Positions 1 through 64,000 of a stretch of DNA of 64,000 bases are shown in pieces. The notes under the pieces were generated by a model. That model saw only the letters and a list, made by a program, of their open reading frames with translations, did not search any database and was not told where the DNA came from. The stretch spans positions 384,001 through 448,000 of the forward strand of contig OZ255836.1 of the NCBI GenBank assembly GCA_965277715.1. The letters run 5' to 3'. Position numbers and translations under genes: made by a program. The DNA comes from Gammaproteobacteria bacterium (GTDB taxonomy: Bacteria; Pseudomonadota; Gammaproteobacteria; JBCCGL01). Every line of letters starts with the position of its first letter. Positions within the stretch are counted from its first letter, which is position 1.

Positions 1-536
1 TGGATCAGGCCAAAGAGGGGCGTATCTATATACTGGGTGAAATGGGCAAAGTGATTTCCTCACCCCGGTCAGAACTGTCTGAGTTTGCACCGCGCTTTAT
101 CACCGTCAAGATTGACCCGGAAAAAATCGCCGCCGTTATCGGCAAGGGTGGTGCGGTGATTCGTGCCATGACCGAAGAGACCGGCGCCACTATCGATATT
201 GGTGATGATGGTTTGATCAAGATTGCCTCGGCAGACCGCTCGGCAGGTGAAGAAGCCAAACGCCGCATCGAGCTGATTACGGCTGATGTTGAAGTGGGTT
301 CTGTCTACGAAGGCAAAGTGCAGAAAATCATGGATTTTGGGGCATTTGTTAACATCCTACCGGGCAAAGACGGTTTAGTGCATATCTCGCAAATCTCTGA
401 AAAGCGTGTACAGAATGTCACTGATGAACTATCTGAGGGCCAGGTGGTACGTGTCAAAGTACTCGAAGTGGACAGGCAGGGTCGTATCCGGCTCAGCATG
501 AAAGCACTGCTTGAAGATGCGGCTGCTGTGGGATAA
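1..536 (+). CDS. pnp: Polyribonucleotide nucleotidyltransferase, 3' part (KH and S1 domains); 5' end outside the window
   Basis: KH motif IGKGGAVIR and S1 motif [21 protein letters not shown]...RIRLSMK. Confidence 0.97.
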
Positions 537-567
537 GCGATTGGATCAAAACGGAAAATAAGAGTAG

Positions 568-598
568 AAAAAAAGGGGGGCTTTAGTCCCTCTTTTTT
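568..598 (+). terminator. Rho-independent terminator after pnp
   Basis: A7-GGGGGGC/GTCCCTC-T6 stem-loop. Confidence 0.75.
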
Positions 599-636
599 GT
601 TGAGCTAGTTGGGCTATTTGTTCACAGTTATAAAAA

Positions 637-1083
637 ATGAATGACGAAGACTACATGTTGCAGGCTCTGCAATTGGCACAGCAGGCCGAGTTGGCGAGTG
701 AAGTGCCGGTAGGTGCGCTGGTCGTTTTGGCGGGAGCAGTCATCGGGCAGGGCTGGAACCAACCAATTGGTCAGTGTGACCCCACGGCGCACGCTGAAAT
801 CGTCGCACTGCGACAGGCTGCACAGCTAATCGACAACTATCGACTGCCAGGCACTACGCTATACGTCACCCTCGAACCCTGTGTAATGTGTATTGGCGCG
901 CTGGTTCACGCACGCGTTGAACGTCTGGTGTTTGGTGCCCATGAACCACGTTCGGGGGCGGTTTGTAGTGCATTTACCCTCCTGGAACCGCATGCACATA
1001 ATCACTCGGTTGAGGTGGTAGAGGGGGTGTTGGCTGAACAGTGTGCGTCAGTGATGCGCGGGTTTTTCGCCAGGCGCCGTTGA
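637..1083 (+). CDS. tadA: tRNA adenosine(34) deaminase
   Basis: EVPVGA, DPTAHAE, LYVTLEPCVMC and FFARRR motifs. Confidence 0.96.
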   Translation: MNDEDYMLQALQLAQQAELASEVPVGALVVLAGAVIGQGWNQPIGQCDPTAHAEIVALRQAAQLIDNYRLPGTTLYVTLEPCVMCIGALVHARVERLVFGAHEPRSGAVCSAFTLLEPHAHNHSVEVVEGVLAEQCASVMRGFFARRR

Positions 1084-1085
1084 CA

Positions 1086-1571
1086 TTAATCTGAAGGGTC
1101 ATCCAAACCTGCTTCACCACCAAACAAGCCCAGCGTTAATCCCAAATCTACAGGTGCGAGGCCGGGGAATTCCGCTGCAATCACTTGTTCCAATATCGCA
1201 GGGTAAGATGGTGTACAGGAAATCGTATTGATATTTAGTTCCTGAATCACCTTAATTAAGCTTTTTGTACTGCCCACCCCATAGGGGATTACCATGGCGC
1301 CCGTTGCTTCAAGGCAAGCATGGTCGGTGTATCCACCCATCCGTAACTGATAATTCAGACAGTGAACGACACGGTGTTCGGCGGTAAGCCCGGACGCTTT
1401 TTGTGCTCGTCCGCCAACTGTAGCCGTCATTAGCGCATCGGGCATTGTCAGTGCGAGATTCATCACCGTTCCTGTTGTGCCTGAAGTGCGATGCAGCTTA
1501 ACCACTTTACTGTCCGACACTGCCAGGTAGCTTCCAAACGGTGGGTTGTTACGTTGATCCTGGCGTAGCAT
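1086..1571 (-). pseudogene. Internal fragment of a phenylacetate-CoA-ligase-like (AMP-binding) enzyme
   Basis: LHRTSGTTG loop, CTPSY and GGE motifs; only 161 aa, truncated at both ends. Confidence 0.75.
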
Positions 1572-1765
1572 TTCCTTAATCTTATCGGCTATCGTTGTGC
1601 CGCATTTGCCCCATAGTGGAATTTAGGTTCAACCCAGCCGAATACGATTAAAATTACTGTGTAAAGATTGGGGCTGTGGAAAGAATCAAGGCGCAAGAAC
1701 CGGGTGGTTTGTGATTTACAACCTCGCTAAATTAGCGCAATTATTTACTGGCAACACGTGACCGT

Positions 1766-2674
1766 ATGACCCAAAAACAACCCCCGAGTATCGACTTGAC
1801 ATCCGGTTTATTGTTGCTTGCACTGGCCACTGTGTGGGGAGGGTCATTTTTCTTCGCCGAAATAGCCCTGAGGGAAGTCCCGCCGTTAACGATTGCTCTT
1901 CATCGTGTCTTCTGGGCTGTCCCGGTGCTGTTTCTCGTTGTCTGGTGGCAGGGCATCAAGATTCCCCGGTCAATTTCAGCGTGGATATGCTACCTGGTGA
2001 TGGGTGCATTGAACAATGCCATTCCATTTTCGCTGATATTTTGGGGGCAGGTGACTATCGATAGTGGCCTTACTTCTATTTTGAACGGCACAACGGCGGT
2101 TTTTGGGGCAGTCGTCGCGGGTGCATTACTTGCCGATGAGCCGCTGACAGCACGTAAAATTATCGGTGCCATATTCGGTGTTTTTGGTGTGGCTGTGATC
2201 ATGGGCCTCAATGCGTTGACCAGTTTCGATCTACACAATCTGGCTCAGCTCGCTATTCTGGGGGCTGCCTTATCCTATGCATTCGCCGGTGTTTGGGGCA
2301 AGCGTTTTCTTTCGCGTTACCCGCCGGTTATGAATGCCTTTGGAATGTTGGTCGGCGGCACTGTTCTCATGCTCCCTGTTGCAATTTTTACTGAAGGGTT
2401 GCCGGTTCTGACACTCTCGACGGAAGTGTGGGCTTCTCTCATCGCTGTCGCAATATTTTCAACCGCCGTGGCTTATCTCCTCTACTTTGAGATTCTTGTG
2501 CGGGCGGGGTCTTCAAACCTTATGCTGGTAACGCTGTTGATTCCACCCATCGCGGTTGGTCTGAGCGTTACATTTCTCGGGGAGGAACTGGAGTATGAAG
2601 CATGGATTGGTTTTGGATTAATCGCTGTCGGTCTCGCCGTGACCGATGGCAGGCTGTTGGATCGGCTACGTTGA
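1766..2674 (+). CDS. DMT/EamA family transporter
   Basis: About ten hydrophobic segments, WGGSF start, two EamA repeats ending LGEEL. Confidence 0.9.
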   Translation: MTQKQPPSIDLTSGLLLLALATVWGGSFFFAEIALREVPPLTIALHRVFWAVPVLFLVVWWQGIKIPRSISAWICYLVMGALNNAIPFSLIFWGQVTIDSGLTSILNGTTAVFGAVVAGALLADEPLTARKIIGAIFGVFGVAVIMGLNALTSFDLHNLAQLAILGAALSYAFAGVWGKRFLSRYPPVMNAFGMLVGGTVLMLPVAIFTEGLPVLTLSTEVWASLIAVAIFSTAVAYLLYFEILVRAGSSNLMLVTLLIPPIAVGLSVTFLGEELEYEAWIGFGLIAVGLAVTDGRLLDRLR

Positions 2675-2729
2675 CACCGTTAAGATCTCACCCTACCGCC
2701 TCACGATGTGCATCTCTCATACCTTTTCC

Positions 2730-3059
2730 TTAAATGCCAGCAGCCCCCACCAAACAGGCGCTCTCCCTCTGGCTCTTTACGCATTTCGAGCACTTCGGGA
2801 ATGCCTTCGGCGTATATCACGCCCTGATCGCTATGGTGGCAAAACAATGGGCCAAAATGACTGACAAAATCGCGCAGTGCGGCGGCGCTGAGTGCTTGTC
2901 CGGGGAGTGCCAATACCAGGTATTGGTCCAATGACTGGTTAATGTAATCAACGAGCTGTTGGCTGGGGTCAGCGCTTAATTGCAGCCCTTTAACCTAAAT
3001 TCTGCACCCAATGCCGGGGTTATCGGTGAGAGGTCACTGGATACACGGGGTTTACACAT
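2730..3059 (-). pseudogene. Frameshifted N-terminal remnant of a TauD/TfdA-family dioxygenase
   Basis: LSPITPALGAE from ATG 3059, then YLVLALPGQAL...FVSHFGP and PEVLEMRKEP...FGGGCWH in a different frame. Confidence 0.7.
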
Positions 3060-3087
3060 TCTTAAAAGTAAAACAGTTCAGGGGTTT

Positions 3088-3435
3088 TTATGCCGGGGCT
3101 GGTGATATATCTTCGGTTGAAATAGTAATGGCCCTGTCTTTATCAAAACCACCCGAGAGGATTTTACGCCTGGCCATTTCCCGAATGTGTAATTGGTTTT
3201 CCATAAAGTACGCCTGCACGTTTTTTTCTTCCTCATCGCTTTGTGCAAAGCTGTTTAGGGTGTGCTCGTCGACCCAGCAAATGTGGGGTTCACCATCGAT
3301 CAGCGCCCAAAACTTCATGGCATTGCGGGCGGCGCTCCATTCGTACTGTTCGTAAAATGTAATTTCTTGCATCGTCGTCGCCAGTGTCGATTTGCGTGGC
3401 GCCAATCCTAACAGAGAAAACCAGCAGTGTAACAA
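3088..3435 (-). CDS. Small hypothetical protein (DUF1488-like); real start probably at internal MQEITF
   Basis: FWALIDGEPHICWV...ITISTEDI resembles DUF1488 proteins. Confidence 0.45.
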   Translation of the reverse strand: MLHCWFSLLGLAPRKSTLATTMQEITFYEQYEWSAARNAMKFWALIDGEPHICWVDEHTLNSFAQSDEEEKNVQAYFMENQLHIREMARRKILSGGFDKDRAITISTEDISPAPA

Positions 3436-3546
3436 CGCTTAAATCGTCAAATAATACCCTCTACAACCCGCTAATTTAGCAATATATTTTGTTAATTAAT
3501 AAGTTAAGTCCTATAGTTAAATTCAATTATATAATTGAGAATACCC

Positions 3547-5097
3547 CTAATAATAGGCCCTGTCCGGCATACTGGCTTTTCGCTCAGCGATATAGGCTTG
3601 TAATGCTTCGTCAATCGCTGGGTCCAGCCCTGGGTCCTGGTATTGTTCAAGCTGCCGTTTCCACTGAGTATTAGCGCGGGTGGCGGCATCCTTGCTCCCC
3701 TCCGCAACCCACTGTTCGTAGGCGTTGCTATCGCTGGATTCTGACGAGTAGAAGGCACTGAGAAAGTTGTTCTGGGTGTGCGCGCTGGAGAGAAAGTGCG
3801 CACCAGGCCCCACTTCGCGAATAGCATCCATCGCCAGCGCATTGGTCGATAAGTCGACTCCGGCAAAGAAACTGGCCACTTTGCCACATAGGTCGGCATC
3901 GATCAGGGTCTTTTCAAAGCTGGTTACCAACCCACCCTCTAACCAACCGGTCGCATGGTTAATCACGTTGGCCCCGGCCAACATCGACATCAACAGTCCC
4001 CAGGTGGCTTCTTGCTCCGATTGCGCATCGGGGACTTTTGAAGAAGACAAGGTGCCCACTGTGTGCAGCGGGACACCGAGTCGCCGCGCCAACTGACCAG
4101 AGGCCAATACCATTTTCCCCGCCTCCGGTGTGCCGAATGTGGGGGCGCCGCTTTGCATCGAAATAGTGCTGGCGAAGCTACCCATTAAACACGGCGCGCC
4201 GGGGTTTATCAGTTGTACTAATGCCAGGCAGGCGAGTGCCTCGGCCAATACCTGGGTGAGGGTGCCCGCGACTGTACACGGGCTCATCGCCCCGGCCAGT
4301 GTCCAGGGTGTGCAGGCCACCGGTTGGTTATTGCGGGCATAGGTTTTCAGCGCCCCGGACATGTTTGCATCCAGCACCAGCGGTGCATTGGTGTTACTGA
4401 CACAGTAGAGCACCGGGTTATCGCGCACAAAGTGTTCGCCAAAAACTATCCTGGCCATGTTCACCGAATCCTGGGCGCGCTCGGCGCCGATCAAGGCACC
4501 AAAACAGGCCCTGTCTGAATAGCGGAAATGGGTGTACAGCATATCCAGATGGCGCTTATTGGCCGGTAGGTCGACCGGCTCGCAGACCACCCCACCGGAG
4601 TGGTGCAAATAGGGAATGGTGTGGTGCAACTTGACCAGTGTGCGAAAATCATCCAGCGTGCCGTAGCGCCGCCCCCTATCCAGATCAGAGACAAAAGGCG
4701 GCCCCCACGAAGGGCACAGCACCGTGTTGTCACCACCGATAATCACCGTATTGTCTGGGTTGCGTGCGTGTTGTTTAAATTGCCGGGGGGCGGTTTTCTG
4801 CACAATGGCGCGGCACATGCCAGGTTCGAAGCGCACGCGGGTGTTTTGTACATCGGCGCCAGCCTGATGAAACAGGTGCAGAATTTCAGGGTCGTCGTGA
4901 AACTCCATGCCGGTTTCCTGTAACAGCCTATCGGCATTGTGTTCGATCAATGCCAGGCCCTCTTCGTCGAGTACATTGAAGGTGCCGAGTTTGCGCTGGA
5001 TATAGGGCGAGCGAACAGCGCTGGATGTAGCGCGCTCGACTTGTTTTTGGCTGCGCCCGCCCGCCCGTCGCTTGCGCGGTTTAAGCTGTTTAGACAT
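3547..5097 (-). CDS. Trimethylamine methyltransferase (MttB) superfamily protein, non-pyrrolysine type
   Basis: Arg-rich N-terminus, GRRYGTLDDF, CEPVDLP, GAMSPCT, SGAPTFGTPE, GWLEGGL, EVGPGAHFL; no internal amber codon. Confidence 0.92.
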   Translation of the reverse strand: MSKQLKPRKRRAGGRSQKQVERATSSAVRSPYIQRKLGTFNVLDEEGLALIEHNADRLLQETGMEFHDDPEILHLFHQAGADVQNTRVRFEPGMCRAIVQKTAPRQFKQHARNPDNTVIIGGDNTVLCPSWGPPFVSDLDRGRRYGTLDDFRTLVKLHHTIPYLHHSGGVVCEPVDLPANKRHLDMLYTHFRYSDRACFGALIGAERAQDSVNMARIVFGEHFVRDNPVLYCVSNTNAPLVLDANMSGALKTYARNNQPVACTPWTLAGAMSPCTVAGTLTQVLAEALACLALVQLINPGAPCLMGSFASTISMQSGAPTFGTPEAGKMVLASGQLARRLGVPLHTVGTLSSSKVPDAQSEQEATWGLLMSMLAGANVINHATGWLEGGLVTSFEKTLIDADLCGKVASFFAGVDLSTNALAMDAIREVGPGAHFLSSAHTQNNFLSAFYSSESSDSNAYEQWVAEGSKDAATRANTQWKRQLEQYQDPGLDPAIDEALQAYIAERKASMPDRAYY

Positions 5098-5102
5098 AGT
5101 GT

Positions 5103-7595
5103 TTAACCTCGCATACGCGTCCCATCGGGATCATAAGCCGCTTGTGCCAAAGGCTGTAGCGGGTAGCGTTTACCGGCGACAGCGATCTCATAGTGTTTAC
5201 CGAGTAAGTGTTGTTTGGAGGTGCTAGGCTCACAGGCGATATACGCCATGCACAGGGTCTTGCCCGTGCGAAAACCGCGCCCGCCGGAAGTGGTGTGGCC
5301 AAGTAATTGGCCGTCGCTGTAGATAGGCTCGTCGTGCAACAGTATGGGAGGGTGTGCGGTGTCTATCGCAAACGACAATAAACGTTGGCCAGGGCAGTTT
5401 TTACGCTGTTCCAGCAGTGCCGCCTGGCCGCTGAATTCATCGGGCTTATCCCACGCCACGGCAAAATCCAGCCCGGCCTCCAGCGGGGTCTCCCGTGGGC
5501 CTATATCGTGCCCCCAGTGGCAAAACCCCTTCTCAATACGGCAGGCATCCAGGGCCAGGTGGCCTGCGTGCAACAAGTCAAACTGCCTGCCTGCATCAAT
5601 AATCGCGTGGTATACCGTCAATGCCCACTCGGTGGGAATGTAAAGCTCCCAGCCCAGTTCACCGCTAAAACTGACCCGCATAGCGCGCACTATGGCATTG
5701 CCAATATCGATCAATTGGGTTGTGGCAAAAGGAAATGATGCCTTGGATAGGTCGACACTGCTCAAGGATTGTAACAACGCACGGGCGTGCGGGCCGACCA
5801 CTCCCAGCACCGCCTCAGTCGATGTGGCGTCAAACACACTGGCGTTGAATGGCCGTGTGTCGCGTTGCCGGTGTAACCACTGTTGATCGCGGTAACGGGT
5901 GGCCGCCCCGCTGATAACCCGAAACGTGGTTTCACCATGGCGGGCGATAGTGACATCGGCCTCTATACCGCCGTGGCGGTTGAGAAACTGGCCATAAACG
6001 GTTTGCCCGATGGCTATATCCACATCGTTTGCACACGTGTACTGCAACAAGGCCAGCGCATCATTGCCCGCTATATCGAGCTTAGTGAAAGGGGACAACT
6101 CCAACAGCGCGACGCGATCGCGCATTGCATCGCATTCCCGCTGTGCGGCAGGCCACCAGTTTTGTTCCTTATAACTGTAGTGAATAGTGTGTTCTGCAGG
6201 GGTTTTTGCAAACCACAGTGGGCGCTCCCACCCCGTTGGGGCGCCAAAAAAAGCCCCGTTATCACTCAGTACCTGGTGTAGGGTCGAGCGGCGCAGGTTG
6301 CGCCCGGCCAGCGCCTGCTGGTGTGGCCAATGCATGGCAAATACATCGGCAACGGCCTCTTGCATACGCGTCTTCAGGTAAACGGGGCTGGCGACATGGC
6401 GATCAAACCGCGCTATATCCACCGCCCACAAATCCATCGATGGTTCACCGTTCATTAGCCACTCGGCCATCACCCTGCCAACACCAGCCGATGACATCAT
6501 CCCGGTGGAATTCATCCCGGCGGCAACAAAGAAATGCTTTAGAAAAGGCGATTCGCCAAGCAATTGCCGCGAGTCCGGTGTAAAGCTTTCAGGCCCATTC
6601 ATAAAGTGCTGGATACCGGTATCGGCTAACACGGGCAGGCGTTCCAGTGCCGCCGTCATAAAGGGTTCAAACTGATCCCAATCTTCCGCCATCTCCAGAA
6701 AGGCGTGATTACCTTGTGGGCCGTTGGCGGGCCAGGGTTTTGCATTCGCTTCAAAACCGCCGATAAGCAACCTCCCCGCGTCACCTTTGATATACGTGCC
6801 GCGATCCAGGTCGCGCATAACCGGGTAGGGTGTTGGCAAACCTGTGACCGGCTCGGTGACCACATACATATGCTCGACAGCCTGCAAGGGAATAGGCACA
6901 CCTGCCAATACACCAATATGGTGCGCCCAGACACCGGCACAATTAATTAATTTATCGCAGCGAATCGTCTCACCGCCTGTCAACTGAACACTGTGCACTG
7001 CACCGTTTTGTGTATGAATAGCGGTAACGTCAGTGTGTTCGCGCAATTCGATACCATTACCCCGCGCCGATTTCGCATAGGCCATACAGATATCGACGGG
7101 GTTTGCCTGCGCATCGGTGGGTACATACAGCGCACCTGCAAGATCATCAGTGCGCAAATAGGGTTCCCGGATCGCCAGCTCAGTAGCACTGACAATTTCC
7201 GCTTCAATGCCCGTCATCTCACCTATCGCCGCCACACGGCGCAGTGCGTGCAAACGATCCTGAGTACGGGCTAACCAATACCCCCCCGTTTGCCGGTAGC
7301 CGGTTGACTGACCTGTTTCAACTTCAAGTTGCGGCAACAATTCACTGGCATAAGCGGCGATACGCGTCATATTCATACTCGCACGCAACGGGCCGACAAT
7401 CCCTGCTGCGTGCCATGAAGTGCCGCTGGTCAACTGATTCCGCTCCAGCAACAACACATCGTCGGCCCCCAGCTTACCGAGATGGTAGGCTACCGACAGG
7501 CCGATAACCCCACCACCGACAATGACTATCTTTCTCGATTCCCGATTTGCCACGAAACCTTGCTGCGCGTAAAAAGTAATACCGCTATTTTCCAC
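5103..7595 (-). CDS. FAD-dependent oxidoreductase with GcvT domain (dimethylglycine/sarcosine dehydrogenase-like)
   Basis: GGGVIG FAD motif, SGTSWHAAG, NGPESFTPD, GWERPLWF, SFSGELGWELY, RIEKG. Confidence 0.93.
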   Translation of the reverse strand: MENSGITFYAQQGFVANRESRKIVIVGGGVIGLSVAYHLGKLGADDVLLLERNQLTSGTSWHAAGIVGPLRASMNMTRIAAYASELLPQLEVETGQSTGYRQTGGYWLARTQDRLHALRRVAAIGEMTGIEAEIVSATELAIREPYLRTDDLAGALYVPTDAQANPVDICMAYAKSARGNGIELREHTDVTAIHTQNGAVHSVQLTGGETIRCDKLINCAGVWAHHIGVLAGVPIPLQAVEHMYVVTEPVTGLPTPYPVMRDLDRGTYIKGDAGRLLIGGFEANAKPWPANGPQGNHAFLEMAEDWDQFEPFMTAALERLPVLADTGIQHFMNGPESFTPDSRQLLGESPFLKHFFVAAGMNSTGMMSSAGVGRVMAEWLMNGEPSMDLWAVDIARFDRHVASPVYLKTRMQEAVADVFAMHWPHQQALAGRNLRRSTLHQVLSDNGAFFGAPTGWERPLWFAKTPAEHTIHYSYKEQNWWPAAQRECDAMRDRVALLELSPFTKLDIAGNDALALLQYTCANDVDIAIGQTVYGQFLNRHGGIEADVTIARHGETTFRVISGAATRYRDQQWLHRQRDTRPFNASVFDATSTEAVLGVVGPHARALLQSLSSVDLSKASFPFATTQLIDIGNAIVRAMRVSFSGELGWELYIPTEWALTVYHAIIDAGRQFDLLHAGHLALDACRIEKGFCHWGHDIGPRETPLEAGLDFAVAWDKPDEFSGQAALLEQRKNCPGQRLLSFAIDTAHPPILLHDEPIYSDGQLLGHTTSGGRGFRTGKTLCMAYIACEPSTSKQHLLGKHYEIAVAGKRYPLQPLAQAAYDPDGTRMRG

Positions 7596-7694
7596 GTGCC
7601 ACCTGCGTTTACAATGAAAATAAGAACAAAAATTTTGCTACACGAAGACACAACCCCCACACCACCAGCAACCTGCTTTCCACAGAAACAGTTG

Positions 7695-7746
7695 GCGTAC
7701 GACTGTATGGATACAGGAGCTAGAGCAACGCAGGAGCAGTTGCCGA
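7695..7746. repeat. Short double-hairpin dispersed-repeat-like element
   Basis: GCGTACGA-CTGTAT-GG-ATACAG-GAGCTAGA-GCAAC-GCAGGAGCA-GTTGC-CGA; two adjacent stems in an intergenic region; single copy in this window. Confidence 0.5.
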
Positions 7747-7930
7747 CACCTGCATTGATTGGCTAGGTGTTACTTGCAGTGCGCCTAGAAAATGCCAATA
7801 AGAACACTGACTTTTAGCGCACTGGGTTTAAACACCACGAGCGAAACCCTATAGAAACTACGCCCCACCTTGAAACAAACTCCTCACCAATTCAGAATTG
7901 ACAGCGCATCAAAAAATAAATGAGAACCCC

Positions 7931-8440
7931 ATGCCTGAAATAACCAGCTACCGCTCACCAAAAATAGAGGTACGCAACACCAGCCTAAGTGGCCGGGGCG
8001 TATTTGCCCGCGAACCCATTTGTGCCAAAGAAATTATCGCAATCAAAGCAGGGCACATCGTCAACCGCGAACAAGTCGAGCGCATCACCCGTGAGATCGG
8101 TGACTACAGCCTACAAATTCACGATGACTTCTACCTAACCCCCATCAGCGAAGAAGAAGTCACGCAAACCACTATCTTTATCAACCACTCCTGCGATGCC
8201 AACGTCGGGTTTCGCGGCCAGGTCATCTATATCGCTATTCGCGACATCAATGCCGGTGAAGAGCTATGCCACGACTACGCAATGGCGCGCACCGACGGCT
8301 ATACCCTCGACTGTCACTGCGGCGCCGCCGACTGCCGTGGCACAGTGACCGGAAAAGATTGGCAGCGCCCCGATGTGCAGGCAAAATACGGCGAGTATTT
8401 CATCGATTATGTGCTCGAAAAAATCCGCTCAGGCATATAA
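7931..8440 (+). CDS. SET-domain protein with post-SET Cys motif
   Basis: GRGVFA, FINHSCDAN, AIRDINAGEELCHDY, CHCGAADCRG. Confidence 0.92.
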   Translation: MPEITSYRSPKIEVRNTSLSGRGVFAREPICAKEIIAIKAGHIVNREQVERITREIGDYSLQIHDDFYLTPISEEEVTQTTIFINHSCDANVGFRGQVIYIAIRDINAGEELCHDYAMARTDGYTLDCHCGAADCRGTVTGKDWQRPDVQAKYGEYFIDYVLEKIRSGI

Positions 8441-8547
8441 CCTCGCTGAAGGTAAGCTTATTGGGACATTTCAGCGCTAAACCCGCATAATTGACTATTT
8501 TACATTCACCGTCTATTTACACCTTTAAAAACAATAGGATTCAATCC

Positions 8548-9555
8548 ATGCATCTAGCACGCTTTAACAAAGTGACCCTGGGTCATTTTCCAACCCCGTT
8601 AGAACCCCTCGAAAACCTGACACGCTCGCTCGATGGCCCCAATATTTTCATTAAACGCGATGATTGCACCGGCCTGGCCAGTGGCGGTAACAAAACCCGT
8701 AAGCTCGAATTTTTGGTTGGTGAAGCGATTGCACAAGGTGCCGATACGCTGGTAACCCAGGGCGCCACACAGTCTAACCATGTGCGCCAAACGGCGGCGG
8801 CGGCGCGCCGGGTGGGAATGAAATGCCACGCTTTGCTGGAGCGCCGGGTAATAAACCAGGGTGACGATTATGAACGCGCTGGCAATGTGTTACTCGATGA
8901 CATTCTGCAATGCAGCTATGAGTTCCTTGACGAAGGCCCGGATATGAATGCCGAAGCCATTGCCTGTGGTGAAAAGCTGCGCGAACAAGGGGCTAAGCCC
9001 TACGTGATTCCCGGCGGTGGCTCCAACCCGATTGGTGCCTTGGGCTATGCTGCCTGTGCCGCTGAGCTGGTTGCCCAGGCCGATGCGCGTGGTTTGAAGA
9101 TTGACAAAATCGTCCAGGCGACAGGCAGCGCAGGCACCCAGGCCGGGTTGGTTGCCGGTCTGCACGCCATCAACGCCCCGATTGATGTCATTGGTGTTTC
9201 AGTGCGCGCACCGCGCCAGACACAAATCGACAATGTACACCGCCTGGCCTGCCTGACCTCTGAACTGCTTGGCGTCAAAACCCCACCTGAAAAATCCCTG
9301 TTTGAAGTCTACGATGGTTATGTGGGGGATGGCTACGGCCAGCCGACAGCGGGTATGGTCGAAGCGGTACAAATGTTCGCCCAACAGGATGCTATTTTGC
9401 TCGATCCGGTTTATTCCGGTAAAGGGGCCGCCGGTATGATCGACCTGATTCGCAAAGGCGTCCTTAAAAAGGGCGAGAACGTTGTCTTCCTGCACACAGG
9501 TGGCGCAGCCGCATTATTTGCCTATTCGGCACAGTTTTCTGCGAGTGGTATGTAA
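8548..9555 (+). CDS. PLP-dependent D-cysteine desulfhydrase / L-cysteate sulfo-lyase (CuyA-like) family lyase
   Basis: IKRDDCTG..GGNKTRKLEF, GATQSNH, IPGGGSN, GSAGTQAG, LLDPVYSGK, FLHTGG; start placed at MHLARF. Confidence 0.9.
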   Translation: MHLARFNKVTLGHFPTPLEPLENLTRSLDGPNIFIKRDDCTGLASGGNKTRKLEFLVGEAIAQGADTLVTQGATQSNHVRQTAAAARRVGMKCHALLERRVINQGDDYERAGNVLLDDILQCSYEFLDEGPDMNAEAIACGEKLREQGAKPYVIPGGGSNPIGALGYAACAAELVAQADARGLKIDKIVQATGSAGTQAGLVAGLHAINAPIDVIGVSVRAPRQTQIDNVHRLACLTSELLGVKTPPEKSLFEVYDGYVGDGYGQPTAGMVEAVQMFAQQDAILLDPVYSGKGAAGMIDLIRKGVLKKGENVVFLHTGGAAALFAYSAQFSASGM

Positions 9556-9672
9556 CTGAACCCGTCAATATAAGGTAGACGGTGTACTAGTCACTGCAAT
9601 ATCCCTGAAAACAGTTTTACTACAGCTTTACTACGGTGTGTATCTAAAAGTGCATTTTTAGACCTACACTGA

Positions 9673-9697
9673 ATAAGCAGGTAAGCTACCTGCTTAT
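9673..9697. promoter_or_regulatory. Perfect 11-bp inverted repeat upstream of the ABC transporter (operator or 5' stem)
   Basis: ATAAGCAGGTA-AGC-TACCTGCTTAT. Confidence 0.45.
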
Positions 9698-9760
9698 CTT
9701 TCGAGTAAAAACAGTCGCGCAGTGCGACAACAACTTAAATCCTAACTAGGAGGAATAACT

Positions 9761-10726
9761 ATGCAACGTAGCCTAATCAGTACACTGTGTGCCGCGACAC
9801 TTGCGGTCAGTAGCTCAGCCGGTTTTGCCGCTGAGAAAATCAACATCGGCACCCCCAATTGGACGGGCGCCAAAGCTATCGCCAACCTGGTGAAAGTCAT
9901 TGTTGAAGAAAAAATTGGCGGTGAAGCCAACTTAGTACCCGGGTCCAATGCCACGATCTTTCAGGGTATGGACGCCGGTAAAGGTGATATCGATATGCAC
10001 CCCGATGTCTGGCTACCCAATCAACAAAACTTTACCAAAGAGTATGTCGATGAAAAAGGCACCGTAGTATTAAGCAGCAATCCCTATCAGGGTAAGCAGA
10101 ATTTCTGCGTATCCAAGCAGTTTTCTGAAGCCAACAATGTCACCTCCATATTTGACCTGGCACGCCCTGAAGTGGCCGCAAAAATGGACAGCGATGGCAA
10201 CGGTAAAGGTGAAATCTGGATCGGTGCGCCGGGTTGGGCGTCTGCCAACGTCAACGAAGTCAAAGTCCGTGACTACGGCTTGATGGCGTTTATGGAGCCA
10301 GTGCGTGCAGAGCAAAGCGTTATGGTCGCCACCGTTGGTGACTCCATCGCCAAAGACCGTGGCTATGCATTCTACTGCTACGCACCCCACGCCATTTGGT
10401 TTATGCACGATGTCGTTGCGCTGGAAGAACCCGCTTTTGACCCGGCCAAGTACACCATGATCCAGCCAAAGGAAGACCCGGATTGGTTTAACAAATCAAA
10501 CGTGGAAACCGAAGATGCGCTCAAGCAAATTCAGATTGCCTACTCAAAAACCCTGCCGGAGCGTTCGCCTGTGATCGCCGGTTTGCTGGCCAATATCAGC
10601 CTGACCACCGACGACGTCAGTGGCTGGGCATTTGAAATTGCAGGCAAAGGCCGCTCTGAAGCCGAGGTGCTGAAAGAGTGGGTCGCCAATAACGGTGCAC
10701 GAGTGGATAAATGGCTCGGCCTGTAA
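9761..10726 (+). CDS. Glycine-betaine/quaternary-amine ABC transporter substrate-binding protein (ProX/OpuAC family)
   Basis: Signal peptide, GDIDMHPDVWLP, DSDGNGKGE, GAPGW, YCYAPH; strong AGGAGG RBS. Confidence 0.88.
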   Translation: MQRSLISTLCAATLAVSSSAGFAAEKINIGTPNWTGAKAIANLVKVIVEEKIGGEANLVPGSNATIFQGMDAGKGDIDMHPDVWLPNQQNFTKEYVDEKGTVVLSSNPYQGKQNFCVSKQFSEANNVTSIFDLARPEVAAKMDSDGNGKGEIWIGAPGWASANVNEVKVRDYGLMAFMEPVRAEQSVMVATVGDSIAKDRGYAFYCYAPHAIWFMHDVVALEEPAFDPAKYTMIQPKEDPDWFNKSNVETEDALKQIQIAYSKTLPERSPVIAGLLANISLTTDDVSGWAFEIAGKGRSEAEVLKEWVANNGARVDKWLGL

Positions 10727-10767
10727 TTTAATTATCTCTCCAGTTGGTCCACGAAAAGGGCCACGGC

Positions 10768-10794
10768 ACCCCCGCTGTACAATACAGCGGGGGT
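10768..10794 (+). terminator. Intercistronic 12-bp stem-loop after the binding-protein gene (stabiliser or attenuator)
   Basis: ACCCCCGCTGTA-CAA-TACAGCGGGGGT. Confidence 0.55.
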
Positions 10795-10872
10795 ATTACC
10801 AGAAGAGAGCACCTCCTGAGTTAACAAACAAAACACCCCACGCTGAAACAGCGCTGTGCCTGAGGTTTTACT

Positions 10873-11958
10873 GTGAATAAGCAAAGTGACCAACCGGTTG
10901 CCGATAGTGCCTACGCGATAGAAATTGAGGGCGTGTGGAAAATATTTGGCGACCGTGCAAAACAGGCGCTCGATGATATAAAGACCAATCAGGTTTCCAA
11001 GAAAACGATACTGGAAAAATACAACTGCGTTATCGGTGTCGCCGACGCCAGCTTTCAGGTAAAGCGCGGCGAAATATTTTGTGTGATGGGTCTCTCGGGG
11101 AGTGGTAAGTCGACCCTGGTGCGCCATATCAATCGACTGCTCGAACCCACTGCCGGAACCATTCTTGTGAATGGCGTCGATGTTATGTCGATAGGGCAGG
11201 GGGATCTTCGCCGCTACCGCAATGAGCACATTGCCATGGTGTTTCAGAATTTTGCCCTGATGCCACACCGCAGTGTACTGGATAATGTTGCCATGCCGCT
11301 GGAAATTCGCGGGATGAACAAAAATAAACGCATGGAAATTGCCGAAAAAACCCTGGCGATGGTCGAGTTGAATGGGTGGGGTAATAAATTTGCACACGAA
11401 CTTTCAGGGGGGATGCAACAGCGCGTGGGTCTGGCCAGAGCCATCGCCGCTGACCCTGAAATTCTCTTGATGGACGAGCCGTTTAGCGCGCTCGACCCAT
11501 TGATTCGCCGCCAGCTACAGGGTGAGTTTATGCAGCTTGCCTCGATCATGAAAAAAACCACCGTATTTATCACCCACGACCTCGATGAAGCTGTGCGCAT
11601 CGGTGACAGGATTGCCATTATGCGCGATGGCCGCGTTGTACAGATCGGCACCCCGGAAGATATCGTCATGCACCCTGCCGATGATTACGTCGCCGATTTT
11701 GTCGCCGGTATTTCACGCCTTAAAGTCGTGCGCGCCCACGCCGTGATGCAAGCCATCGAAGACTATGAAAAACAACACGGCGCGGTGGATGGCAATGCCC
11801 CCGCCTTTAACAAAGACGCTAACCTGAGTATGTTAATCAACACCGCCATCGAATCGGAATCGGTACTTGTTATCACGGATGAAAACCAACAGCGGGTTGG
11901 CGTGGTGACCCGCACAGACCTGCTAAAAACCGTCATTGAAGGGACGGAAACATCATGA
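10873..11958 (+). CDS. Glycine-betaine ABC transporter ATP-binding protein (ProV-like)
   Basis: MGLSGSGKST, LSGGMQQRVGLARA, LLMDEPFSALDP, CBS-like tail. Confidence 0.93.
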   Translation: MNKQSDQPVADSAYAIEIEGVWKIFGDRAKQALDDIKTNQVSKKTILEKYNCVIGVADASFQVKRGEIFCVMGLSGSGKSTLVRHINRLLEPTAGTILVNGVDVMSIGQGDLRRYRNEHIAMVFQNFALMPHRSVLDNVAMPLEIRGMNKNKRMEIAEKTLAMVELNGWGNKFAHELSGGMQQRVGLARAIAADPEILLMDEPFSALDPLIRRQLQGEFMQLASIMKKTTVFITHDLDEAVRIGDRIAIMRDGRVVQIGTPEDIVMHPADDYVADFVAGISRLKVVRAHAVMQAIEDYEKQHGAVDGNAPAFNKDANLSMLINTAIESESVLVITDENQQRVGVVTRTDLLKTVIEGTETS

Positions 11959-13469
11959 ATACACCCACAACAGATGAAGCTGACACGCTGGAAACCAACC
12001 GCGATCTGGTCGATAAGTTTGTCGGCGTCAGCGCGCAATACTACGAACAGCAATTCGCCAAAATCGGTGCCACCTCGCACTTCACCTGGACATTTAATCT
12101 GATCGCTGCACTGCTTGGGCCTATATGGTACGGCGTTAGAGGTCTATGGAATTGGGGCTTACCTTTTGCCATCGTCGAGGCGTTTGCCTATGTGCAAATC
12201 GCCCGTGGTTTATGGGGTGATCTGGCCGCCGATGCCCGCTTGCGGATTGCGCAAATCGAAGGGACGCTGGAACTTCGCTACAAACAATTACAGGCCGCCA
12301 TTGATAACAACGCAAATAATATCGATGTGTTCAAACGCGCCGTGGAATCACTGGAAAATACCATGGATGGTTTTCGCGCTGAAATACAAACGGCTGAAGC
12401 CTCGTGGATCTGGGTTACCTTATCGGGCGTCGCCCTATTAATTTTTATCAAGGGCGTTCAAGGCGTGCTGGCCAACGTTACCCTGGAGCGGCGTTTCTCT
12501 GACTGGCTGTCAGACCGCTCTGTCAACTCGGGTTTGAGCTCCTCACGCACCGCATTGAGCATCGGGTTTATACTTTTTGTGTACACCATTAGCGTGATTC
12601 ACTTTGGCTTTCCCGGCACCCTGGATGTGGTGGCTGTATTTCCAACCGACCCGGATTATCGCTTAACCGCGATTGCCTGGATCAAGGCATTTTTTGAGTG
12701 GTCACGCATAAAAGGCGAGTGGGTATTCAACCTCATCACGTTTAACATTCGTTTTGTCCTGGATCATTTAGAGCTGGTGTTTGTTAAAACCCCCTGGCTG
12801 GTTATGGCCAGCTTTATTATCCTGTTGACTGGTTTATCGGCGGGCAGGCGCGCCGCCATTTTCTGTGCGGCCTGCCTTGCGTACATCGGGCTATTGGGGT
12901 TTTGGGAGAAGTCCATGACAACTCTGGCACTGCTGGGCACGGCGGCATTTATCAGTATTATTCTGGGTATTCCACTGGGCATGTTTTGTGCCCGCCGCCC
13001 GCGTTTTTATGCAGTCATCAGGCCCATTATGGACTTTATGCAAACCATGCCGGCGTTTGTGTTTATGATTCCCGTTATCGCCTTTTTTGGCACAGGTAAA
13101 CCGGCGGCGGTGATTATCACTATGATCTTTGGTGGCACCCCCGTGGTGCGCCTGACGGTACTGGGCTTGCTCGGTGTGCCGGAGACAGTGCGCGAGGCCG
13201 CCATTTCCTACGGGGCATCGAAGTGGTATTTGCTGTTTAAAGTCGACCTGCCACTGGCGGCGCCATCGATCCTGGCCGGTATTAACCAAACGATTATGTT
13301 GAGCCTGGCAATGGTGGTCGTGGCATCGCTGATCGGTGCCAAAGGTCTGGGTGAAGATGTACTGGAAGCCTTGCAATACGCCTCGGTAGGGCAGGGCATT
13401 CTCGCGGGGTTTGCGATATTGTTTTGCGCGTTGATACTAAACCGGGTGGTGCAGGGGGAGAGTAAGTAG
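11955..13469 (+). CDS. Glycine-betaine ABC transporter permease (ProW-like) with long N-terminal extension
   Basis: DFMQTMPAFVF, EAAISYGA, GINQTIMLSLAMVVVASLIGAKGLG. Confidence 0.9.
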   Translation: MNTPTTDEADTLETNRDLVDKFVGVSAQYYEQQFAKIGATSHFTWTFNLIAALLGPIWYGVRGLWNWGLPFAIVEAFAYVQIARGLWGDLAADARLRIAQIEGTLELRYKQLQAAIDNNANNIDVFKRAVESLENTMDGFRAEIQTAEASWIWVTLSGVALLIFIKGVQGVLANVTLERRFSDWLSDRSVNSGLSSSRTALSIGFILFVYTISVIHFGFPGTLDVVAVFPTDPDYRLTAIAWIKAFFEWSRIKGEWVFNLITFNIRFVLDHLELVFVKTPWLVMASFIILLTGLSAGRRAAIFCAACLAYIGLLGFWEKSMTTLALLGTAAFISIILGIPLGMFCARRPRFYAVIRPIMDFMQTMPAFVFMIPVIAFFGTGKPAAVIITMIFGGTPVVRLTVLGLLGVPETVREAAISYGASKWYLLFKVDLPLAAPSILAGINQTIMLSLAMVVVASLIGAKGLGEDVLEALQYASVGQGILAGFAILFCALILNRVVQGESK

Positions 13470-13500
13470 CGTATTGGTTTATCTGGGGGCATAGCAGGCC

Positions 13501-14367
13501 GTGAGTACAATACTCCCTATCCCCACTGTGGTGGATAAGAACCGGTTTGATGAGGATGGTTTCTTAATTGTCGATAAACTGATCGACCCAGCTACACTGC
13601 CCATGCTTAAGGCGGCTTTTACCGATGTGTTTCAAGGGCATTTTGAAACCGGAGTAGTACCGGATGAAGTTAACTGGCAGGCGGGCAACAGTGATCCCAG
13701 TCTAACCCGGCAAATCTGTAATGGCTGGAAGGCAAACCGGGCAATCGCCCGTATTGTATTGGATAAAACACTGGGTGAAGCCATTGCCACATTGGCCGGG
13801 TGGCCCGGCGTCAGGGTTATGATCGATAATGTTATCTGGAAGCCCGCTGGTACACGTGCACTGGGGTATCACCAGGACAGTGCTTTTTTGGCCTGGTACA
13901 CACCTTCAGATCTTCTGACGTGCTGGATAGCCCTGGATGATACCCATGCAGACGGCGGCACCATTGAGTTTGTGCGTGGTTCGCACCGCTGGCCTTTATC
14001 TGAACCTGATGGGGTATTTCACGGGCCGGATGAGTACCGTTGGCCGATGTATAACGCTGCGGCAAAGCAGGGTATTACCCCGGATATTGCCTACGTTGAA
14101 GTAGCGGCGGGTGGTGGCTCTTTTCATCATGGCTGGACGTGGCATGGTTCTGGCCCTAATACCAGTACACAACCCCGGCGTTCGCTGGTATTGCATGCTA
14201 TGCGCAGTGATGTGGAGTATGTGCCAGGGAATTTTAATCAGGGTATTGGCCCCATTTATAGCCGTTATAAGCGATTGGCTGACAATGTGTTGGATGAGAA
14301 TTATTTTCCTGTGTTGTGGCGTGATGATGGGTACCGCACTGCGCAGATTGATGATTATCTGATGTAG
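13501..14367 (+). CDS. Phytanoyl-CoA dioxygenase (PhyH) family Fe(II)/2OG oxygenase
   Basis: FDEDGFL, YHQD, WIALDD, GSH, HGSGPN...RRS. Confidence 0.9.
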   Translation: MSTILPIPTVVDKNRFDEDGFLIVDKLIDPATLPMLKAAFTDVFQGHFETGVVPDEVNWQAGNSDPSLTRQICNGWKANRAIARIVLDKTLGEAIATLAGWPGVRVMIDNVIWKPAGTRALGYHQDSAFLAWYTPSDLLTCWIALDDTHADGGTIEFVRGSHRWPLSEPDGVFHGPDEYRWPMYNAAAKQGITPDIAYVEVAAGGGSFHHGWTWHGSGPNTSTQPRRSLVLHAMRSDVEYVPGNFNQGIGPIYSRYKRLADNVLDENYFPVLWRDDGYRTAQIDDYLM

Positions 14368-14418
14368 CCTTTGTCCTTCCGACTGAATAGCCCGATGCGC
14401 TTTCCAGGTTCAAGCACT

Positions 14419-15375
14419 ATGACAATAAAGCCCTATACCTCTGAAGAGGTCGCTTACACCCCTCCGCTACCGATTCAACTGGCGCCTTTTTTACGCTGGC
14501 CGATCAGGCCCGGTGCTTTTTTGCGCTATCTGTTTGATGCCTGGACGCCCTTGGGCGAGCGCACGTTTATCCTGTTTTCAGCCGTGCTGACCTGGTATTT
14601 CACCTCACCGGCATTGGCGCGCACCCATACATTCGCGCTCGACTGGATTGCTCAAATCTGGGTGCGCAATATTGTCCTGGTCGCGGTTATTGTCGGGGGG
14701 CTGCACCTGTATTTCTACACCTTCAGAAAACAGGGGAATCACCTCAAATACGAACTGCGTGATCTGGCGCGCAACAGCCGTATTTTTCATTTTAACAACC
14801 AAGTGCTGGACAATATGTTCTGGACACTGGCGACAGCGCCGTTGCTTGCAACTTTTTACGAGGCGCTGTTGCTTTGGGCCTACGCAAACGGCATCGCGGC
14901 ACATATCGCATTCAGCGATAGCCCGGTATGGTTTATCGCGCTGCTGCTGCTCGTGCCCCATTGGCAGGGAATATATTTTTACTGGACTCACCGCACGCTG
15001 CACTGGCCACCCCTGTATAAATATATCCACTCGTGGCACCACAAGAACGTTAACACCGGCCCGTGGTCTGGCCTGGCGATGCACCCGGTCGAGCAGTTTG
15101 TGCTGATGGGTGATGCGTTGTTGTTTATGCTATTGGCCTCGCACCCGGTGCATGTGATTTACCAGGTTCAATCCCATCTGATTGGTGCGCCGACATCACA
15201 CACAGGTTTTGCTGGGTTGGCGATCACCGAAAAGCGCTCCTTTCGTTTGGGGGATTACTTTCACCACCTGCACCACCGCCATATTGATTGCAACTATGGC
15301 ACCACCGAAACGCCCTGGGATAAGTGGTTTGGTACTTTCCATGATGGGACAGTGGCACCGGCTACAAAGCAATGA
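14419..15375 (+). CDS. Sterol desaturase / fatty acid hydroxylase superfamily protein
   Basis: His boxes YWTHRTLH, HSWHH, HHLHH; NYG..WDKWFGT. Confidence 0.9.
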   Translation: MTIKPYTSEEVAYTPPLPIQLAPFLRWPIRPGAFLRYLFDAWTPLGERTFILFSAVLTWYFTSPALARTHTFALDWIAQIWVRNIVLVAVIVGGLHLYFYTFRKQGNHLKYELRDLARNSRIFHFNNQVLDNMFWTLATAPLLATFYEALLLWAYANGIAAHIAFSDSPVWFIALLLLVPHWQGIYFYWTHRTLHWPPLYKYIHSWHHKNVNTGPWSGLAMHPVEQFVLMGDALLFMLLASHPVHVIYQVQSHLIGAPTSHTGFAGLAITEKRSFRLGDYFHHLHHRHIDCNYGTTETPWDKWFGTFHDGTVAPATKQ

Positions 15376-15422
15376 ATCGATGCTGAAATGGTTTAAAAGT
15401 GATTCAATTGGAAGGTACAAAA

Positions 15423-15887
15423 ATGTTTGGCATCGTTATTCTGGTTTTAGTGACTGTTTTGTACGCAGGGTACAATTTGTTCCTGAAAGTGTCGGGAGGG
15501 TATGTACCCGTTTCGGCTACAACAACAGTGCTGGCCACTATTGCACTGCAACTGGGTGCGCTTTTCACTTCGGTTATTTTTCTTAGCATTCTGGTTTTTC
15601 GTGGGGGGCATGTATTTTCTTTGTCGACGCCGTCTTATCTGTGGGCGGTTGTGGCGGGGCTTTGTATTGGTGGTGCAGAAATAGGTTATTTGTATTTGTT
15701 TGGGGGTATTGGGCTTGCCGAGCCGATGCCAGCGAGTGTGGTTATTCCGGTTGTTGTCAGTGGGACGGTTGTTATTTCGTTGGTGTTTTCTTATTGGGTG
15801 TTTAAGGAGGTGATTGGGTGGCATCAGGTGTTGGGGGCGGGGTTGGTTGTATTGGGGATATTTTTTCTGTTTATTCGTAGTAGGTAA
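15423..15887 (+). CDS. Single-repeat EamA/DMT-family membrane protein
   Basis: About five hydrophobic segments ending FKEVIGWHQVLGAGLVVLG. Confidence 0.75.
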   Translation: MFGIVILVLVTVLYAGYNLFLKVSGGYVPVSATTTVLATIALQLGALFTSVIFLSILVFRGGHVFSLSTPSYLWAVVAGLCIGGAEIGYLYLFGGIGLAEPMPASVVIPVVVSGTVVISLVFSYWVFKEVIGWHQVLGAGLVVLGIFFLFIRSR

Positions 15888-16219
15888 TGTGGGGTTTTGT
15901 TTGCACTTTGTAGAGCGAGGCTACTGCTTCTCGATAACTGCTCCTGTTATTAAAAAAATTAATGCATTGACGAACCCCGGTGTTTATTTCGTGCACGTTC
16001 CTGGGGAAACTAAGACTGTGACACGTACAGTCGCAGTTCCTAAGGCAAAGAATCGAGCCTGCCCGTTGCGAGGGTGGTGGGTTGGAAATATCAACAAATC
16101 TGGGGGGATGGTAAAAATGCTAATTGACTGAATGACATAAATGTAGTGCCATAACGGCACAAAAAAATTTAACTCATTAGGTTTAATTTGAATTTTTAAG
16201 AATCAGTGTCAAAGATGGA

Positions 16220-16876
16220 TTAAGTGGCAAAAAGACTATCCAATATTGCAACGAAATCGGTTCTGCTGATAACAATAGCCCCCATATGCTGCAAATGTGC
16301 AGAGGGCAACTGGCAGTCGATCAACTGGTAGTTTTCCCGTTGTGCTAGATGTACCAGGGCAATTTTCGATGCATCGGGCACTGCACTGAACATCGATTCA
16401 CCAAAAAAAACGTTACCTATACAGACACCGTATAACCCCCCAACCAACTGCCCCCCATACCAGCACTCAATTGAACGCGCATGACCCTGCGCGTGAAGCT
16501 GGCAATAGGCATCTTGCATCTGTGCTGTAATCCAGGTGCCGGTACTCTCTGCACGCGGCTTTGCACAGGCGCCCATGACCGCTTCAAAGGCGGTATCCAC
16601 ACGCACCTCAATGGCGGTATGGCGCAGGGTTTTTTGTAAACTGCGGGAGAGGTGTATATCGTTGGGCCACAGAATGCAGCGCGGCTCCGGGCTCCACCAT
16701 AAAATCGGCTCGCCTTCGCTGTACCACGGAAAGATGCCGTGCTGATAAGCGTATAACAAACGGGCAACCGATAAATCGCCACCCGCCGCGAGTAAACCAT
16801 TGGGTGATAACAGCGCATCTCCAACCTCGGGAAATGCCTCGATGGGATCATCGGCAAACAACAATGGAACGGGCAT
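16220..16876 (-). CDS. aat: Leucyl/phenylalanyl-tRNA--protein transferase
   Basis: GLLAAGGDL, GIFPW, WWSPEPR, LVGGLYG, FFGESMFS, ASKIAL, IDCQ. Confidence 0.96.
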   Translation of the reverse strand: MPVPLLFADDPIEAFPEVGDALLSPNGLLAAGGDLSVARLLYAYQHGIFPWYSEGEPILWWSPEPRCILWPNDIHLSRSLQKTLRHTAIEVRVDTAFEAVMGACAKPRAESTGTWITAQMQDAYCQLHAQGHARSIECWYGGQLVGGLYGVCIGNVFFGESMFSAVPDASKIALVHLAQRENYQLIDCQLPSAHLQHMGAIVISRTDFVAILDSLFAT

Positions 16877-16885
16877 TAGCGATTG

Positions 16886-18031
16886 CTACCCAATATGTTC
16901 GCGATGGAAAGGAACGTACTGCATCAGGTGTTGACACTGTGCTTCCATCATCTCGGTTTCCTGTACCAGGTAGCGGCTAATCGCATCGCGAAACTGCGGG
17001 TCTGCTATCCAGTGTGCCGACCAGGTTTTTGTGGGAATAAATCCACGCCAGATTTTGTGCTCGCCTTGCGCCCCTGGCTCAAAGTGTTGAAGCCCGTTGT
17101 TGATGCAATAGTCGATGCCTTGGTAAAAGCAGGTCTCGAAGTGCAGGCTGTTGTAATCCTGATCGCACCCCCAGTAGCGGCCATACAGTGTGTCAGCACT
17201 GCGAAACATAATGGCACAGGCAATGGGGTGCTTATCGATGTGGGCGAATACCACCAGCATCGATTCGCCCATTGTGCGGGCTATTTCCTGAAAGAAGGTA
17301 CAGGTAAGCGAGGCCTCCCCCGATTTTTTATCAAATGTGGATGCGTAATAGTGGTGGGCGCGCACAATCTCTGCATCGCTCAACTGGTTTCCGTGTTGAA
17401 TGCTCAGCTCAATGCCCTGCTCGTGTGGGTGGCGTCGCTCGCGTTTGATTTGTTTGCGCTTCTTGGCGCGCAGCTGTTGAAGAAAATCGTCGAAGTGTGT
17501 GTAGTTATCGTTGTGCCAATGGTATTGGCACCCCAGACGTCGCAGCAGGCCATCTGATTCGAGCAGATCAGTTTCATGTGGCAGTGTAAATAACCAATGC
17601 AAACTGGAGAGGCCCTGGTCTTTGCAATACTCCTGTACTGTGTGGTGTAGGGCGCGGGCAGTCTCCAGATAATCCACCTCGCTGGAGATTAATAGGCGCG
17701 TGCCTGTCACCGGTGTATAGGGCGAGCTAACCACCATTTTGGGGTAATAGCGCAAACCGTGTTTGTGGTAGGCATCCGCCCAGGCCCAGTCGAACACAAA
17801 TTCACCGTAGGAATTGGTTTTTATATAGGCGGGGACAGCGGCGATGAGCTGCTGCTTATCGTCGTACAACACAAAGTAGCGCGGATACCACCCGTGGCGC
17901 TGGCCGAGGCAATCGTTGTTTTCCAGCGCAACGAGAAATTCGTAGCGCAAAAAAGGATTTCCCGCAGGGTTGAGTTTATTCCAGGCAACACAATCGATGC
18001 GTTGCAAGCTGTCGTGTACTTCTATTTCCAC
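16886..18031 (-). CDS. FemAB-like GNAT protein (DUF482 family)
   Basis: YIKTNSYGEFVFDWAWA, YYPK, LYGRYWG, LHFETCFYQGI, FEPGAQGEHK. Confidence 0.9.
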   Translation of the reverse strand: MEIEVHDSLQRIDCVAWNKLNPAGNPFLRYEFLVALENNDCLGQRHGWYPRYFVLYDDKQQLIAAVPAYIKTNSYGEFVFDWAWADAYHKHGLRYYPKMVVSSPYTPVTGTRLLISSEVDYLETARALHHTVQEYCKDQGLSSLHWLFTLPHETDLLESDGLLRRLGCQYHWHNDNYTHFDDFLQQLRAKKRKQIKRERRHPHEQGIELSIQHGNQLSDAEIVRAHHYYASTFDKKSGEASLTCTFFQEIARTMGESMLVVFAHIDKHPIACAIMFRSADTLYGRYWGCDQDYNSLHFETCFYQGIDYCINNGLQHFEPGAQGEHKIWRGFIPTKTWSAHWIADPQFRDAISRYLVQETEMMEAQCQHLMQYVPFHREHIG

Positions 18032-18079
18032 TCGCGGTTTGTATCAGTAATAGGGCAGTTGACGGTCAATACATTATGT

Positions 18080-19165
<1,086 letters not shown>

Positions 19166-19199
19166 TTAGCTTTCCAGACCCACTCAGGCGGATAATCAT

Positions 19200-21521
19200 T
19201 TGGCACAGGCGAGTAAACCCAAGCCCGACATTTTGCAACCGGCGGTGACGCATATTGTGCGTGGTCTGCGTGAGGGGGCATCCATGCTATTGGCGGCACT
19301 GGCGGCCTATTTACTGATCTCCTTATTGAGCTTTGATGCGGGTGATCCCGGTTGGTCCAGCACCGGGCAGCACAGCAATACGGTCAACACGGGTGGCAAG
19401 CTGGGTGCATGGTTTGCCGATGTGGCTTTTTACCTGTTTGGCTATGTTGCGTATTTGGTTCCCGTATTGCTTGTCTACAGCGCCTGGGTGATGTTTCGCG
19501 AGCGAAACGCCCTGCAAACCCCGCTGTATTTTTTGTTGATCCGCTGGTCGAGTTTTATCGTGGTATTGGTTTCTGCCTGCGGTCTTATGGGGTTACATTT
19601 CGCGGTTGCTGAAGGCACGCTGCCAAACGGGTTACGAGCGGGCGGTGTCATCGGCACACTATTGGGTGACCGCCTGATGGTCGCAGTGGATACCCTGGGT
19701 ACCACCTTGTTGTTATTGTCCCTGCTGCTCGCCTCGATCACCTTGTTTACCGGTATTTCCTGGTTAACGGTGATGGATAAAACCGGCGAGTGGGTCTTAT
19801 GGATTGTCGATTGCTGTGTTGCGCGTGTTTACGCTATTGGCACAGCGTGGTCGCAGCGGCGTGACGCCAGTGCCTCGCGTAAAAAGCGCGAACTGGCTGT
19901 CAGGAAAGATCAGCTCGCCCGTGCCAAGCGCCCCCATGCACCGCGTATAGAACCGGTGCTTAAGCCCATCGAAATCAGTGCCCGCGCTGAAAAAGAACGC
20001 CAGATTCAACTGTTTGAATCGCTCCCCAATACAGATTTGCCGCCCATCTCTCTGCTCGATGAATTAAAACCCCAGCCGGGTGGATATACCAATGAATCCC
20101 TGGAGGCCATGTCGCGCCTGCTGGAATTAAAACTCAATGACTTTAGCGTGAGTGCTGAAGTAGTCGCGGTACACCCAGGGCCGGTTATTACCCGGTTTGA
20201 ACTGCAATTGGCACCCGGTGTTAAAGTCAGCCGCATTACGGGCCTGGCCAAGGATATTGCGCGCTCGATGTCGTTAATCAGCGTGCGCGTGGTCGAGGTC
20301 ATTGCCGGTAAATCGACAATAGGGTTGGAAATTCCCAATGAGCAACGGGAAATTGTGCAGTTGAGTGAAATCCTCCAATCCACCGCGTATGACAAATCTA
20401 CCTCACCTCTGACACTGGGTATGGGCAAGGATATCGGTGGCAAGCCGGTGGTTGCCGATCTGGCTAAAATGCCGCACTTATTAGTGGCTGGCACCACCGG
20501 TTCCGGTAAATCAGTTGCGGTTAACGCGATGCTGCTGGGCTTGCTCTACAAGGCGACACCGCAACAAGTGCGCATTATTTTAATCGACCCAAAAATGTTG
20601 GAATTAAATGTGTACGAAGGTATTCCGCATCTGCTCGCACCCGTGGTCACCGATATGAAAGAGGCGGCCAATGCCCTGCGCTGGTGTGTGGGGGAAATGG
20701 AGCGGCGTTATCGACTAATGGCCGCGCTTGGTGTGCGCAATATCACCGGCTATAACCGCAAGGTAAAGGATGCAATCAAAGCGGGCCAGCCGATAGTTGA
20801 CCCACTCTACAAACGCGAGGAGGCATTTGACCCTGAAGCTGAGCCGCCGATGCTCGAACACCTGCCCTATATCGTGGTGGTGGTGGACGAATTTGCCGAC
20901 ATGATGATGGTCGTGGGCAAAAAGGTCGAGGAGCTGATTACACGTATCGCCCAAAAAGCGCGTGCGGCGGGTATGCACTTGTTGCTGGCGACACAGCGCC
21001 CCTCGGTCGATGTGATCACCGGGTTAATCAAAGCCAATATTCCCACACGGGTAGCCTTTCAGGTTTCTTCCAGAATCGACTCGCGCACGATTCTTGATCA
21101 AATGGGGGCAGAGCAACTGCTGGGGCATGGTGACATGCTGTTTTTGCCGCCAGGCACCGCGCAACCCGAACGGGTGCATGGCGCATTTGTCGACGACCAC
21201 GAGGTGCACAATGTCGTGGATTTTTTAAAGCAGAGCGGCAGTGCCAATTACATTGAGGAAATTACCCGCGATTCGGTTGCTATTCCCGGCATGCCGTCTG
21301 AAGATGGTCAGGATCAGGAAATAGATGCACTCTACGACCAGGCGGTCGCTGTTGTGACCGAAACCCGCAAAGCCTCGATCTCTTATGTGCAGCGACGTTT
21401 AAAAATTGGCTATAACCGCGCAGCCAGAATGATTGAGGAAATGGAGTCCAGTGGGGTGGTTAGCCCAGTGCAGCCAAATGGCAACCGGGAAGTGCTGGCG
21501 CCGCCGCCGGTAGATGCTTGA
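19200..21521 (+). CDS. ftsK: DNA translocase FtsK
   Basis: Membrane N-domain, [27 protein letters not shown], gamma domain IGYNRAAR. Confidence 0.97.
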
Positions 21522-21562
21522 GCGATAAAACCTTTGCAATTACTTAATCGGATGAAAAACCA

Positions 21563-22195
21563 ATGCTGAATAAATACACTTTTATTGCGCTCGTATTCTC
21601 ACTGTTTATTGGCGTGTTCACGACGCCAGTCAGTGCTACCGGGTTGGAGCGCCTGCAAACATTTATCGGTCAACTGGAAACATTTCAGGCCGGGTTTGTA
21701 CAAACCCTCTACGACGAGGACTCGAAACCGGTAACAGAATCCAAAGGCGCGGTTATTTTAAAACGGCCTGGAAAGTTTCGCTGGGATTACCGTGAACCCG
21801 AAGTGCAGTCGATTATTGCCGATGGTGAAAAACTATGGATTTATGATGCCGATTTAGAGCAGGTCACCGTAAAAAAACTTGATCAGGCCCTTGGCAATGC
21901 GCCGATTATGTTACTCAGCAACAACCGGCCACTGGATAAGGACTTTGAACTGCTTGACCTCGGTGCACGCGAGGGTTTGGAATGGGTACAGTTACAGCCT
22001 AAAATCCGGGACACCGAATTTGAACAAATCTTCCTGGGGTTTAGCGAGGCCTCACTGCAAGTGATGGAGCTGCGCGACCAGTTTGGCCAGGCCACACAAA
22101 TCCGTTTCAACGATTTTGAAATGAACATACCAGCCGATGACCGTTTGTTTACGTTTACCCCGCCTGCCGGTGTCGATGTCGTCGGTGATATATAA
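21563..22195 (+). CDS. lolA: Outer-membrane lipoprotein chaperone
   Basis: KRPGKFRW, ADGEKLWIYD..LEQVT, FTFTPPAGVDV; follows ftsK. Confidence 0.95.
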   Translation: MLNKYTFIALVFSLFIGVFTTPVSATGLERLQTFIGQLETFQAGFVQTLYDEDSKPVTESKGAVILKRPGKFRWDYREPEVQSIIADGEKLWIYDADLEQVTVKKLDQALGNAPIMLLSNNRPLDKDFELLDLGAREGLEWVQLQPKIRDTEFEQIFLGFSEASLQVMELRDQFGQATQIRFNDFEMNIPADDRLFTFTPPAGVDVVGDI

Positions 22196-22226
22196 ATACT
22201 GCCGGTTAGCGTGAGTACACCATAGG

Positions 22227-23555
22227 GTGCCGGAACAACCTTCACTGTTGCACGGGAATAGCGCACCAGACTCTTTGCGCCCACTGGCTGATCGTATGCG
22301 ACCGACGACGCTGGATGCATTTTACGGCCAAACCCACCTGCTGGGTGAGGCCAGTACATTGCGCCAGGCACTGGAGCGTGATCGTCTGCACTCGATGGTG
22401 TTTTGGGGGCCACCGGGCACAGGTAAAACCACATTAGCCAGGATGATTGCCCACCATTGCGGTGCGCAGTTTATTTCGCTCTCTGCTGTATTATCGGGTG
22501 TTAAGGACATTCGCGCTGCGGTGGAAAAGGCGCGTGAAGCACGCGCTTACAATGGCGAACGCACGGTATTGTTTGTCGATGAGGTACACCGTTTCAACAA
22601 ATCACAGCAGGATGCCTTTCTGCCCCACGTTGAAGACGGTACGGTCTATTTCGTTGGCGCGACCACAGAAAATCCCTCGTTTGAATTAAACAACGCCTTG
22701 CTGTCGCGTGTGCGGGTGTACGTTTTGAAACGCTTGGAAACCGCTGATATTCGCAAAATTATTGATCGGGCGCTCTGTGATAGTGAGAGTGGAATCGGCG
22801 ATAGAGCTATTAACTGCGCGGCAGAAGTGCGTGACAAACTGGCACAGACGGCTGACGGCGACGCACGCCGTGCCTTGATGCTACTGGAAATTGCAGCGGA
22901 TATGACCGAATCCCCTGCGGTTATTGATGACACAATTTTACAGGCCGTTACCCGTGAGAGTTTTCGGCATTTTGATAAAGGCGGCGATATCTTCTACGAC
23001 CAGATCTCTGCGTTACACAAATCGGTACGCGGCAGCAATCCCGATGCTACGCTGTACTGGTTTTGCCGGATGCTCGATGGTGGTTGTGACCCGTTGTACA
23101 TAGCGCGCCGGGTATTGCGCATCGCCTCGGAGGATATAGGTAATGCCGACCCACGTGGTTTACAACTGGCGATGCAGGCCTGGCAGGTATTCGAGCGGCT
23201 CGGCAGCCCGGAGGGTGAATTGGCGATAGCACAGGCATTGGTTTATTTGGCGTGTGCGCCCAAGAGCAACGCCGTGTACACCGCCTACAAGGCGGCGCGC
23301 CAGGCCGTTGTGGAACACGGCAATGCCGAAGTGCCCGTGCACCTGCGCAATGCCCCCACCCGATTAATGGAAACGCTCGGGCACGGTAAAAACTACCGCT
23401 ATGCACATGATGAGAAAGAGGGGTTTGCCGCCGGAGAAACCTATTTTCCCGCATCGGTTGGTGAACAGGTGTTTTATCACCCGGTCGACCGGGGGTTGGA
23501 AATAAAAATTGCTGAGAAGCTTAACTACCTTCGCAATAAAAACGGTAAACCATAA
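22227..23555 (+). CDS. rarA: Replication-associated recombination protein A
   Basis: PLADRMRP, WGPPGTGKTT, DEVHRFNKSQQD, GATTENPSF, ISALHKSVRGS. Confidence 0.96.
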   Translation: MPEQPSLLHGNSAPDSLRPLADRMRPTTLDAFYGQTHLLGEASTLRQALERDRLHSMVFWGPPGTGKTTLARMIAHHCGAQFISLSAVLSGVKDIRAAVEKAREARAYNGERTVLFVDEVHRFNKSQQDAFLPHVEDGTVYFVGATTENPSFELNNALLSRVRVYVLKRLETADIRKIIDRALCDSESGIGDRAINCAAEVRDKLAQTADGDARRALMLLEIAADMTESPAVIDDTILQAVTRESFRHFDKGGDIFYDQISALHKSVRGSNPDATLYWFCRMLDGGCDPLYIARRVLRIASEDIGNADPRGLQLAMQAWQVFERLGSPEGELAIAQALVYLACAPKSNAVYTAYKAARQAVVEHGNAEVPVHLRNAPTRLMETLGHGKNYRYAHDEKEGFAAGETYFPASVGEQVFYHPVDRGLEIKIAEKLNYLRNKNGKP

Positions 23556-23862
23556 TCGCGTACCACTTTTGTTTGTCGGTATCTAAACCTGACAATTAGT
23601 TATATCTTCCAGATTAAAGCTTTCCCAGTTTTTGCCGCTGCTAATCCGTATCTAATTACCACAGAAGATTGCGATGTATAACGAAAAGCAAGCGAAGCTG
23701 GAACCCTGGCGCCCCTATGAATTTGTGTTGTTATCCAGAGACTTGCGCAGTGTTCGCTATATCGAACAGGTAAAGCAGCTTCAGGATGGTGTCGCAATAA
23801 TTAATATTGAACTACGGCAAATGTTTGATAGTGAAAATTAATGCACTCGGTGAATATATTGA

Positions 23863-25047
23863 CTATTTTCTATGCTGATCAAGCGCCCAATCAATATGTT
23901 CATTGACCATAGGGGATTCGCAGCCCTTGCGTTTATTCAGCGCCTCGATTGCCATGGCACTGTCTGACGCATTGCCCAGCGCCACCGCGATATTCCTCAG
24001 CCAGCACTGGTAACCGATTCTACGAATTGGGCTGCCTTCAAAACGGCGCAAAAACATCGTTTCTGTCCAGGCGAATAGCGTTGTCAGTGCCGTGCAGTCG
24101 AGCGCGTGGCGCGGCTCGAAGTCGGCTTCGCCAGTGGTCGTTGCAAACCGGTTCCACGGGCAGACTAACTGACAGTCGTCACAACCATAAATACGGTTGC
24201 CCATCGCCTTTCTGAATGCGACCGGAATACTGCTACGCAGCTCAATTGTCAGGTATGAAATACACCGCCTTGCGTCCACCTGATAGGGGGCAACAATAGC
24301 CTGTGTTGGGCAGGCATCAATACAGGCGCTGCATTTTCCACAATGATTGTTAGCTTGCCCCGGATAGGTAGCCTTTGAAACAGGCGACGCTGAAACAGCG
24401 GGCGGTGCATCACACGGCAGGGGTAAATTGGTGTACAACTCAGCGAGAAAAAACCATGACCCGGCCTCGCGACTGAGTAAATTACTGTGCTTGCCAATCC
24501 ACCCCAATCCGGCTTTTTCTGCCAGTGCTTTCTCCAGTACCGGCGCGCTATCGACAAATACCCGGTAGCAGAAGTCGTTACCTTTATTGGGATTGTTTGC
24601 AGCGGTATCGATTTCAGCGGAAATATAATCGGCCAGTTTTTGTAGGCGTTTACGCAACAATTTGTGGTAGTCACGCCCCAGTGCGTAGCGGGATACATAG
24701 GCCAGGTTATTATCACTCAGCGTCGCCTCGGCACTGGCGACATGTGCGGGTAGGTAGTCCATCCGTGCACTGATTACCCGTAAGGTACCGGGCTCCAGTG
24801 CTTGCGGGCGGCTGCGGCGGGTGCCGTGGCGGGCCATATACCCCATTTCACCGTGGTAATCCCGCTTTAACCAGTTTAGGAAATGGGTTTCATGTGCGCC
24901 TAAATCGGTATCCGTAATGCCGATTTGTTGGAAGCCAAGTGCCTGTCCCTGCTGCTTTATTTTTTTTGCTAACAACGTATAGTCGATTGGCGTTACGCCA
25001 CCGCTTACCGTGGTATTACCGCTGAATGTGTTGTCTGTTTTGGGCAC
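23863..25047 (-). CDS. queG: Epoxyqueuosine reductase
   Basis: SRYALGRDYH, VDSAPVLE, CGKCSACIDACPT, CISYLTIE, YGCDDCQLVCPWN. Confidence 0.95.
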   Translation of the reverse strand: MPKTDNTFSGNTTVSGGVTPIDYTLLAKKIKQQGQALGFQQIGITDTDLGAHETHFLNWLKRDYHGEMGYMARHGTRRSRPQALEPGTLRVISARMDYLPAHVASAEATLSDNNLAYVSRYALGRDYHKLLRKRLQKLADYISAEIDTAANNPNKGNDFCYRVFVDSAPVLEKALAEKAGLGWIGKHSNLLSREAGSWFFLAELYTNLPLPCDAPPAVSASPVSKATYPGQANNHCGKCSACIDACPTQAIVAPYQVDARRCISYLTIELRSSIPVAFRKAMGNRIYGCDDCQLVCPWNRFATTTGEADFEPRHALDCTALTTLFAWTETMFLRRFEGSPIRRIGYQCWLRNIAVALGNASDSAMAIEALNKRKGCESPMVNEHIDWALDQHRK

Positions 25048-25134
25048 TGCTACTGTCTGATGCTAAAGTTCTAACATGAAGTTTACTCTTTAATGTGTTT
25101 TGATTTTGCCTAATTGATAAGAGGCTTACAGGTT

Positions 25135-25509
25135 ATGTATGAAGTGTTTGCTGTGGCTGCCGGTGGCGCTATTGGGGCAACTGCGCGGTTTGTTATTGTC
25201 AATGCGGTATACGCTACTTTTGGTAAAGGGTTTCCCTGGGGGGTGTTGTTGGTCAATACCCTGGGGTCGTTTTTATTGGGGTTTCTGGGGATGTTGTTTT
25301 TAGTGAGAGTGACGGTTGCCGATGAGTGGCGTGCAGGCATTCTGGTGGGGGTTTTAGGGGCGTTTACTACGTTTTCTACGTTCTCTTTGGATACGCTGTT
25401 GATGCTGGAACAGGGGGATGTGCTTAAAGCAGCGGGTAATGTTGTTTCTAATGTTGTTTTGTGTTTGGTTTTTGTTTGGGCTGGTGTTGTACTGGCAAGG
25501 CAGGTATAG
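25135..25509 (+). CDS. crcB: Fluoride channel
   Basis: GGAIGATARF, FPWGVLLVN, GAFTTFSTF. Confidence 0.95.
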   Translation: MYEVFAVAAGGAIGATARFVIVNAVYATFGKGFPWGVLLVNTLGSFLLGFLGMLFLVRVTVADEWRAGILVGVLGAFTTFSTFSLDTLLMLEQGDVLKAAGNVVSNVVLCLVFVWAGVVLARQV

Positions 25510-25633
25510 ACACAACAAATAATCGCTGTAACGGTGGGGCAGCGATCTTAAATTTGGCAGGAAGTTTTGCAGGCATTAGTAGCGCTGCTATGGTACAACC
25601 ATTAATCAGATGTTTGAGTAGGAGGTAGTTATC

Positions 25634-25948
25634 ATGTCTAAATACATTTTTATTTACCACGGCGGTAAAATGCCAGAAACGCCAGAAGAGGGCGCCCGCG
25701 TAATGGCCGACTGGATGTCCTGGTTGGCTGGAATGGGCGATGCCGTCGTTGACAGTGGCAACCCGGTAGGCCCGTCATCGACAGTACAGAGTGATGGCCT
25801 AATAACGAGGGATGGCGGTTCTAATCCAGTAAGCGGCTACAGCCTGGTAACTGCTGATAGTATGGAGCAGGCGTTGAATATGGCAAAAGGCTGCCCTATC
25901 CTGAAAATGGAGGGGACAGTGGAAGTTGCTGTGACTATTGACATATAA
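25634..25948 (+). CDS. YciI-like protein
   Basis: W..W...MGDAVVDSGNP, SGYSLV.A....A...AKGCP. Confidence 0.75.
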   Translation: MSKYIFIYHGGKMPETPEEGARVMADWMSWLAGMGDAVVDSGNPVGPSSTVQSDGLITRDGGSNPVSGYSLVTADSMEQALNMAKGCPILKMEGTVEVAVTIDI

Positions 25949-26032
25949 ATGGCAATACGAAACTGATTTTCCCCACAAGCGCTGGAAATTGGATATACAT
26001 AGCGGATGATTGGGCGGGTAACGGTGCTATAA

Positions 26033-27346
<1,314 letters not shown>

Positions 27347-27401
27347 TCACGATACCTATCCACTTCCCGGTAACTAAAATTTCCAATTTCCTGAGGTAAG
27401 C

Positions 27402-28859
27402 ATGCAATTAAATGATAGCCAACTACTCAAACAACAAGCCTACATTAACGGTGAATGGGTAGATGCAGCAAACGGCGACAGCGTCGAAATCCTCAATCCG
27501 GCAACGGCTGAGGTTGTGGGCCGGGTGCCGAATATGGGCGCACAGGAAACGCGTGCAGCAATAGAAGCGGCGGACAGGGCATTTGCCAAGTGGCGTGATG
27601 TACCGGCAAAAAGCCGTGCGGCCACTATGAAAAAGTGGTTTGAATTGATTCTGGAAAATCGGGAAGACCTTGCGGTAATTATGACAGCCGAGCAGGGCAA
27701 ACCACTCGCGGAGGCGCGTGGTGAGGTGGTCTATGGTGCCTCATTTGTCGAATGGTTTGCCGAGGAGGGCAAGCGTGTGTACGGGGAGACTATTCCCTCG
27801 CACATGAATGACCGGCGCATTTTTGCATTGAAGCAACCCGTGGGCGTCAGCGCGGCGATTACCCCGTGGAATTTCCCCAATGCCATGATTACCCGCAAAT
27901 GTGCGCCTGCACTGGCAGCGGGCTGTACCTCCGTGATTAAACCCGCGCCACAAACGCCATTCTCTGCCTTGGCACTGGCTGAACTGGCGCACCGGGCCGG
28001 TATTCCCGCCGGGGTGTTCAGTGTTGTCACGGGAGATGCCGTGGCGATTGGTGGCGAAATGACCGGCAATAAAACTGTGCGCAAATTGTCGTTTACCGGT
28101 TCCACAGCGGTGGGCAAATTGTTGTTGGCACAATGTGCTGATACTGTGAAAAAAGTCTCGATGGAATTGGGCGGTCATGCGCCGTTTATCGTTTTCGACG
28201 ACGCGGATATCGACGCGGCGGTAACCGGCGCAATCGCCTGTAAATACCGGGCCAGCGGTCAAACCTGTGTGTGTGCAAACCGCCTGTATGTACACGATAA
28301 CGTCTACGACGAATTCGTGGAAAAATTTGCCCGCGCATCCTCGGCACTCAGCGTGGGTAACGGCACAGCGGATGGAACCGACTTAGGGCCATTGATTAAT
28401 GCCGCCGCCATTGCAAAAGTCGAGGATCAGGTGGCCGATGCCAAGGCAAAAGGTGCTGCGGTATTGACCGGGGGGGAAAGGCATGAACTGGGTGGTAACT
28501 TCTATTTACCGACTGTCCTGACTAATGTCACTGACGACATGAAAATCACCTATGAAGAAACCTTTGGCCCGGTGGCGCCGGTTATGCGCTTCAACGATGA
28601 AGCCGATGTGATCGCACGGGCGAACAGTACCGATTACGGTCTCGCCGCGTATTTATTTACCCGTGATGTGGGGCGCTTATTCCGTGTTTCCGAGGCACTG
28701 GACTTTGGTATCGTCGGAGTAAATGCAGGTGTTGTGTCGTCTGAATACGTACCGTTCGGCGGGGTCAAACAATCGGGCATTGGCCGTGAAGGTTCACACT
28801 ACGGCATTGAGGAATATGTTGAAGTGAAATATTTATGTGTCGCGGGCATCGATAAATAA
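27402..28859 (+). CDS. gabD: NAD(P)-dependent succinate-semialdehyde dehydrogenase
   Basis: ITPWNFP, FTGSTAVG, ELGGHAP, GQTCVCANR, EETFGP, GREGSHYG. Confidence 0.93.
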   Translation: MQLNDSQLLKQQAYINGEWVDAANGDSVEILNPATAEVVGRVPNMGAQETRAAIEAADRAFAKWRDVPAKSRAATMKKWFELILENREDLAVIMTAEQGKPLAEARGEVVYGASFVEWFAEEGKRVYGETIPSHMNDRRIFALKQPVGVSAAITPWNFPNAMITRKCAPALAAGCTSVIKPAPQTPFSALALAELAHRAGIPAGVFSVVTGDAVAIGGEMTGNKTVRKLSFTGSTAVGKLLLAQCADTVKKVSMELGGHAPFIVFDDADIDAAVTGAIACKYRASGQTCVCANRLYVHDNVYDEFVEKFARASSALSVGNGTADGTDLGPLINAAAIAKVEDQVADAKAKGAAVLTGGERHELGGNFYLPTVLTNVTDDMKITYEETFGPVAPVMRFNDEADVIARANSTDYGLAAYLFTRDVGRLFRVSEALDFGIVGVNAGVVSSEYVPFGGVKQSGIGREGSHYGIEEYVEVKYLCVAGIDK

Positions 28860-28929
28860 CGCAAGTTTCGGGTCGTCGGGCCACGGGGTCAGCCTGCATT
28901 ATACCGGTATGCCAATCGAGGGTGCCGAA

Positions 28930-29778
28930 ATGAATAACACTGATGATTATGCCCGCGTTGAACGGGCGTTAAATTTTCTCGCTCAACACTTCAAAGAACA
29001 ACCCACACTGGCCGAAATTGCCGCCAGTGTGCACCTCAGCGAATTTCACTTTCAGCGGTTGTTTACCCGTTGGGTAGGTATCAGCCCTAAAAAATTTCTG
29101 CAATACCTAACCCTCGACTACGCCAAACGGTGCCTGGCGAATGCACAAACAGTGCTCGATGCCAGCTATGCATCGGGTCTTTCCACCAGCTCACGGCTGC
29201 ACGATTTGTTTGTGCGCTATGAAGCTGTTTCGCCGGGTGAATACCGCCGTGGTGGCGCGGGTTTACTGATTCGCTACACCACGGTAGATACCTTGTTTGG
29301 CGCCTGCCTGTTAATGGCCACCGAGCGGGGTATATGCGCACTCGCATTTGTTGGTGATGATCCAAAAAATGACTTCGCCGAAATGGCAGCGCGCTGGCCT
29401 GCGGCGGAGTTTATTCACGATACAGAATTTACAGCGGCTTACGCGCATACCTTTTCGACAATAGGGCGCTCGACAGAACAGAGTAAAAGCGAAATTGTAC
29501 TGAACCTCTACGGCACCCCTTTTCAATTGCAAGTGTGGGAAGCACTGCTGCGGATTCCCGATGGGCAGCGGGTTACCTACCAACAAATCGCCGGGGCCAT
29601 TGGTTCACCCAAAGCAGCGCGTGCCGTTGGTACAGCAGTGGCGAAAAACCCCCTCTGTTGGTTAGTGCCCTGTCACCGGGTAATACGGAGCAACGGTATG
29701 CTGGGTGGGTATCACTGGGGCGAGGCGAGAAAACTGGCAATGTTGGGGTGGGAGTCGGCGGTGTGTGGTGAAAGGTAA
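28930..29778 (+). CDS. AraC-HTH / O6-methylguanine-DNA methyltransferase (Ada-like, no N-terminal Zn domain)
   Basis: FHFQRLF..WVGISPK, GTPFQLQVW, VPCHRV. Confidence 0.9.
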   Translation: MNNTDDYARVERALNFLAQHFKEQPTLAEIAASVHLSEFHFQRLFTRWVGISPKKFLQYLTLDYAKRCLANAQTVLDASYASGLSTSSRLHDLFVRYEAVSPGEYRRGGAGLLIRYTTVDTLFGACLLMATERGICALAFVGDDPKNDFAEMAARWPAAEFIHDTEFTAAYAHTFSTIGRSTEQSKSEIVLNLYGTPFQLQVWEALLRIPDGQRVTYQQIAGAIGSPKAARAVGTAVAKNPLCWLVPCHRVIRSNGMLGGYHWGEARKLAMLGWESAVCGER

Positions 29779-29822
29779 AGGGCGGCTTTTTTATTTCACC
29801 CTTCACCCTTCTGCTTACCCTT

Positions 29823-30632
29823 TCACGCAAACGCCGTCCATACCGGGCAGTGATCAGAGGGTTTTTCCATTGCGCGCACATCGTAATCAATACCGGCATC
29901 GATTGCCCGTGCCAGCAGGCTGGGGGTCACCATAATATGATCGATTCGCAGCCCGCGTTTAGGGTCGCGGTCAAAGCCTTTACTGCGGTAGTCAAACCAG
30001 CTAAAAAGTGCCTGGCTGTCCGGGTATATATGGCGGTAGCTGTCTGTGAGGCTCCAATCGACCAGTTTTTGCATCCACGCCCGCTCCTCGGGCAGAAAAC
30101 ACGTCGCCCCATCGCGTAACCAGCGTTTGACATTGGCCTCACCGATACCAAGATCGGCATCCACTGGGGCAATATTAAAATCGCCGATCACCGCCAGGTC
30201 TTTACTGCAATCACAGCAATCATTCAAATAAGTCATCAGGTCGGCATAAAATTTTTCTTTTGCCGGAAACTTTACCGGATGACTGCGGTTCTCGCCCTGA
30301 GGGAAATAACCGTTGATTACCTTCAATAGACCGTGGTCGGTCTCGAAGTCTGCTGCAATCAAACGGCGCTGGGCCTCTTCGGTGTCCCCCGGAAACCCTT
30401 TTTGTACATTAACAGGCACCTGCCTGGACAACATGGCAACGCCGTAGTGCGTTTTTTGGCCAAAATAACTGGCGTGGTAGCCCATTTCCTTTAAAGCATC
30501 AACCGGAAACTCTTCATCCGTTACCTTGGTTTCCTGTATGCCGATAATATCCGGGCTATGGGTGTCTGTCAGTTTTTGCAATTGGTGCAGGCGCAAGCGG
30601 ATGCTATTGGTATTAAATGAGACAATTTTCAC
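29823..30632 (-). CDS. xthA: Exodeoxyribonuclease III
   Basis: SFNTNSIR, QETK, GDFNIAP, FSWFDYR, GLRIDH, SDHCP. Confidence 0.95.
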   Translation of the reverse strand: MKIVSFNTNSIRLRLHQLQKLTDTHSPDIIGIQETKVTDEEFPVDALKEMGYHASYFGQKTHYGVAMLSRQVPVNVQKGFPGDTEEAQRRLIAADFETDHGLLKVINGYFPQGENRSHPVKFPAKEKFYADLMTYLNDCCDCSKDLAVIGDFNIAPVDADLGIGEANVKRWLRDGATCFLPEERAWMQKLVDWSLTDSYRHIYPDSQALFSWFDYRSKGFDRDPKRGLRIDHIMVTPSLLARAIDAGIDYDVRAMEKPSDHCPVWTAFA

Positions 30633-30755
30633 GGTCAGTGTCCGTTGTGTTAATGGTTAAATGGTGTGGCGTGCGCGCAGTTTACCCGATTGAGGATAAC
30701 TATTGGGTGGGTTTCAAATATAAGGCTTTCTACACTTATCTATTGGCCATGACTA

Positions 30756-30780
30756 ATACTTGACTAAAATAGTAGGTTAT
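30756..30780 (+). promoter_or_regulatory. IscR type-1 binding site at the isc promoter
   Basis: ATACTTGACTAAAATAGTAGGTTAT closely fits the 25-bp type-1 consensus ATASYYGACTRWWWYAGTCRRSTAT. Confidence 0.75.
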
Positions 30781-30845
30781 GACAGTCTTGCCGCCCAGTT
30801 ACTTCCTCCGGCAATGACCGGCAGTAAAAACGTTCAAGGTGACAG

Positions 30846-31343
30846 ATGAAGCTGACAACGCGTGGGCGATATGCAGTAACAGCAATGCTGGATCTCGCTA
30901 TTCACACAAATGATGGGCCGGTGGCGTTGGCAGAAATTTCACAGCGCCAGCAGATTTCCCTGTCTTATCTTGAACAATTATTCGCCAATTTACGCAAAAG
31001 CGGCCTGGTTAAAAGTACCCGTGGCCCAGGTGGCGGGTATCACTTGATAGCGCCGGTCGACGAGGTTCCTGTCTCGGTTATTATCGATGCGGTGAATGAA
31101 ACAGTCGATGCGACAAATTGTGGTGGTATGCAAAACTGTCACAACCACAGCCGCTGTTTAACGCACGATTTGTGGGCGGGCCTGAGTGCACACATTGAAA
31201 CGTTTCTCAGTGGTGTGTCGCTGGGGGACCTGATCGACAAAAAGCCCCTGCAGTCAGTAACGTCGACGCTGAATGATAAACGCAATGATAAACAAGCCAC
31301 CCGGCCATCAATACAGAATGCTACCCATGTCATGGGTAATTAA
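30846..31343 (+). CDS. iscR: Fe-S cluster regulator
   Basis: MKLTTRGRYAVTAMLDLA, ISLSYLEQLF, RGPGGGY, C-x5-C-x5-C-x2-H ligands. Confidence 0.95.
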   Translation: MKLTTRGRYAVTAMLDLAIHTNDGPVALAEISQRQQISLSYLEQLFANLRKSGLVKSTRGPGGGYHLIAPVDEVPVSVIIDAVNETVDATNCGGMQNCHNHSRCLTHDLWAGLSAHIETFLSGVSLGDLIDKKPLQSVTSTLNDKRNDKQATRPSIQNATHVMGN

Positions 31344-31391
31344 CGATAAACCACTATAACCAACGCCTCTTTTTACACGCGAGTAAACACA

Positions 31392-32618
31392 GTGAAAGCC
31401 ACTATTAACCTACCTATCTATCTCGACTACTCGGCCACTACACCGGTCGACCAGCGAGTGGCAAAAATAATGACAGACTGTCTGACCCTGGAAGGTAACT
31501 TTGGCAACCCGGCATCGCGCTCACACCCTTTTGGCTGGCGGGCGGAAGAGGCGGTCGAACAGGCACGCCAACAGGTCGCCACAATGATTGGTGCCGATCC
31601 ACGCGAAATTGTCTGGACATCCGGGGCGACAGAATCGGATAACTTGGCGATCAAAGGCGCCGCCTATTTTAACCAAAAGAAAGGCAAACATATCATCACC
31701 ATGAAAACCGAGCACAAGGCGGTGCTGGACACCTGTCGCCACCTTGAGCGCGACGGTTTTGAGGTAAGCTACCTCGACCCCAAAGCAGACGGCCTGCTCG
31801 ATATGGATACATTTACCGCCGCACTGCGCGAGGACACCATCCTGGTGTCGATTATGCACGTCAACAACGAAATCGGTGTTATTCAGGATATCGAAGCCAT
31901 TGGTGCGATCACCCGCGCACGCAAAATATTGTTCCATGTCGATGCGGCGCAAAGCCCCGGCAAAGTGGCTATCGATGTCGACAAAATGAATGTGGACTTA
32001 ATGTCGTTGTGTGCACACAAAGTGTACGGTCCTAAAGGCATTGGTGCACTGTATGTACAGCGTAAACCGCGTGTGCGCCTGGAGGCGCAAATTCACGGTG
32101 GTGGGCATGAACGGGGTATGCGTTCCGGCACACTGGCCACGCATCAAATTGTTGGTATGGGGGAGGCATTTCGCATCGCTCACGAAGAGATGGAATTTGA
32201 AAACGCACGGATTAAATCCCTGCGCGACCGGTTGTGGAATGGTTTCAAAGATATGGAGGAGGTGTACTTAAACGGCGATCTTAAACAGCGTGTGCCCGGC
32301 AATTTAAATGTCAGCTTTAACTTCGTCGAAGGTGAGAGCTTAATTATGGCGATGAAGAATTTTGCCGTCTCCAGTGGCTCGGCCTGTACCAGTGCCAGCC
32401 TCGAACCCTCTTATGTATTGCGTGCATTGGGCCGCAACGATGAGCTTGCGCACAGCTCGATCCGCTTCACACTGGGGCGCTACAGCACCGAGGCAGAAGT
32501 GGACTTTACCATTAGCGAAGTGCGTACTGCGGTGGAAAAACTGCGGGCACTTTCACCGCTTTGGGATATGTATAAAGACGGCATCGATCTCGATACCGTC
32601 GAATGGGCGCAGCACTAG
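31392..32618 (+). CDS. iscS: Cysteine desulfurase
   Basis: [31 protein letters not shown]. Confidence 0.97.
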
Positions 32619-32729
32619 CGCGGAAAAAGGCCGAAATCAGGCTGTGAAGAGGATTGAGAGCACCCCTTAATACGACTGACAAACAATTGTTCCACTATTA
32701 TTTTTTGATACACATTCTGGAGAAGACCA

Positions 32730-33134
32730 ATGGCTTACAGTGACAAAGTACTCGACCATTACGAAAACCCTCGCAACGTCGGCACAATGGATAACAGCGA
32801 CCCCAATGTTGGCACTGGCATGGTCGGTGCACCCGCTTGCGGTGATGTGATGCGCCTGCAAATTAAAGTAGGTGACGACGGCGTTATCGAAGACGCAAAA
32901 TTTAAAACCTATGGCTGTGGTTCTGCCATCGCCTCTTCATCGCTATTGACCGAATGGGTGCGCGGCAAAACGCTTGAAGAAGCCTCTTTAATTAAAAATA
33001 AAGACATTGCCGAAGAGCTGGCGCTACCGCCGGTCAAGATTCACTGTTCGGTACTAGCTGAAGACGCTATCTCTGCGGCCATTGCCGATGTTAAGGAAAA
33101 GCGCGGGAAAACCGTCGACAGTGCGGCTGCGTAA
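32730..33134 (+). CDS. iscU: Fe-S scaffold protein
   Basis: GAPACGDVM, FKTYGCGSA, LPPVKIHCS. Confidence 0.98.
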   Translation: MAYSDKVLDHYENPRNVGTMDNSDPNVGTGMVGAPACGDVMRLQIKVGDDGVIEDAKFKTYGCGSAIASSSLLTEWVRGKTLEEASLIKNKDIAEELALPPVKIHCSVLAEDAISAAIADVKEKRGKTVDSAAA

Positions 33135-33147
33135 AGGGTAACAGTCT

Positions 33148-33471
33148 ATGGCCATTACACTGACAGATGCTGCGGCAAACCGGGTGTCGCAGTTTATTGC
33201 CAATCGGGGAAAGGGGCTGGGGTTGCGACTGGGTGTGCGCACAACAGGTTGTTCCGGTATGGCTTACATCGTCGAATTTGCCGATGAAATTGCAGACAGT
33301 GACGTTGTCTTTGATGACAACAACATTAAAGTGGTTATCGACCCAAAAAGCCTGATTTACCTTGATGGCACTGAATTGGATTTTGCCAAGGAAGGATTAA
33401 ACGAAGGGTTTAAGTTTAATAACCCCAATGTCAAAGATGAATGCGGCTGTGGTGAGAGTTTTACTATCTAG
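33148..33471 (+). CDS. iscA: A-type Fe-S carrier
   Basis: [21 protein letters not shown]. Confidence 0.97.
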
Positions 33472-33524
33472 TGATCCGCTCTATAGATCATTCCCAGAAA
33501 TAACCAGGTGACCTTCAAACACCC

Positions 33525-33562
33525 CCCCGACCCCCGCTTTGCGAAAGAGGGGGCGGGGTTTT
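33525..33562 (+). terminator. GC-rich imperfect stem-loop with T-run between iscA and hscB
   Basis: CCCCGACCCCCGCTTT-GCG-AAAGAGGGGGCGGGG-TTTT. Confidence 0.5.
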
Positions 33563-33670
33563 CACTGTGAATGGCAGCATACTTAAGCAAATGCAGATCT
33601 AATGGTCTTTTAAGACCCTCTCTATAACCTTATAGAGGCGGCAGGAACAATAACCTTCACTGGATTTTTT

Positions 33671-34210
33671 GTGCTCGATTTAAAACAAAATTATTTTGAT
33701 TTATTTTCGCTACCGGTCAGTTTTGCGGTGGAAGCGGCGGTGTTGACAAACAACTACCGCGCTTTGCAGCAAGTGGTACACCCCGATAAATTTGCCAACG
33801 GTACAGCACAACAAAAACGATTTTCCATTCAAGCCGCTGCCTATATCAATGAGGCCTACCAGGTATTGGGTGATGGGCTGAAAAGAGCCGCTTACTTACT
33901 GTCACTACAAGGTATCGACCTGAATGCAGAAACTGACACGCAGGTTGATCCCGCTTTTTTGATGGCACAAATCGAATATCGCGAACAATTAGAGGCAGTT
34001 TCTACCAGCGAGGATCCGTTTTCTGCCGCAGACAGTTTACGCCGTGCGATCACCGCAGACGTGGCCGCTTTGCAACGGGACGTTAGCCAGCAGTTGTTTG
34101 AACAGGCGTTTGATGCGGCGCGTGATACGGTGCGAAAATGGCAGTTTCTGGCAAAACTGACCCACGAACTGAGTGAAACGGAATACCAGCTCGAAGAGAG
34201 CGGTGGCTGA
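33671..34210 (+). CDS. hscB: Fe-S co-chaperone
   Basis: NYFDLF, HPD, INEAYQVL, FLMAQIEYRE. Confidence 0.95.
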   Translation: MLDLKQNYFDLFSLPVSFAVEAAVLTNNYRALQQVVHPDKFANGTAQQKRFSIQAAAYINEAYQVLGDGLKRAAYLLSLQGIDLNAETDTQVDPAFLMAQIEYREQLEAVSTSEDPFSAADSLRRAITADVAALQRDVSQQLFEQAFDAARDTVRKWQFLAKLTHELSETEYQLEESGG

Positions 34211-34213
34211 TCT

Positions 34214-36106
34214 ATGGCACTTTTACAAATAGCAGAACCGGGACAATCGACCGTACCGCATCAACGGCGGCTGGCTGTCGGCATCGATTTAGGCACCACC
34301 AATTCGCTGGTTGCCAGTGTGCGCAGTGGCACAGCAGAAGTGCTGCCCGATGAACAGGGCAGGGTGTTACTGCCCTCGGTGGTGCGCTACCTGGAAACCA
34401 GTGAACGCATTGTTGGCAGTGAGGCAAAACAACAGGCGGTCAACGATCCATTGAATACAATCAGTTCAGTGAAGCGCTTGATTGGCCGCAGTTATAGCGA
34501 GGTGACTGAAAGTGCCGTTGCAAGCGGCCATACACACTATCGGTTTTCACCAGGCCCATCGGGCCTGCCGTGTATCGATACCGTTGCGGGCAGTTTTAAC
34601 CCGATAGACATCTCTGCCGATATTCTCTCCAGCCTGCGCGCACGTGCTGAAGCCACGTTAGGTGGTGAGCTGGTCGGTGCGGTGATTACTGTGCCCGCTT
34701 ATTTCGATGATGCGCAACGACAATCGACAAAAGATGCCGCGCAATTGGCTGGCCTGCATGTGTTGCGCTTGATTAACGAACCGACAGCCGCAGCCATTGC
34801 CTATGGGTTGGATAAAGCCTCTGAAGGCATTACAGTAATCTACGATTTTGGTGGAGGCACTTTTGATGTGTCTGTGCTGCGCTTGAACAAAGGGTTGTTT
34901 GAAGTCATGGCGACGGCGGGTGACACAGCGCTCGGCGGTGATGATATCGATGCCTGCCTGGCGCGTTGGTTAGCGCAGCAAATGGGTGTGGTGTTTGGCA
35001 GCACAGCAGCGACTGATCGCGCATTATTGGATACGGCGCGTGCAACAAAACAATCACTGAGTGATGCCGAAACGGTATCGATTGCTGTTCCCAGTGAGTT
35101 GGGGGTTGCAACGTTGCGCCAGCCAAGCCTGTCACGGCAGCAGTTTGACGCATTAATTGAGCCCTTAATACGTCGCACCCTGAGCCCGTGTCGGCGCGCA
35201 CTGCGCGATGCCGGTGTCGATAAAGACCAGGTATGTGCCGTGGTGATGGTCGGCGGCTCAACGCGTATACCATTGGTGCGCACAACGATCAGCACATTCT
35301 TTAACCGCCAGGTGTTGACGCATATCGACCCCGACAAAGTCGTTGCCGTTGGTGCCGCGATTCAGGCCGATGTGCTCGCGGGCAATAAAACCGACGATGA
35401 AATGCTGTTGCTGGATGTAACACCGCTGTCACTCGGTGTGGAAATGATGGGCGGGCTCACCGAAAAAGTCATTCCCCGCAACACCACAATACCGGTTGCC
35501 CGCGCCCAGGAATTTACCACGTATGAAGATGGGCAAACGGCCATGGCATTGCACGTTGTTCAGGGTGAGCGGGAGCTGGTCGAAGACTGTCGCTCGCTGG
35601 CGCGCTTTGAATTGCGCGGGTTTCCACCGATGGTGGCGGGCGCAGCGCGGATTCAGGTGACGTTTCAAGTGGATGCCGATGGCTTACTCACCGTAACCGC
35701 AAACGAGAAAAACAGCGGTGTGCAGGCCAGCATCGACGTTAAGCCCTCCTTTGGGCTGGCAGACGGTGAAATTGAAACCATGTTGCGTGAGTCGATGGAC
35801 CTGGCCAGCGACGATATACAGGCACGCCGCCTGCGCGAGCAACAGGTAGAAGCCGACCGCGTGATTGAGGCACTGGACTCAGCGCTGCAAAAAGACGCTG
35901 AACAGTTTCTCGATGAAAATGAGAGAAACCAAATTGATGCAGCGCGCAATACCTTACTGACAGCGAGACAAAGCAGCGATGTCAGCGCAATCAAAACCGC
36001 TATTTCCACACTTGAAAAAGCCAGCGAAGGCTATGTCGCCAAACGTATGAACGCGAGCGTTGATGCAGCGATGTCGGGTCATCATATTGACGAGTATCAG
36101 GCTTAG
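34214..36106 (+). CDS. hscA: Fe-S chaperone
   Basis: [19 protein letters not shown] and Hsp70 motifs within the isc operon. Confidence 0.97.
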
Positions 36107-36148
36107 AAACCTGTCGGTCAGGTTTGTTAACAACGAGTATTAATCCAT

Positions 36149-36487
36149 ATGCCGCAAATAGTTGTACTACCCCATGAAGAAATGTGCCCCGACGGGGTCG
36201 TGCTCGATGTTGAATCAGGCATTTCAATTTGTGATGCCCTGTTGAAAAACGGTGTTGATATTGAGCACGCCTGTGAAAAGTCCTGCGCGTGTACAACCTG
36301 CCACGTTTACATACGGGAGGGTTACGATTCACTTGAAGAGGCGACCGAACTGGAAGACGATTATCTCGATAAAGCCTGGGGGCTGGACACCGAATCGCGA
36401 TTGAGTTGCCAGGCACTGGTCGCCAGTGACGACCTCATTGTCGAAATCCCCAAATACACGATTAACATGGTCTCTGAAAATCACTGA
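36149..36487 (+). CDS. fdx: ISC [2Fe-2S] ferredoxin
   Basis: HACEKSCACTTCH, SRLSCQ. Confidence 0.97.
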   Translation: MPQIVVLPHEEMCPDGVVLDVESGISICDALLKNGVDIEHACEKSCACTTCHVYIREGYDSLEEATELEDDYLDKAWGLDTESRLSCQALVASDDLIVEIPKYTINMVSENH

Positions 36488-36497
36488 GGATCCTACT

Positions 36498-36692
36498 ATG
36501 CAGTGGACTGATACATTAGAAATTGCCATTCAACTCGATGAAGCACACCCGGATATCGATCCACAATATGTGCGTTTTACCGATCTGCATGCCTGGGTCT
36601 GCGCGCTGGATGAGTTTGCCGACGACGCTGAACGGTCTAACGAAAAAATCCTCGAAGCCATTCAAATGGCCTGGATCGATGAACGCGACTGA
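36498..36692 (+). CDS. iscX: Fe-S assembly protein IscX
   Basis: MQWTD..EIA, RFTDL, NEKILEAIQMAW. Confidence 0.95.
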   Translation: MQWTDTLEIAIQLDEAHPDIDPQYVRFTDLHAWVCALDEFADDAERSNEKILEAIQMAWIDERD

Positions 36693-36943
36693 TGTAAGGG
36701 GTATCCTAAAAACGCCACGAGTGAAAATAAGATAGGGCGGAAATTGACAAAAAAGCGCAGTTTGCACAGAGTAAATGAACATTTTTTGTCCGCTTCCAGC
36801 ACTGCATCACCGGGCGCAGTCGTTTTAAAATACCCTTTTTATGCGGTAAGGCAGGGCGTATCAGCCATACTGTGCGCTTTATAAGCATAGGGAACCCCAG
36901 TACAATAGCCTGTTTACCCACGTAAATCTGGAGTCCATTATAA

Positions 36944-37372
36944 ATGGCTATTGAGCAAACCTTTTCCATCGTTAAACCCGACGCAGTGGCAAAAAATGTC
37001 ATTGGTGAAATTTACAGTCGCTTTGAAAAAGCGGGCCTGAAAATTGTCGCTTCACGTATGTTGCATATGAGTGAGCAGCAGGCACAGGCTTTTTACGCCG
37101 TCCATAAAGAGCGTCCTTTTTATAGTGATCTGGTGGCTTTTATGACCTCAGGCCCGGTAATGGTACAAGTGCTGGAAGGCGAAAATGCCATTGCGCGCAA
37201 TCGTGAAATTATGGGGGCGACTAACCCTGCGGATGCCGATGCCGGTACTATTCGTGCAGATTTTGCCAGCAACGTGGAAGAAAACGCCGTACACGGTTCC
37301 GACGCGGTAGAAACTGCGCGTGAAGAGATTGCATTCTTCTTTCCCGATGGGGTTTGCCAGCGCACCCGCTAA
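36944..37372 (+). CDS. ndk: Nucleoside diphosphate kinase
   Basis: [24 protein letters not shown]. Confidence 0.98.
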
Positions 37373-37379
37373 GCTCACT

Positions 37380-38576
37380 ATGCCAAGACAAACTGCTAAA
37401 ACAAAGTTTAACCTGCTGGATTACGACCGGCAGGGTTTGCAGGATCTGTTTGTCTCGCTGGAAGAAAAACCCTTTCGTGCCACCCAGTTGATGAAATGGG
37501 TATACCAGGCGGGTGAAGATGATTTCACCCGCATGAGCAACCTCAGCAAAGTGTTAAGGGAAAAACTGTCGCGCCTTGCCGAAGTGCGTATGCCCGAGGT
37601 GGCGTTGGCACATAAATCCACCGACGGCACCTGGAAATGGCTGTTCAGGCTCGACAGTGGCAATAGCATCGAATGCGTATATATCCCCGAAACCAACCGT
37701 GGCACATTGTGTATTTCCACACAGGTCGGCTGTGCACTCGATTGCTCATTTTGTGCCACCGCGAGAGAAGGCTTTAATCGCAACCTGAGCACGGCAGAAA
37801 TCATTGGTCAGTTGCGTTTAGCGAATCAGCTATTAGCGCAGGATGCGGCCCAGGACGCAACCCGGAGCACGAGCCAGGGCACGGTTCAGGATACTGCGGC
37901 CCAAAGTGTTTTGGAAAAGGGCAGCCCCCATGGTCCACCACGCATTAGCAATATCGTGTTGATGGGCATGGGTGAACCTCTGGCAAACTTTGATAATGTT
38001 GTCAAAGCATTGCGTTTGATGATGGATGATTTTGCCTATGGCCTCAGCAAACGGCGGGTAACCCTAAGTACCTCTGGTATTGTACCGGCCATGTATCGCC
38101 TTTACGATGCGGTTGACGTTGCCCTGGCGGTTTCACTGCACGCCCCCAACGATGCATTGCGTGATCAACTAGTGCCCATTAACCGCAAATACCCTATTGA
38201 TCAATTGATGCAGGCGTGCCACCGTTATGTACAGGGAGACCGTAAAAAACACGTTACCTTTGAATACGTTATGTTGGCGGGAGTTAATGACCAGGCGGAG
38301 CACGCCCGTGAACTATTGGCGCTGGTGCGCAATATGCCGGCAAAGGTTAATCTGATTCCATTTAACCCATTTGCCGCATCTGGCTACCGTTGTTCGAGCC
38401 GTGAAGTGATCGATCAGTTTCGAAAAATACTCAGTGATGGCGGACTAATCGCCGTGACGAGAAAGACCCGGGGCGATGATATCAGCGCAGCCTGTGGGCA
38501 GTTGGCGGGAAAAATTGAAGATAAAAGCCGTCGACAGCTAAAGTTTTCCCAACTCAGATTTGGCGAGCAGGCATGA
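37380..38576 (+). CDS. rlmN: Dual-specificity RNA methyltransferase
   Basis: CALDCSFC radical-SAM motif, MGMGEP, AACGQL. Confidence 0.96.
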
Positions 38577-39328
38577 CAAAAAAAGTAATATATATGCTAT
38601 TACTGATGGTGTTATTGCCCGCTTGCACGACGACGACATCCTCACCAAATACCGGCAATCTGAAAAAAGCGGCAGAATATAACGCCAGCCTGGGTTCCCA
38701 ATACCTGAATGCCGGTGAATTAAAAAAAGCCCGCGCCAAATTGCTAAAGGCACTCGATCAGGATAGCGAAAATGCCGAGGCAAATTTTTCCTACGGCTTG
38801 CTATTATCCCGTGTTAAGCAGGCCCCACAGGCCGAGACTTACTTTCTCAAGGCAATCAAACTGGCCCCGGATGAAACGTACTATCAGGATACGTTTGGTA
38901 TATTTCTATGCCGCCTCGATCGTTTTGATGAGGCCAATACGTGGTTTATCCAAGCGGCCAACAACCCATACAATGAAACCCCCGAATACGCTTACAATAA
39001 CGCCGGAAGCTGTGCATTGAGCCAGGGAAAACGATTGGAGGCAGAAGAGAGTATCCGCCAGGCACTGCGCAAAAATCCGCGCTTTGCACCCGCTTTATTG
39101 AATATGGCTGAACTCTCTCTCGATCTGAAAAAATACCGTATCGCCAAAGCCTATTATTCACGCGCATTGAAATACACCAAACAAACAGCCGATAGTTTGT
39201 GGTTAGGCGTTAAAATCAACAGATTATTAGGTGATCGACGAGCAGTGGACAACTACGGTTTGATGCTGAAGCGGGATTTCCCACAATCCCAGGAAACCTT
39301 GTTATACCTGGAATCAAAACAGCTATGA
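38573..39328 (+). CDS. pilW: Type IV pilus biogenesis TPR lipoprotein PilW/PilF
   Basis: Lipobox LPAC, TPR repeats, position between rlmN and rodZ. Confidence 0.85.
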
Positions 39329-40356
39329 GCGAAGAGATACAAATAGAAAGTGTTGGTAGCCAGTTACGCAAAGCACGCGAACAGCAACAATTAGCCCAGG
39401 AATTGGTGGCAGGCCGGTTAAACCTGAGCGTACAAACTATTGACGCATTGGAAACAGACGATTTAGATAAATTGCCCCCTCCATCCTTTACGCGTGGGTA
39501 TCTGCGTGCCTATGCAAAATTGCTCGCTATGGACTCAGATGACCTCATCGTTGCCTATAACAAACACGCACCGATCGAGCCGGAGTTGATGCCTAAAAGC
39601 CAAATGATCAATGAGAACAAAAAGCGATCTCCGGTAATGGCCTGGGCAACGTTAGCGATTATATTGATTATATTGACACTGCTGGGAATGTGGTGGTATG
39701 GCGTGTCTAACCCGGAAAGTGGTATCGGTGGGTTTGAGCTTTTGTCTGGCCAAACCGATGACGAGGGTGGCGATGAAACAGAAAAAGAGGCAACAGTGTC
39801 ACTGCGCACGATAGACATAGCACCTGAAAATACCGGGCAATCTGATGGTGAGCCATTGCCGGATGGTACGCTGAAATTACCCACTCAAACGCAACCCGAA
39901 GACAATACATCTGAAAACACACCACCAAATAATCCAACGGATGAAGCCGCAGCGGGTGGGAATACCACTAACACGGATGATTCAAACGAGGTGGGGTTTA
40001 TAGGTCAATCGCCTGCCAAATTAACCTCTATTGATGATGTAGTGACTACGCGTGACGATACACAGAAGCAGGCAACCCTGTCTTCACCCAAGAAGGTGGA
40101 TGTACTGGAAATCCAAAGTGAAAACGACTCCTGGGTGGAGGTTGTCGATGCCAATGGCGCCCGCTTAATGTACGATATGTTAGCCAAAACACAAAAACGC
40201 GAATTGCGTGGCACAGCGCCCTTTCTGATTTTTCTTGGTCACGCGCCCGGTATTTCAATGACAATGAATGGCATAGCAGTGAAAGCGCCAGAGTATAGTC
40301 AAAGCAGTAAAACCTCACGTTTTATCGTCTATTCGGACGGTAGCCAAAATCTCTGA
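39325..40356 (+). CDS. rodZ: Cytoskeleton protein RodZ
   Basis: HTH with FTRGYLRAYA, single TM, C-terminal SWVEVVDANG domain. Confidence 0.9.
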   Translation: MSEEIQIESVGSQLRKAREQQQLAQELVAGRLNLSVQTIDALETDDLDKLPPPSFTRGYLRAYAKLLAMDSDDLIVAYNKHAPIEPELMPKSQMINENKKRSPVMAWATLAIILIILTLLGMWWYGVSNPESGIGGFELLSGQTDDEGGDETEKEATVSLRTIDIAPENTGQSDGEPLPDGTLKLPTQTQPEDNTSENTPPNNPTDEAAAGGNTTNTDDSNEVGFIGQSPAKLTSIDDVVTTRDDTQKQATLSSPKKVDVLEIQSENDSWVEVVDANGARLMYDMLAKTQKRELRGTAPFLIFLGHAPGISMTMNGIAVKAPEYSQSSKTSRFIVYSDGSQNL

Positions 40357-40392
40357 TGCCCTCCTCAGCACCCTCTTGTACACACTGATTCC

Positions 40393-41673
40393 ATGAGCCA
40401 GACAATTAACAGTATCCGCGGGATGCACGACATCCTGCCAGTGCACAATGATGCCTGGCATTTTCTCGAAGAAAAAGTACGCCAGCTAATGGTGGGGTAT
40501 AACTACGCGGAAATTCGCACCCCGATTATTGAAAAAACAGCACTATTTTGCCGCTCGATTGGTGAGGTAACCGATATTGTTGAAAAGGAAATGTACACAT
40601 TTGCCGACCGTAACGGCGACAGTTTGAGCCTGCGTCCGGAAAATACCGCCAGTTGTGTACGCGCAGGTATAGAGCACGGTTTGTTGTACAACAATATCCA
40701 GCGCCTATGGTATAGCGGCCCGATGTTTCGCCACGAGCGCCCACAAAAAGGGCGGTACCGTCAGTTTCACCAAATTGGCGCTGAGGTTTTTGGTGTTGCC
40801 GGCCCCTATATCGAAGTGGAACTAATACTGATGAGTGCACGCCTATGGCGTCTGTTAGGCATTGATAGTGAAATACAATTGGAGATCAATAGCCTGGGTG
40901 ACAGTGAAGACCGCCAGCGCTACCGTGCCTGCCTGGTCGCTTATTTTGAGCAGCACAAAGACGTGCTTGACGACGATAGCCTGCGCCGGTTGCACAGTAA
41001 TCCACTGCGTATTCTGGACAGTAAAAACCCTGCGCTGCAGGCGCTGATCGAAGCGGCACCACGCCTGATGGATGAATTGAGCGATGCATCCCGTCAGCAC
41101 TTCCAGACATTGACAGAATTGCTCGACTGTAACGGTATTCCCTACCGCATAAACCACCGTCTGGTGCGCGGATTGGATTACTATAGCCATACAGTCTTTG
41201 AATGGGTAACGCAGCAACTGGGCGCTCAGGGTACGGTGTGTGCAGGCGGGCGTTACGATGGCTTAATTGAACAACTCGGTGGTAAGCCGACACCGGGCGC
41301 CGGGTGGGCAAGCGGTATTGAACGCTTGTTGGCACTTATCGACGTGAGGCAAAAACGGGTACCGGTGTGCTCACCACATGCTTATTTAGTGTTGTCTGGC
41401 GCGCGCGCGCGCACAGATGGCCTACCGCTGGCTGAGTACTTGCGTGATCAGGTGGATGCTTTGTGTTTGCAGGTCGATTGTTCGGGTGGCAGTATCAAAA
41501 GCCAGTTTAAACGGGCCGATAAAAGCGGGGCCGAGTTGGCGTTGGTGCTCGGTGACGAGGAAATCGATGCGCAGACAATTACCGTTAAACCATTGCGGGG
41601 CGGCGGTGAACAGCAACCACTCGACCGACTGGCTTTGTGTGAATTATTGAAAAAAACGACGGGATGTACCTAA
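40393..41673 (+). CDS. hisS: Histidine--tRNA ligase
   Basis: [33 protein letters not shown]. Confidence 0.98.
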
Positions 41674-41807
41674 GTTAATCAGCTTAATTAATCAAACCGA
41701 TGAATCAACCGATGAACCCAGAGGCATTATCACGGGTGCAAAAAAGTGCCTGTTTGCAGGGTTGTTGGGTTAACAATTGCTATTGATAGTGATAGTGGAG
41801 TTTTGCG

Positions 41808-42443
41808 ATGAACGATACAGAAGAAGAACAAATTGAATCCATAAAAAAATGGTGGGCCGAAAATGGGCGTGCCATTATTATCGGCGTCATCATTGGCGCG
41901 GGGGGCATATTCGGCTGGCGTTTCTGGGAGGGACACCAACAGGGACAGGCCCAGGTGGCATCACTGGCCTACGAGGCCTTAGTCAGTGAATTTAATAAGG
42001 GGGATGCCGAACAAGTCGATACCCTTACCGAATCATTGAAGGACGAGCACGCATCGACGCCTTATGCGGCACTGGCATCCCTGTTAAACGCAAAGCTTGC
42101 CGTGGATAACAGCGAGCTGGACAAGGCGGCCAGTGCATTGCGCTGGGCCGTGGAAAACACACCGGAAGAAGGTGTGCGCAGCATTGCAAGGTTGCGTTTG
42201 TCACGGGTGCTGAGTGCACAGGATAACCACGATGATGCGCTCAGTGTGCTGAATAATAGTTTCCCGGATGCATACACGGCGTTGGTCGAAGAACTCAAAG
42301 GCGATGTGTTGGTGGCTCAAGGTAACCCGAGTCTGGCCCGCGAAGCGTATTCACGCGCCATGCTTACGGATCAGTCGCAAGGGAGCACCGCCCTGTTAAA
42401 AATGAAACTGGATGATCTATCTACCGTGGCAGATGAGTCATAA
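41808..42443 (+). CDS. yfgM: Ancillary SecYEG translocon TPR protein YfgM
   Basis: EEEQIESIKKWWAENG, ARLRL, ELKGD; between hisS and bamB. Confidence 0.9.
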   Translation: MNDTEEEQIESIKKWWAENGRAIIIGVIIGAGGIFGWRFWEGHQQGQAQVASLAYEALVSEFNKGDAEQVDTLTESLKDEHASTPYAALASLLNAKLAVDNSELDKAASALRWAVENTPEEGVRSIARLRLSRVLSAQDNHDDALSVLNNSFPDAYTALVEELKGDVLVAQGNPSLAREAYSRAMLTDQSQGSTALLKMKLDDLSTVADES

Positions 42444-42445
42444 TC

Positions 42446-43603
42446 ATGCGTTTGTTCAAAGTGCCCCGCTATTTATCTGCGTTACTGGTTGTCGGTGTAT
42501 TGGCGGCCTGCTCGGCCACCGATAACGCTGAACCGCCGACGCCATTGACCTCATTTCCCGCTACGGCCCGCGTGGTCAGCGTGTGGACATCGCGTATCAG
42601 TGGTGAGGCTAATTCTTTTGCCTACACACTCGTGCCGTATGTGCAGGGTGAAGCGGTTTATGTTGTCGATGACAAGGGCACTGTATTGGCGCTGTCTCAG
42701 GAAAGTGGTGAAACCTTATGGAAACAGTCACTTGATCTGAATGTATCAGCGGGTATCAGCGGTGATGGCAACAACCTTTACTTTGGCACACTACAGGGCG
42801 AGCTTGTCGCGCTCAATCAAGCCGATGGCAGTGAGTTGTGGCGCAATCAAATGACCACTGAAATCGTGGCGCCTCCCACTGCAGGTGATGGTGTGGTCGT
42901 TGCGCGCAGTATCAATGGCAGAGTATCCCTGTTTTCTGCCGATGACGGTGACGAACAGTGGACCTATAACCACAATGTGCCTGCGTTGACCATCCGTGGC
43001 AATAGCCCTGCTTTTTTAATGTCGAATGGCGTGTTGGTCGGGCTGGATAATGGCCGATTGTTAGCGCTTGACCTTGAGCGTGGCCAACCATTTTGGCAGG
43101 TAACGCTTTCTGAACCTTCCGGTCGTTCCGAAATTGAGCGGCTCAGCGATATTGACGCGAGTATCCAGACCGATAATGAATTTATCTATGCCGCTGGGTT
43201 TCAGGGGAAGCTGGCACAAATCAGCCCGGACAAAGGGCGCATTATATGGGCGCGTGAGGTATCCACTATCGCGGGTTTTCGCGTTACAGGTGACGCCATT
43301 TATGTCTCTGACACCGACAGCAATGTATGGTCTATCGACCGCAATACCGGTGCGGCACTGTGGAAACAGGAAAAACTGCGGGCGCGCCAGCTTACCGCTC
43401 CCGTGCCGATAGGCGAATATGTCGTGGTGGGGGATCTGGAAGGTTATGTGCACTGGCTTTCACGGATTGATGGCAGCTTGGCTGCACGCAAACGCATCGA
43501 TAGCAGCCGGATTGTCACTGCCGCTGCCGTGGCAGAGGGCACCTTGTTTGTGCAAACAGGTAATGGGGCGATTGCCGCTTTGCAAATTATTCCTGAGGAG
43601 TGA
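42446..43603 (+). CDS. bamB: Outer-membrane assembly factor BamB
   Basis: Lipobox LAAC, PQQ-like propeller, SEIERLSDID, GDLEGYVHW. Confidence 0.94.
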   Translation: MRLFKVPRYLSALLVVGVLAACSATDNAEPPTPLTSFPATARVVSVWTSRISGEANSFAYTLVPYVQGEAVYVVDDKGTVLALSQESGETLWKQSLDLNVSAGISGDGNNLYFGTLQGELVALNQADGSELWRNQMTTEIVAPPTAGDGVVVARSINGRVSLFSADDGDEQWTYNHNVPALTIRGNSPAFLMSNGVLVGLDNGRLLALDLERGQPFWQVTLSEPSGRSEIERLSDIDASIQTDNEFIYAAGFQGKLAQISPDKGRIIWAREVSTIAGFRVTGDAIYVSDTDSNVWSIDRNTGAALWKQEKLRARQLTAPVPIGEYVVVGDLEGYVHWLSRIDGSLAARKRIDSSRIVTAAAVAEGTLFVQTGNGAIAALQIIPEE

Positions 43604-43714
43604 TTTATAATTTGGATTAAACACGCATCATACAGGCATGTTTTTTGTGCTACAAAAAACGATCAAAAAAGATACCACCTGAGACGTTATTTACGTTTTT
43701 AACCCTAACACAAT

Positions 43715-45103
43715 ATGAGTAACAAACCAGGCAGAAAAATAGCGTGGCTTATGGCGCTTATATGTTTCTTTCTGGGGGCATTACTATTAATCGTGGCGCC
43801 TTTTTTTACGGGTATTTGGGTTGAAAAAAATATCCGCCAGCAGATTGCTGCGCTTAATCAATCGTCGCCATTGGCCATTTCGATTAATTATTACCAACGG
43901 AGTTGGTGGAACAGTGTGGTATTTTCCAGTGTGGCACTCCCATCGCTAAATTTAACCTTTAACTTTTTGCATGAAATTCAACACGGCCCTATAAACAGCA
44001 GGCACTTTGCTGAAAATACACCCTTGTTTTTCTTGGCTGGCGTTTATAGCCAGGCTGTCTTACAGCAACAAACAACAGCGCAACCCACCACCCCTTTACT
44101 GTTCTCATCGATTGCGTTCAACGGTGATATTGAATCATCGGCGATACCCACTGATAAACAATTATTAATTGATGATACTGCTGATTTATCGATAAATGTA
44201 GATCTGGTGTATGCGCAAGCACGCAATCAACGACAATCTCAGCTAATTAAAATACGTGCGCAAATGAACGGGTTAAGTATTCTTACCAATAGCGCTGAAA
44301 TTGAAAACAGCAACGTATCTTTTAGCATTGATCGGGAGCAAAAAGATAAGCGTTTAATAAGCGAGTTGAAATTGAAAATTGAGCAACTTGACTACAACAG
44401 CAGTGGGTTGCAGTTGTCATTTTCTGATAATGTGATAGAAACCCATTTTCATGTCAATAATGCACAATCAGAAATACAACTGATAGGCACAACGGGATTA
44501 CTTGAAGGGCTGGCGTCGTCTTTTACCGATATAGAGTACCACCTGATGATCAGCCAACTCTCACCCGGTCTGTCTGAGTGGAATAAGAACACACGATCTT
44601 TCAGCGAGTTTTTTGCAGGCAGTAAAAATGGGGCGCAGTCGGGTAAACCTGTTTATGAACAATGGATAATGAGCCTGCCACCCGGCATCAAAATCCAATT
44701 GAGCAACCTGTCGTTCAAATATCAGGGGCGGGAAATGAAGCTCTGGGTTGAAGCGACGATACCCGCAGCACCCGACGATGGTGCGTTGGATTTTGTGGGC
44801 CGTTTACACGCAATCACACTGCAGGCGAGATGGACAGTTGACGAATCAATTATCTTCGATCTTATGGAAAGCCGCACCCGCGATGTTATAAATCGAACGG
44901 ATGAATTTGGTCAAATGGAAAAATTTAGCGATGCCGAAGCGGCACCCCTGGTCGTGGGGTCGGTGGAATCACAGTTAAAAATATTGCTCAGAGAAGGTTA
45001 TCTGGATTTCCATAACGGTTTTTACTCTGCGCATCTATCGGTGCAGGATGGCCGTGTAAGCATTAATGGAAAACCCTTTCTTTTGGGTGTTGGAAAACAA
45101 TAG
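43715..45103 (+). CDS. YdgA/DUF945-like exported protein
   Basis: N-terminal TM then PFFTG..VE, YQRSWWNS, HEIQHGP, C-terminal INGKP. Confidence 0.7.
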   Translation: MSNKPGRKIAWLMALICFFLGALLLIVAPFFTGIWVEKNIRQQIAALNQSSPLAISINYYQRSWWNSVVFSSVALPSLNLTFNFLHEIQHGPINSRHFAENTPLFFLAGVYSQAVLQQQTTAQPTTPLLFSSIAFNGDIESSAIPTDKQLLIDDTADLSINVDLVYAQARNQRQSQLIKIRAQMNGLSILTNSAEIENSNVSFSIDREQKDKRLISELKLKIEQLDYNSSGLQLSFSDNVIETHFHVNNAQSEIQLIGTTGLLEGLASSFTDIEYHLMISQLSPGLSEWNKNTRSFSEFFAGSKNGAQSGKPVYEQWIMSLPPGIKIQLSNLSFKYQGREMKLWVEATIPAAPDDGALDFVGRLHAITLQARWTVDESIIFDLMESRTRDVINRTDEFGQMEKFSDAEAAPLVVGSVESQLKILLREGYLDFHNGFYSAHLSVQDGRVSINGKPFLLGVGKQ

Positions 45104-45230
45104 ATTTACGCACATTTTGTGTGGGCACTTGATGACGTGGCATTATCCGTTGGGGTTTTGCTACGCTTTCATGCGATAATCTCCAACAGTTAATTCTTTC
45201 TCTCACGTGCTTTCCACAGTAAACCTTTCT

Positions 45231-46619
45231 ATGAAACCCGTTTTTGCCCTGGTCGGTCGTCCCAATGTCGGCAAGTCGACCCTGTTTAATAAATTAACCC
45301 GCACACGCGATGCGCTGGTAGCCGATATGCCGGGTCTTACCCGTGATCGGCAGTACGGCGATGGAAAAGTGGGGGAGGGGGAATACATCGTTGTCGATAC
45401 CGGTGGGCTGAGTGGTGAAAAAGAAGCGCTCGACGTCAGCATGGCACGGCAGACACTCACGGCGATTGCCGATGCCGATATTATTTTTTTTATTGTCGAT
45501 GCGCGTGGTGGGCTAAGTCCGGTAGATGCCGACCTGGCGAATGCCATGCGCCGTTTCAACAAACCGATATTGCTGGTTGTCAATAAAGTCGACGGCCTTG
45601 ATGTTGATCGCGCCAGCAGTGATTTTTTTAGTTTGGGGTTCAGTGCCTTAGCGGCGACTTCTGCGGCACACAACCGTGGCATTGTGCAATTGGTTGAGCA
45701 GGCTTTTACCCTGCTGCCAGACGATGACAGTGAGGCAACTGAGGCTGATGAAGACGACGAGCAGCGTGTACGTATCGCTATTGTAGGTCGTCCCAATGCG
45801 GGAAAATCCACGCTGATTAACCGCCTGGTGGGTGAGGAACGCGTTGTCGCCAGCGCGCTGCCCGGCACGACGCGGGACAGTGTCAACGTGCCCTTTGAAC
45901 GCGATAAAGTGCTGTATACCCTGATTGATACAGCGGGGGTGCGCCGTCGTGGCAAGGTCAGAGAGACGGTGGAAAAATTTAGTGTAATTAAGACGTTACA
46001 ATCTATTGAGGCGGCGCATGTTGCCGTATTGATGTTGGATGCCAAAGAGGGTATTGCCGATCAGGATCTGCACTTGCTCGATTATATTATCAGCAGTGGC
46101 CGGGGTTTGGTGATTGCGATTAATAAGTGCGATGGGCTGAGCAGTGAAGCCAGGCAGGATATCAAGCACGAAATTGACCGGCGGCTGGCGTTTGCGCAGT
46201 TTGCACGCATCCACTTTATCTCTGCGCTGCAGGGTACCAGCGTCGGTAAGTTGATAAAATCGGTTCACTCGGCGTACCGCTCGTCGATGGTGGATATGTC
46301 GACGCCGGAGCTGACGCGTATGCTTGAGTACGCAGTACAGCAACACCAACCACCGCTGGCAAATGGGCGGCGTATCAAATTGCGCTATGCTCACCAGGGT
46401 GGCTCCAACCCGCCGTTGATCATTATTCACGGCACTAAAACGGATAAAGTGCCTACAAGCTATCAGCGTTATTTGAGTAATTTCTTTATTGATGCACTGA
46501 AACTGCAAGGTACGCCATTGCGTATGGCATTTAAGTCATCAGAAAATCCTTTTAAGGGGCGGCAGGTCGGGCGTTCTGCCAAAGAAGGCCGTGTGCGTGA
46601 GCATCGGCGTAACCGTTAG
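45231..46619 (+). CDS. der: Ribosome biogenesis GTPase Der
   Basis: Two G domains (GRPNVGKST, GRPNAGKST), YAHQGG KH-like tail. Confidence 0.97.
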   Translation: MKPVFALVGRPNVGKSTLFNKLTRTRDALVADMPGLTRDRQYGDGKVGEGEYIVVDTGGLSGEKEALDVSMARQTLTAIADADIIFFIVDARGGLSPVDADLANAMRRFNKPILLVVNKVDGLDVDRASSDFFSLGFSALAATSAAHNRGIVQLVEQAFTLLPDDDSEATEADEDDEQRVRIAIVGRPNAGKSTLINRLVGEERVVASALPGTTRDSVNVPFERDKVLYTLIDTAGVRRRGKVRETVEKFSVIKTLQSIEAAHVAVLMLDAKEGIADQDLHLLDYIISSGRGLVIAINKCDGLSSEARQDIKHEIDRRLAFAQFARIHFISALQGTSVGKLIKSVHSAYRSSMVDMSTPELTRMLEYAVQQHQPPLANGRRIKLRYAHQGGSNPPLIIIHGTKTDKVPTSYQRYLSNFFIDALKLQGTPLRMAFKSSENPFKGRQVGRSAKEGRVREHRRNR

Positions 46620-46898
46620 TTCACTGTTGATTTTTAATTGATGGGATTATGTGAGGAATGTAATCGTTGGCGGTTGTAAAAAAACCTCAATGTATTCAAA
46701 AATAGCTTGTCTGACCTCCTCTCGGGTTGACCAGCTTTGCTGGTAAATTAATGCTGTTTTCAGTGTGTGGAAAAAGCTTTCTGCAACACTATTAACACTC
46801 GGGGAACACCAATACTGATCGACAGGTCAACGCAAAGGCAAAAAAGCCAATCCCAGCACGGGTCAGATCAGCAGGGTATTCTCAAGCATAGTAGACTG

Positions 46899-46985
46899 AG
46901 TATCCCAGCAATTGCCTTTGCGGCTCATACTTTGAATGATCTGGTGACAGAGAGCCGTTATCGAGCGGTACGCAGCATTCGAGAA
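46899..46985 (-). mobile_element. IS3-family transposase core fragment
   Basis: Minus strand reads ...QIIQSMSRKGNCWD, the IS3 OrfB signature; isolated fragment. Confidence 0.7.
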
Positions 46986-46999
46986 TCACGCCAGTACGC

Positions 47000-47494
47000 T
47001 GTTACTTCCGCTGGTTGGCCCGAGAGAATTATATTCTGTACAACTCGGCGAGTGATTTAGCGTTACCGCGTTTAGGGCAACGGCTACCGAGAACGGTACT
47101 GACACCGAGGGAAGTGGAACAGGTTATGGGGCAAGTGGACGTCAGTACAGCGCAGGGCATCCGAGGTCGAGCGATCCTGGAGACGTTATACAGTACGGGT
47201 TTGCGGTGTTCGGAGTTGGCGAATCTGGGGCTTTGGGATATAGACGCAGCGCGTGGCACGGTATTGGTGAGAGAGGGAAAGGGGAATAAAGACCGTATAG
47301 TGCCGATAGGGGAAAGCGCGTTGTACTGGGTACGTCGTTATCGCGATGAAGTGCGTGCGGGGCTTGTGATTGTTGAGAGAGAGGAAACTTTATTCCTGTC
47401 AGCGTATAGTCGAGGATTTAAAGGGAATGTGCTATCGGCTTTGGTGGGTGGTTATGTTGATTGCGCGAAGTTAGGCAAGCGGGGCAGTTGCCAT
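47000..47494 (+). pseudogene. Truncated XerC/XerD-like tyrosine recombinase
   Basis: LPR..LT..EV, RAILETLYSTGLR.SEL, GKGNKDRIVPIG; cut at GSCH before completing H-x-x-R and before the catalytic Tyr. Confidence 0.85.
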
Positions 47495-47862
47495 GTTAGC
47501 AGAGGTAATGCCAGAAATGACGCTACCATTGGCCAGCTTAAAACACAAACCCGGATCACCCCTTTGAGTGTCGGCCACCACGATATTAGCAAAGCCTGCC
47601 AAAGGGGTTTTATTCTGTCTTGATTGAATAGTTTTACGGGAACATTTACGGTGCCAATAGTAAAACTGCTTCAAGTTGATGCCGTTATCCTGGCAAAACT
47701 GCGCACCACTCAAACCGGATGCTTGCCATTGTTCAATTTGATTGCGCCAGTACGACGCACGTTCTTTATTGCTCATATTACACCTAGCGGGTATTGGGTT
47801 GCTGTGGTGCAGTGTGAAGGGCGATCAGAGTAATTGGTAGACGCCTATTCTTTGGCGCTTAC
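47492..47862 (-). mobile_element. IS66 left-end remnant (terminal IR plus truncated tnpA)
   Basis: IR GTAAGCGCC at 47862-47854; TnpA YWRNQIEQWQASGLS...FC...FYYW starting at 47776. Confidence 0.85.
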
Positions 47863-47937
47863 GTTTGTTCTGAATCATTTTATATTTTCGAATATTGCGA
47901 ATATAATAGCGTTATTCAAAATACTGAGTTCTCCTAT

Positions 47938-48393
47938 ATGAGCACTTCACTCACGATATTACCTTCTCCAGAAGAAGCAGCTTTGGCGCGTAAGAGTAGC
48001 CGTGAACTGTCGGCGTTTTTATCTGCACACAAGCCTATACAGCAACTGAGCATCACCGATACTACGGGGGCGACCCATACCGTAGAGGTACCGGTTACCG
48101 CTTTGCGGCTATTGGTGGAATCGCTGGCCTGTCTAGGCGGTGGTCACGGCGTTAACCTGGCACCGGTCAGTGCAGAACTGACAACCCAGGAGGCGGCGGA
48201 CATTTTACAGATGTCGCGGCCGACCTGTATCAAGTTATTGGAAACAGGCGCTATAGCGTATCACCGGGTCGGTAACCGGCGTAAGGTACGCTATGCGGAT
48301 GTGGTGGAATATAAGACGACTCAGGAGGCCAAACGCCGGGATGCCTTGGAACAATTATCAGCGCTGGATCAGGAACTGGGTTTGGGGTATTGA
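47938..48393 (+). CDS. Excisionase-type HTH protein, putative antitoxin
   Basis: ELTTQEAADILQMSRP..IKLLETG...VGNRRKV; overlaps the PIN gene. Confidence 0.85.
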   Translation: MSTSLTILPSPEEAALARKSSRELSAFLSAHKPIQQLSITDTTGATHTVEVPVTALRLLVESLACLGGGHGVNLAPVSAELTTQEAADILQMSRPTCIKLLETGAIAYHRVGNRRKVRYADVVEYKTTQEAKRRDALEQLSALDQELGLGY

Positions 48394-48965
48394 TGTCCGC
48401 ACCGCCCACAGTGGTGTACGACGCCTGTGTGTTATACCCTGCGCCGTTGCGCAGCCTGCTGATGTATATCGCTCTGGCGGGTCTGTGTCGTGCTCGCTGG
48501 ACAGACACCATCCACGAGGAGTGGATACGCAGTGTGCTTAAAAATCGCCCGGATTTACATCGACAACAACTACTTCGGGTACGAGACTTAATGAACCGAC
48601 ATGCCCCGGACGCACTGGTAGAGGGATATGAACCGCACATTTCGACGCTAACCTTACCCGACCCGGAAGACCGGCACGTACTGGCTTGTGCATTACAATC
48701 GGAGGCGGAGTTTATCGTCACCTTTAATGGCAAAGATTTTCCCGCGCAGGCGCTACAACCCCACCACGTTCGAGCCGTGCATCCTGATGATTTTCTGTTG
48801 GATCTTCTGCAGCGCTACACCGATGCAGTCTTAGATGCTGCGCGAGTGCACCGGGCCGGTTTGAAAAATCTGCCGATGGACGGTGAGGCCTACCTGGGTT
48901 GTCTACTAAGACAACGGTTGCCGCAAACCGTTGCCCGGTTGCGGCTCCACGCATCTGCTATATAA
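48390..48965 (+). CDS. PIN-domain protein (putative toxin)
   Basis: VVYDACVLYP, IHEEW, LPDPEDRHVLACA, IVTFNGKDFP. Confidence 0.88.
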   Translation: MMSAPPTVVYDACVLYPAPLRSLLMYIALAGLCRARWTDTIHEEWIRSVLKNRPDLHRQQLLRVRDLMNRHAPDALVEGYEPHISTLTLPDPEDRHVLACALQSEAEFIVTFNGKDFPAQALQPHHVRAVHPDDFLLDLLQRYTDAVLDAARVHRAGLKNLPMDGEAYLGCLLRQRLPQTVARLRLHASAI

Positions 48966-49017
48966 ATGATAAGCACCACAAGACAAAGGTTTTCATCGAC
49001 ACATTGCCGGAGGGTGT

Positions 49018-49404
49018 TCAAAGGCCGGATACCACAGCCTCAATAGCCGGAATAGCGATATTCCATACCGTTTGACCCGGTGCTACCAAAGGCAAGGTCG
49101 CCGACATCACACTCTCAATCACGGTAGGCGTGTTGTACAACCCCATACCACCGCCCACACCAAGCGCAAACCCCATTAAACTCTGTCGGGCGATACCAGC
49201 CACCAGACCGACAATCACCATCGCCCCGGCGATAATCCGTCCCAGGGTTCCCTGAGTCCAGTCTTTCAAGGTGTTCCATACGGCATCAAAGGCCGTTCCG
49301 CCCGTACCCGCCAGGGCCGGATCGGTTATCAAAAGCCCGATAACACCGATGGCACTAATAAGCACCATTTGCTGAGTGGATAAGGTTACAGGTAATTTCA
49401 TCAT
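49018..49404 (-). CDS. traA: Conjugative pilin, SXT/IncC TraA-like
   Basis: AGTGGTAFDAVW..L.DWTQGTLGRI...GIARQSLM; last gene of the traLEKBV block. Confidence 0.8.
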   Translation of the reverse strand: MMKLPVTLSTQQMVLISAIGVIGLLITDPALAGTGGTAFDAVWNTLKDWTQGTLGRIIAGAMVIVGLVAGIARQSLMGFALGVGGGMGLYNTPTVIESVMSATLPLVAPGQTVWNIAIPAIEAVVSGL

Positions 49405-49895
49405 TCGCGGTTTTCTCCGTACAGGTTAAGTTCAGGCCGCCGGACGGGTTTATTGTCCGTAACGGCAGGGTTTTGCAAAGGCCGCAACCCCGGCTGGGGA
49501 TTGCGGGATATAGGTTCACCTAAACGCCAACGGCGGGAGGTGATTTCGGTAACGATGGTGCCAGGCAGGTGCAGATCGCCTTGATCATCCTCCCAGGGTA
49601 CGACCCATATCCGCAGGATGCGGGGAACCGTACGTAGCGGCCGGGTTTCCAGTGCTGGCGATGAAACCGTCTCGGATATAGCGATACGCAGTATGACAGC
49701 CGCTTTACGTGCCAACGCGACCATAGCAACATCACTGCCGCTTATCTGCTGATACACGTCCCGCGCCGACTGGCAACGCACCCCGATGGGCAGACCGGAA
49801 CAACCGTATTCGGTGTTACCCACATCCCAGGCGTCGCAACCGCTTAAGCCTCCTAACGGAAGCGCCAAAAACCATAAAAAAACCAAACGGTGCAT
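49401..49895 (-). CDS. traV: F-type T4SS lipoprotein TraV
   Basis: Lipobox LSGC, YGC.G...C.S...VY, LRIWVVPWED..GDLH. Confidence 0.85.
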   Translation of the reverse strand: MHRLVFLWFLALPLGGLSGCDAWDVGNTEYGCSGLPIGVRCQSARDVYQQISGSDVAMVALARKAAVILRIAISETVSSPALETRPLRTVPRILRIWVVPWEDDQGDLHLPGTIVTEITSRRWRLGEPISRNPQPGLRPLQNPAVTDNKPVRRPELNLYGENRE

Positions 49896-49968
49896 AGGTA
49901 TACCTCGATAGATATTCAGCATAATGTCAGTTGTAGGCTATCAGCGGTGGGCAAGATGCCATTTTTCG

Positions 49969-51270
49969 TCAACTTTCACGCCCGGTAGGAGGCAAGGCTA
50001 ATGCTGTATCACGGGTAACAACCACCTCCACCCGTCGCGCTGCATCGATCTCAATCACTGGAAACAGCTTTTCCGCTAAATCCAGATAAAGCTGCGCAAC
50101 CCGCTCCAACGCCGTACTGGCACCTTTAATCGAAGCACCTTGTACTGCCTGCGCACTCAATACCTGTTGGTAGCGTTGGGTTTCATCCGCCACACCGGTT
50201 TGAATAACGGGCACGGGATTCACATCAAAAGCCCCGGCCAGTCCCTGTAAAAATCCAGCAGTGAGGGATTTGGCGATCAACTACCCCTGCTTGGTAACCA
50301 ACCGATCTCGCAGACCGGCTTTACCGTCTTCGCCGACCGCATAGCTGTCTAAGCGGGTTTCCATTACCCCACCGTCATCGCGGATACAAGAGAGGGTTTC
50401 CCCGCGCAGATAAGCACGTTCGGAACTTAAGTCGCCATAACCGGCAGCCAGCAAAAAGCAGGCGCGGATATCGGCGCGAAAACGGTTAGGTAGGATGGCG
50501 GCTTGATCCAGACGGATTAATACTGGAAACGGTTCACGCTGGGCAGCGTCGTGGGTAGGCGCGTCGAGGCCGGTAATCAATGCGCCGGAAAGTATACTCC
50601 CGGTGGGTAGATACAGCGGCGGCGGTTCGCTCACCATAACGTCCGACTCCGCTATCGGTTCCGGTTCCGGCTCAATCATCCGTATTGCAGTAGGGGGCGA
50701 TACGCTCGCAGAGGGTTTACCGTCAGGGTAGGGTGGTGTCACCACCGGCAAAGGCGCGGTGGCAAAATACGTGGTCGCCGGGATAGAAACGGTGTCTACC
50801 TCTTCGGATAAAGACGTGAGAGAAAGCGCCATTGGCTTTGTACCTTCGCCCGCTTCCTGTACCAGCATTTCCAGAACAAAGCTCTCCTCCGTAACCGTAG
50901 TACCGGCTGATGATGCCTCCAGTTCGGTACGCAACTGCTGTAACGCATCCTCCCAAGCCGGTGGAACGCCTGCTACGCCATCTTGCCGCCGAGCCTGATC
51001 TACATCACGTCGCAAGGTATCGATTTGCTGTTGCAAGGTGGTGTTTTTGGCATTCAGCATCTTGACCTGGGCGGCCAGACTGTCCACCACGACAGCGCGA
51101 GTATTGGCGTCGGTCAGAATATGCCGGATAGGTTCCGGGGCGCGGCGGTCATTATCATCGCTATCAACTGGCGCGAATAACGCTACCAACACCGCAAATA
51201 CCCCGGCGATTCCGGTCAGCGTCAGCCCCCGCTTAACGGTAGGGTGCAGGGATTCCCAGGCAGTTTGCAT
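49969..51270 (-). pseudogene. traB: F-type T4SS TraB (VirB10-like) split by an in-frame TAG
   Basis: LPTGS....LITGLDA, GYGDLSSERAY, GEDGKAGLR.RLVTKQG*LIAKSL, FPVIEIDA; stop at 50283-50281. Confidence 0.85.
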
Positions 51271-52171
51271 TACGGCTGCCCTCCAGGTAACAGTGAGGGC
51301 CGCGTAACGGTAGCGTCCGCCTCTTTTGCCTTACGCATTACGATAAAGACTTCGGTTTGTTCGCCCGGTAAAAGCGTTTCTTTTGGCCAGAATGCACCTG
51401 CCGCCATACTGGGGCTATGACAGGAGACCGCTTTTAGCGCAAGCAACCGTTCGGCAAAGCTGCGGACAACTCCGACATAAGCCGTAAAGTGATGACCAGT
51501 AAGCACTTGACCGCCAGTAAAATCAAACCGGGAACCCGGTTGAAAACAGTGTGGAATATGTTCCCCTGTCTGTACCGGGCGCAGGCCATAACCGGGGGGT
51601 AAGACGTTTAAAGCCAATGCACGAAACAATGCCCGTAGTGTATCTGTGTAAGTATCAGCGGTTTCCCAGCGCGCTGCTTTGGCGGTGGTGATACGTACTG
51701 GCTGATAACCTTCTGCCAGCCGTAAAGTTAGCTCACGTGGCGGTATCCGTTTGGGCACAAGCGTTAATGATAACGCCGGTTGTTCGGTATCGGCCGGGGT
51801 AATATAAAGCGCCACCGGGGTGTCATTATCCGTTGCCAGGTACACCACGTTATCGACGATTTGGGTTTGCGCATCGTTGGTAGTACGAATACGCGGGCCA
51901 TCAAATGGGGTGACAATACGGTTTAAGTGACCGAGGGCAATAGGTGCCAGCTCATTCACACCGGGTATTAATATCAGTGGTGTGGATGCTGCCGACTCTA
52001 CTGAGGTATGGGAGTTGGATACCGTAGCATCCCCTGTGTTCGCTGGACGCATAATATCGGCCGGAACGGCAGGTAACTCGACTTCACCAGCTACCGACAA
52101 TAGAGGCCAGACTAAAAAAAACCTGTAAGCAGCCAGCGACGGATAAAACGGGAAATTACGCTAGGCATCAT
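51270..52171 (-). pseudogene. traK: F-type T4SS TraK, frameshifted in an 8-nt homopolymer in the signal-peptide region
   Basis: GHLNRIVTPF, LSLTLVPKRIP, LLPGEQTEVF; ATG 52171 with GGAGG RBS meets TAG after T8, and one extra T restores the frame. Confidence 0.8.
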
Positions 52172-52778
52172 TTGCCCTCCGTTGCGTTTTAAGGTTCTGT
52201 TGTGCGCGTACTTTTTGTGTACGGGCCTGACCTTCGTAGGTGTCCATCCAGGTCAACAAAGGCCGGTAATGATCGATCTCCAGTACAAACTCGTAGGTGC
52301 GCGTTTGACGCTCGGCGTCCCCGGCAGGCCCAGCGATGCGTGAGTAGCCCGTAATAAAGACTTTGCCGCTCACCGCCTCAAACTGCACCAAACGTGGCTG
52401 AAAACGCAAGGTAATACGATCCTCCCGAATCTGCTGGGCTTGAGATTCCAATACCCGCATCACATCGGCGTAAACCGTGGGTGACAATAAAGGCTCTAAT
52501 GTTTCACGGATAAAACGCAGATTACCGGGGGTTACATTGCCGATCAGTTCCGCCAGACATAGCCCCCAGGCTTCCAGGTACGACTGAGAGGCGTGACTGC
52601 GGGCGACTTCCGCCGAAGCGGACAGGCCCGGCGGTTGTAATACCACCACCGTGTTGCGGGAGAAGGTGGCCACGGCTAGCAGCAGATTGGCTACTACCAG
52701 TATGGCCAATGCAGCCCGCTGCCAGCGGTTTTCCATCAGAACCCCTTGCCAGGTCTGTAAAAAGGCTGCGAGCTTCAT
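52161..52778 (-). CDS. traE: F-type T4SS TraE
   Basis: N-terminal TM, VVLQPP, YLEAWG...AELIGNVTP. Confidence 0.85.
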   Translation of the reverse strand: MKLAAFLQTWQGVLMENRWQRAALAILVVANLLLAVATFSRNTVVVLQPPGLSASAEVARSHASQSYLEAWGLCLAELIGNVTPGNLRFIRETLEPLLSPTVYADVMRVLESQAQQIREDRITLRFQPRLVQFEAVSGKVFITGYSRIAGPAGDAERQTRTYEFVLEIDHYRPLLTWMDTYEGQARTQKVRAQQNLKTQRRANDA

Positions 52779-53056
52779 GGGAAATATACCCGGATAAACG
52801 GATTGGGAATGGTACGCGCCTTGGTTGGTAACAGACCCGCCCAATAGAGGGCGTGCAATAAATACCCATCGGGATGGCCGTCACGAAAACGGCGGTACAA
52901 GCGGGTCACGGCAAGGCCCAACAAACACAATAAAAGTGCCTGGCCGGTGAGAATGCCGATCACCAGACCGAGCATCAATGGGGCGATTTCATCAGCGCTC
53001 CAGAGTAGAAAATGGGGTGGATCGTCTATATACGACGGGATGGATACCGGCTCCAT
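52775..53056 (-). CDS. traL: F-type T4SS TraL
   Basis: IPSYIDDPPHFLLWSADE, DGYLLHALYWAG. Confidence 0.9.
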   Translation of the reverse strand: MEPVSIPSYIDDPPHFLLWSADEIAPLMLGLVIGILTGQALLLCLLGLAVTRLYRRFRDGHPDGYLLHALYWAGLLPTKARTIPNPFIRVYFP

Positions 53057-53238
53057 GTTGACCTCAAGTTAATTAGAGGTGAGTAGGATGCCGCTTTTTG
53101 GGTTTGCTCAGCAGTGGGTTAAGTGCAAGTTTTTGTCACCTTTTGCGGGTTCGGTGCGGACACCGAATTTCGATACATAATTACCATCTGCACCATTAAC
53201 CCCTTTACCTTTAATAACATCCGGGTATATTGGCAAGT

Positions 53239-54111
53239 ATGAATGACAACATCGCCCACCTACCGGAATCCAAACAGGACGAGCTAAGACGTATTGCTGA
53301 AGTAATGCGCAAAGAATGCGATAGCGTGGAAATGGTTGTTCTATTTGGCTCCTATGCGCGTGGCGACTGGAAGGACGGCCCGCACGAACAGGGTCGGGGC
53401 CGATTGGTTATTCATAAAAAAAGTGACTACGATATTCTTGCTATTACCCGCCACGAATACATTGCAAAAGATGTGACGCTTTGGCACAAGATCAAAGATG
53501 AATGCACCAAACTGAACGTCAGCGCCTACGTTCGCATTCTTGCCCGTGATATTGAGTTTATTAATTACAAGCTTCATCAGGGACAGTACTTTTTTACCGA
53601 GATCATACAACAAGGTATCGCGCTTTATAACAGTGGAAATGTAGAGTTGGATGAAAAGCGACCGCTTGATCCTGCTGAGGAAAAGCGGATTATCCAAGAA
53701 GATTTGGATGAGATATTTTCATCAGCTAAAGCTTTTTATGAGGGCTGCGAGTGGAATATGACAAAGGAATATTTCAAGATAGCAGCTTTCAATCTTCATC
53801 AGGCATGCGAACATGCCTACAAAACCATTTTGCTGGTTTTTGCAGGTGAAAGTCCTCAAGAACATCATCTGGATGTTTTGGGTGATATGGCGGCTGACTA
53901 TTGCCCGGAATTGGCAAGTGTACTGCCGAGAGAAAAACCGGAGCAAAAAGCGCTATTCGAGTTATTGGATTATGCATATATTGGCGCTCGTTATGACCGG
54001 AGTTATAAAATTACCCAAGAGCAGTTGTTAGTTTTGATTCCCTGCGTGAAAAAACTGCATGAAGTGGTCGAAAAATGTAGCAGTGAGCGTATGGCGGGTT
54101 TTAAGGATTAA
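53239..54111 (+). CDS. Fused minimal nucleotidyltransferase (MNT)-HEPN protein
   Basis: VLFGSYARGDW..SDYDIL; AFNLHQACE, HHLDVL, AYIGARY. Confidence 0.88.
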   Translation: MNDNIAHLPESKQDELRRIAEVMRKECDSVEMVVLFGSYARGDWKDGPHEQGRGRLVIHKKSDYDILAITRHEYIAKDVTLWHKIKDECTKLNVSAYVRILARDIEFINYKLHQGQYFFTEIIQQGIALYNSGNVELDEKRPLDPAEEKRIIQEDLDEIFSSAKAFYEGCEWNMTKEYFKIAAFNLHQACEHAYKTILLVFAGESPQEHHLDVLGDMAADYCPELASVLPREKPEQKALFELLDYAYIGARYDRSYKITQEQLLVLIPCVKKLHEVVEKCSSERMAGFKD

Positions 54112-54141
54112 AGAATTGCGAATCTACGCAATGCAAAGTGA

Positions 54142-54246
54142 CTACATTCGGCAGAAATGGCTTTGTACCAGGCGAAGCAAAATGGCAGAAACTGCATCCA
54201 TGCGGAGATGAAGGGCATCGCTCACGGAGAATCTACCTTACGCTGA
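54142..54246 (+). pseudogene. C-terminal remnant of a GGDEF diguanylate cyclase
   Basis: AEMALYQAKQNGRNC matches the GGDEF-domain end motif. Confidence 0.65.
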
Positions 54247-54255
54247 ATTCAGGTA

Positions 54256-55050
54256 TTACAAAGTAGACAACATCTTCATCGCACTTTCACTACCGGCCCA
54301 ATATTTTCCATAACATCGCCAATACTCATACGCCTGATCGGCTCCACCCCAGGTAATCCCGCCCGACCAGCTTGATTTTGGCCGGGTGTGTCGTTTCTTT
54401 TTCAGTTCTTTAGCTACCAATGGAAGCGTATTGGTTGCCGAGACTAACAGCGGTTTAGCTTTATCGACTTCCCCCAGCAGTATCAACGCCAACGGATAGG
54501 TATAGGCAATTTCAGGGCCGCCGTCATCAGCATATGCTTTGCAGTGACGCACTATGGATAACACATCACCTTTTTCCAACCACAGTTCAGGAAGCAGATA
54601 ACGTACGCCTAAATTGTCGTTGGGACAAACCGCCAGAAGCCGGGAGTACACGGTTATGGCGGCATCCAGCTCACTTCGTTTTATGTACCACAGTCCCAGA
54701 TTATGATAGGCGCGCATAAAGGGGCGGTTTTCCAGAGCAAGCCATTCAATACGGGATTTTTTCCAGTTAAACTTTTCGGGCAGGGCCGAGAGGCCGATGC
54801 GGGTGGCTTCGCGGCAGCACAGATACGCCTCTAGCTCACGGGAGGTTTCTTCAAACAGCAACGAGAGGTGATGAAAGGCATCGATATGCCGGGGGTTTTT
54901 GTCGATGAAACTCCGAAGGAGTATTTCTGCTTGATCAAATTGCCCTTTGCGCCAATATTCCAGTGCGTTATCGAATGCCTCGCTTGTTTCCTGCGTAATA
55001 GTCGGATCACAAAAGACCCATTCGCCTTTTTCCCATTCTTCCCATTGCAT
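54256..55050 (-). CDS. TPR-containing hypothetical protein
   Basis: W..LENRPFMRA, PNDNLGVRYLL, helical repeats. Confidence 0.75.
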   Translation of the reverse strand: MQWEEWEKGEWVFCDPTITQETSEAFDNALEYWRKGQFDQAEILLRSFIDKNPRHIDAFHHLSLLFEETSRELEAYLCCREATRIGLSALPEKFNWKKSRIEWLALENRPFMRAYHNLGLWYIKRSELDAAITVYSRLLAVCPNDNLGVRYLLPELWLEKGDVLSIVRHCKAYADDGGPEIAYTYPLALILLGEVDKAKPLLVSATNTLPLVAKELKKKRHTRPKSSWSGGITWGGADQAYEYWRCYGKYWAGSESAMKMLSTL

Positions 55051-55156
55051 ATTTTCTACCGCTTACTATGTGATGTTACTTTTATATTATTCTATAAAAT
55101 TTTCTACGGCGCTATCGTAAACGCCGATGTTAAAAACCGATTTAACACTCAACAAC

Positions 55157-55696
55157 TTACACCCGCTTCTGCACATGACTAAGCGCAAGCCCCGCCAGCA
55201 AGGCCAGCCCCATAATAAATCCCGGCAACACCCAGGGGGGTATTGCTACTGGCATCCACAGGGCCATCCGCAGCAACAGGACACCGTAACCCAGCCCAAC
55301 CATACTAAACCGATGAATTACAGGGCTGGTGTAGTCAAAATTAGTCAGTCTAATCCGCCGAGTCATCCCGCCATCCCACAGGGCCGGTAGCATTAATAGC
55401 AAAGCAAACGGTAGCCAGGCCCGTAACAGCGCTAGGCGCACCAGCATTTGCTGTACGGTAGCGAAGAGTGCGGTGATGCGTCCCTCCACCCAATTAAACC
55501 ATTGCACACCCAGGTTTTCTAACTCGGTCGAGTTTTGGCGTTGTGTCTCCGTGGGAACCATAAAACGGTATACGGCTTGTTCTGCGCCGGTGTCCGTAAC
55601 CCATTGCCGATACCAATCTTTCGCGTGTTGGTTTATCCATTGTTGGGTATCCGGCCCCAGTTGCGATTGTATATAGCCCTGTTCTTTTCTAATCAC
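55157..55696 (-). pseudogene. 5'-truncated DUF4400/TraJ-like conjugative membrane protein
   Basis: WLP...L..PALWDG...RRIR..NFDYTSP, ends QKRV; lacks the N-terminal TM; abuts an AbiEii fragment. Confidence 0.7.
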
Positions 55697-55739
55697 TTTG
55701 CCTGTCCAGTCGCCGCTCGATTAGCCGATGGGCTTTTGA

Positions 55740-55896
55740 GAGCGCTTATCAATGTTCCGCCCTTAAACACAATATCTGATTGGTACGCTGATTCGTGCAA
55801 GCGCTTTAGTACACGCGTCACCCAATAATCCTTTTCCACGTATACCGCCGGGATACGTTGGTACTTTGCTGTGGCTTGAATTAGCTCGCGAAACAC
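55740..55896 (-). pseudogene. N-terminal fragment of an AbiEii-type nucleotidyltransferase toxin
   Basis: VEKDYWVT..L, IVFKGGT then diverges. Confidence 0.75.
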
Positions 55897-55904
55897 GTCA
55901 GTCT

Positions 55905-56159
55905 ATGGCAACCAGCACTAACCATTTTGTCGATAATAAAATCACCATTGATCCTGATATTTGCAATGGAAAACCGACGATCCGTGGCAAACGGATAGCT
56001 GTACAAATGATTATAGAATTTTTGAGTGTCGGTGAATCGCCAGCAGAAATATTACGTCAATACCTCTCATTAGATGCTAGTGATATAGATCAAATGGTCG
56101 CCCTCACGAAAGGCAATGTGATAGATGGCTCCATTGCTGAATCACTGCAATGCCCCTAA
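55905..56159 (+). pseudogene. DUF433-family antitoxin (probably 3'-damaged)
   Basis: ITIDPDICNGKPTIRGKRI.V...LS.GES..EIL..Y..L...DI. Confidence 0.75.
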
Positions 56160-56161
56160 GA

Positions 56162-56230
56162 AGTTTATAAATAACCAAAAAATTATACTATTAATGTAAC
56201 TATAGAGATATTTATAAACTCATAGTTTAT
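56162..56230. promoter_or_regulatory. Inverted repeats upstream of abiEi (probable autoregulatory operator)
   Basis: AGTTTATAAATA (56162-56173) / TATTTATAAACT (56209-56220); ATAAACT-CAT-AGTTTAT (56214-56230). Confidence 0.6.
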
Positions 56231-56263
56231 TATATAGGGTATATAGATACTTTTAGTTTCACT

Positions 56264-57037
56264 ATGCCATCAAAACTAAACTGGTTACTCAGCAATACAA
56301 TGCCCGGTACACTCGTACTTCAAGCGTGGTTGAGTAAACATGGCATCAGCCCCTCACTTACCCAAAAATATGCCGCCAGCAATTGGCTGCAAAAAAGACG
56401 GGCGGGTGTGTATACCCGCACCGGCCGCTCGTCAGAATGGCTCGATGCGGTTCATTGCCTGCAAACGCAATGCGCACTTTCGGTTCACTTGGCCGGTATT
56501 TCCAGCCTGGCGTATCAAGGGCGCACGCATTACTTATCCCTGGGTGAGGAAACGGTATGGTTGGCACTGGAAGAAAAGGTGCACCTGCCCGCCTGGTTCA
56601 TGTACTTTGCCGACGAGCAATGGTATCGAATATCCAACGTCAAACTGACGCACTTTACTGAAGAGGACTTCTGCCACTTAACGATAAAACATACCGAAAT
56701 AAAGGCGAGTAATATGGAGCTGGCGGCTCTGGAAACGCTCGCCACAGTGTCAAATTCATTGTCGTTTGAACATGCGGCAAAGTTGTTCCAGGGTTTGGTC
56801 AACCTCAGCCCAATTAAGGTTCAGTCGCTGTTGGAGCGAAGCCGCTCTGTGCAAGTCAACCGATTGTTTCTATTTTTTGCCCACTACTACAAACACGCAT
56901 GGTTGAGCCGACTGGACGAAAGTAAAATAAATATCGGTTCGGGTAAACGGCAAATTGTCAAAGGCGGCAAGCTGGAGAAGCGCTATCAGATTACCGTGCC
57001 GGAAAATTACGCTAAAGATACAATAAACGGTGGATAA
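56264..57037 (+). CDS. Type IV TA antitoxin, AbiEi family
   Basis: SKLNWLL...PG, LP.WF, LFQGL.NLSP..VQSLLE...SVQVNRLFLF, GSGKRQIVKGG....YQITVP. Confidence 0.85.
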   Translation: MPSKLNWLLSNTMPGTLVLQAWLSKHGISPSLTQKYAASNWLQKRRAGVYTRTGRSSEWLDAVHCLQTQCALSVHLAGISSLAYQGRTHYLSLGEETVWLALEEKVHLPAWFMYFADEQWYRISNVKLTHFTEEDFCHLTIKHTEIKASNMELAALETLATVSNSLSFEHAAKLFQGLVNLSPIKVQSLLERSRSVQVNRLFLFFAHYYKHAWLSRLDESKINIGSGKRQIVKGGKLEKRYQITVPENYAKDTINGG

Positions 57038-57944
57038 AAACTCTTCACATTACAAGCAAGTTTCACTGCTGGTGCAAACACTCCCCTATATTGCGCGGGA
57101 GTCTTGTTTCGCCCTCAAAGGTGGCACGGCAATTAACTTATTTGTCCGGGATTTTCCACGATTATCCGTGGATATAGATCTGGTCTACCTGCCGTTTGAA
57201 CCGAGGGATAGTGCGCTAGTGCATATTAAGGAGGGGCTGCGGAGAATTAGCGATCAACTTAACCAGCAACTTGCACTATCGGCGGTGCTGCAAGATGTCA
57301 AACCTGACGAAATGCGCATTATTGTTGAATCCAGTGAAGCACAAATAAAGATTGAAGTTTCCCCTGTAGCTAGAGGCACACTTTACCCACCGGTAGCAAT
57401 GGATATTGTCAAATCTGCTGAAAGGGAGTTTGGGTTTGCCTCCCTGCCTGTCGTCTCTATGGCCGACTTATATGGCGGAAAACTGTGTGCTGCTTTGGAT
57501 AGGCAACACCCCAGAGACTTATTTGATATCAAGTTATTGCTTGAGGCGACGGGTGTTGAACGGGACGTATTTGACGGGTTCATTACCTATGCGCTTTGTC
57601 ATAGCAGGCCAATAGCGGAAATATTCGCCCCGAATTGGCGGGATATAAGCGAGGATTTTTATAGCTAATTTTACGGAATGGCGAAGCAGGCAATAACGGC
57701 GAAAGAATTGGCTGACGTACCCTTCCAAATGCTCAAGGCGTTGAAGGCAAATTTTACTCCGAGGGATCACCACTTTATAATGTCGTTCAAAAGTGGAAAA
57801 CCCGACTGGGAGTATGCGCCGAATGAACGTATCTAAGATTTACCTGCTATAAAGTGAAAACTAATGAATATTCAAAAAATGCCTGCGGATAAGCACCAAA
57901 AACCGGTAGAAAAACTGAAAATGGTATTGGATACATGGCTGTGA
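57030..57944 (+). pseudogene. Type IV TA toxin AbiEii with three in-frame nonsense codons
   Basis: FALKGGTAINLF, RLSVDIDL, GKLCAALDRQHPRDLFD; the frame continues past three internal stops (first at 57666) to TGA 57944. Confidence 0.85.
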
Positions 57945-58093
57945 ATCACCAACCATAGTAAAACCTATAGGCAGCGCCTGATAGTTTCGTACCAGATGAC
58001 AAGGAAAATTAAGAACATCCAATAACAATCTTCACCGCTTATTGGCAGTGAGCGACAATCAGTACTTGAAGGCATACCTAACCTAATGGATGA

Positions 58094-58240
58094 TGTCTCT
58101 GTGTTTCCCGTTATAGTCGTGTTAGTAGTCTTTCTCCTGCAACTGATTATGTAAAGAGTGGGCTGTCAGACGGCAGTTTGAAGAGTGTGTTTGAGCAGGT
58201 TTGTAATTTTTTAGAAAATATTAAATATGACTGACCCCTT
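58094..58240 (+). mobile_element. 3' remnant of a divergent RAYT-like transposase ending in the TGACCCC end motif
   Basis: RYSRVSSLSPATDYVKSGLSDGSLKSVFEQV resembles the HTH tail RYGSVSTAIRHFETQLAGDLTLQKLL; its stop TGA is part of TGACCCC (58232-58238). Confidence 0.5.
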
Positions 58241-58312
58241 GGGTTGTCAGCATAATTTTGATTATAATGGGGATAATCCCTTGGGTTTAAGAAGCGGCCA
58301 TTTACCGATTGA

Positions 58313-58756
58313 ATGAGTGAAATTATGGATTGGATGCGTCTAGATAAATATGAGGAAGCAAATAATGTTCTTGCGGATATAGATTGGCCACACTCTTTCA
58401 TTAGAGAAGCCCATATTGTATCGCCAAGTTACATTTTACCTGATAGCTTAGGAACAGTCGCACCTGATTATTTGCCATCTGCAAGAGTGTTTATTAGTAG
58501 TGCTTCTAGAAAAATTCCAGGGTTAGAATTATTATTTGTAGAAACAGAGGAATTTTCTGCTTGGTTTAATGGTGAATTAGAACCAGATATTTCAATTTTT
58601 GAAGATAGAGTTAAATGGAAATTCTATAAATTTCATGCCTCGATAGTATCTAAGCGTTTGTATTATAGATTTTTGGAAGTTAATTCTTGGGGTAGAAATT
58701 TGCACTATGGCTGGGAAGATGTTTACAGCGAAAAAGGGGAGTTAGTCATTTTATGA
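58313..58756 (+). CDS. Cassette A ORF, acidic/aromatic hypothetical protein (immunity-like)
   Basis: AT-rich 147-aa ORF; ATGA overlap with an upstream start-less frame. Confidence 0.65.
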   Translation: MSEIMDWMRLDKYEEANNVLADIDWPHSFIREAHIVSPSYILPDSLGTVAPDYLPSARVFISSASRKIPGLELLFVETEEFSAWFNGELEPDISIFEDRVKWKFYKFHASIVSKRLYYRFLEVNSWGRNLHYGWEDVYSEKGELVIL

Positions 58757-58767
58757 ATATTGTAGCG

Positions 58768-58818
58768 TTGTAGCGTGCCATTTTCTGGTAGTATAAATTC
58801 CCAAATTATCGATCATAA
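58768..58818 (+). repeat. 51-bp cassette-end repeat, copy 1
   Basis: 48/51 identical to 60730-60780. Confidence 0.9.
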
Positions 58819-58888
58819 GGGAATATAAAGCGCGAATTCAAGTAGTAAGTGCAATTCCTTCTAAATTAACGGTACAAATTGTTTATGA

Positions 58889-59693
58889 TAAAAGGGTCAA
58901 GTATACTATTGCATAATTTTGGTGTACTGCTATACTCCTTAAATGCCAAGACCTCTACGCATAGAGTATGAAAACGCCTACTACCACGTAACGTACCGAT
59001 GCACCGTTATTGCAGAGGCGTTACAAAGCGATCTGCATTGAAGAAAATAGTTATCAGCTTCAACTCTCTCGCTATATTCACCGAAACCCGCTGGAAGCTA
59101 GGTTAGTAAAGAATTTGGCGGATTACCCCTGGTCCAGTTACAACGATTATGCAAATGGTCGTTCATCACAGGAGTGGCTTTACCAGGGGGATATCCAGGC
59201 TCAGCTCGGTGTGCCTCATCAGCGGTATTTTGCGCAACGATACTGAGTTTATGTGGAGCAAGGCATTGATGAAGAAATCAGGCGATTCTACGGACGGGGA
59301 AATCAAATGCCTTATTTGGGCAGTGAGGATTTCCGCAGTTGGGCCTACGAGCAACGTGAAACTATAGATAGTGCAGTTAACCGTAGTGACTTACAGCAGT
59401 TTAGACCTATGGTAGGTGAATGGATTATTCGGGTGTCGAAATCGTTGAAGATTGAGCGTGAAGATATCCTCCGACCGTCAAGGGGAGGGTTGAAAGCGAA
59501 AGTAGCGAGAGATTTATGTATGTACCTGTGTCGAGAAGAGGGTGGGCATAAGTTGGTAGATATTGCCGAAGTCTTCGGTTTCAAGCGATACGGTAGTGTA
59601 TCAACAGCTATTAGGCACTTTTAAACTCAATTGGCAGGTGATTTAACGTTGCAAAAATTACTTAAAAAACTTATATGATACATGACCCTTTTA
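58889..59693 (+). mobile_element. RAYT-like element copy 1, defective (224-bp deletion plus nonsense codons), ends retained
   Basis: Near-identical to 60883-61917; ends TAAAAGGGTCAAGTAT / ATACATGACCCTTTTA (15/16 inverted match). Confidence 0.92.
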
Positions 59694-59726
59694 CTGATAG
59701 AAGGGGTGGTTCTCGGAGGGGGGGCT

Positions 59727-60092
59727 GTGATTAGAAATTTTCTTGTTGTATTTTTTTTAATTATATTATATTCATTTTCATTGTTTTTTTCGGAATTAAT
59801 TTTTTGGTTTTACGCAATAATTAGCCCTATAATAGTTAGTACTCTGGGATATAGTGCCTTATTGCTATCTCCTATAGTGAAAAGATTTATCCTCTCATTT
59901 GTGCCTTTAGTATCACTGCCAGTTACAGTATTTTTTCCAAATTTAGAAAATAACCAAATAATTATCTTTTTACATTTTTTTGTAATTGGTTTTGCTTTAA
60001 CTCAATTGTATGAGGCAACTTTGTGGATTTTTGAGTTGGTTTTTTCTATTTTTATAAAAATAAAAAACCACGTTCTTAGAACGTGGTTTTGA
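59727..60092 (+). CDS. Cassette B ORF1, multi-pass membrane protein (immunity-like)
   Basis: GTG start after GGAGG; very hydrophobic and AT-rich. Confidence 0.6.
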   Translation: MIRNFLVVFFLIILYSFSLFFSELIFWFYAIISPIIVSTLGYSALLLSPIVKRFILSFVPLVSLPVTVFFPNLENNQIIIFLHFFVIGFALTQLYEATLWIFELVFSIFIKIKNHVLRTWF

Positions 60093-60394
60093 CTTCATAG
60101 TATTTTGGGTTTTCAAAGAGCTTTCTTATTTGTGAGAAAAGCCGTATTGGGATAACCAGCTTTAGATGAAAGGGGTATTGTGTAGGTGCAGCAGGAGTGG
60201 GAGCAGAGATAATACGGGGTATCAAGAGAAAGTGGAAAGAAGCTTAGAACTAAATTTTTAGATCTATTTATAGCCGAAGCGCGATGACGGGTAGCCTGTC
60301 TTCTATGAAAGCTGGCTTTATACGCTCTTCTAGAGCGTGAATTTTTACTTAAACCATTGTTACTATCGATGATGACTAGCTGGTGAATTTAATT

Positions 60395-60859
60395 ATGCAT
60401 AATTTTCATTATATTTTTTATTTGTTACTTTTTATATTCGCAATTATAGGTCTTTTATTTCAAATTAAATTAAAACGTTTATTACTTGAAAAAGAGAAAA
60501 TTTTCTGTGAATCGATTTCTTTAACAAATAGTTTTCTAACAGATAGTCCAAGAGCGTCATGGAAATTTTTGATGCTGATAGTTTTTGATACTAATAGAGA
60601 ATCTTTATCAAATGGTGAAGTTCTAGTTAAATTGAAAAAGGCGAAAATATTTTTTTATATATACATTGTAATTTTTTTTATCTACGTGGCTTTTTTTTTA
60701 GCTGTGGCGAGCGGTGTTTGTCAAGGTAATTGTGGCGTGCCATTTTCTGATCGTATAAATTCCCAAATTATCGATCATAATATTTTTCAGCTTTCCAACG
60801 TTTTTGCCACACTCTGTGTCATAACAAAAAATATTTTTACCATCACTGCTGTCTCGTGA
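60395..60859 (+). CDS. Cassette B ORF2, small membrane protein (UspB-like topology); frame runs through the 51-bp repeat
   Basis: TM, basic linker, SPRASWKFL, second TM; AT-rich. Confidence 0.55.
   Translation: MHNFHYIFYLLLFIFAIIGLLFQIKLKRLLLEKEKIFCESISLTNSFLTDSPRASWKFLMLIVFDTNRESLSNGEVLVKLKKAKIFFYIYIVIFFIYVAFFLAVASGVCQGNCGVPFSDRINSQIIDHNIFQLSNVFATLCVITKNIFTITAVS
60730..60780 (+). repeat. 51-bp cassette-end repeat, copy 2
   Basis: TTGTGGCGTGCCATTTTCTGATCGTATAAATTCCCAAATTATCGATCATAA. Confidence 0.9.
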
Positions 60860-60882
60860 AGATAAAGGGGCCAAGAATAAGA

Positions 60883-61917
60883 AAATAAAGGGGTCAAGTA
60901 TACTATTGCATAATTTTGGTGTGCTGCTATACTCCTCAAATGCCAAGACCTCTACGCATAGAGTACGAAAATGCCTACTATCACGTAATGAACCGAGGTA
61001 GGGGAAGGCAGCGTATATTTCCTGACGATGAGTACTACTCGCTTTTTCTTGAACTCCTTGCGCAGGCTTATAGACGTTTTGGCCTACAGGTTCTTTGCTA
61101 TTGCTTGATGAGTAACCACTATCACTTATTGGTGAAGACACCGGAAGCTAATTTGGGACGGTGTATGCGGCACATCAATGGGCTTTATACACAGCGGTAC
61201 AATAAACAGAAACGTACCGATGGGCCGTTATTTCAGGGGCGTTACAAAGCGATCTGCATTGAAGAAGATAGCTATCAGCTTCAACTCTCTCGCTATATTC
61301 ATCGAAACCCATTGGAAGCCAGGTTAGTAAAGGATTTGGCAGATTACCCTTGGTCCAGTTACAACGATTATGCAAATGGTCGTTCATCACAGGAGTGGCT
61401 TTACCAGGGGGATATCCAGGCTCAGCTCGGTGTGCCTCATCAGCGGTATTTTGCGCAACGATACCGGGCTTATGTGGAGCAAGGCATTGATGAAGAAATC
61501 AGGCGATTCTACGGACGGGGAAATCAAATGCCTTATTTGGGCAGTGAGGATTTCCGCAGTTGGGCCTACGAGCAACGTGAAACTATAGATAGTGCAGTTA
61601 ACCGTAGTGACTTACAGCAGTTTAGACCTACGGTAGATGAATGGATTATTCGGGTGTCGAAATCGTTGAAGATTGAGCGTGAAGATATCCTCCGACCATC
61701 AAGGGGAGAGTTGAAAGCGAAAGTAGCGAGAGATTTATGTATGTACCTGTGTCGGGAAGAGGGTGGGCATAAGTTGGTAGATATTGCCGAAGTCTTCGGT
61801 TTCAAGCGATATGGTAGTGTATCAACAGCTATTAGGCACTTTGAAACTCAATTGGCAGGTGATTTAACGTTACAAAAATTACTTAAAAAACTTATATGGT
61901 ACTTGACCCCTTTATTT
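60883..61917 (+). mobile_element. RAYT-like element copy 2, intact, with perfect 18-bp terminal inverted repeats
   Basis: AAATAAAGGGGTCAAGTA (60883-60900) / TACTTGACCCCTTTATTT (61900-61917). Confidence 0.92.
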
Positions 61918-61923
61918 ATGTAA
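60940..61923 (+). CDS. RAYT/TnpA(REP)-like Y1 HUH transposase with C-terminal DnaA-domain-IV-like HTH
   Basis: MPRPLR..YYHVMNRG, YCLMSNHYHLL (HUH), LFQGRYKA, YIHRNP (catalytic Tyr), YPWSSY, ARDLCMYLCRE...L.DIAEVFG. Confidence 0.92.
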   Translation: MPRPLRIEYENAYYHVMNRGRGRQRIFPDDEYYSLFLELLAQAYRRFGLQVLCYCLMSNHYHLLVKTPEANLGRCMRHINGLYTQRYNKQKRTDGPLFQGRYKAICIEEDSYQLQLSRYIHRNPLEARLVKDLADYPWSSYNDYANGRSSQEWLYQGDIQAQLGVPHQRYFAQRYRAYVEQGIDEEIRRFYGRGNQMPYLGSEDFRSWAYEQRETIDSAVNRSDLQQFRPTVDEWIIRVSKSLKIEREDILRPSRGELKAKVARDLCMYLCREEGGHKLVDIAEVFGFKRYGSVSTAIRHFETQLAGDLTLQKLLKKLIWYLTPLFM

Positions 61924-62113
61924 AAACAGTTGATGAAGCACCTGCTTTGGCTCTTGGTGTGACCCGTGCACGTAATTTTACTAAATTGTCTGTTACAAAT
62001 TTTGGTAAGTTATCAATTGCGGCTGAAGTTTTATCCGATATAGATCGAGGTTATGAGGCTTATTTCGGTGATTAAAGAGAGATGAGTTCGATAGTTTTTA
62101 ATTAAAATTATTT

Positions 62114-62581
62114 ATGAAATATACAATTTCTAAAAAATATATAAAGCGAGTAAAAAGAAGTCCTGTCTCCTATACAGTATTAGGGGTGGTATTAGGTAGT
62201 ATTCCACTTTTAGGCAAGGAAGTTCCTGTATATATAGGTGTATCTGTCACTATTAGTGTCGCTATCTTAATGGGAGGGGCTCGCTGGCTTTGGGTGAAAA
62301 AGCGAGTTAAGTTATATTATGAGCATAAACTTGAGGTGTCTCAAGGGAATTTAACCCTTGAAAATGAGGGAATGAAATCAACGTTACAATTATCTTTTGT
62401 GCATAAAATTATATTATATAAAAAAGGAAATTCTGTACATTTAATAGCTATTGAGAACACTAAAGGTTATAAAGAATGGTTATATCAATATGAAAATATG
62501 AGTGAATTGGCTGATAGTTTACAAAAATATGTTCCACTAGAAAAGATTAAAGTGAAAAGTTGGCTTTATTTATATTTGTAG
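62114..62581 (+). CDS. Cassette C ORF, two TMs plus a beta-rich soluble domain (immunity-like)
   Basis: AT-rich 155-aa ORF downstream of a 56-codon start-less frame. Confidence 0.65.
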   Translation: MKYTISKKYIKRVKRSPVSYTVLGVVLGSIPLLGKEVPVYIGVSVTISVAILMGGARWLWVKKRVKLYYEHKLEVSQGNLTLENEGMKSTLQLSFVHKIILYKKGNSVHLIAIENTKGYKEWLYQYENMSELADSLQKYVPLEKIKVKSWLYLYL

Positions 62582-62638
62582 TATAACACTGCTGTCCCGT
62601 TAAGAAGAGATAAGGAGGCCTGATAAAGGAAGATAAAG

Positions 62639-62797
62639 AAATAAAGGGGTCAAGTATACTATTGCATGATTTTGGTGTGCTGCTATACTCCTTAAATGCC
62701 AAGACCTCTACGCATAGAGTATGAAAACGCCTACTACCACGTAATGAACCGAGGTAGGGGAAGACAGCGTATATTTCCTGGCGATGAGTACTATTAA
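62639..62797 (+). mobile_element. RAYT-like element copy 3: left end and first 33 codons only
   Basis: Same left IR, promoter and MPRPLRIEYENAYYHVMNRGRGRQRIF; identity stops at about 62793. Confidence 0.92.
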
Positions 62798-63466
62798 AAA
62801 CACTGCCGGGTGTAGGGCCTCTGGTCGCCACTACCTTGTTTACAGCAATGGGCGATCCGGGTTTTTATAAAAACGGGCGTGAGTTTTCCGCCTTTTTAGG
62901 TCTCGTTCCTCGTCAATATAGTTCGGGGGGCAAAACACAACTCAAAGGTATCAGTAAACGCGGGGACGAACACGTGCGCACTTTGTTGATACAGGGGGCG
63001 CAAGCGGCATTAAGTCGAATGCCTAAACACGATGATGGGCTAAGTCGTTGGGCCTGTCGTGTCAAAGCACGTCGGGGCCATTGTGTGGCGGCGGTGGCAT
63101 TGGCCAATAAGCTCGCCAGAATTAGCTGGGCGGTAGCGGCTAATAATACAACTTACGCGCATAAAACAGCTTAATAACGTCGTTGGATATTTCTTACCAC
63201 GAGGTAGCGAAAGAGCAGTAAAGGGTATAACAGGTTAAACCGGCTCAGACAGAACCTGGAGGGGTCATGGTCTTCACAGACCGATTGCTTGATGAGGTGT
63301 CTGAGCACGGTTCCCATTATGGCTCTGGACGGATAAACAAATACAATCCGTCCTATCGAGAAGCCGGATATATGACTGCTAACCTTATTTACTGTGACTG
63401 CACTGAACGCTAAAAAATGAATGAACGATTAAAAAATTGTTGAATTTAACTGCGGGTCCATATATG
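62794..63466 (+). mobile_element. IS110-family (IS1111-type) element, 3' half and right end
   Basis: LKTLPGVGP, FSAFLGLVPRQYSSGGK, ISKRGD..VR.LLIQGA, VALANKLARI (stop 63174); about 290-bp 3' non-coding end finishing GGTCCATATATG. Confidence 0.9.
63230..63380 (+). ncRNA. Predicted bridge/seek RNA of the IS1111-type element
   Basis: Stems GCTCAGACA/TGTCTGAGC, GGTCT/AGACC, GGCT/AGCC, GGACGGAT/ATCCGTCC enclose two internal loops with target- and donor-matching segments. Confidence 0.7.
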
Positions 63467-63476
63467 ACCCCTTTAT
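63465..63476 (+). repeat. Outer part of the right IR of RAYT-like copy 3
   Basis: TGACCCCTTTAT directly after the IS end. Confidence 0.85.
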
Positions 63477-63509
63477 ACTGGCTACACCAAACTGCGCCAA
63501 GATATAATC

Positions 63510-63681
63510 TACGCTAAAGATACGACAAACGATGGATAAAAACTCCTCATACTACAAGCAAATTTCACTGCCAGTGCAAACACTCCTCTATATTGCGCGG
63601 GAGTCTTGTTTCGCCCTCAAAGGTGGTACGGCAATGAACTTATTTGTCCGAGATTTTCCACGATTATCCGTGGATATAGAT
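63510..63681 (+). pseudogene. 172-bp diverged duplicate of the abiEi end / abiEii start
   Basis: Ungapped match to 57008-57179. Confidence 0.9.
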
Positions 63682-63839
63682 TATGACTAATATGTTTCTA
63701 TGAATGAGCAACATATCCCGTTTTCTCGCCAATTTGCTTCACCAACAGAGGAAATGCTTCGTGACCCTGAATATCTATCGATGTGTGGACACAAACTTGA
63801 CAAAACCCTCAGTTGGAAAGACATCTTGCAGGCCCTGTG

Positions 63840-64000
63840 TGTCAACCTCACCTCAAGCCACTATGATTTAAGTTAACATCTAAATCAGGGCAGCTATCGA
63901 GAGTGAGAACAATGCCAAAACCAATGTTAGATAAACCACAACCTGAGTCATGTGAGATCAAGCCTGATCGGACACTTGAGAAAAAGACTCGCCGCACTTT
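63840..64000 (+). mobile_element. Probable IS3-family left end and start of orfA (runs out of the window)
   Basis: Begins TGTCAACC; ATG 63912 MPKPMLDKP...EIKPD..LEKKTRRT resembles IS3 OrfA starts. Confidence 0.55.

Follow-up and report, generated by a model that had tools for sequence, protein, structure and literature searches.

A truncated IS1111-type insertion sequence in the inverted repeat of a RAYT-like element carries a putative bridge RNA that partly matches this repeat

The window (the whole stretch of DNA analysed here, 64,000 nt) contains the 3' third of an insertion sequence (IS) of the IS1111 group, whose right end lies in the right inverted repeat (IR) of an element encoding a Y1, RAYT-like transposase. 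We consider it probable, at about 0.82, that an IS1111-group IS inserted into the Y1 IR, that a deletion followed, and that the remnant still carries a complete bridge/seek RNA. The IS, with a transposase (tnp) of about 341 aa in full-length relatives, would have entered between TACT and TGACCCC of the right IR of Y1 copy 3, in the same orientation as the Y1 gene, at a site of the expected form xxxCT^TGACCCCT (the caret marks the insertion point). The later deletion took the rest of Y1 copy 3 together with the left part of the IS, roughly 1.6 kb as estimated from copy 2 and full-length relatives, thereby fusing Y1 codon ~32 to tnp codon 217. The RNA would have been made and would have guided the insertion; the lost left flank presumably read ...TACT, the left junction being deleted and the site being read from one flank; and the Y1 IR would be the cognate rather than a near-cognate target, although the 3' guide arm fits it only partly. 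The coordinates of the features are collected in Table 1.

Table 1. Features of the IS remnant, its putative RNA and the adjoining Y1 elements (window coordinates)
Feature	Position	Strand	Basis or remarks
IS1111-group IS, 3' third	62797-63464	+	tnp residues 217-341, 3' non-coding region, right end
IS110/IS1111 transposase, C-terminal part, 125 codons and stop	62797..63174	+	PF02371, 80.2 bits
Putative bridge/seek RNA gene	63219..63391	+	model R1, sole match in 64 kb: 98.9 bits, E 4.7e-27, model positions 1-163/163
Target-binding stem-loop (predicted)	63243..63306	+	outer stem GCTCAGACA (63243-51) with TGTCTGAGC (63298-306); inner hairpin GGTCT/AGACC (63269-82)
5' arm guide GAGGGGUCAU	63259..63268	+	complementary to the top strand (A-TG-ACCCCT) of the right junction, CA being opposite the core TG
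3' arm guide UUGCU (variable), UG (core), A (conserved)	63285..63292	+	sense of the left half-target; would pair with the bottom strand
Right-donor-guide-like segment UCCCAUUA	63312..63319	+	reverse complement predicts a lost left end starting TAATGGGA
Left-donor-guide-like segment AUAUAUG	63368..63374	+	equals right end plus core, repeated at 63460-63466
Right subterminal inverted repeat GGGTCCAT (63454-61) with 3-bp extension ATA, the IS right end	63454..63464	+	sequence
Right flank TGACCCCTTTAT with the core TG; forms the outer half of the right IR in Y1 copy 3	63465..63476	+	same sequence as 61904-15 (copy 2 right IR) and, reverse-complemented, as both left IRs
Intact right IR of copy 2, ATGGTACT^TGACCCCTTTAT, uninterrupted form of the presumed target	61896..61915	+	
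Y1 copy 3: left IR ATAAAGGGGTCAAGTATACT (62641-60) and first ~32 codons, cut by the deletion	62641..62794	+	aligned to copy 2

The transposase fragment is an uninterrupted frame up to its stop codon (63172-74) and shows 82% identity over 125 aa to residues 217-341 of P0001, a relative of 341 aa. P0001 has both PF01548 (DEDD) and PF02371, and it matches NF033542, "IS110 family RNA-guided transposase", with 349.5 bits. The fragment begins at residue 217 and lacks PF01548, the N-terminal DEDD, RuvC-like domain; since P0001 possesses it, its absence from the window copy results from the deletion and is not a family trait. In the translation, GLVPRQYSSGG fits the GL-P----S(T)G motif of the IS1111 group, GL-P----SG being given as a criterion for IS1111-group transposases in the part of PMC11187229 drawn on here. 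About 290 nt of non-coding DNA lie between the tnp stop and the right end (63464), which fits the long downstream region by which IS1111 elements are likewise recognized. The closest relatives of the fragment (70-82% identity) are metagenomic proteins.

Relatives with a homologous RNA end in G.CCAT-ATA and start with a 7-bp extension followed by ATGGACC; the window keeps only the right half of the subterminal repeats, the left end having been deleted. Having lost both the DEDD catalytic domain and its left end, the remnant is incapable of autonomous transposition. No second copy of the IS was found within the 64-kb window, and a distant blastn search of the plasmid collection with the element gave no match. 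The exact 32-nt pattern of the target loop had 0 matches in the genome contigs, where the fragment as a protein query found just 2 distant loci. Two further features of the ends were observed. The right subterminal GGGTC and the target GACCC can form a 5-bp hairpin across the junction (63454-63470), which was flagged as terminator-like, and the left-end repeat ATGGACCC of the relatives is similar to the target TGACCCC.

Three copies of an element encoding a protein of 326-335 aa were recognized near the IS remnant from a reading of the region and the list of open reading frames. Copy 2 is complete (about 60885-61915), and its protein combines Y1_Tnp (PF01797, 51 bits) with a DnaA_C helix-turn-helix domain (Bac_DnaA_C, PF08299). 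Its best NCBIfam match is NF047646, REP-associated tyrosine transposase, with 75.8 bits against a cut-off of 80; the score being under the cut-off, we call the element RAYT-like. REPs are known partners of RAYT elements. The Y1 copies are bounded by the inverted repeat ATAAAGGGGTCAAGTA...TACTTGACCCCTTTAT, and the 12-mer TGACCCCTTTAT occurs at four sites in the window, each the end of a Y1 copy: 60885 (-), 61904 (+), 62641 (-) and 63465 (+). It is to the last of these (63465-76) that the IS right end, ...GGGTCCATATA, is joined, and to judge by this junction the IS did land in the IR of a Y1 element. Copy 3 tracks copy 2 to ...GATGAGTACTA (~62794) and then switches to tnp residue 217 of the 341-aa relative. 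A preliminary description of this DNA had proposed an IS1111-type remnant abutting half of the IR of the Y1 element and a later deletion that fused the start of copy 3 to the middle of the IS. The strings and coordinates of the junction were all verified, PF02371 and the identity to a full-length IS110-family transposase agree with the assignment, and the alignments to copy 2 and P0001 display the joint.

Some observations on the Y1 elements stand apart from the IS. Copy 1 (58890-59690) is degenerate, with an internal deletion near 58990, a frame split into several open reading frames and IRs altered to TGACCCTTTTA. The IRs of Y1 homologues carry tandem sub-repeats of ~13-16 bp with GGGGTCA at the end of each, such as GAAACTGGGGTCA, present two times in a row. 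Such tandem sub-repeats were seen at L290 (G004) 1132-1160, at L288 (G002) 1432-1455 and in the right flanks of L194, L239 and L221, and to judge from their arrangement they look like multiple binding sites.

The relatives of the IS provided an alignment from which the putative RNA could be modelled. Profile scans collected at least 80 tnp loci each from metagenome and genome contigs, with 43-64% identity among the matches listed. Alignment A3 comprises 42 relatives among the matches listed plus the window, 43 sequences in total, and omits L086 and L094, which were regarded as duplicate entries for L085 and L093. Alignment A4, from which the covariance model R1 was built, comprises 41 relatives with the window left out and omits L034, whose aligned part duplicates that of L028. 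None of 200 shuffles of the 292-nt non-coding region folds as well as the native sequence (z = -4.46). In the minimum-energy fold of the single sequence, the 5' and 3' guide arms partly pair with each other, whereas both arms are unpaired and flanked by helices in the 43-sequence consensus. The RNAalifold consensus of A3 has 29 pairs, 21 of them with compensatory changes; 92.8% of the consensus paired cells are pairs, against 27-43% when the partners are slid by 1-3 columns. The covariation score is 0.535 against 0.07-0.13 in the slid controls, and none of 500 shuffles equals the native alignment in these measures. Two-sided changes occur in 8/8 pairs of the outer stem and 3/3 pairs of the inner hairpin (42 distinct sequences). 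Within the covarying 8-bp stem, the target loop of the family runs from a conserved AACCUG to a conserved UGAUGAGG; between them, two variable stretches flank a covarying hairpin.

A search of Rfam 15 at a permissive threshold gave only three chance-level matches (E 0.77 to 7.5), far under the gathering scores, so that membership of the RNA class is judged by the purpose-built model R1. A search of 63100-63520 showed no sigma-70-like promoter. The RNA of published relatives is transcribed from a circle-junction promoter, and such a promoter cannot form at the window remnant. The preliminary description had placed a bridge/seek RNA in this 3' non-coding region and had called for folding it and aligning it to models of such RNAs; both the match to R1, which was built without the window, and the covariation agree with its proposal, and the segments it named fall at guide positions that are unpaired in the consensus. 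From these comparisons, the non-coding region holds a member of this RNA family, complete in the remnant, from which an RNA was presumably produced. As a separate observation, the 5' segment of the RNA (consensus UGAUGG; UAAAGGG at 63219-63225 in the window) is complementary to the left-end-binding segment at 63312-63319 and so mimics the left end; the self-complementary stretch joins R1 positions 3-7 with 98-102. This 5' segment may mask the left-end guide in the free RNA.

Two segments had been named as target guides, AGGGGTCA (63260-63267) and TGCTTGA (63286-63292), and they lie within the 5' arm and the 3' arm of the target-binding internal loop, respectively. The patches at 63259-68 and 63285-92 overlap at TG, the top-strand patch being 5' of the bottom-strand patch. 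This is the order reported for the IS1111 seekRNA by Siddiquee et al. 2024 (PMC11187229), where, in the part drawn on here, the top-strand match is 5' of the bottom-strand match, the two overlap in the target, and the order is reversed with respect to IS110/IS621. Both arms of the family RNAs span a dinucleotide, mostly TG, at the insertion point.

The 5' arm of the window matches its own flank, as reverse complement, over 9 nt exactly, whereas matches of 9 nt or more are found in 3 of 992 guide/flank pairs that are not cognate; past ACCCCT the match extends only through G-T wobbles. Among the relatives, a match of at least 6 nt between the 5' arm and the own right flank is present in 23/32 loci, compared with 51/992 non-cognate pairs. 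The match of the 5' arm to the right junction is convincing. For the 3' arm, the variable part of the relatives matches the left flank over at least 5 nt in 23/35 loci, against 38/1190 non-cognate pairs. Identical guide pairs were collapsed in these arm-versus-flank counts (41/43 and 34/35 kept), and the left and right ends of the relatives were located by regular expressions; a few of them may be misplaced. When the five variable bases of the 3' arm are compared in register with the own left flank, the fit is 5/5 in 21, 4/5 in five, 3/5 in five and lower in three of 34 non-redundant loci, with L027 (2/5) and L007 (0/5), both lacking the ATGG motif, retained in the counts. The window UUGCU fits the IR sequence GTACT (or ATACT) at 3/5 exactly, or at 4/5 with one G-T wobble. 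Among non-cognate in-register pairs (n = 1122), 16.8% reach at least 3/5 exactly and 10.3% at least 4/5 with wobble. Because the score of the window lies within the chance range of non-cognate pairs, the 3' arm speaks neither for nor against the IR as the cognate target. The preliminary description had held that both arms match the halves of the IR and that the RNA appears programmed against it. Its reading of the 5' arm stands; its "6/7" match of the 3' arm is overstated, because it includes the UGA that is present, by eye, in most of the 43 aligned members whatever their target, and the informative 3/5 does not separate cognate from non-cognate pairs.

The donor guides could be followed in the same manner. 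The reverse complement of the segment at the position of UCCCAUUA fits the left junction in 36 relatives at 7/8 in 14, 6/8 in 18, 5/8 in two and 4/8 in two. Variants of the donor segment are matched by variants of the left end, as in TCCCAT with ATGGGA, TGTCAT with ATGACA and TTTCAT with ATGAAA. The segment at the position of AUAUAUG equals the 7-mer of the right end in 28 of 33 family members, and 16 of the 20 loci whose right end is other than ATATATG show the same change in the RNA. The earlier observation that the ATATATG in the second loop repeats the end of the IS thus holds, since this segment covaries with the right end throughout the family. All four types of bridge-RNA guide can be traced in the sequences of the window and its relatives. 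The left junctions show one further regularity: the second core position is A (L-X-A-ATGG...) in 26 of 34 loci (L003-L162), 23 of these 26 loci with an X-A left junction have an X-G 3' arm, and the listed right junctions are mostly X-G. This pattern agrees with "no duplication, 7-bp left extension" as known for IS1111, and the donor and target cores would then differ at one base.

One might suppose that the matches are coincidental and that the region is not a guide RNA at all, as the weak statistics of the 3' arm and the lack of an Rfam family would allow. The match to an independent model, the covariation, and the family-wide concordance of guides with flanks and of guides with ends speak against such a coincidence, which we regard as extremely improbable.

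The closest usable relatives among the matches listed, L085 and L086, belong to genome G002 and provide a control for the register of the guides. Their RNA region is 67% identical to that of the window, and their right ends adjoin TGACCCC. G002 has eight matches to the RNA model, and each of the six insertions whose junctions could be read occupies ATCAAGCTGGC^TGACCCCTTGA, with the form TGACCCC(T/A)TG... right of the junction. The guide arms read (A/U)AGGGGUC, mainly AAGGGGUC, on the 5' side and CUGGC-UG on the 3' side, and these insertions confirm the guide register that the preliminary description had assumed. At L284 the 5' arm is AUGGGGUC and the flank TGACCCCATG, while L278, L281-L283 and L285 have AAGGGGUC and the flank TGACCCCTTG; the comparison indicates that L284 is a one-base natural retargeting in which guide and flank changed together. 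The uninterrupted target occurs at 20 sites in G002 (at most 2 mismatches; five ATG-variant copies are included), against 0 for a reversed control. In the same genome, L280 (contig C32, minus strand, ~669-910 of the reversed locus) has a tandem duplication of the IS tail that lies between the DNA of the donor guide and the right end. At the new joint, the right end CATATA^TG runs directly into the bases after the guide-coding ATATAC^G, where the guide-coding DNA apparently served as a pseudo right end.

A second point of comparison is L213 in the G001 chromosome, the only locus with DNA-level similarity to the window IS among at least 115 loci found by a pattern scan. L213 is another truncated copy, from a close relative; the 5' arm is missing from its RNA, and the remnant starts directly after a REP-like AAAAAGGGGTCAGAGCCCTTTT. 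Its 3' arm reads AUUGCUC-UG, one single-base indel apart from that of the window, its flank is TGACCCCTTTAA, and the adjoining REP reads GGGCTC^TGACCCCTTT on the other strand. Arm, flank and REP of L213 make two alternatives live for the window, namely a slightly different cognate repeat and the drift of a dead copy.

With a different cognate repeat, the RNA would be set for another TGACCCC repeat with ...TTGCT before the core and ACCCCTCC after it, and the insertion into the IR would be off-target, with two mismatches tolerated in the left half. The cognate repeat could then be a REP or a MITE that is related to the IR and lies at another place in the genome, with the site form ...TTGCT^TGACCCCTCC; the uninterrupted site strings relevant to the choice between the IR and such a repeat are TACTTGACCCC and TTGCTTGACCCC. 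The 3/5 fit of the window would find an explanation here, as 21/34 relatives fit their own flank at 5/5 and 26/34 cognate 3'-arm pairs score 4 or 5 of 5, which counts against our preferred account, and so would the REP beside L213. According to the part of Durrant et al. (PMC11208160) drawn on here, natural guide/target mismatches number 0-2 in most cases. However, the window has TACT^TGACCCCTTTAT at each of its four IR copies, no better-fitting site occurs in the 64 kb, and imperfect fits are normal, because 8/34 cognate pairs in the relatives also score 3/5 or less. An off-target insertion of this kind is possible, but we doubt it.

Drift of the dead copy would mean that the arm once matched the IR, or the IR the arm, and that the remnant has changed since the insertion; loss of a single base with respect to the AUUGCUC-UG arm of L213 is one possibility. 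The copy is indeed non-functional and truncated, without the catalytic domain, its arm is separated from that of L213 by the one-base indel, and Y1 copy 1 shows that damage accumulates at this locus. Such decay is nevertheless improbable, since the remaining RNA is intact at 98.9 bits to the family model, the tnp fragment is open to its stop, and the 5' arm still matches at 9/9. We retain insertion into the Y1 IR, which may be the cognate target, as the preferred reading.

The preliminary description had also taken TGACCCC to be a recurrent site. The pattern scan, for a right end followed by TGACCCC, gave the at least 115 loci mentioned above; it is biased to TGACCCC by design, and the adjacent DNA was covered for 80/115. 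An RNA-profile match is present in 32 of these loci, oriented to the junction in 30 and not so in two. Where the left end could be located, the left flanks are mostly AAGACC-TA, and several right flanks have a second TGACCC(C) within 30 bases. Homologues of the window Y1 protein (41-45% identity) in the genomes G001-G005 all have GGGGTCAGG upstream of the gene, and those of G001, G002 and G004 have TGACCC(C) downstream too. In G003, G004 and G005, the IS flanks AAGACC^TGACCCC... read as the IR of Y1 homologues. The motif is thus recurrent, with members of the sub-group in these three genomes flanked by Y1-homologue IRs, whereas the IS target in G002 is a different TGACCCC repeat and not the IR of the Y1 homologue. 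A tblastn search with the window Y1 protein matched only L005, L100 and L200 among the listed loci, and most insertions lie more than 2 kb from a Y1 gene. Since most insertions have no Y1 gene within 2 kb, the usual targets of the IS are probably solo repeats. At L200 a RAYT-like gene is flanked by AAAGGGGTCAGAGCCCTTT-type repeats. The string GNCCATATATGACCCC was considered as a mark of IS junctions only and was rejected, as it occurs in L200 upstream of the RAYT-like gene, where no bridge RNA was detected.

A broader reading would join these observations, and we put it forward tentatively, as less likely to be right than wrong. The IS1111 sub-clade would be a dedicated hyperparasite of one Y1 family (RAYT-like, DnaA_C-fused) and of its REP/MITE derivatives, in hosts that may be marine, often symbiotic, Gammaproteobacteria. 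The 5' arm may be fixed on the invariant end motif GGGGTCA, and the 3' arm may follow the variable inner part of the IR (AAGACC, CUGGC, GAGUC, UUGCU). The asymmetry of the core, with X-A at the left junction and X-G at the right junction and in the B arm, may be systematic in the family, and would then point to an undescribed crossover geometry or a direction lock of bridge recombinases.

The remnant alone changes little, as it is a dead copy. What it offers is a worked natural example in which the sequences of an uncharacterised IS1111 sub-family reveal all four guide segments and covariation allows them to be checked, a one-base natural retargeting in a relative included, and in which an RNA-guided IS family specialises on the ends of another family of selfish elements. 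Such an example may help in annotating these RNAs, which are not represented in Rfam, in sequence-based prediction of IS1111 targets, and in picking natural bridge-recombinase variants with known guide registers.

REP-targeting IS110-family elements were reportedly described by Tobes & Pareja in 2006. In the parts of the papers drawn on here, RNA-guided targeting and natural retargeting in IS1111/IS110, the location of the RNA and the way in which its arms read the two strands are already published (PMC11187229, PMC11208160), and IS110-family elements that target REPs are known (PMC12288879). IS1111 members that target transposon inverted repeats or attC sites have also been reported. A literature search for RAYT with IS110, IS1111 or bridge RNA returned no paper using the term RAYT among the best matches, and the link of IS1111 to RAYT-type elements may not have been spelled out in the literature searched.

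The comparisons that follow are limited to the features described in the parts of the cited papers drawn on here. With ISEc11, ISPa11, ISKpn4 and ISPst6 (PMC11187229), the window element and its relatives share a transposase of 330-350 aa with the GL-P----SG motif, a non-coding region after tnp, subterminal inverted repeats of which the left one has a 7-bp extension (for the window, by way of its relatives), and a short two-patch RNA with natural retargeting through those patches. The window element belongs to another sequence family with another target, a distinction drawn from descriptions rather than sequences; its copy is truncated, and four guide segments are traceable in it, against two target patches in those elements. 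With the bridge RNA of IS621 (Durrant et al. 2024, PMC11208160), it has in common a two-part RNA, a target-binding internal loop, donor-binding segments, a 2-nt core in each guide, and different arms reading the two strands of each DNA partner. In contrast to IS621, the RNA of the window lies in the right end, which is the published location for IS1111, and not in the left; its 5' arm reads the top strand, so that the order is reversed, and the core is TG rather than CT. The donor-binding bases are arranged around a stem or multiloop in the window RNA, whereas IS621 has a simple internal loop, and many IS1111 members are described as having no simple donor internal loop (PMC11208160). The type of target is shared with a published IS1111-group element specific to the terminal IR of another transposon; the host is a Tn3-family transposon in that case, and a Y1 (RAYT-like) element with 20-bp REP-like IRs here. 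Finally, ISPpu9 and ISPpu10 (Pares-Guillen et al. 2025, PMC12288879) also insert at a fixed dinucleotide inside short repeated palindromes, and orphan remnants of RNA genes are present in the genome. ISPpu9 is of the IS110 group, with no subterminal repeats, an AG core and a downstream sRNA, Ssr9, that is not required for transposition (PMC12288879), whereas the window element is of the IS1111 type.
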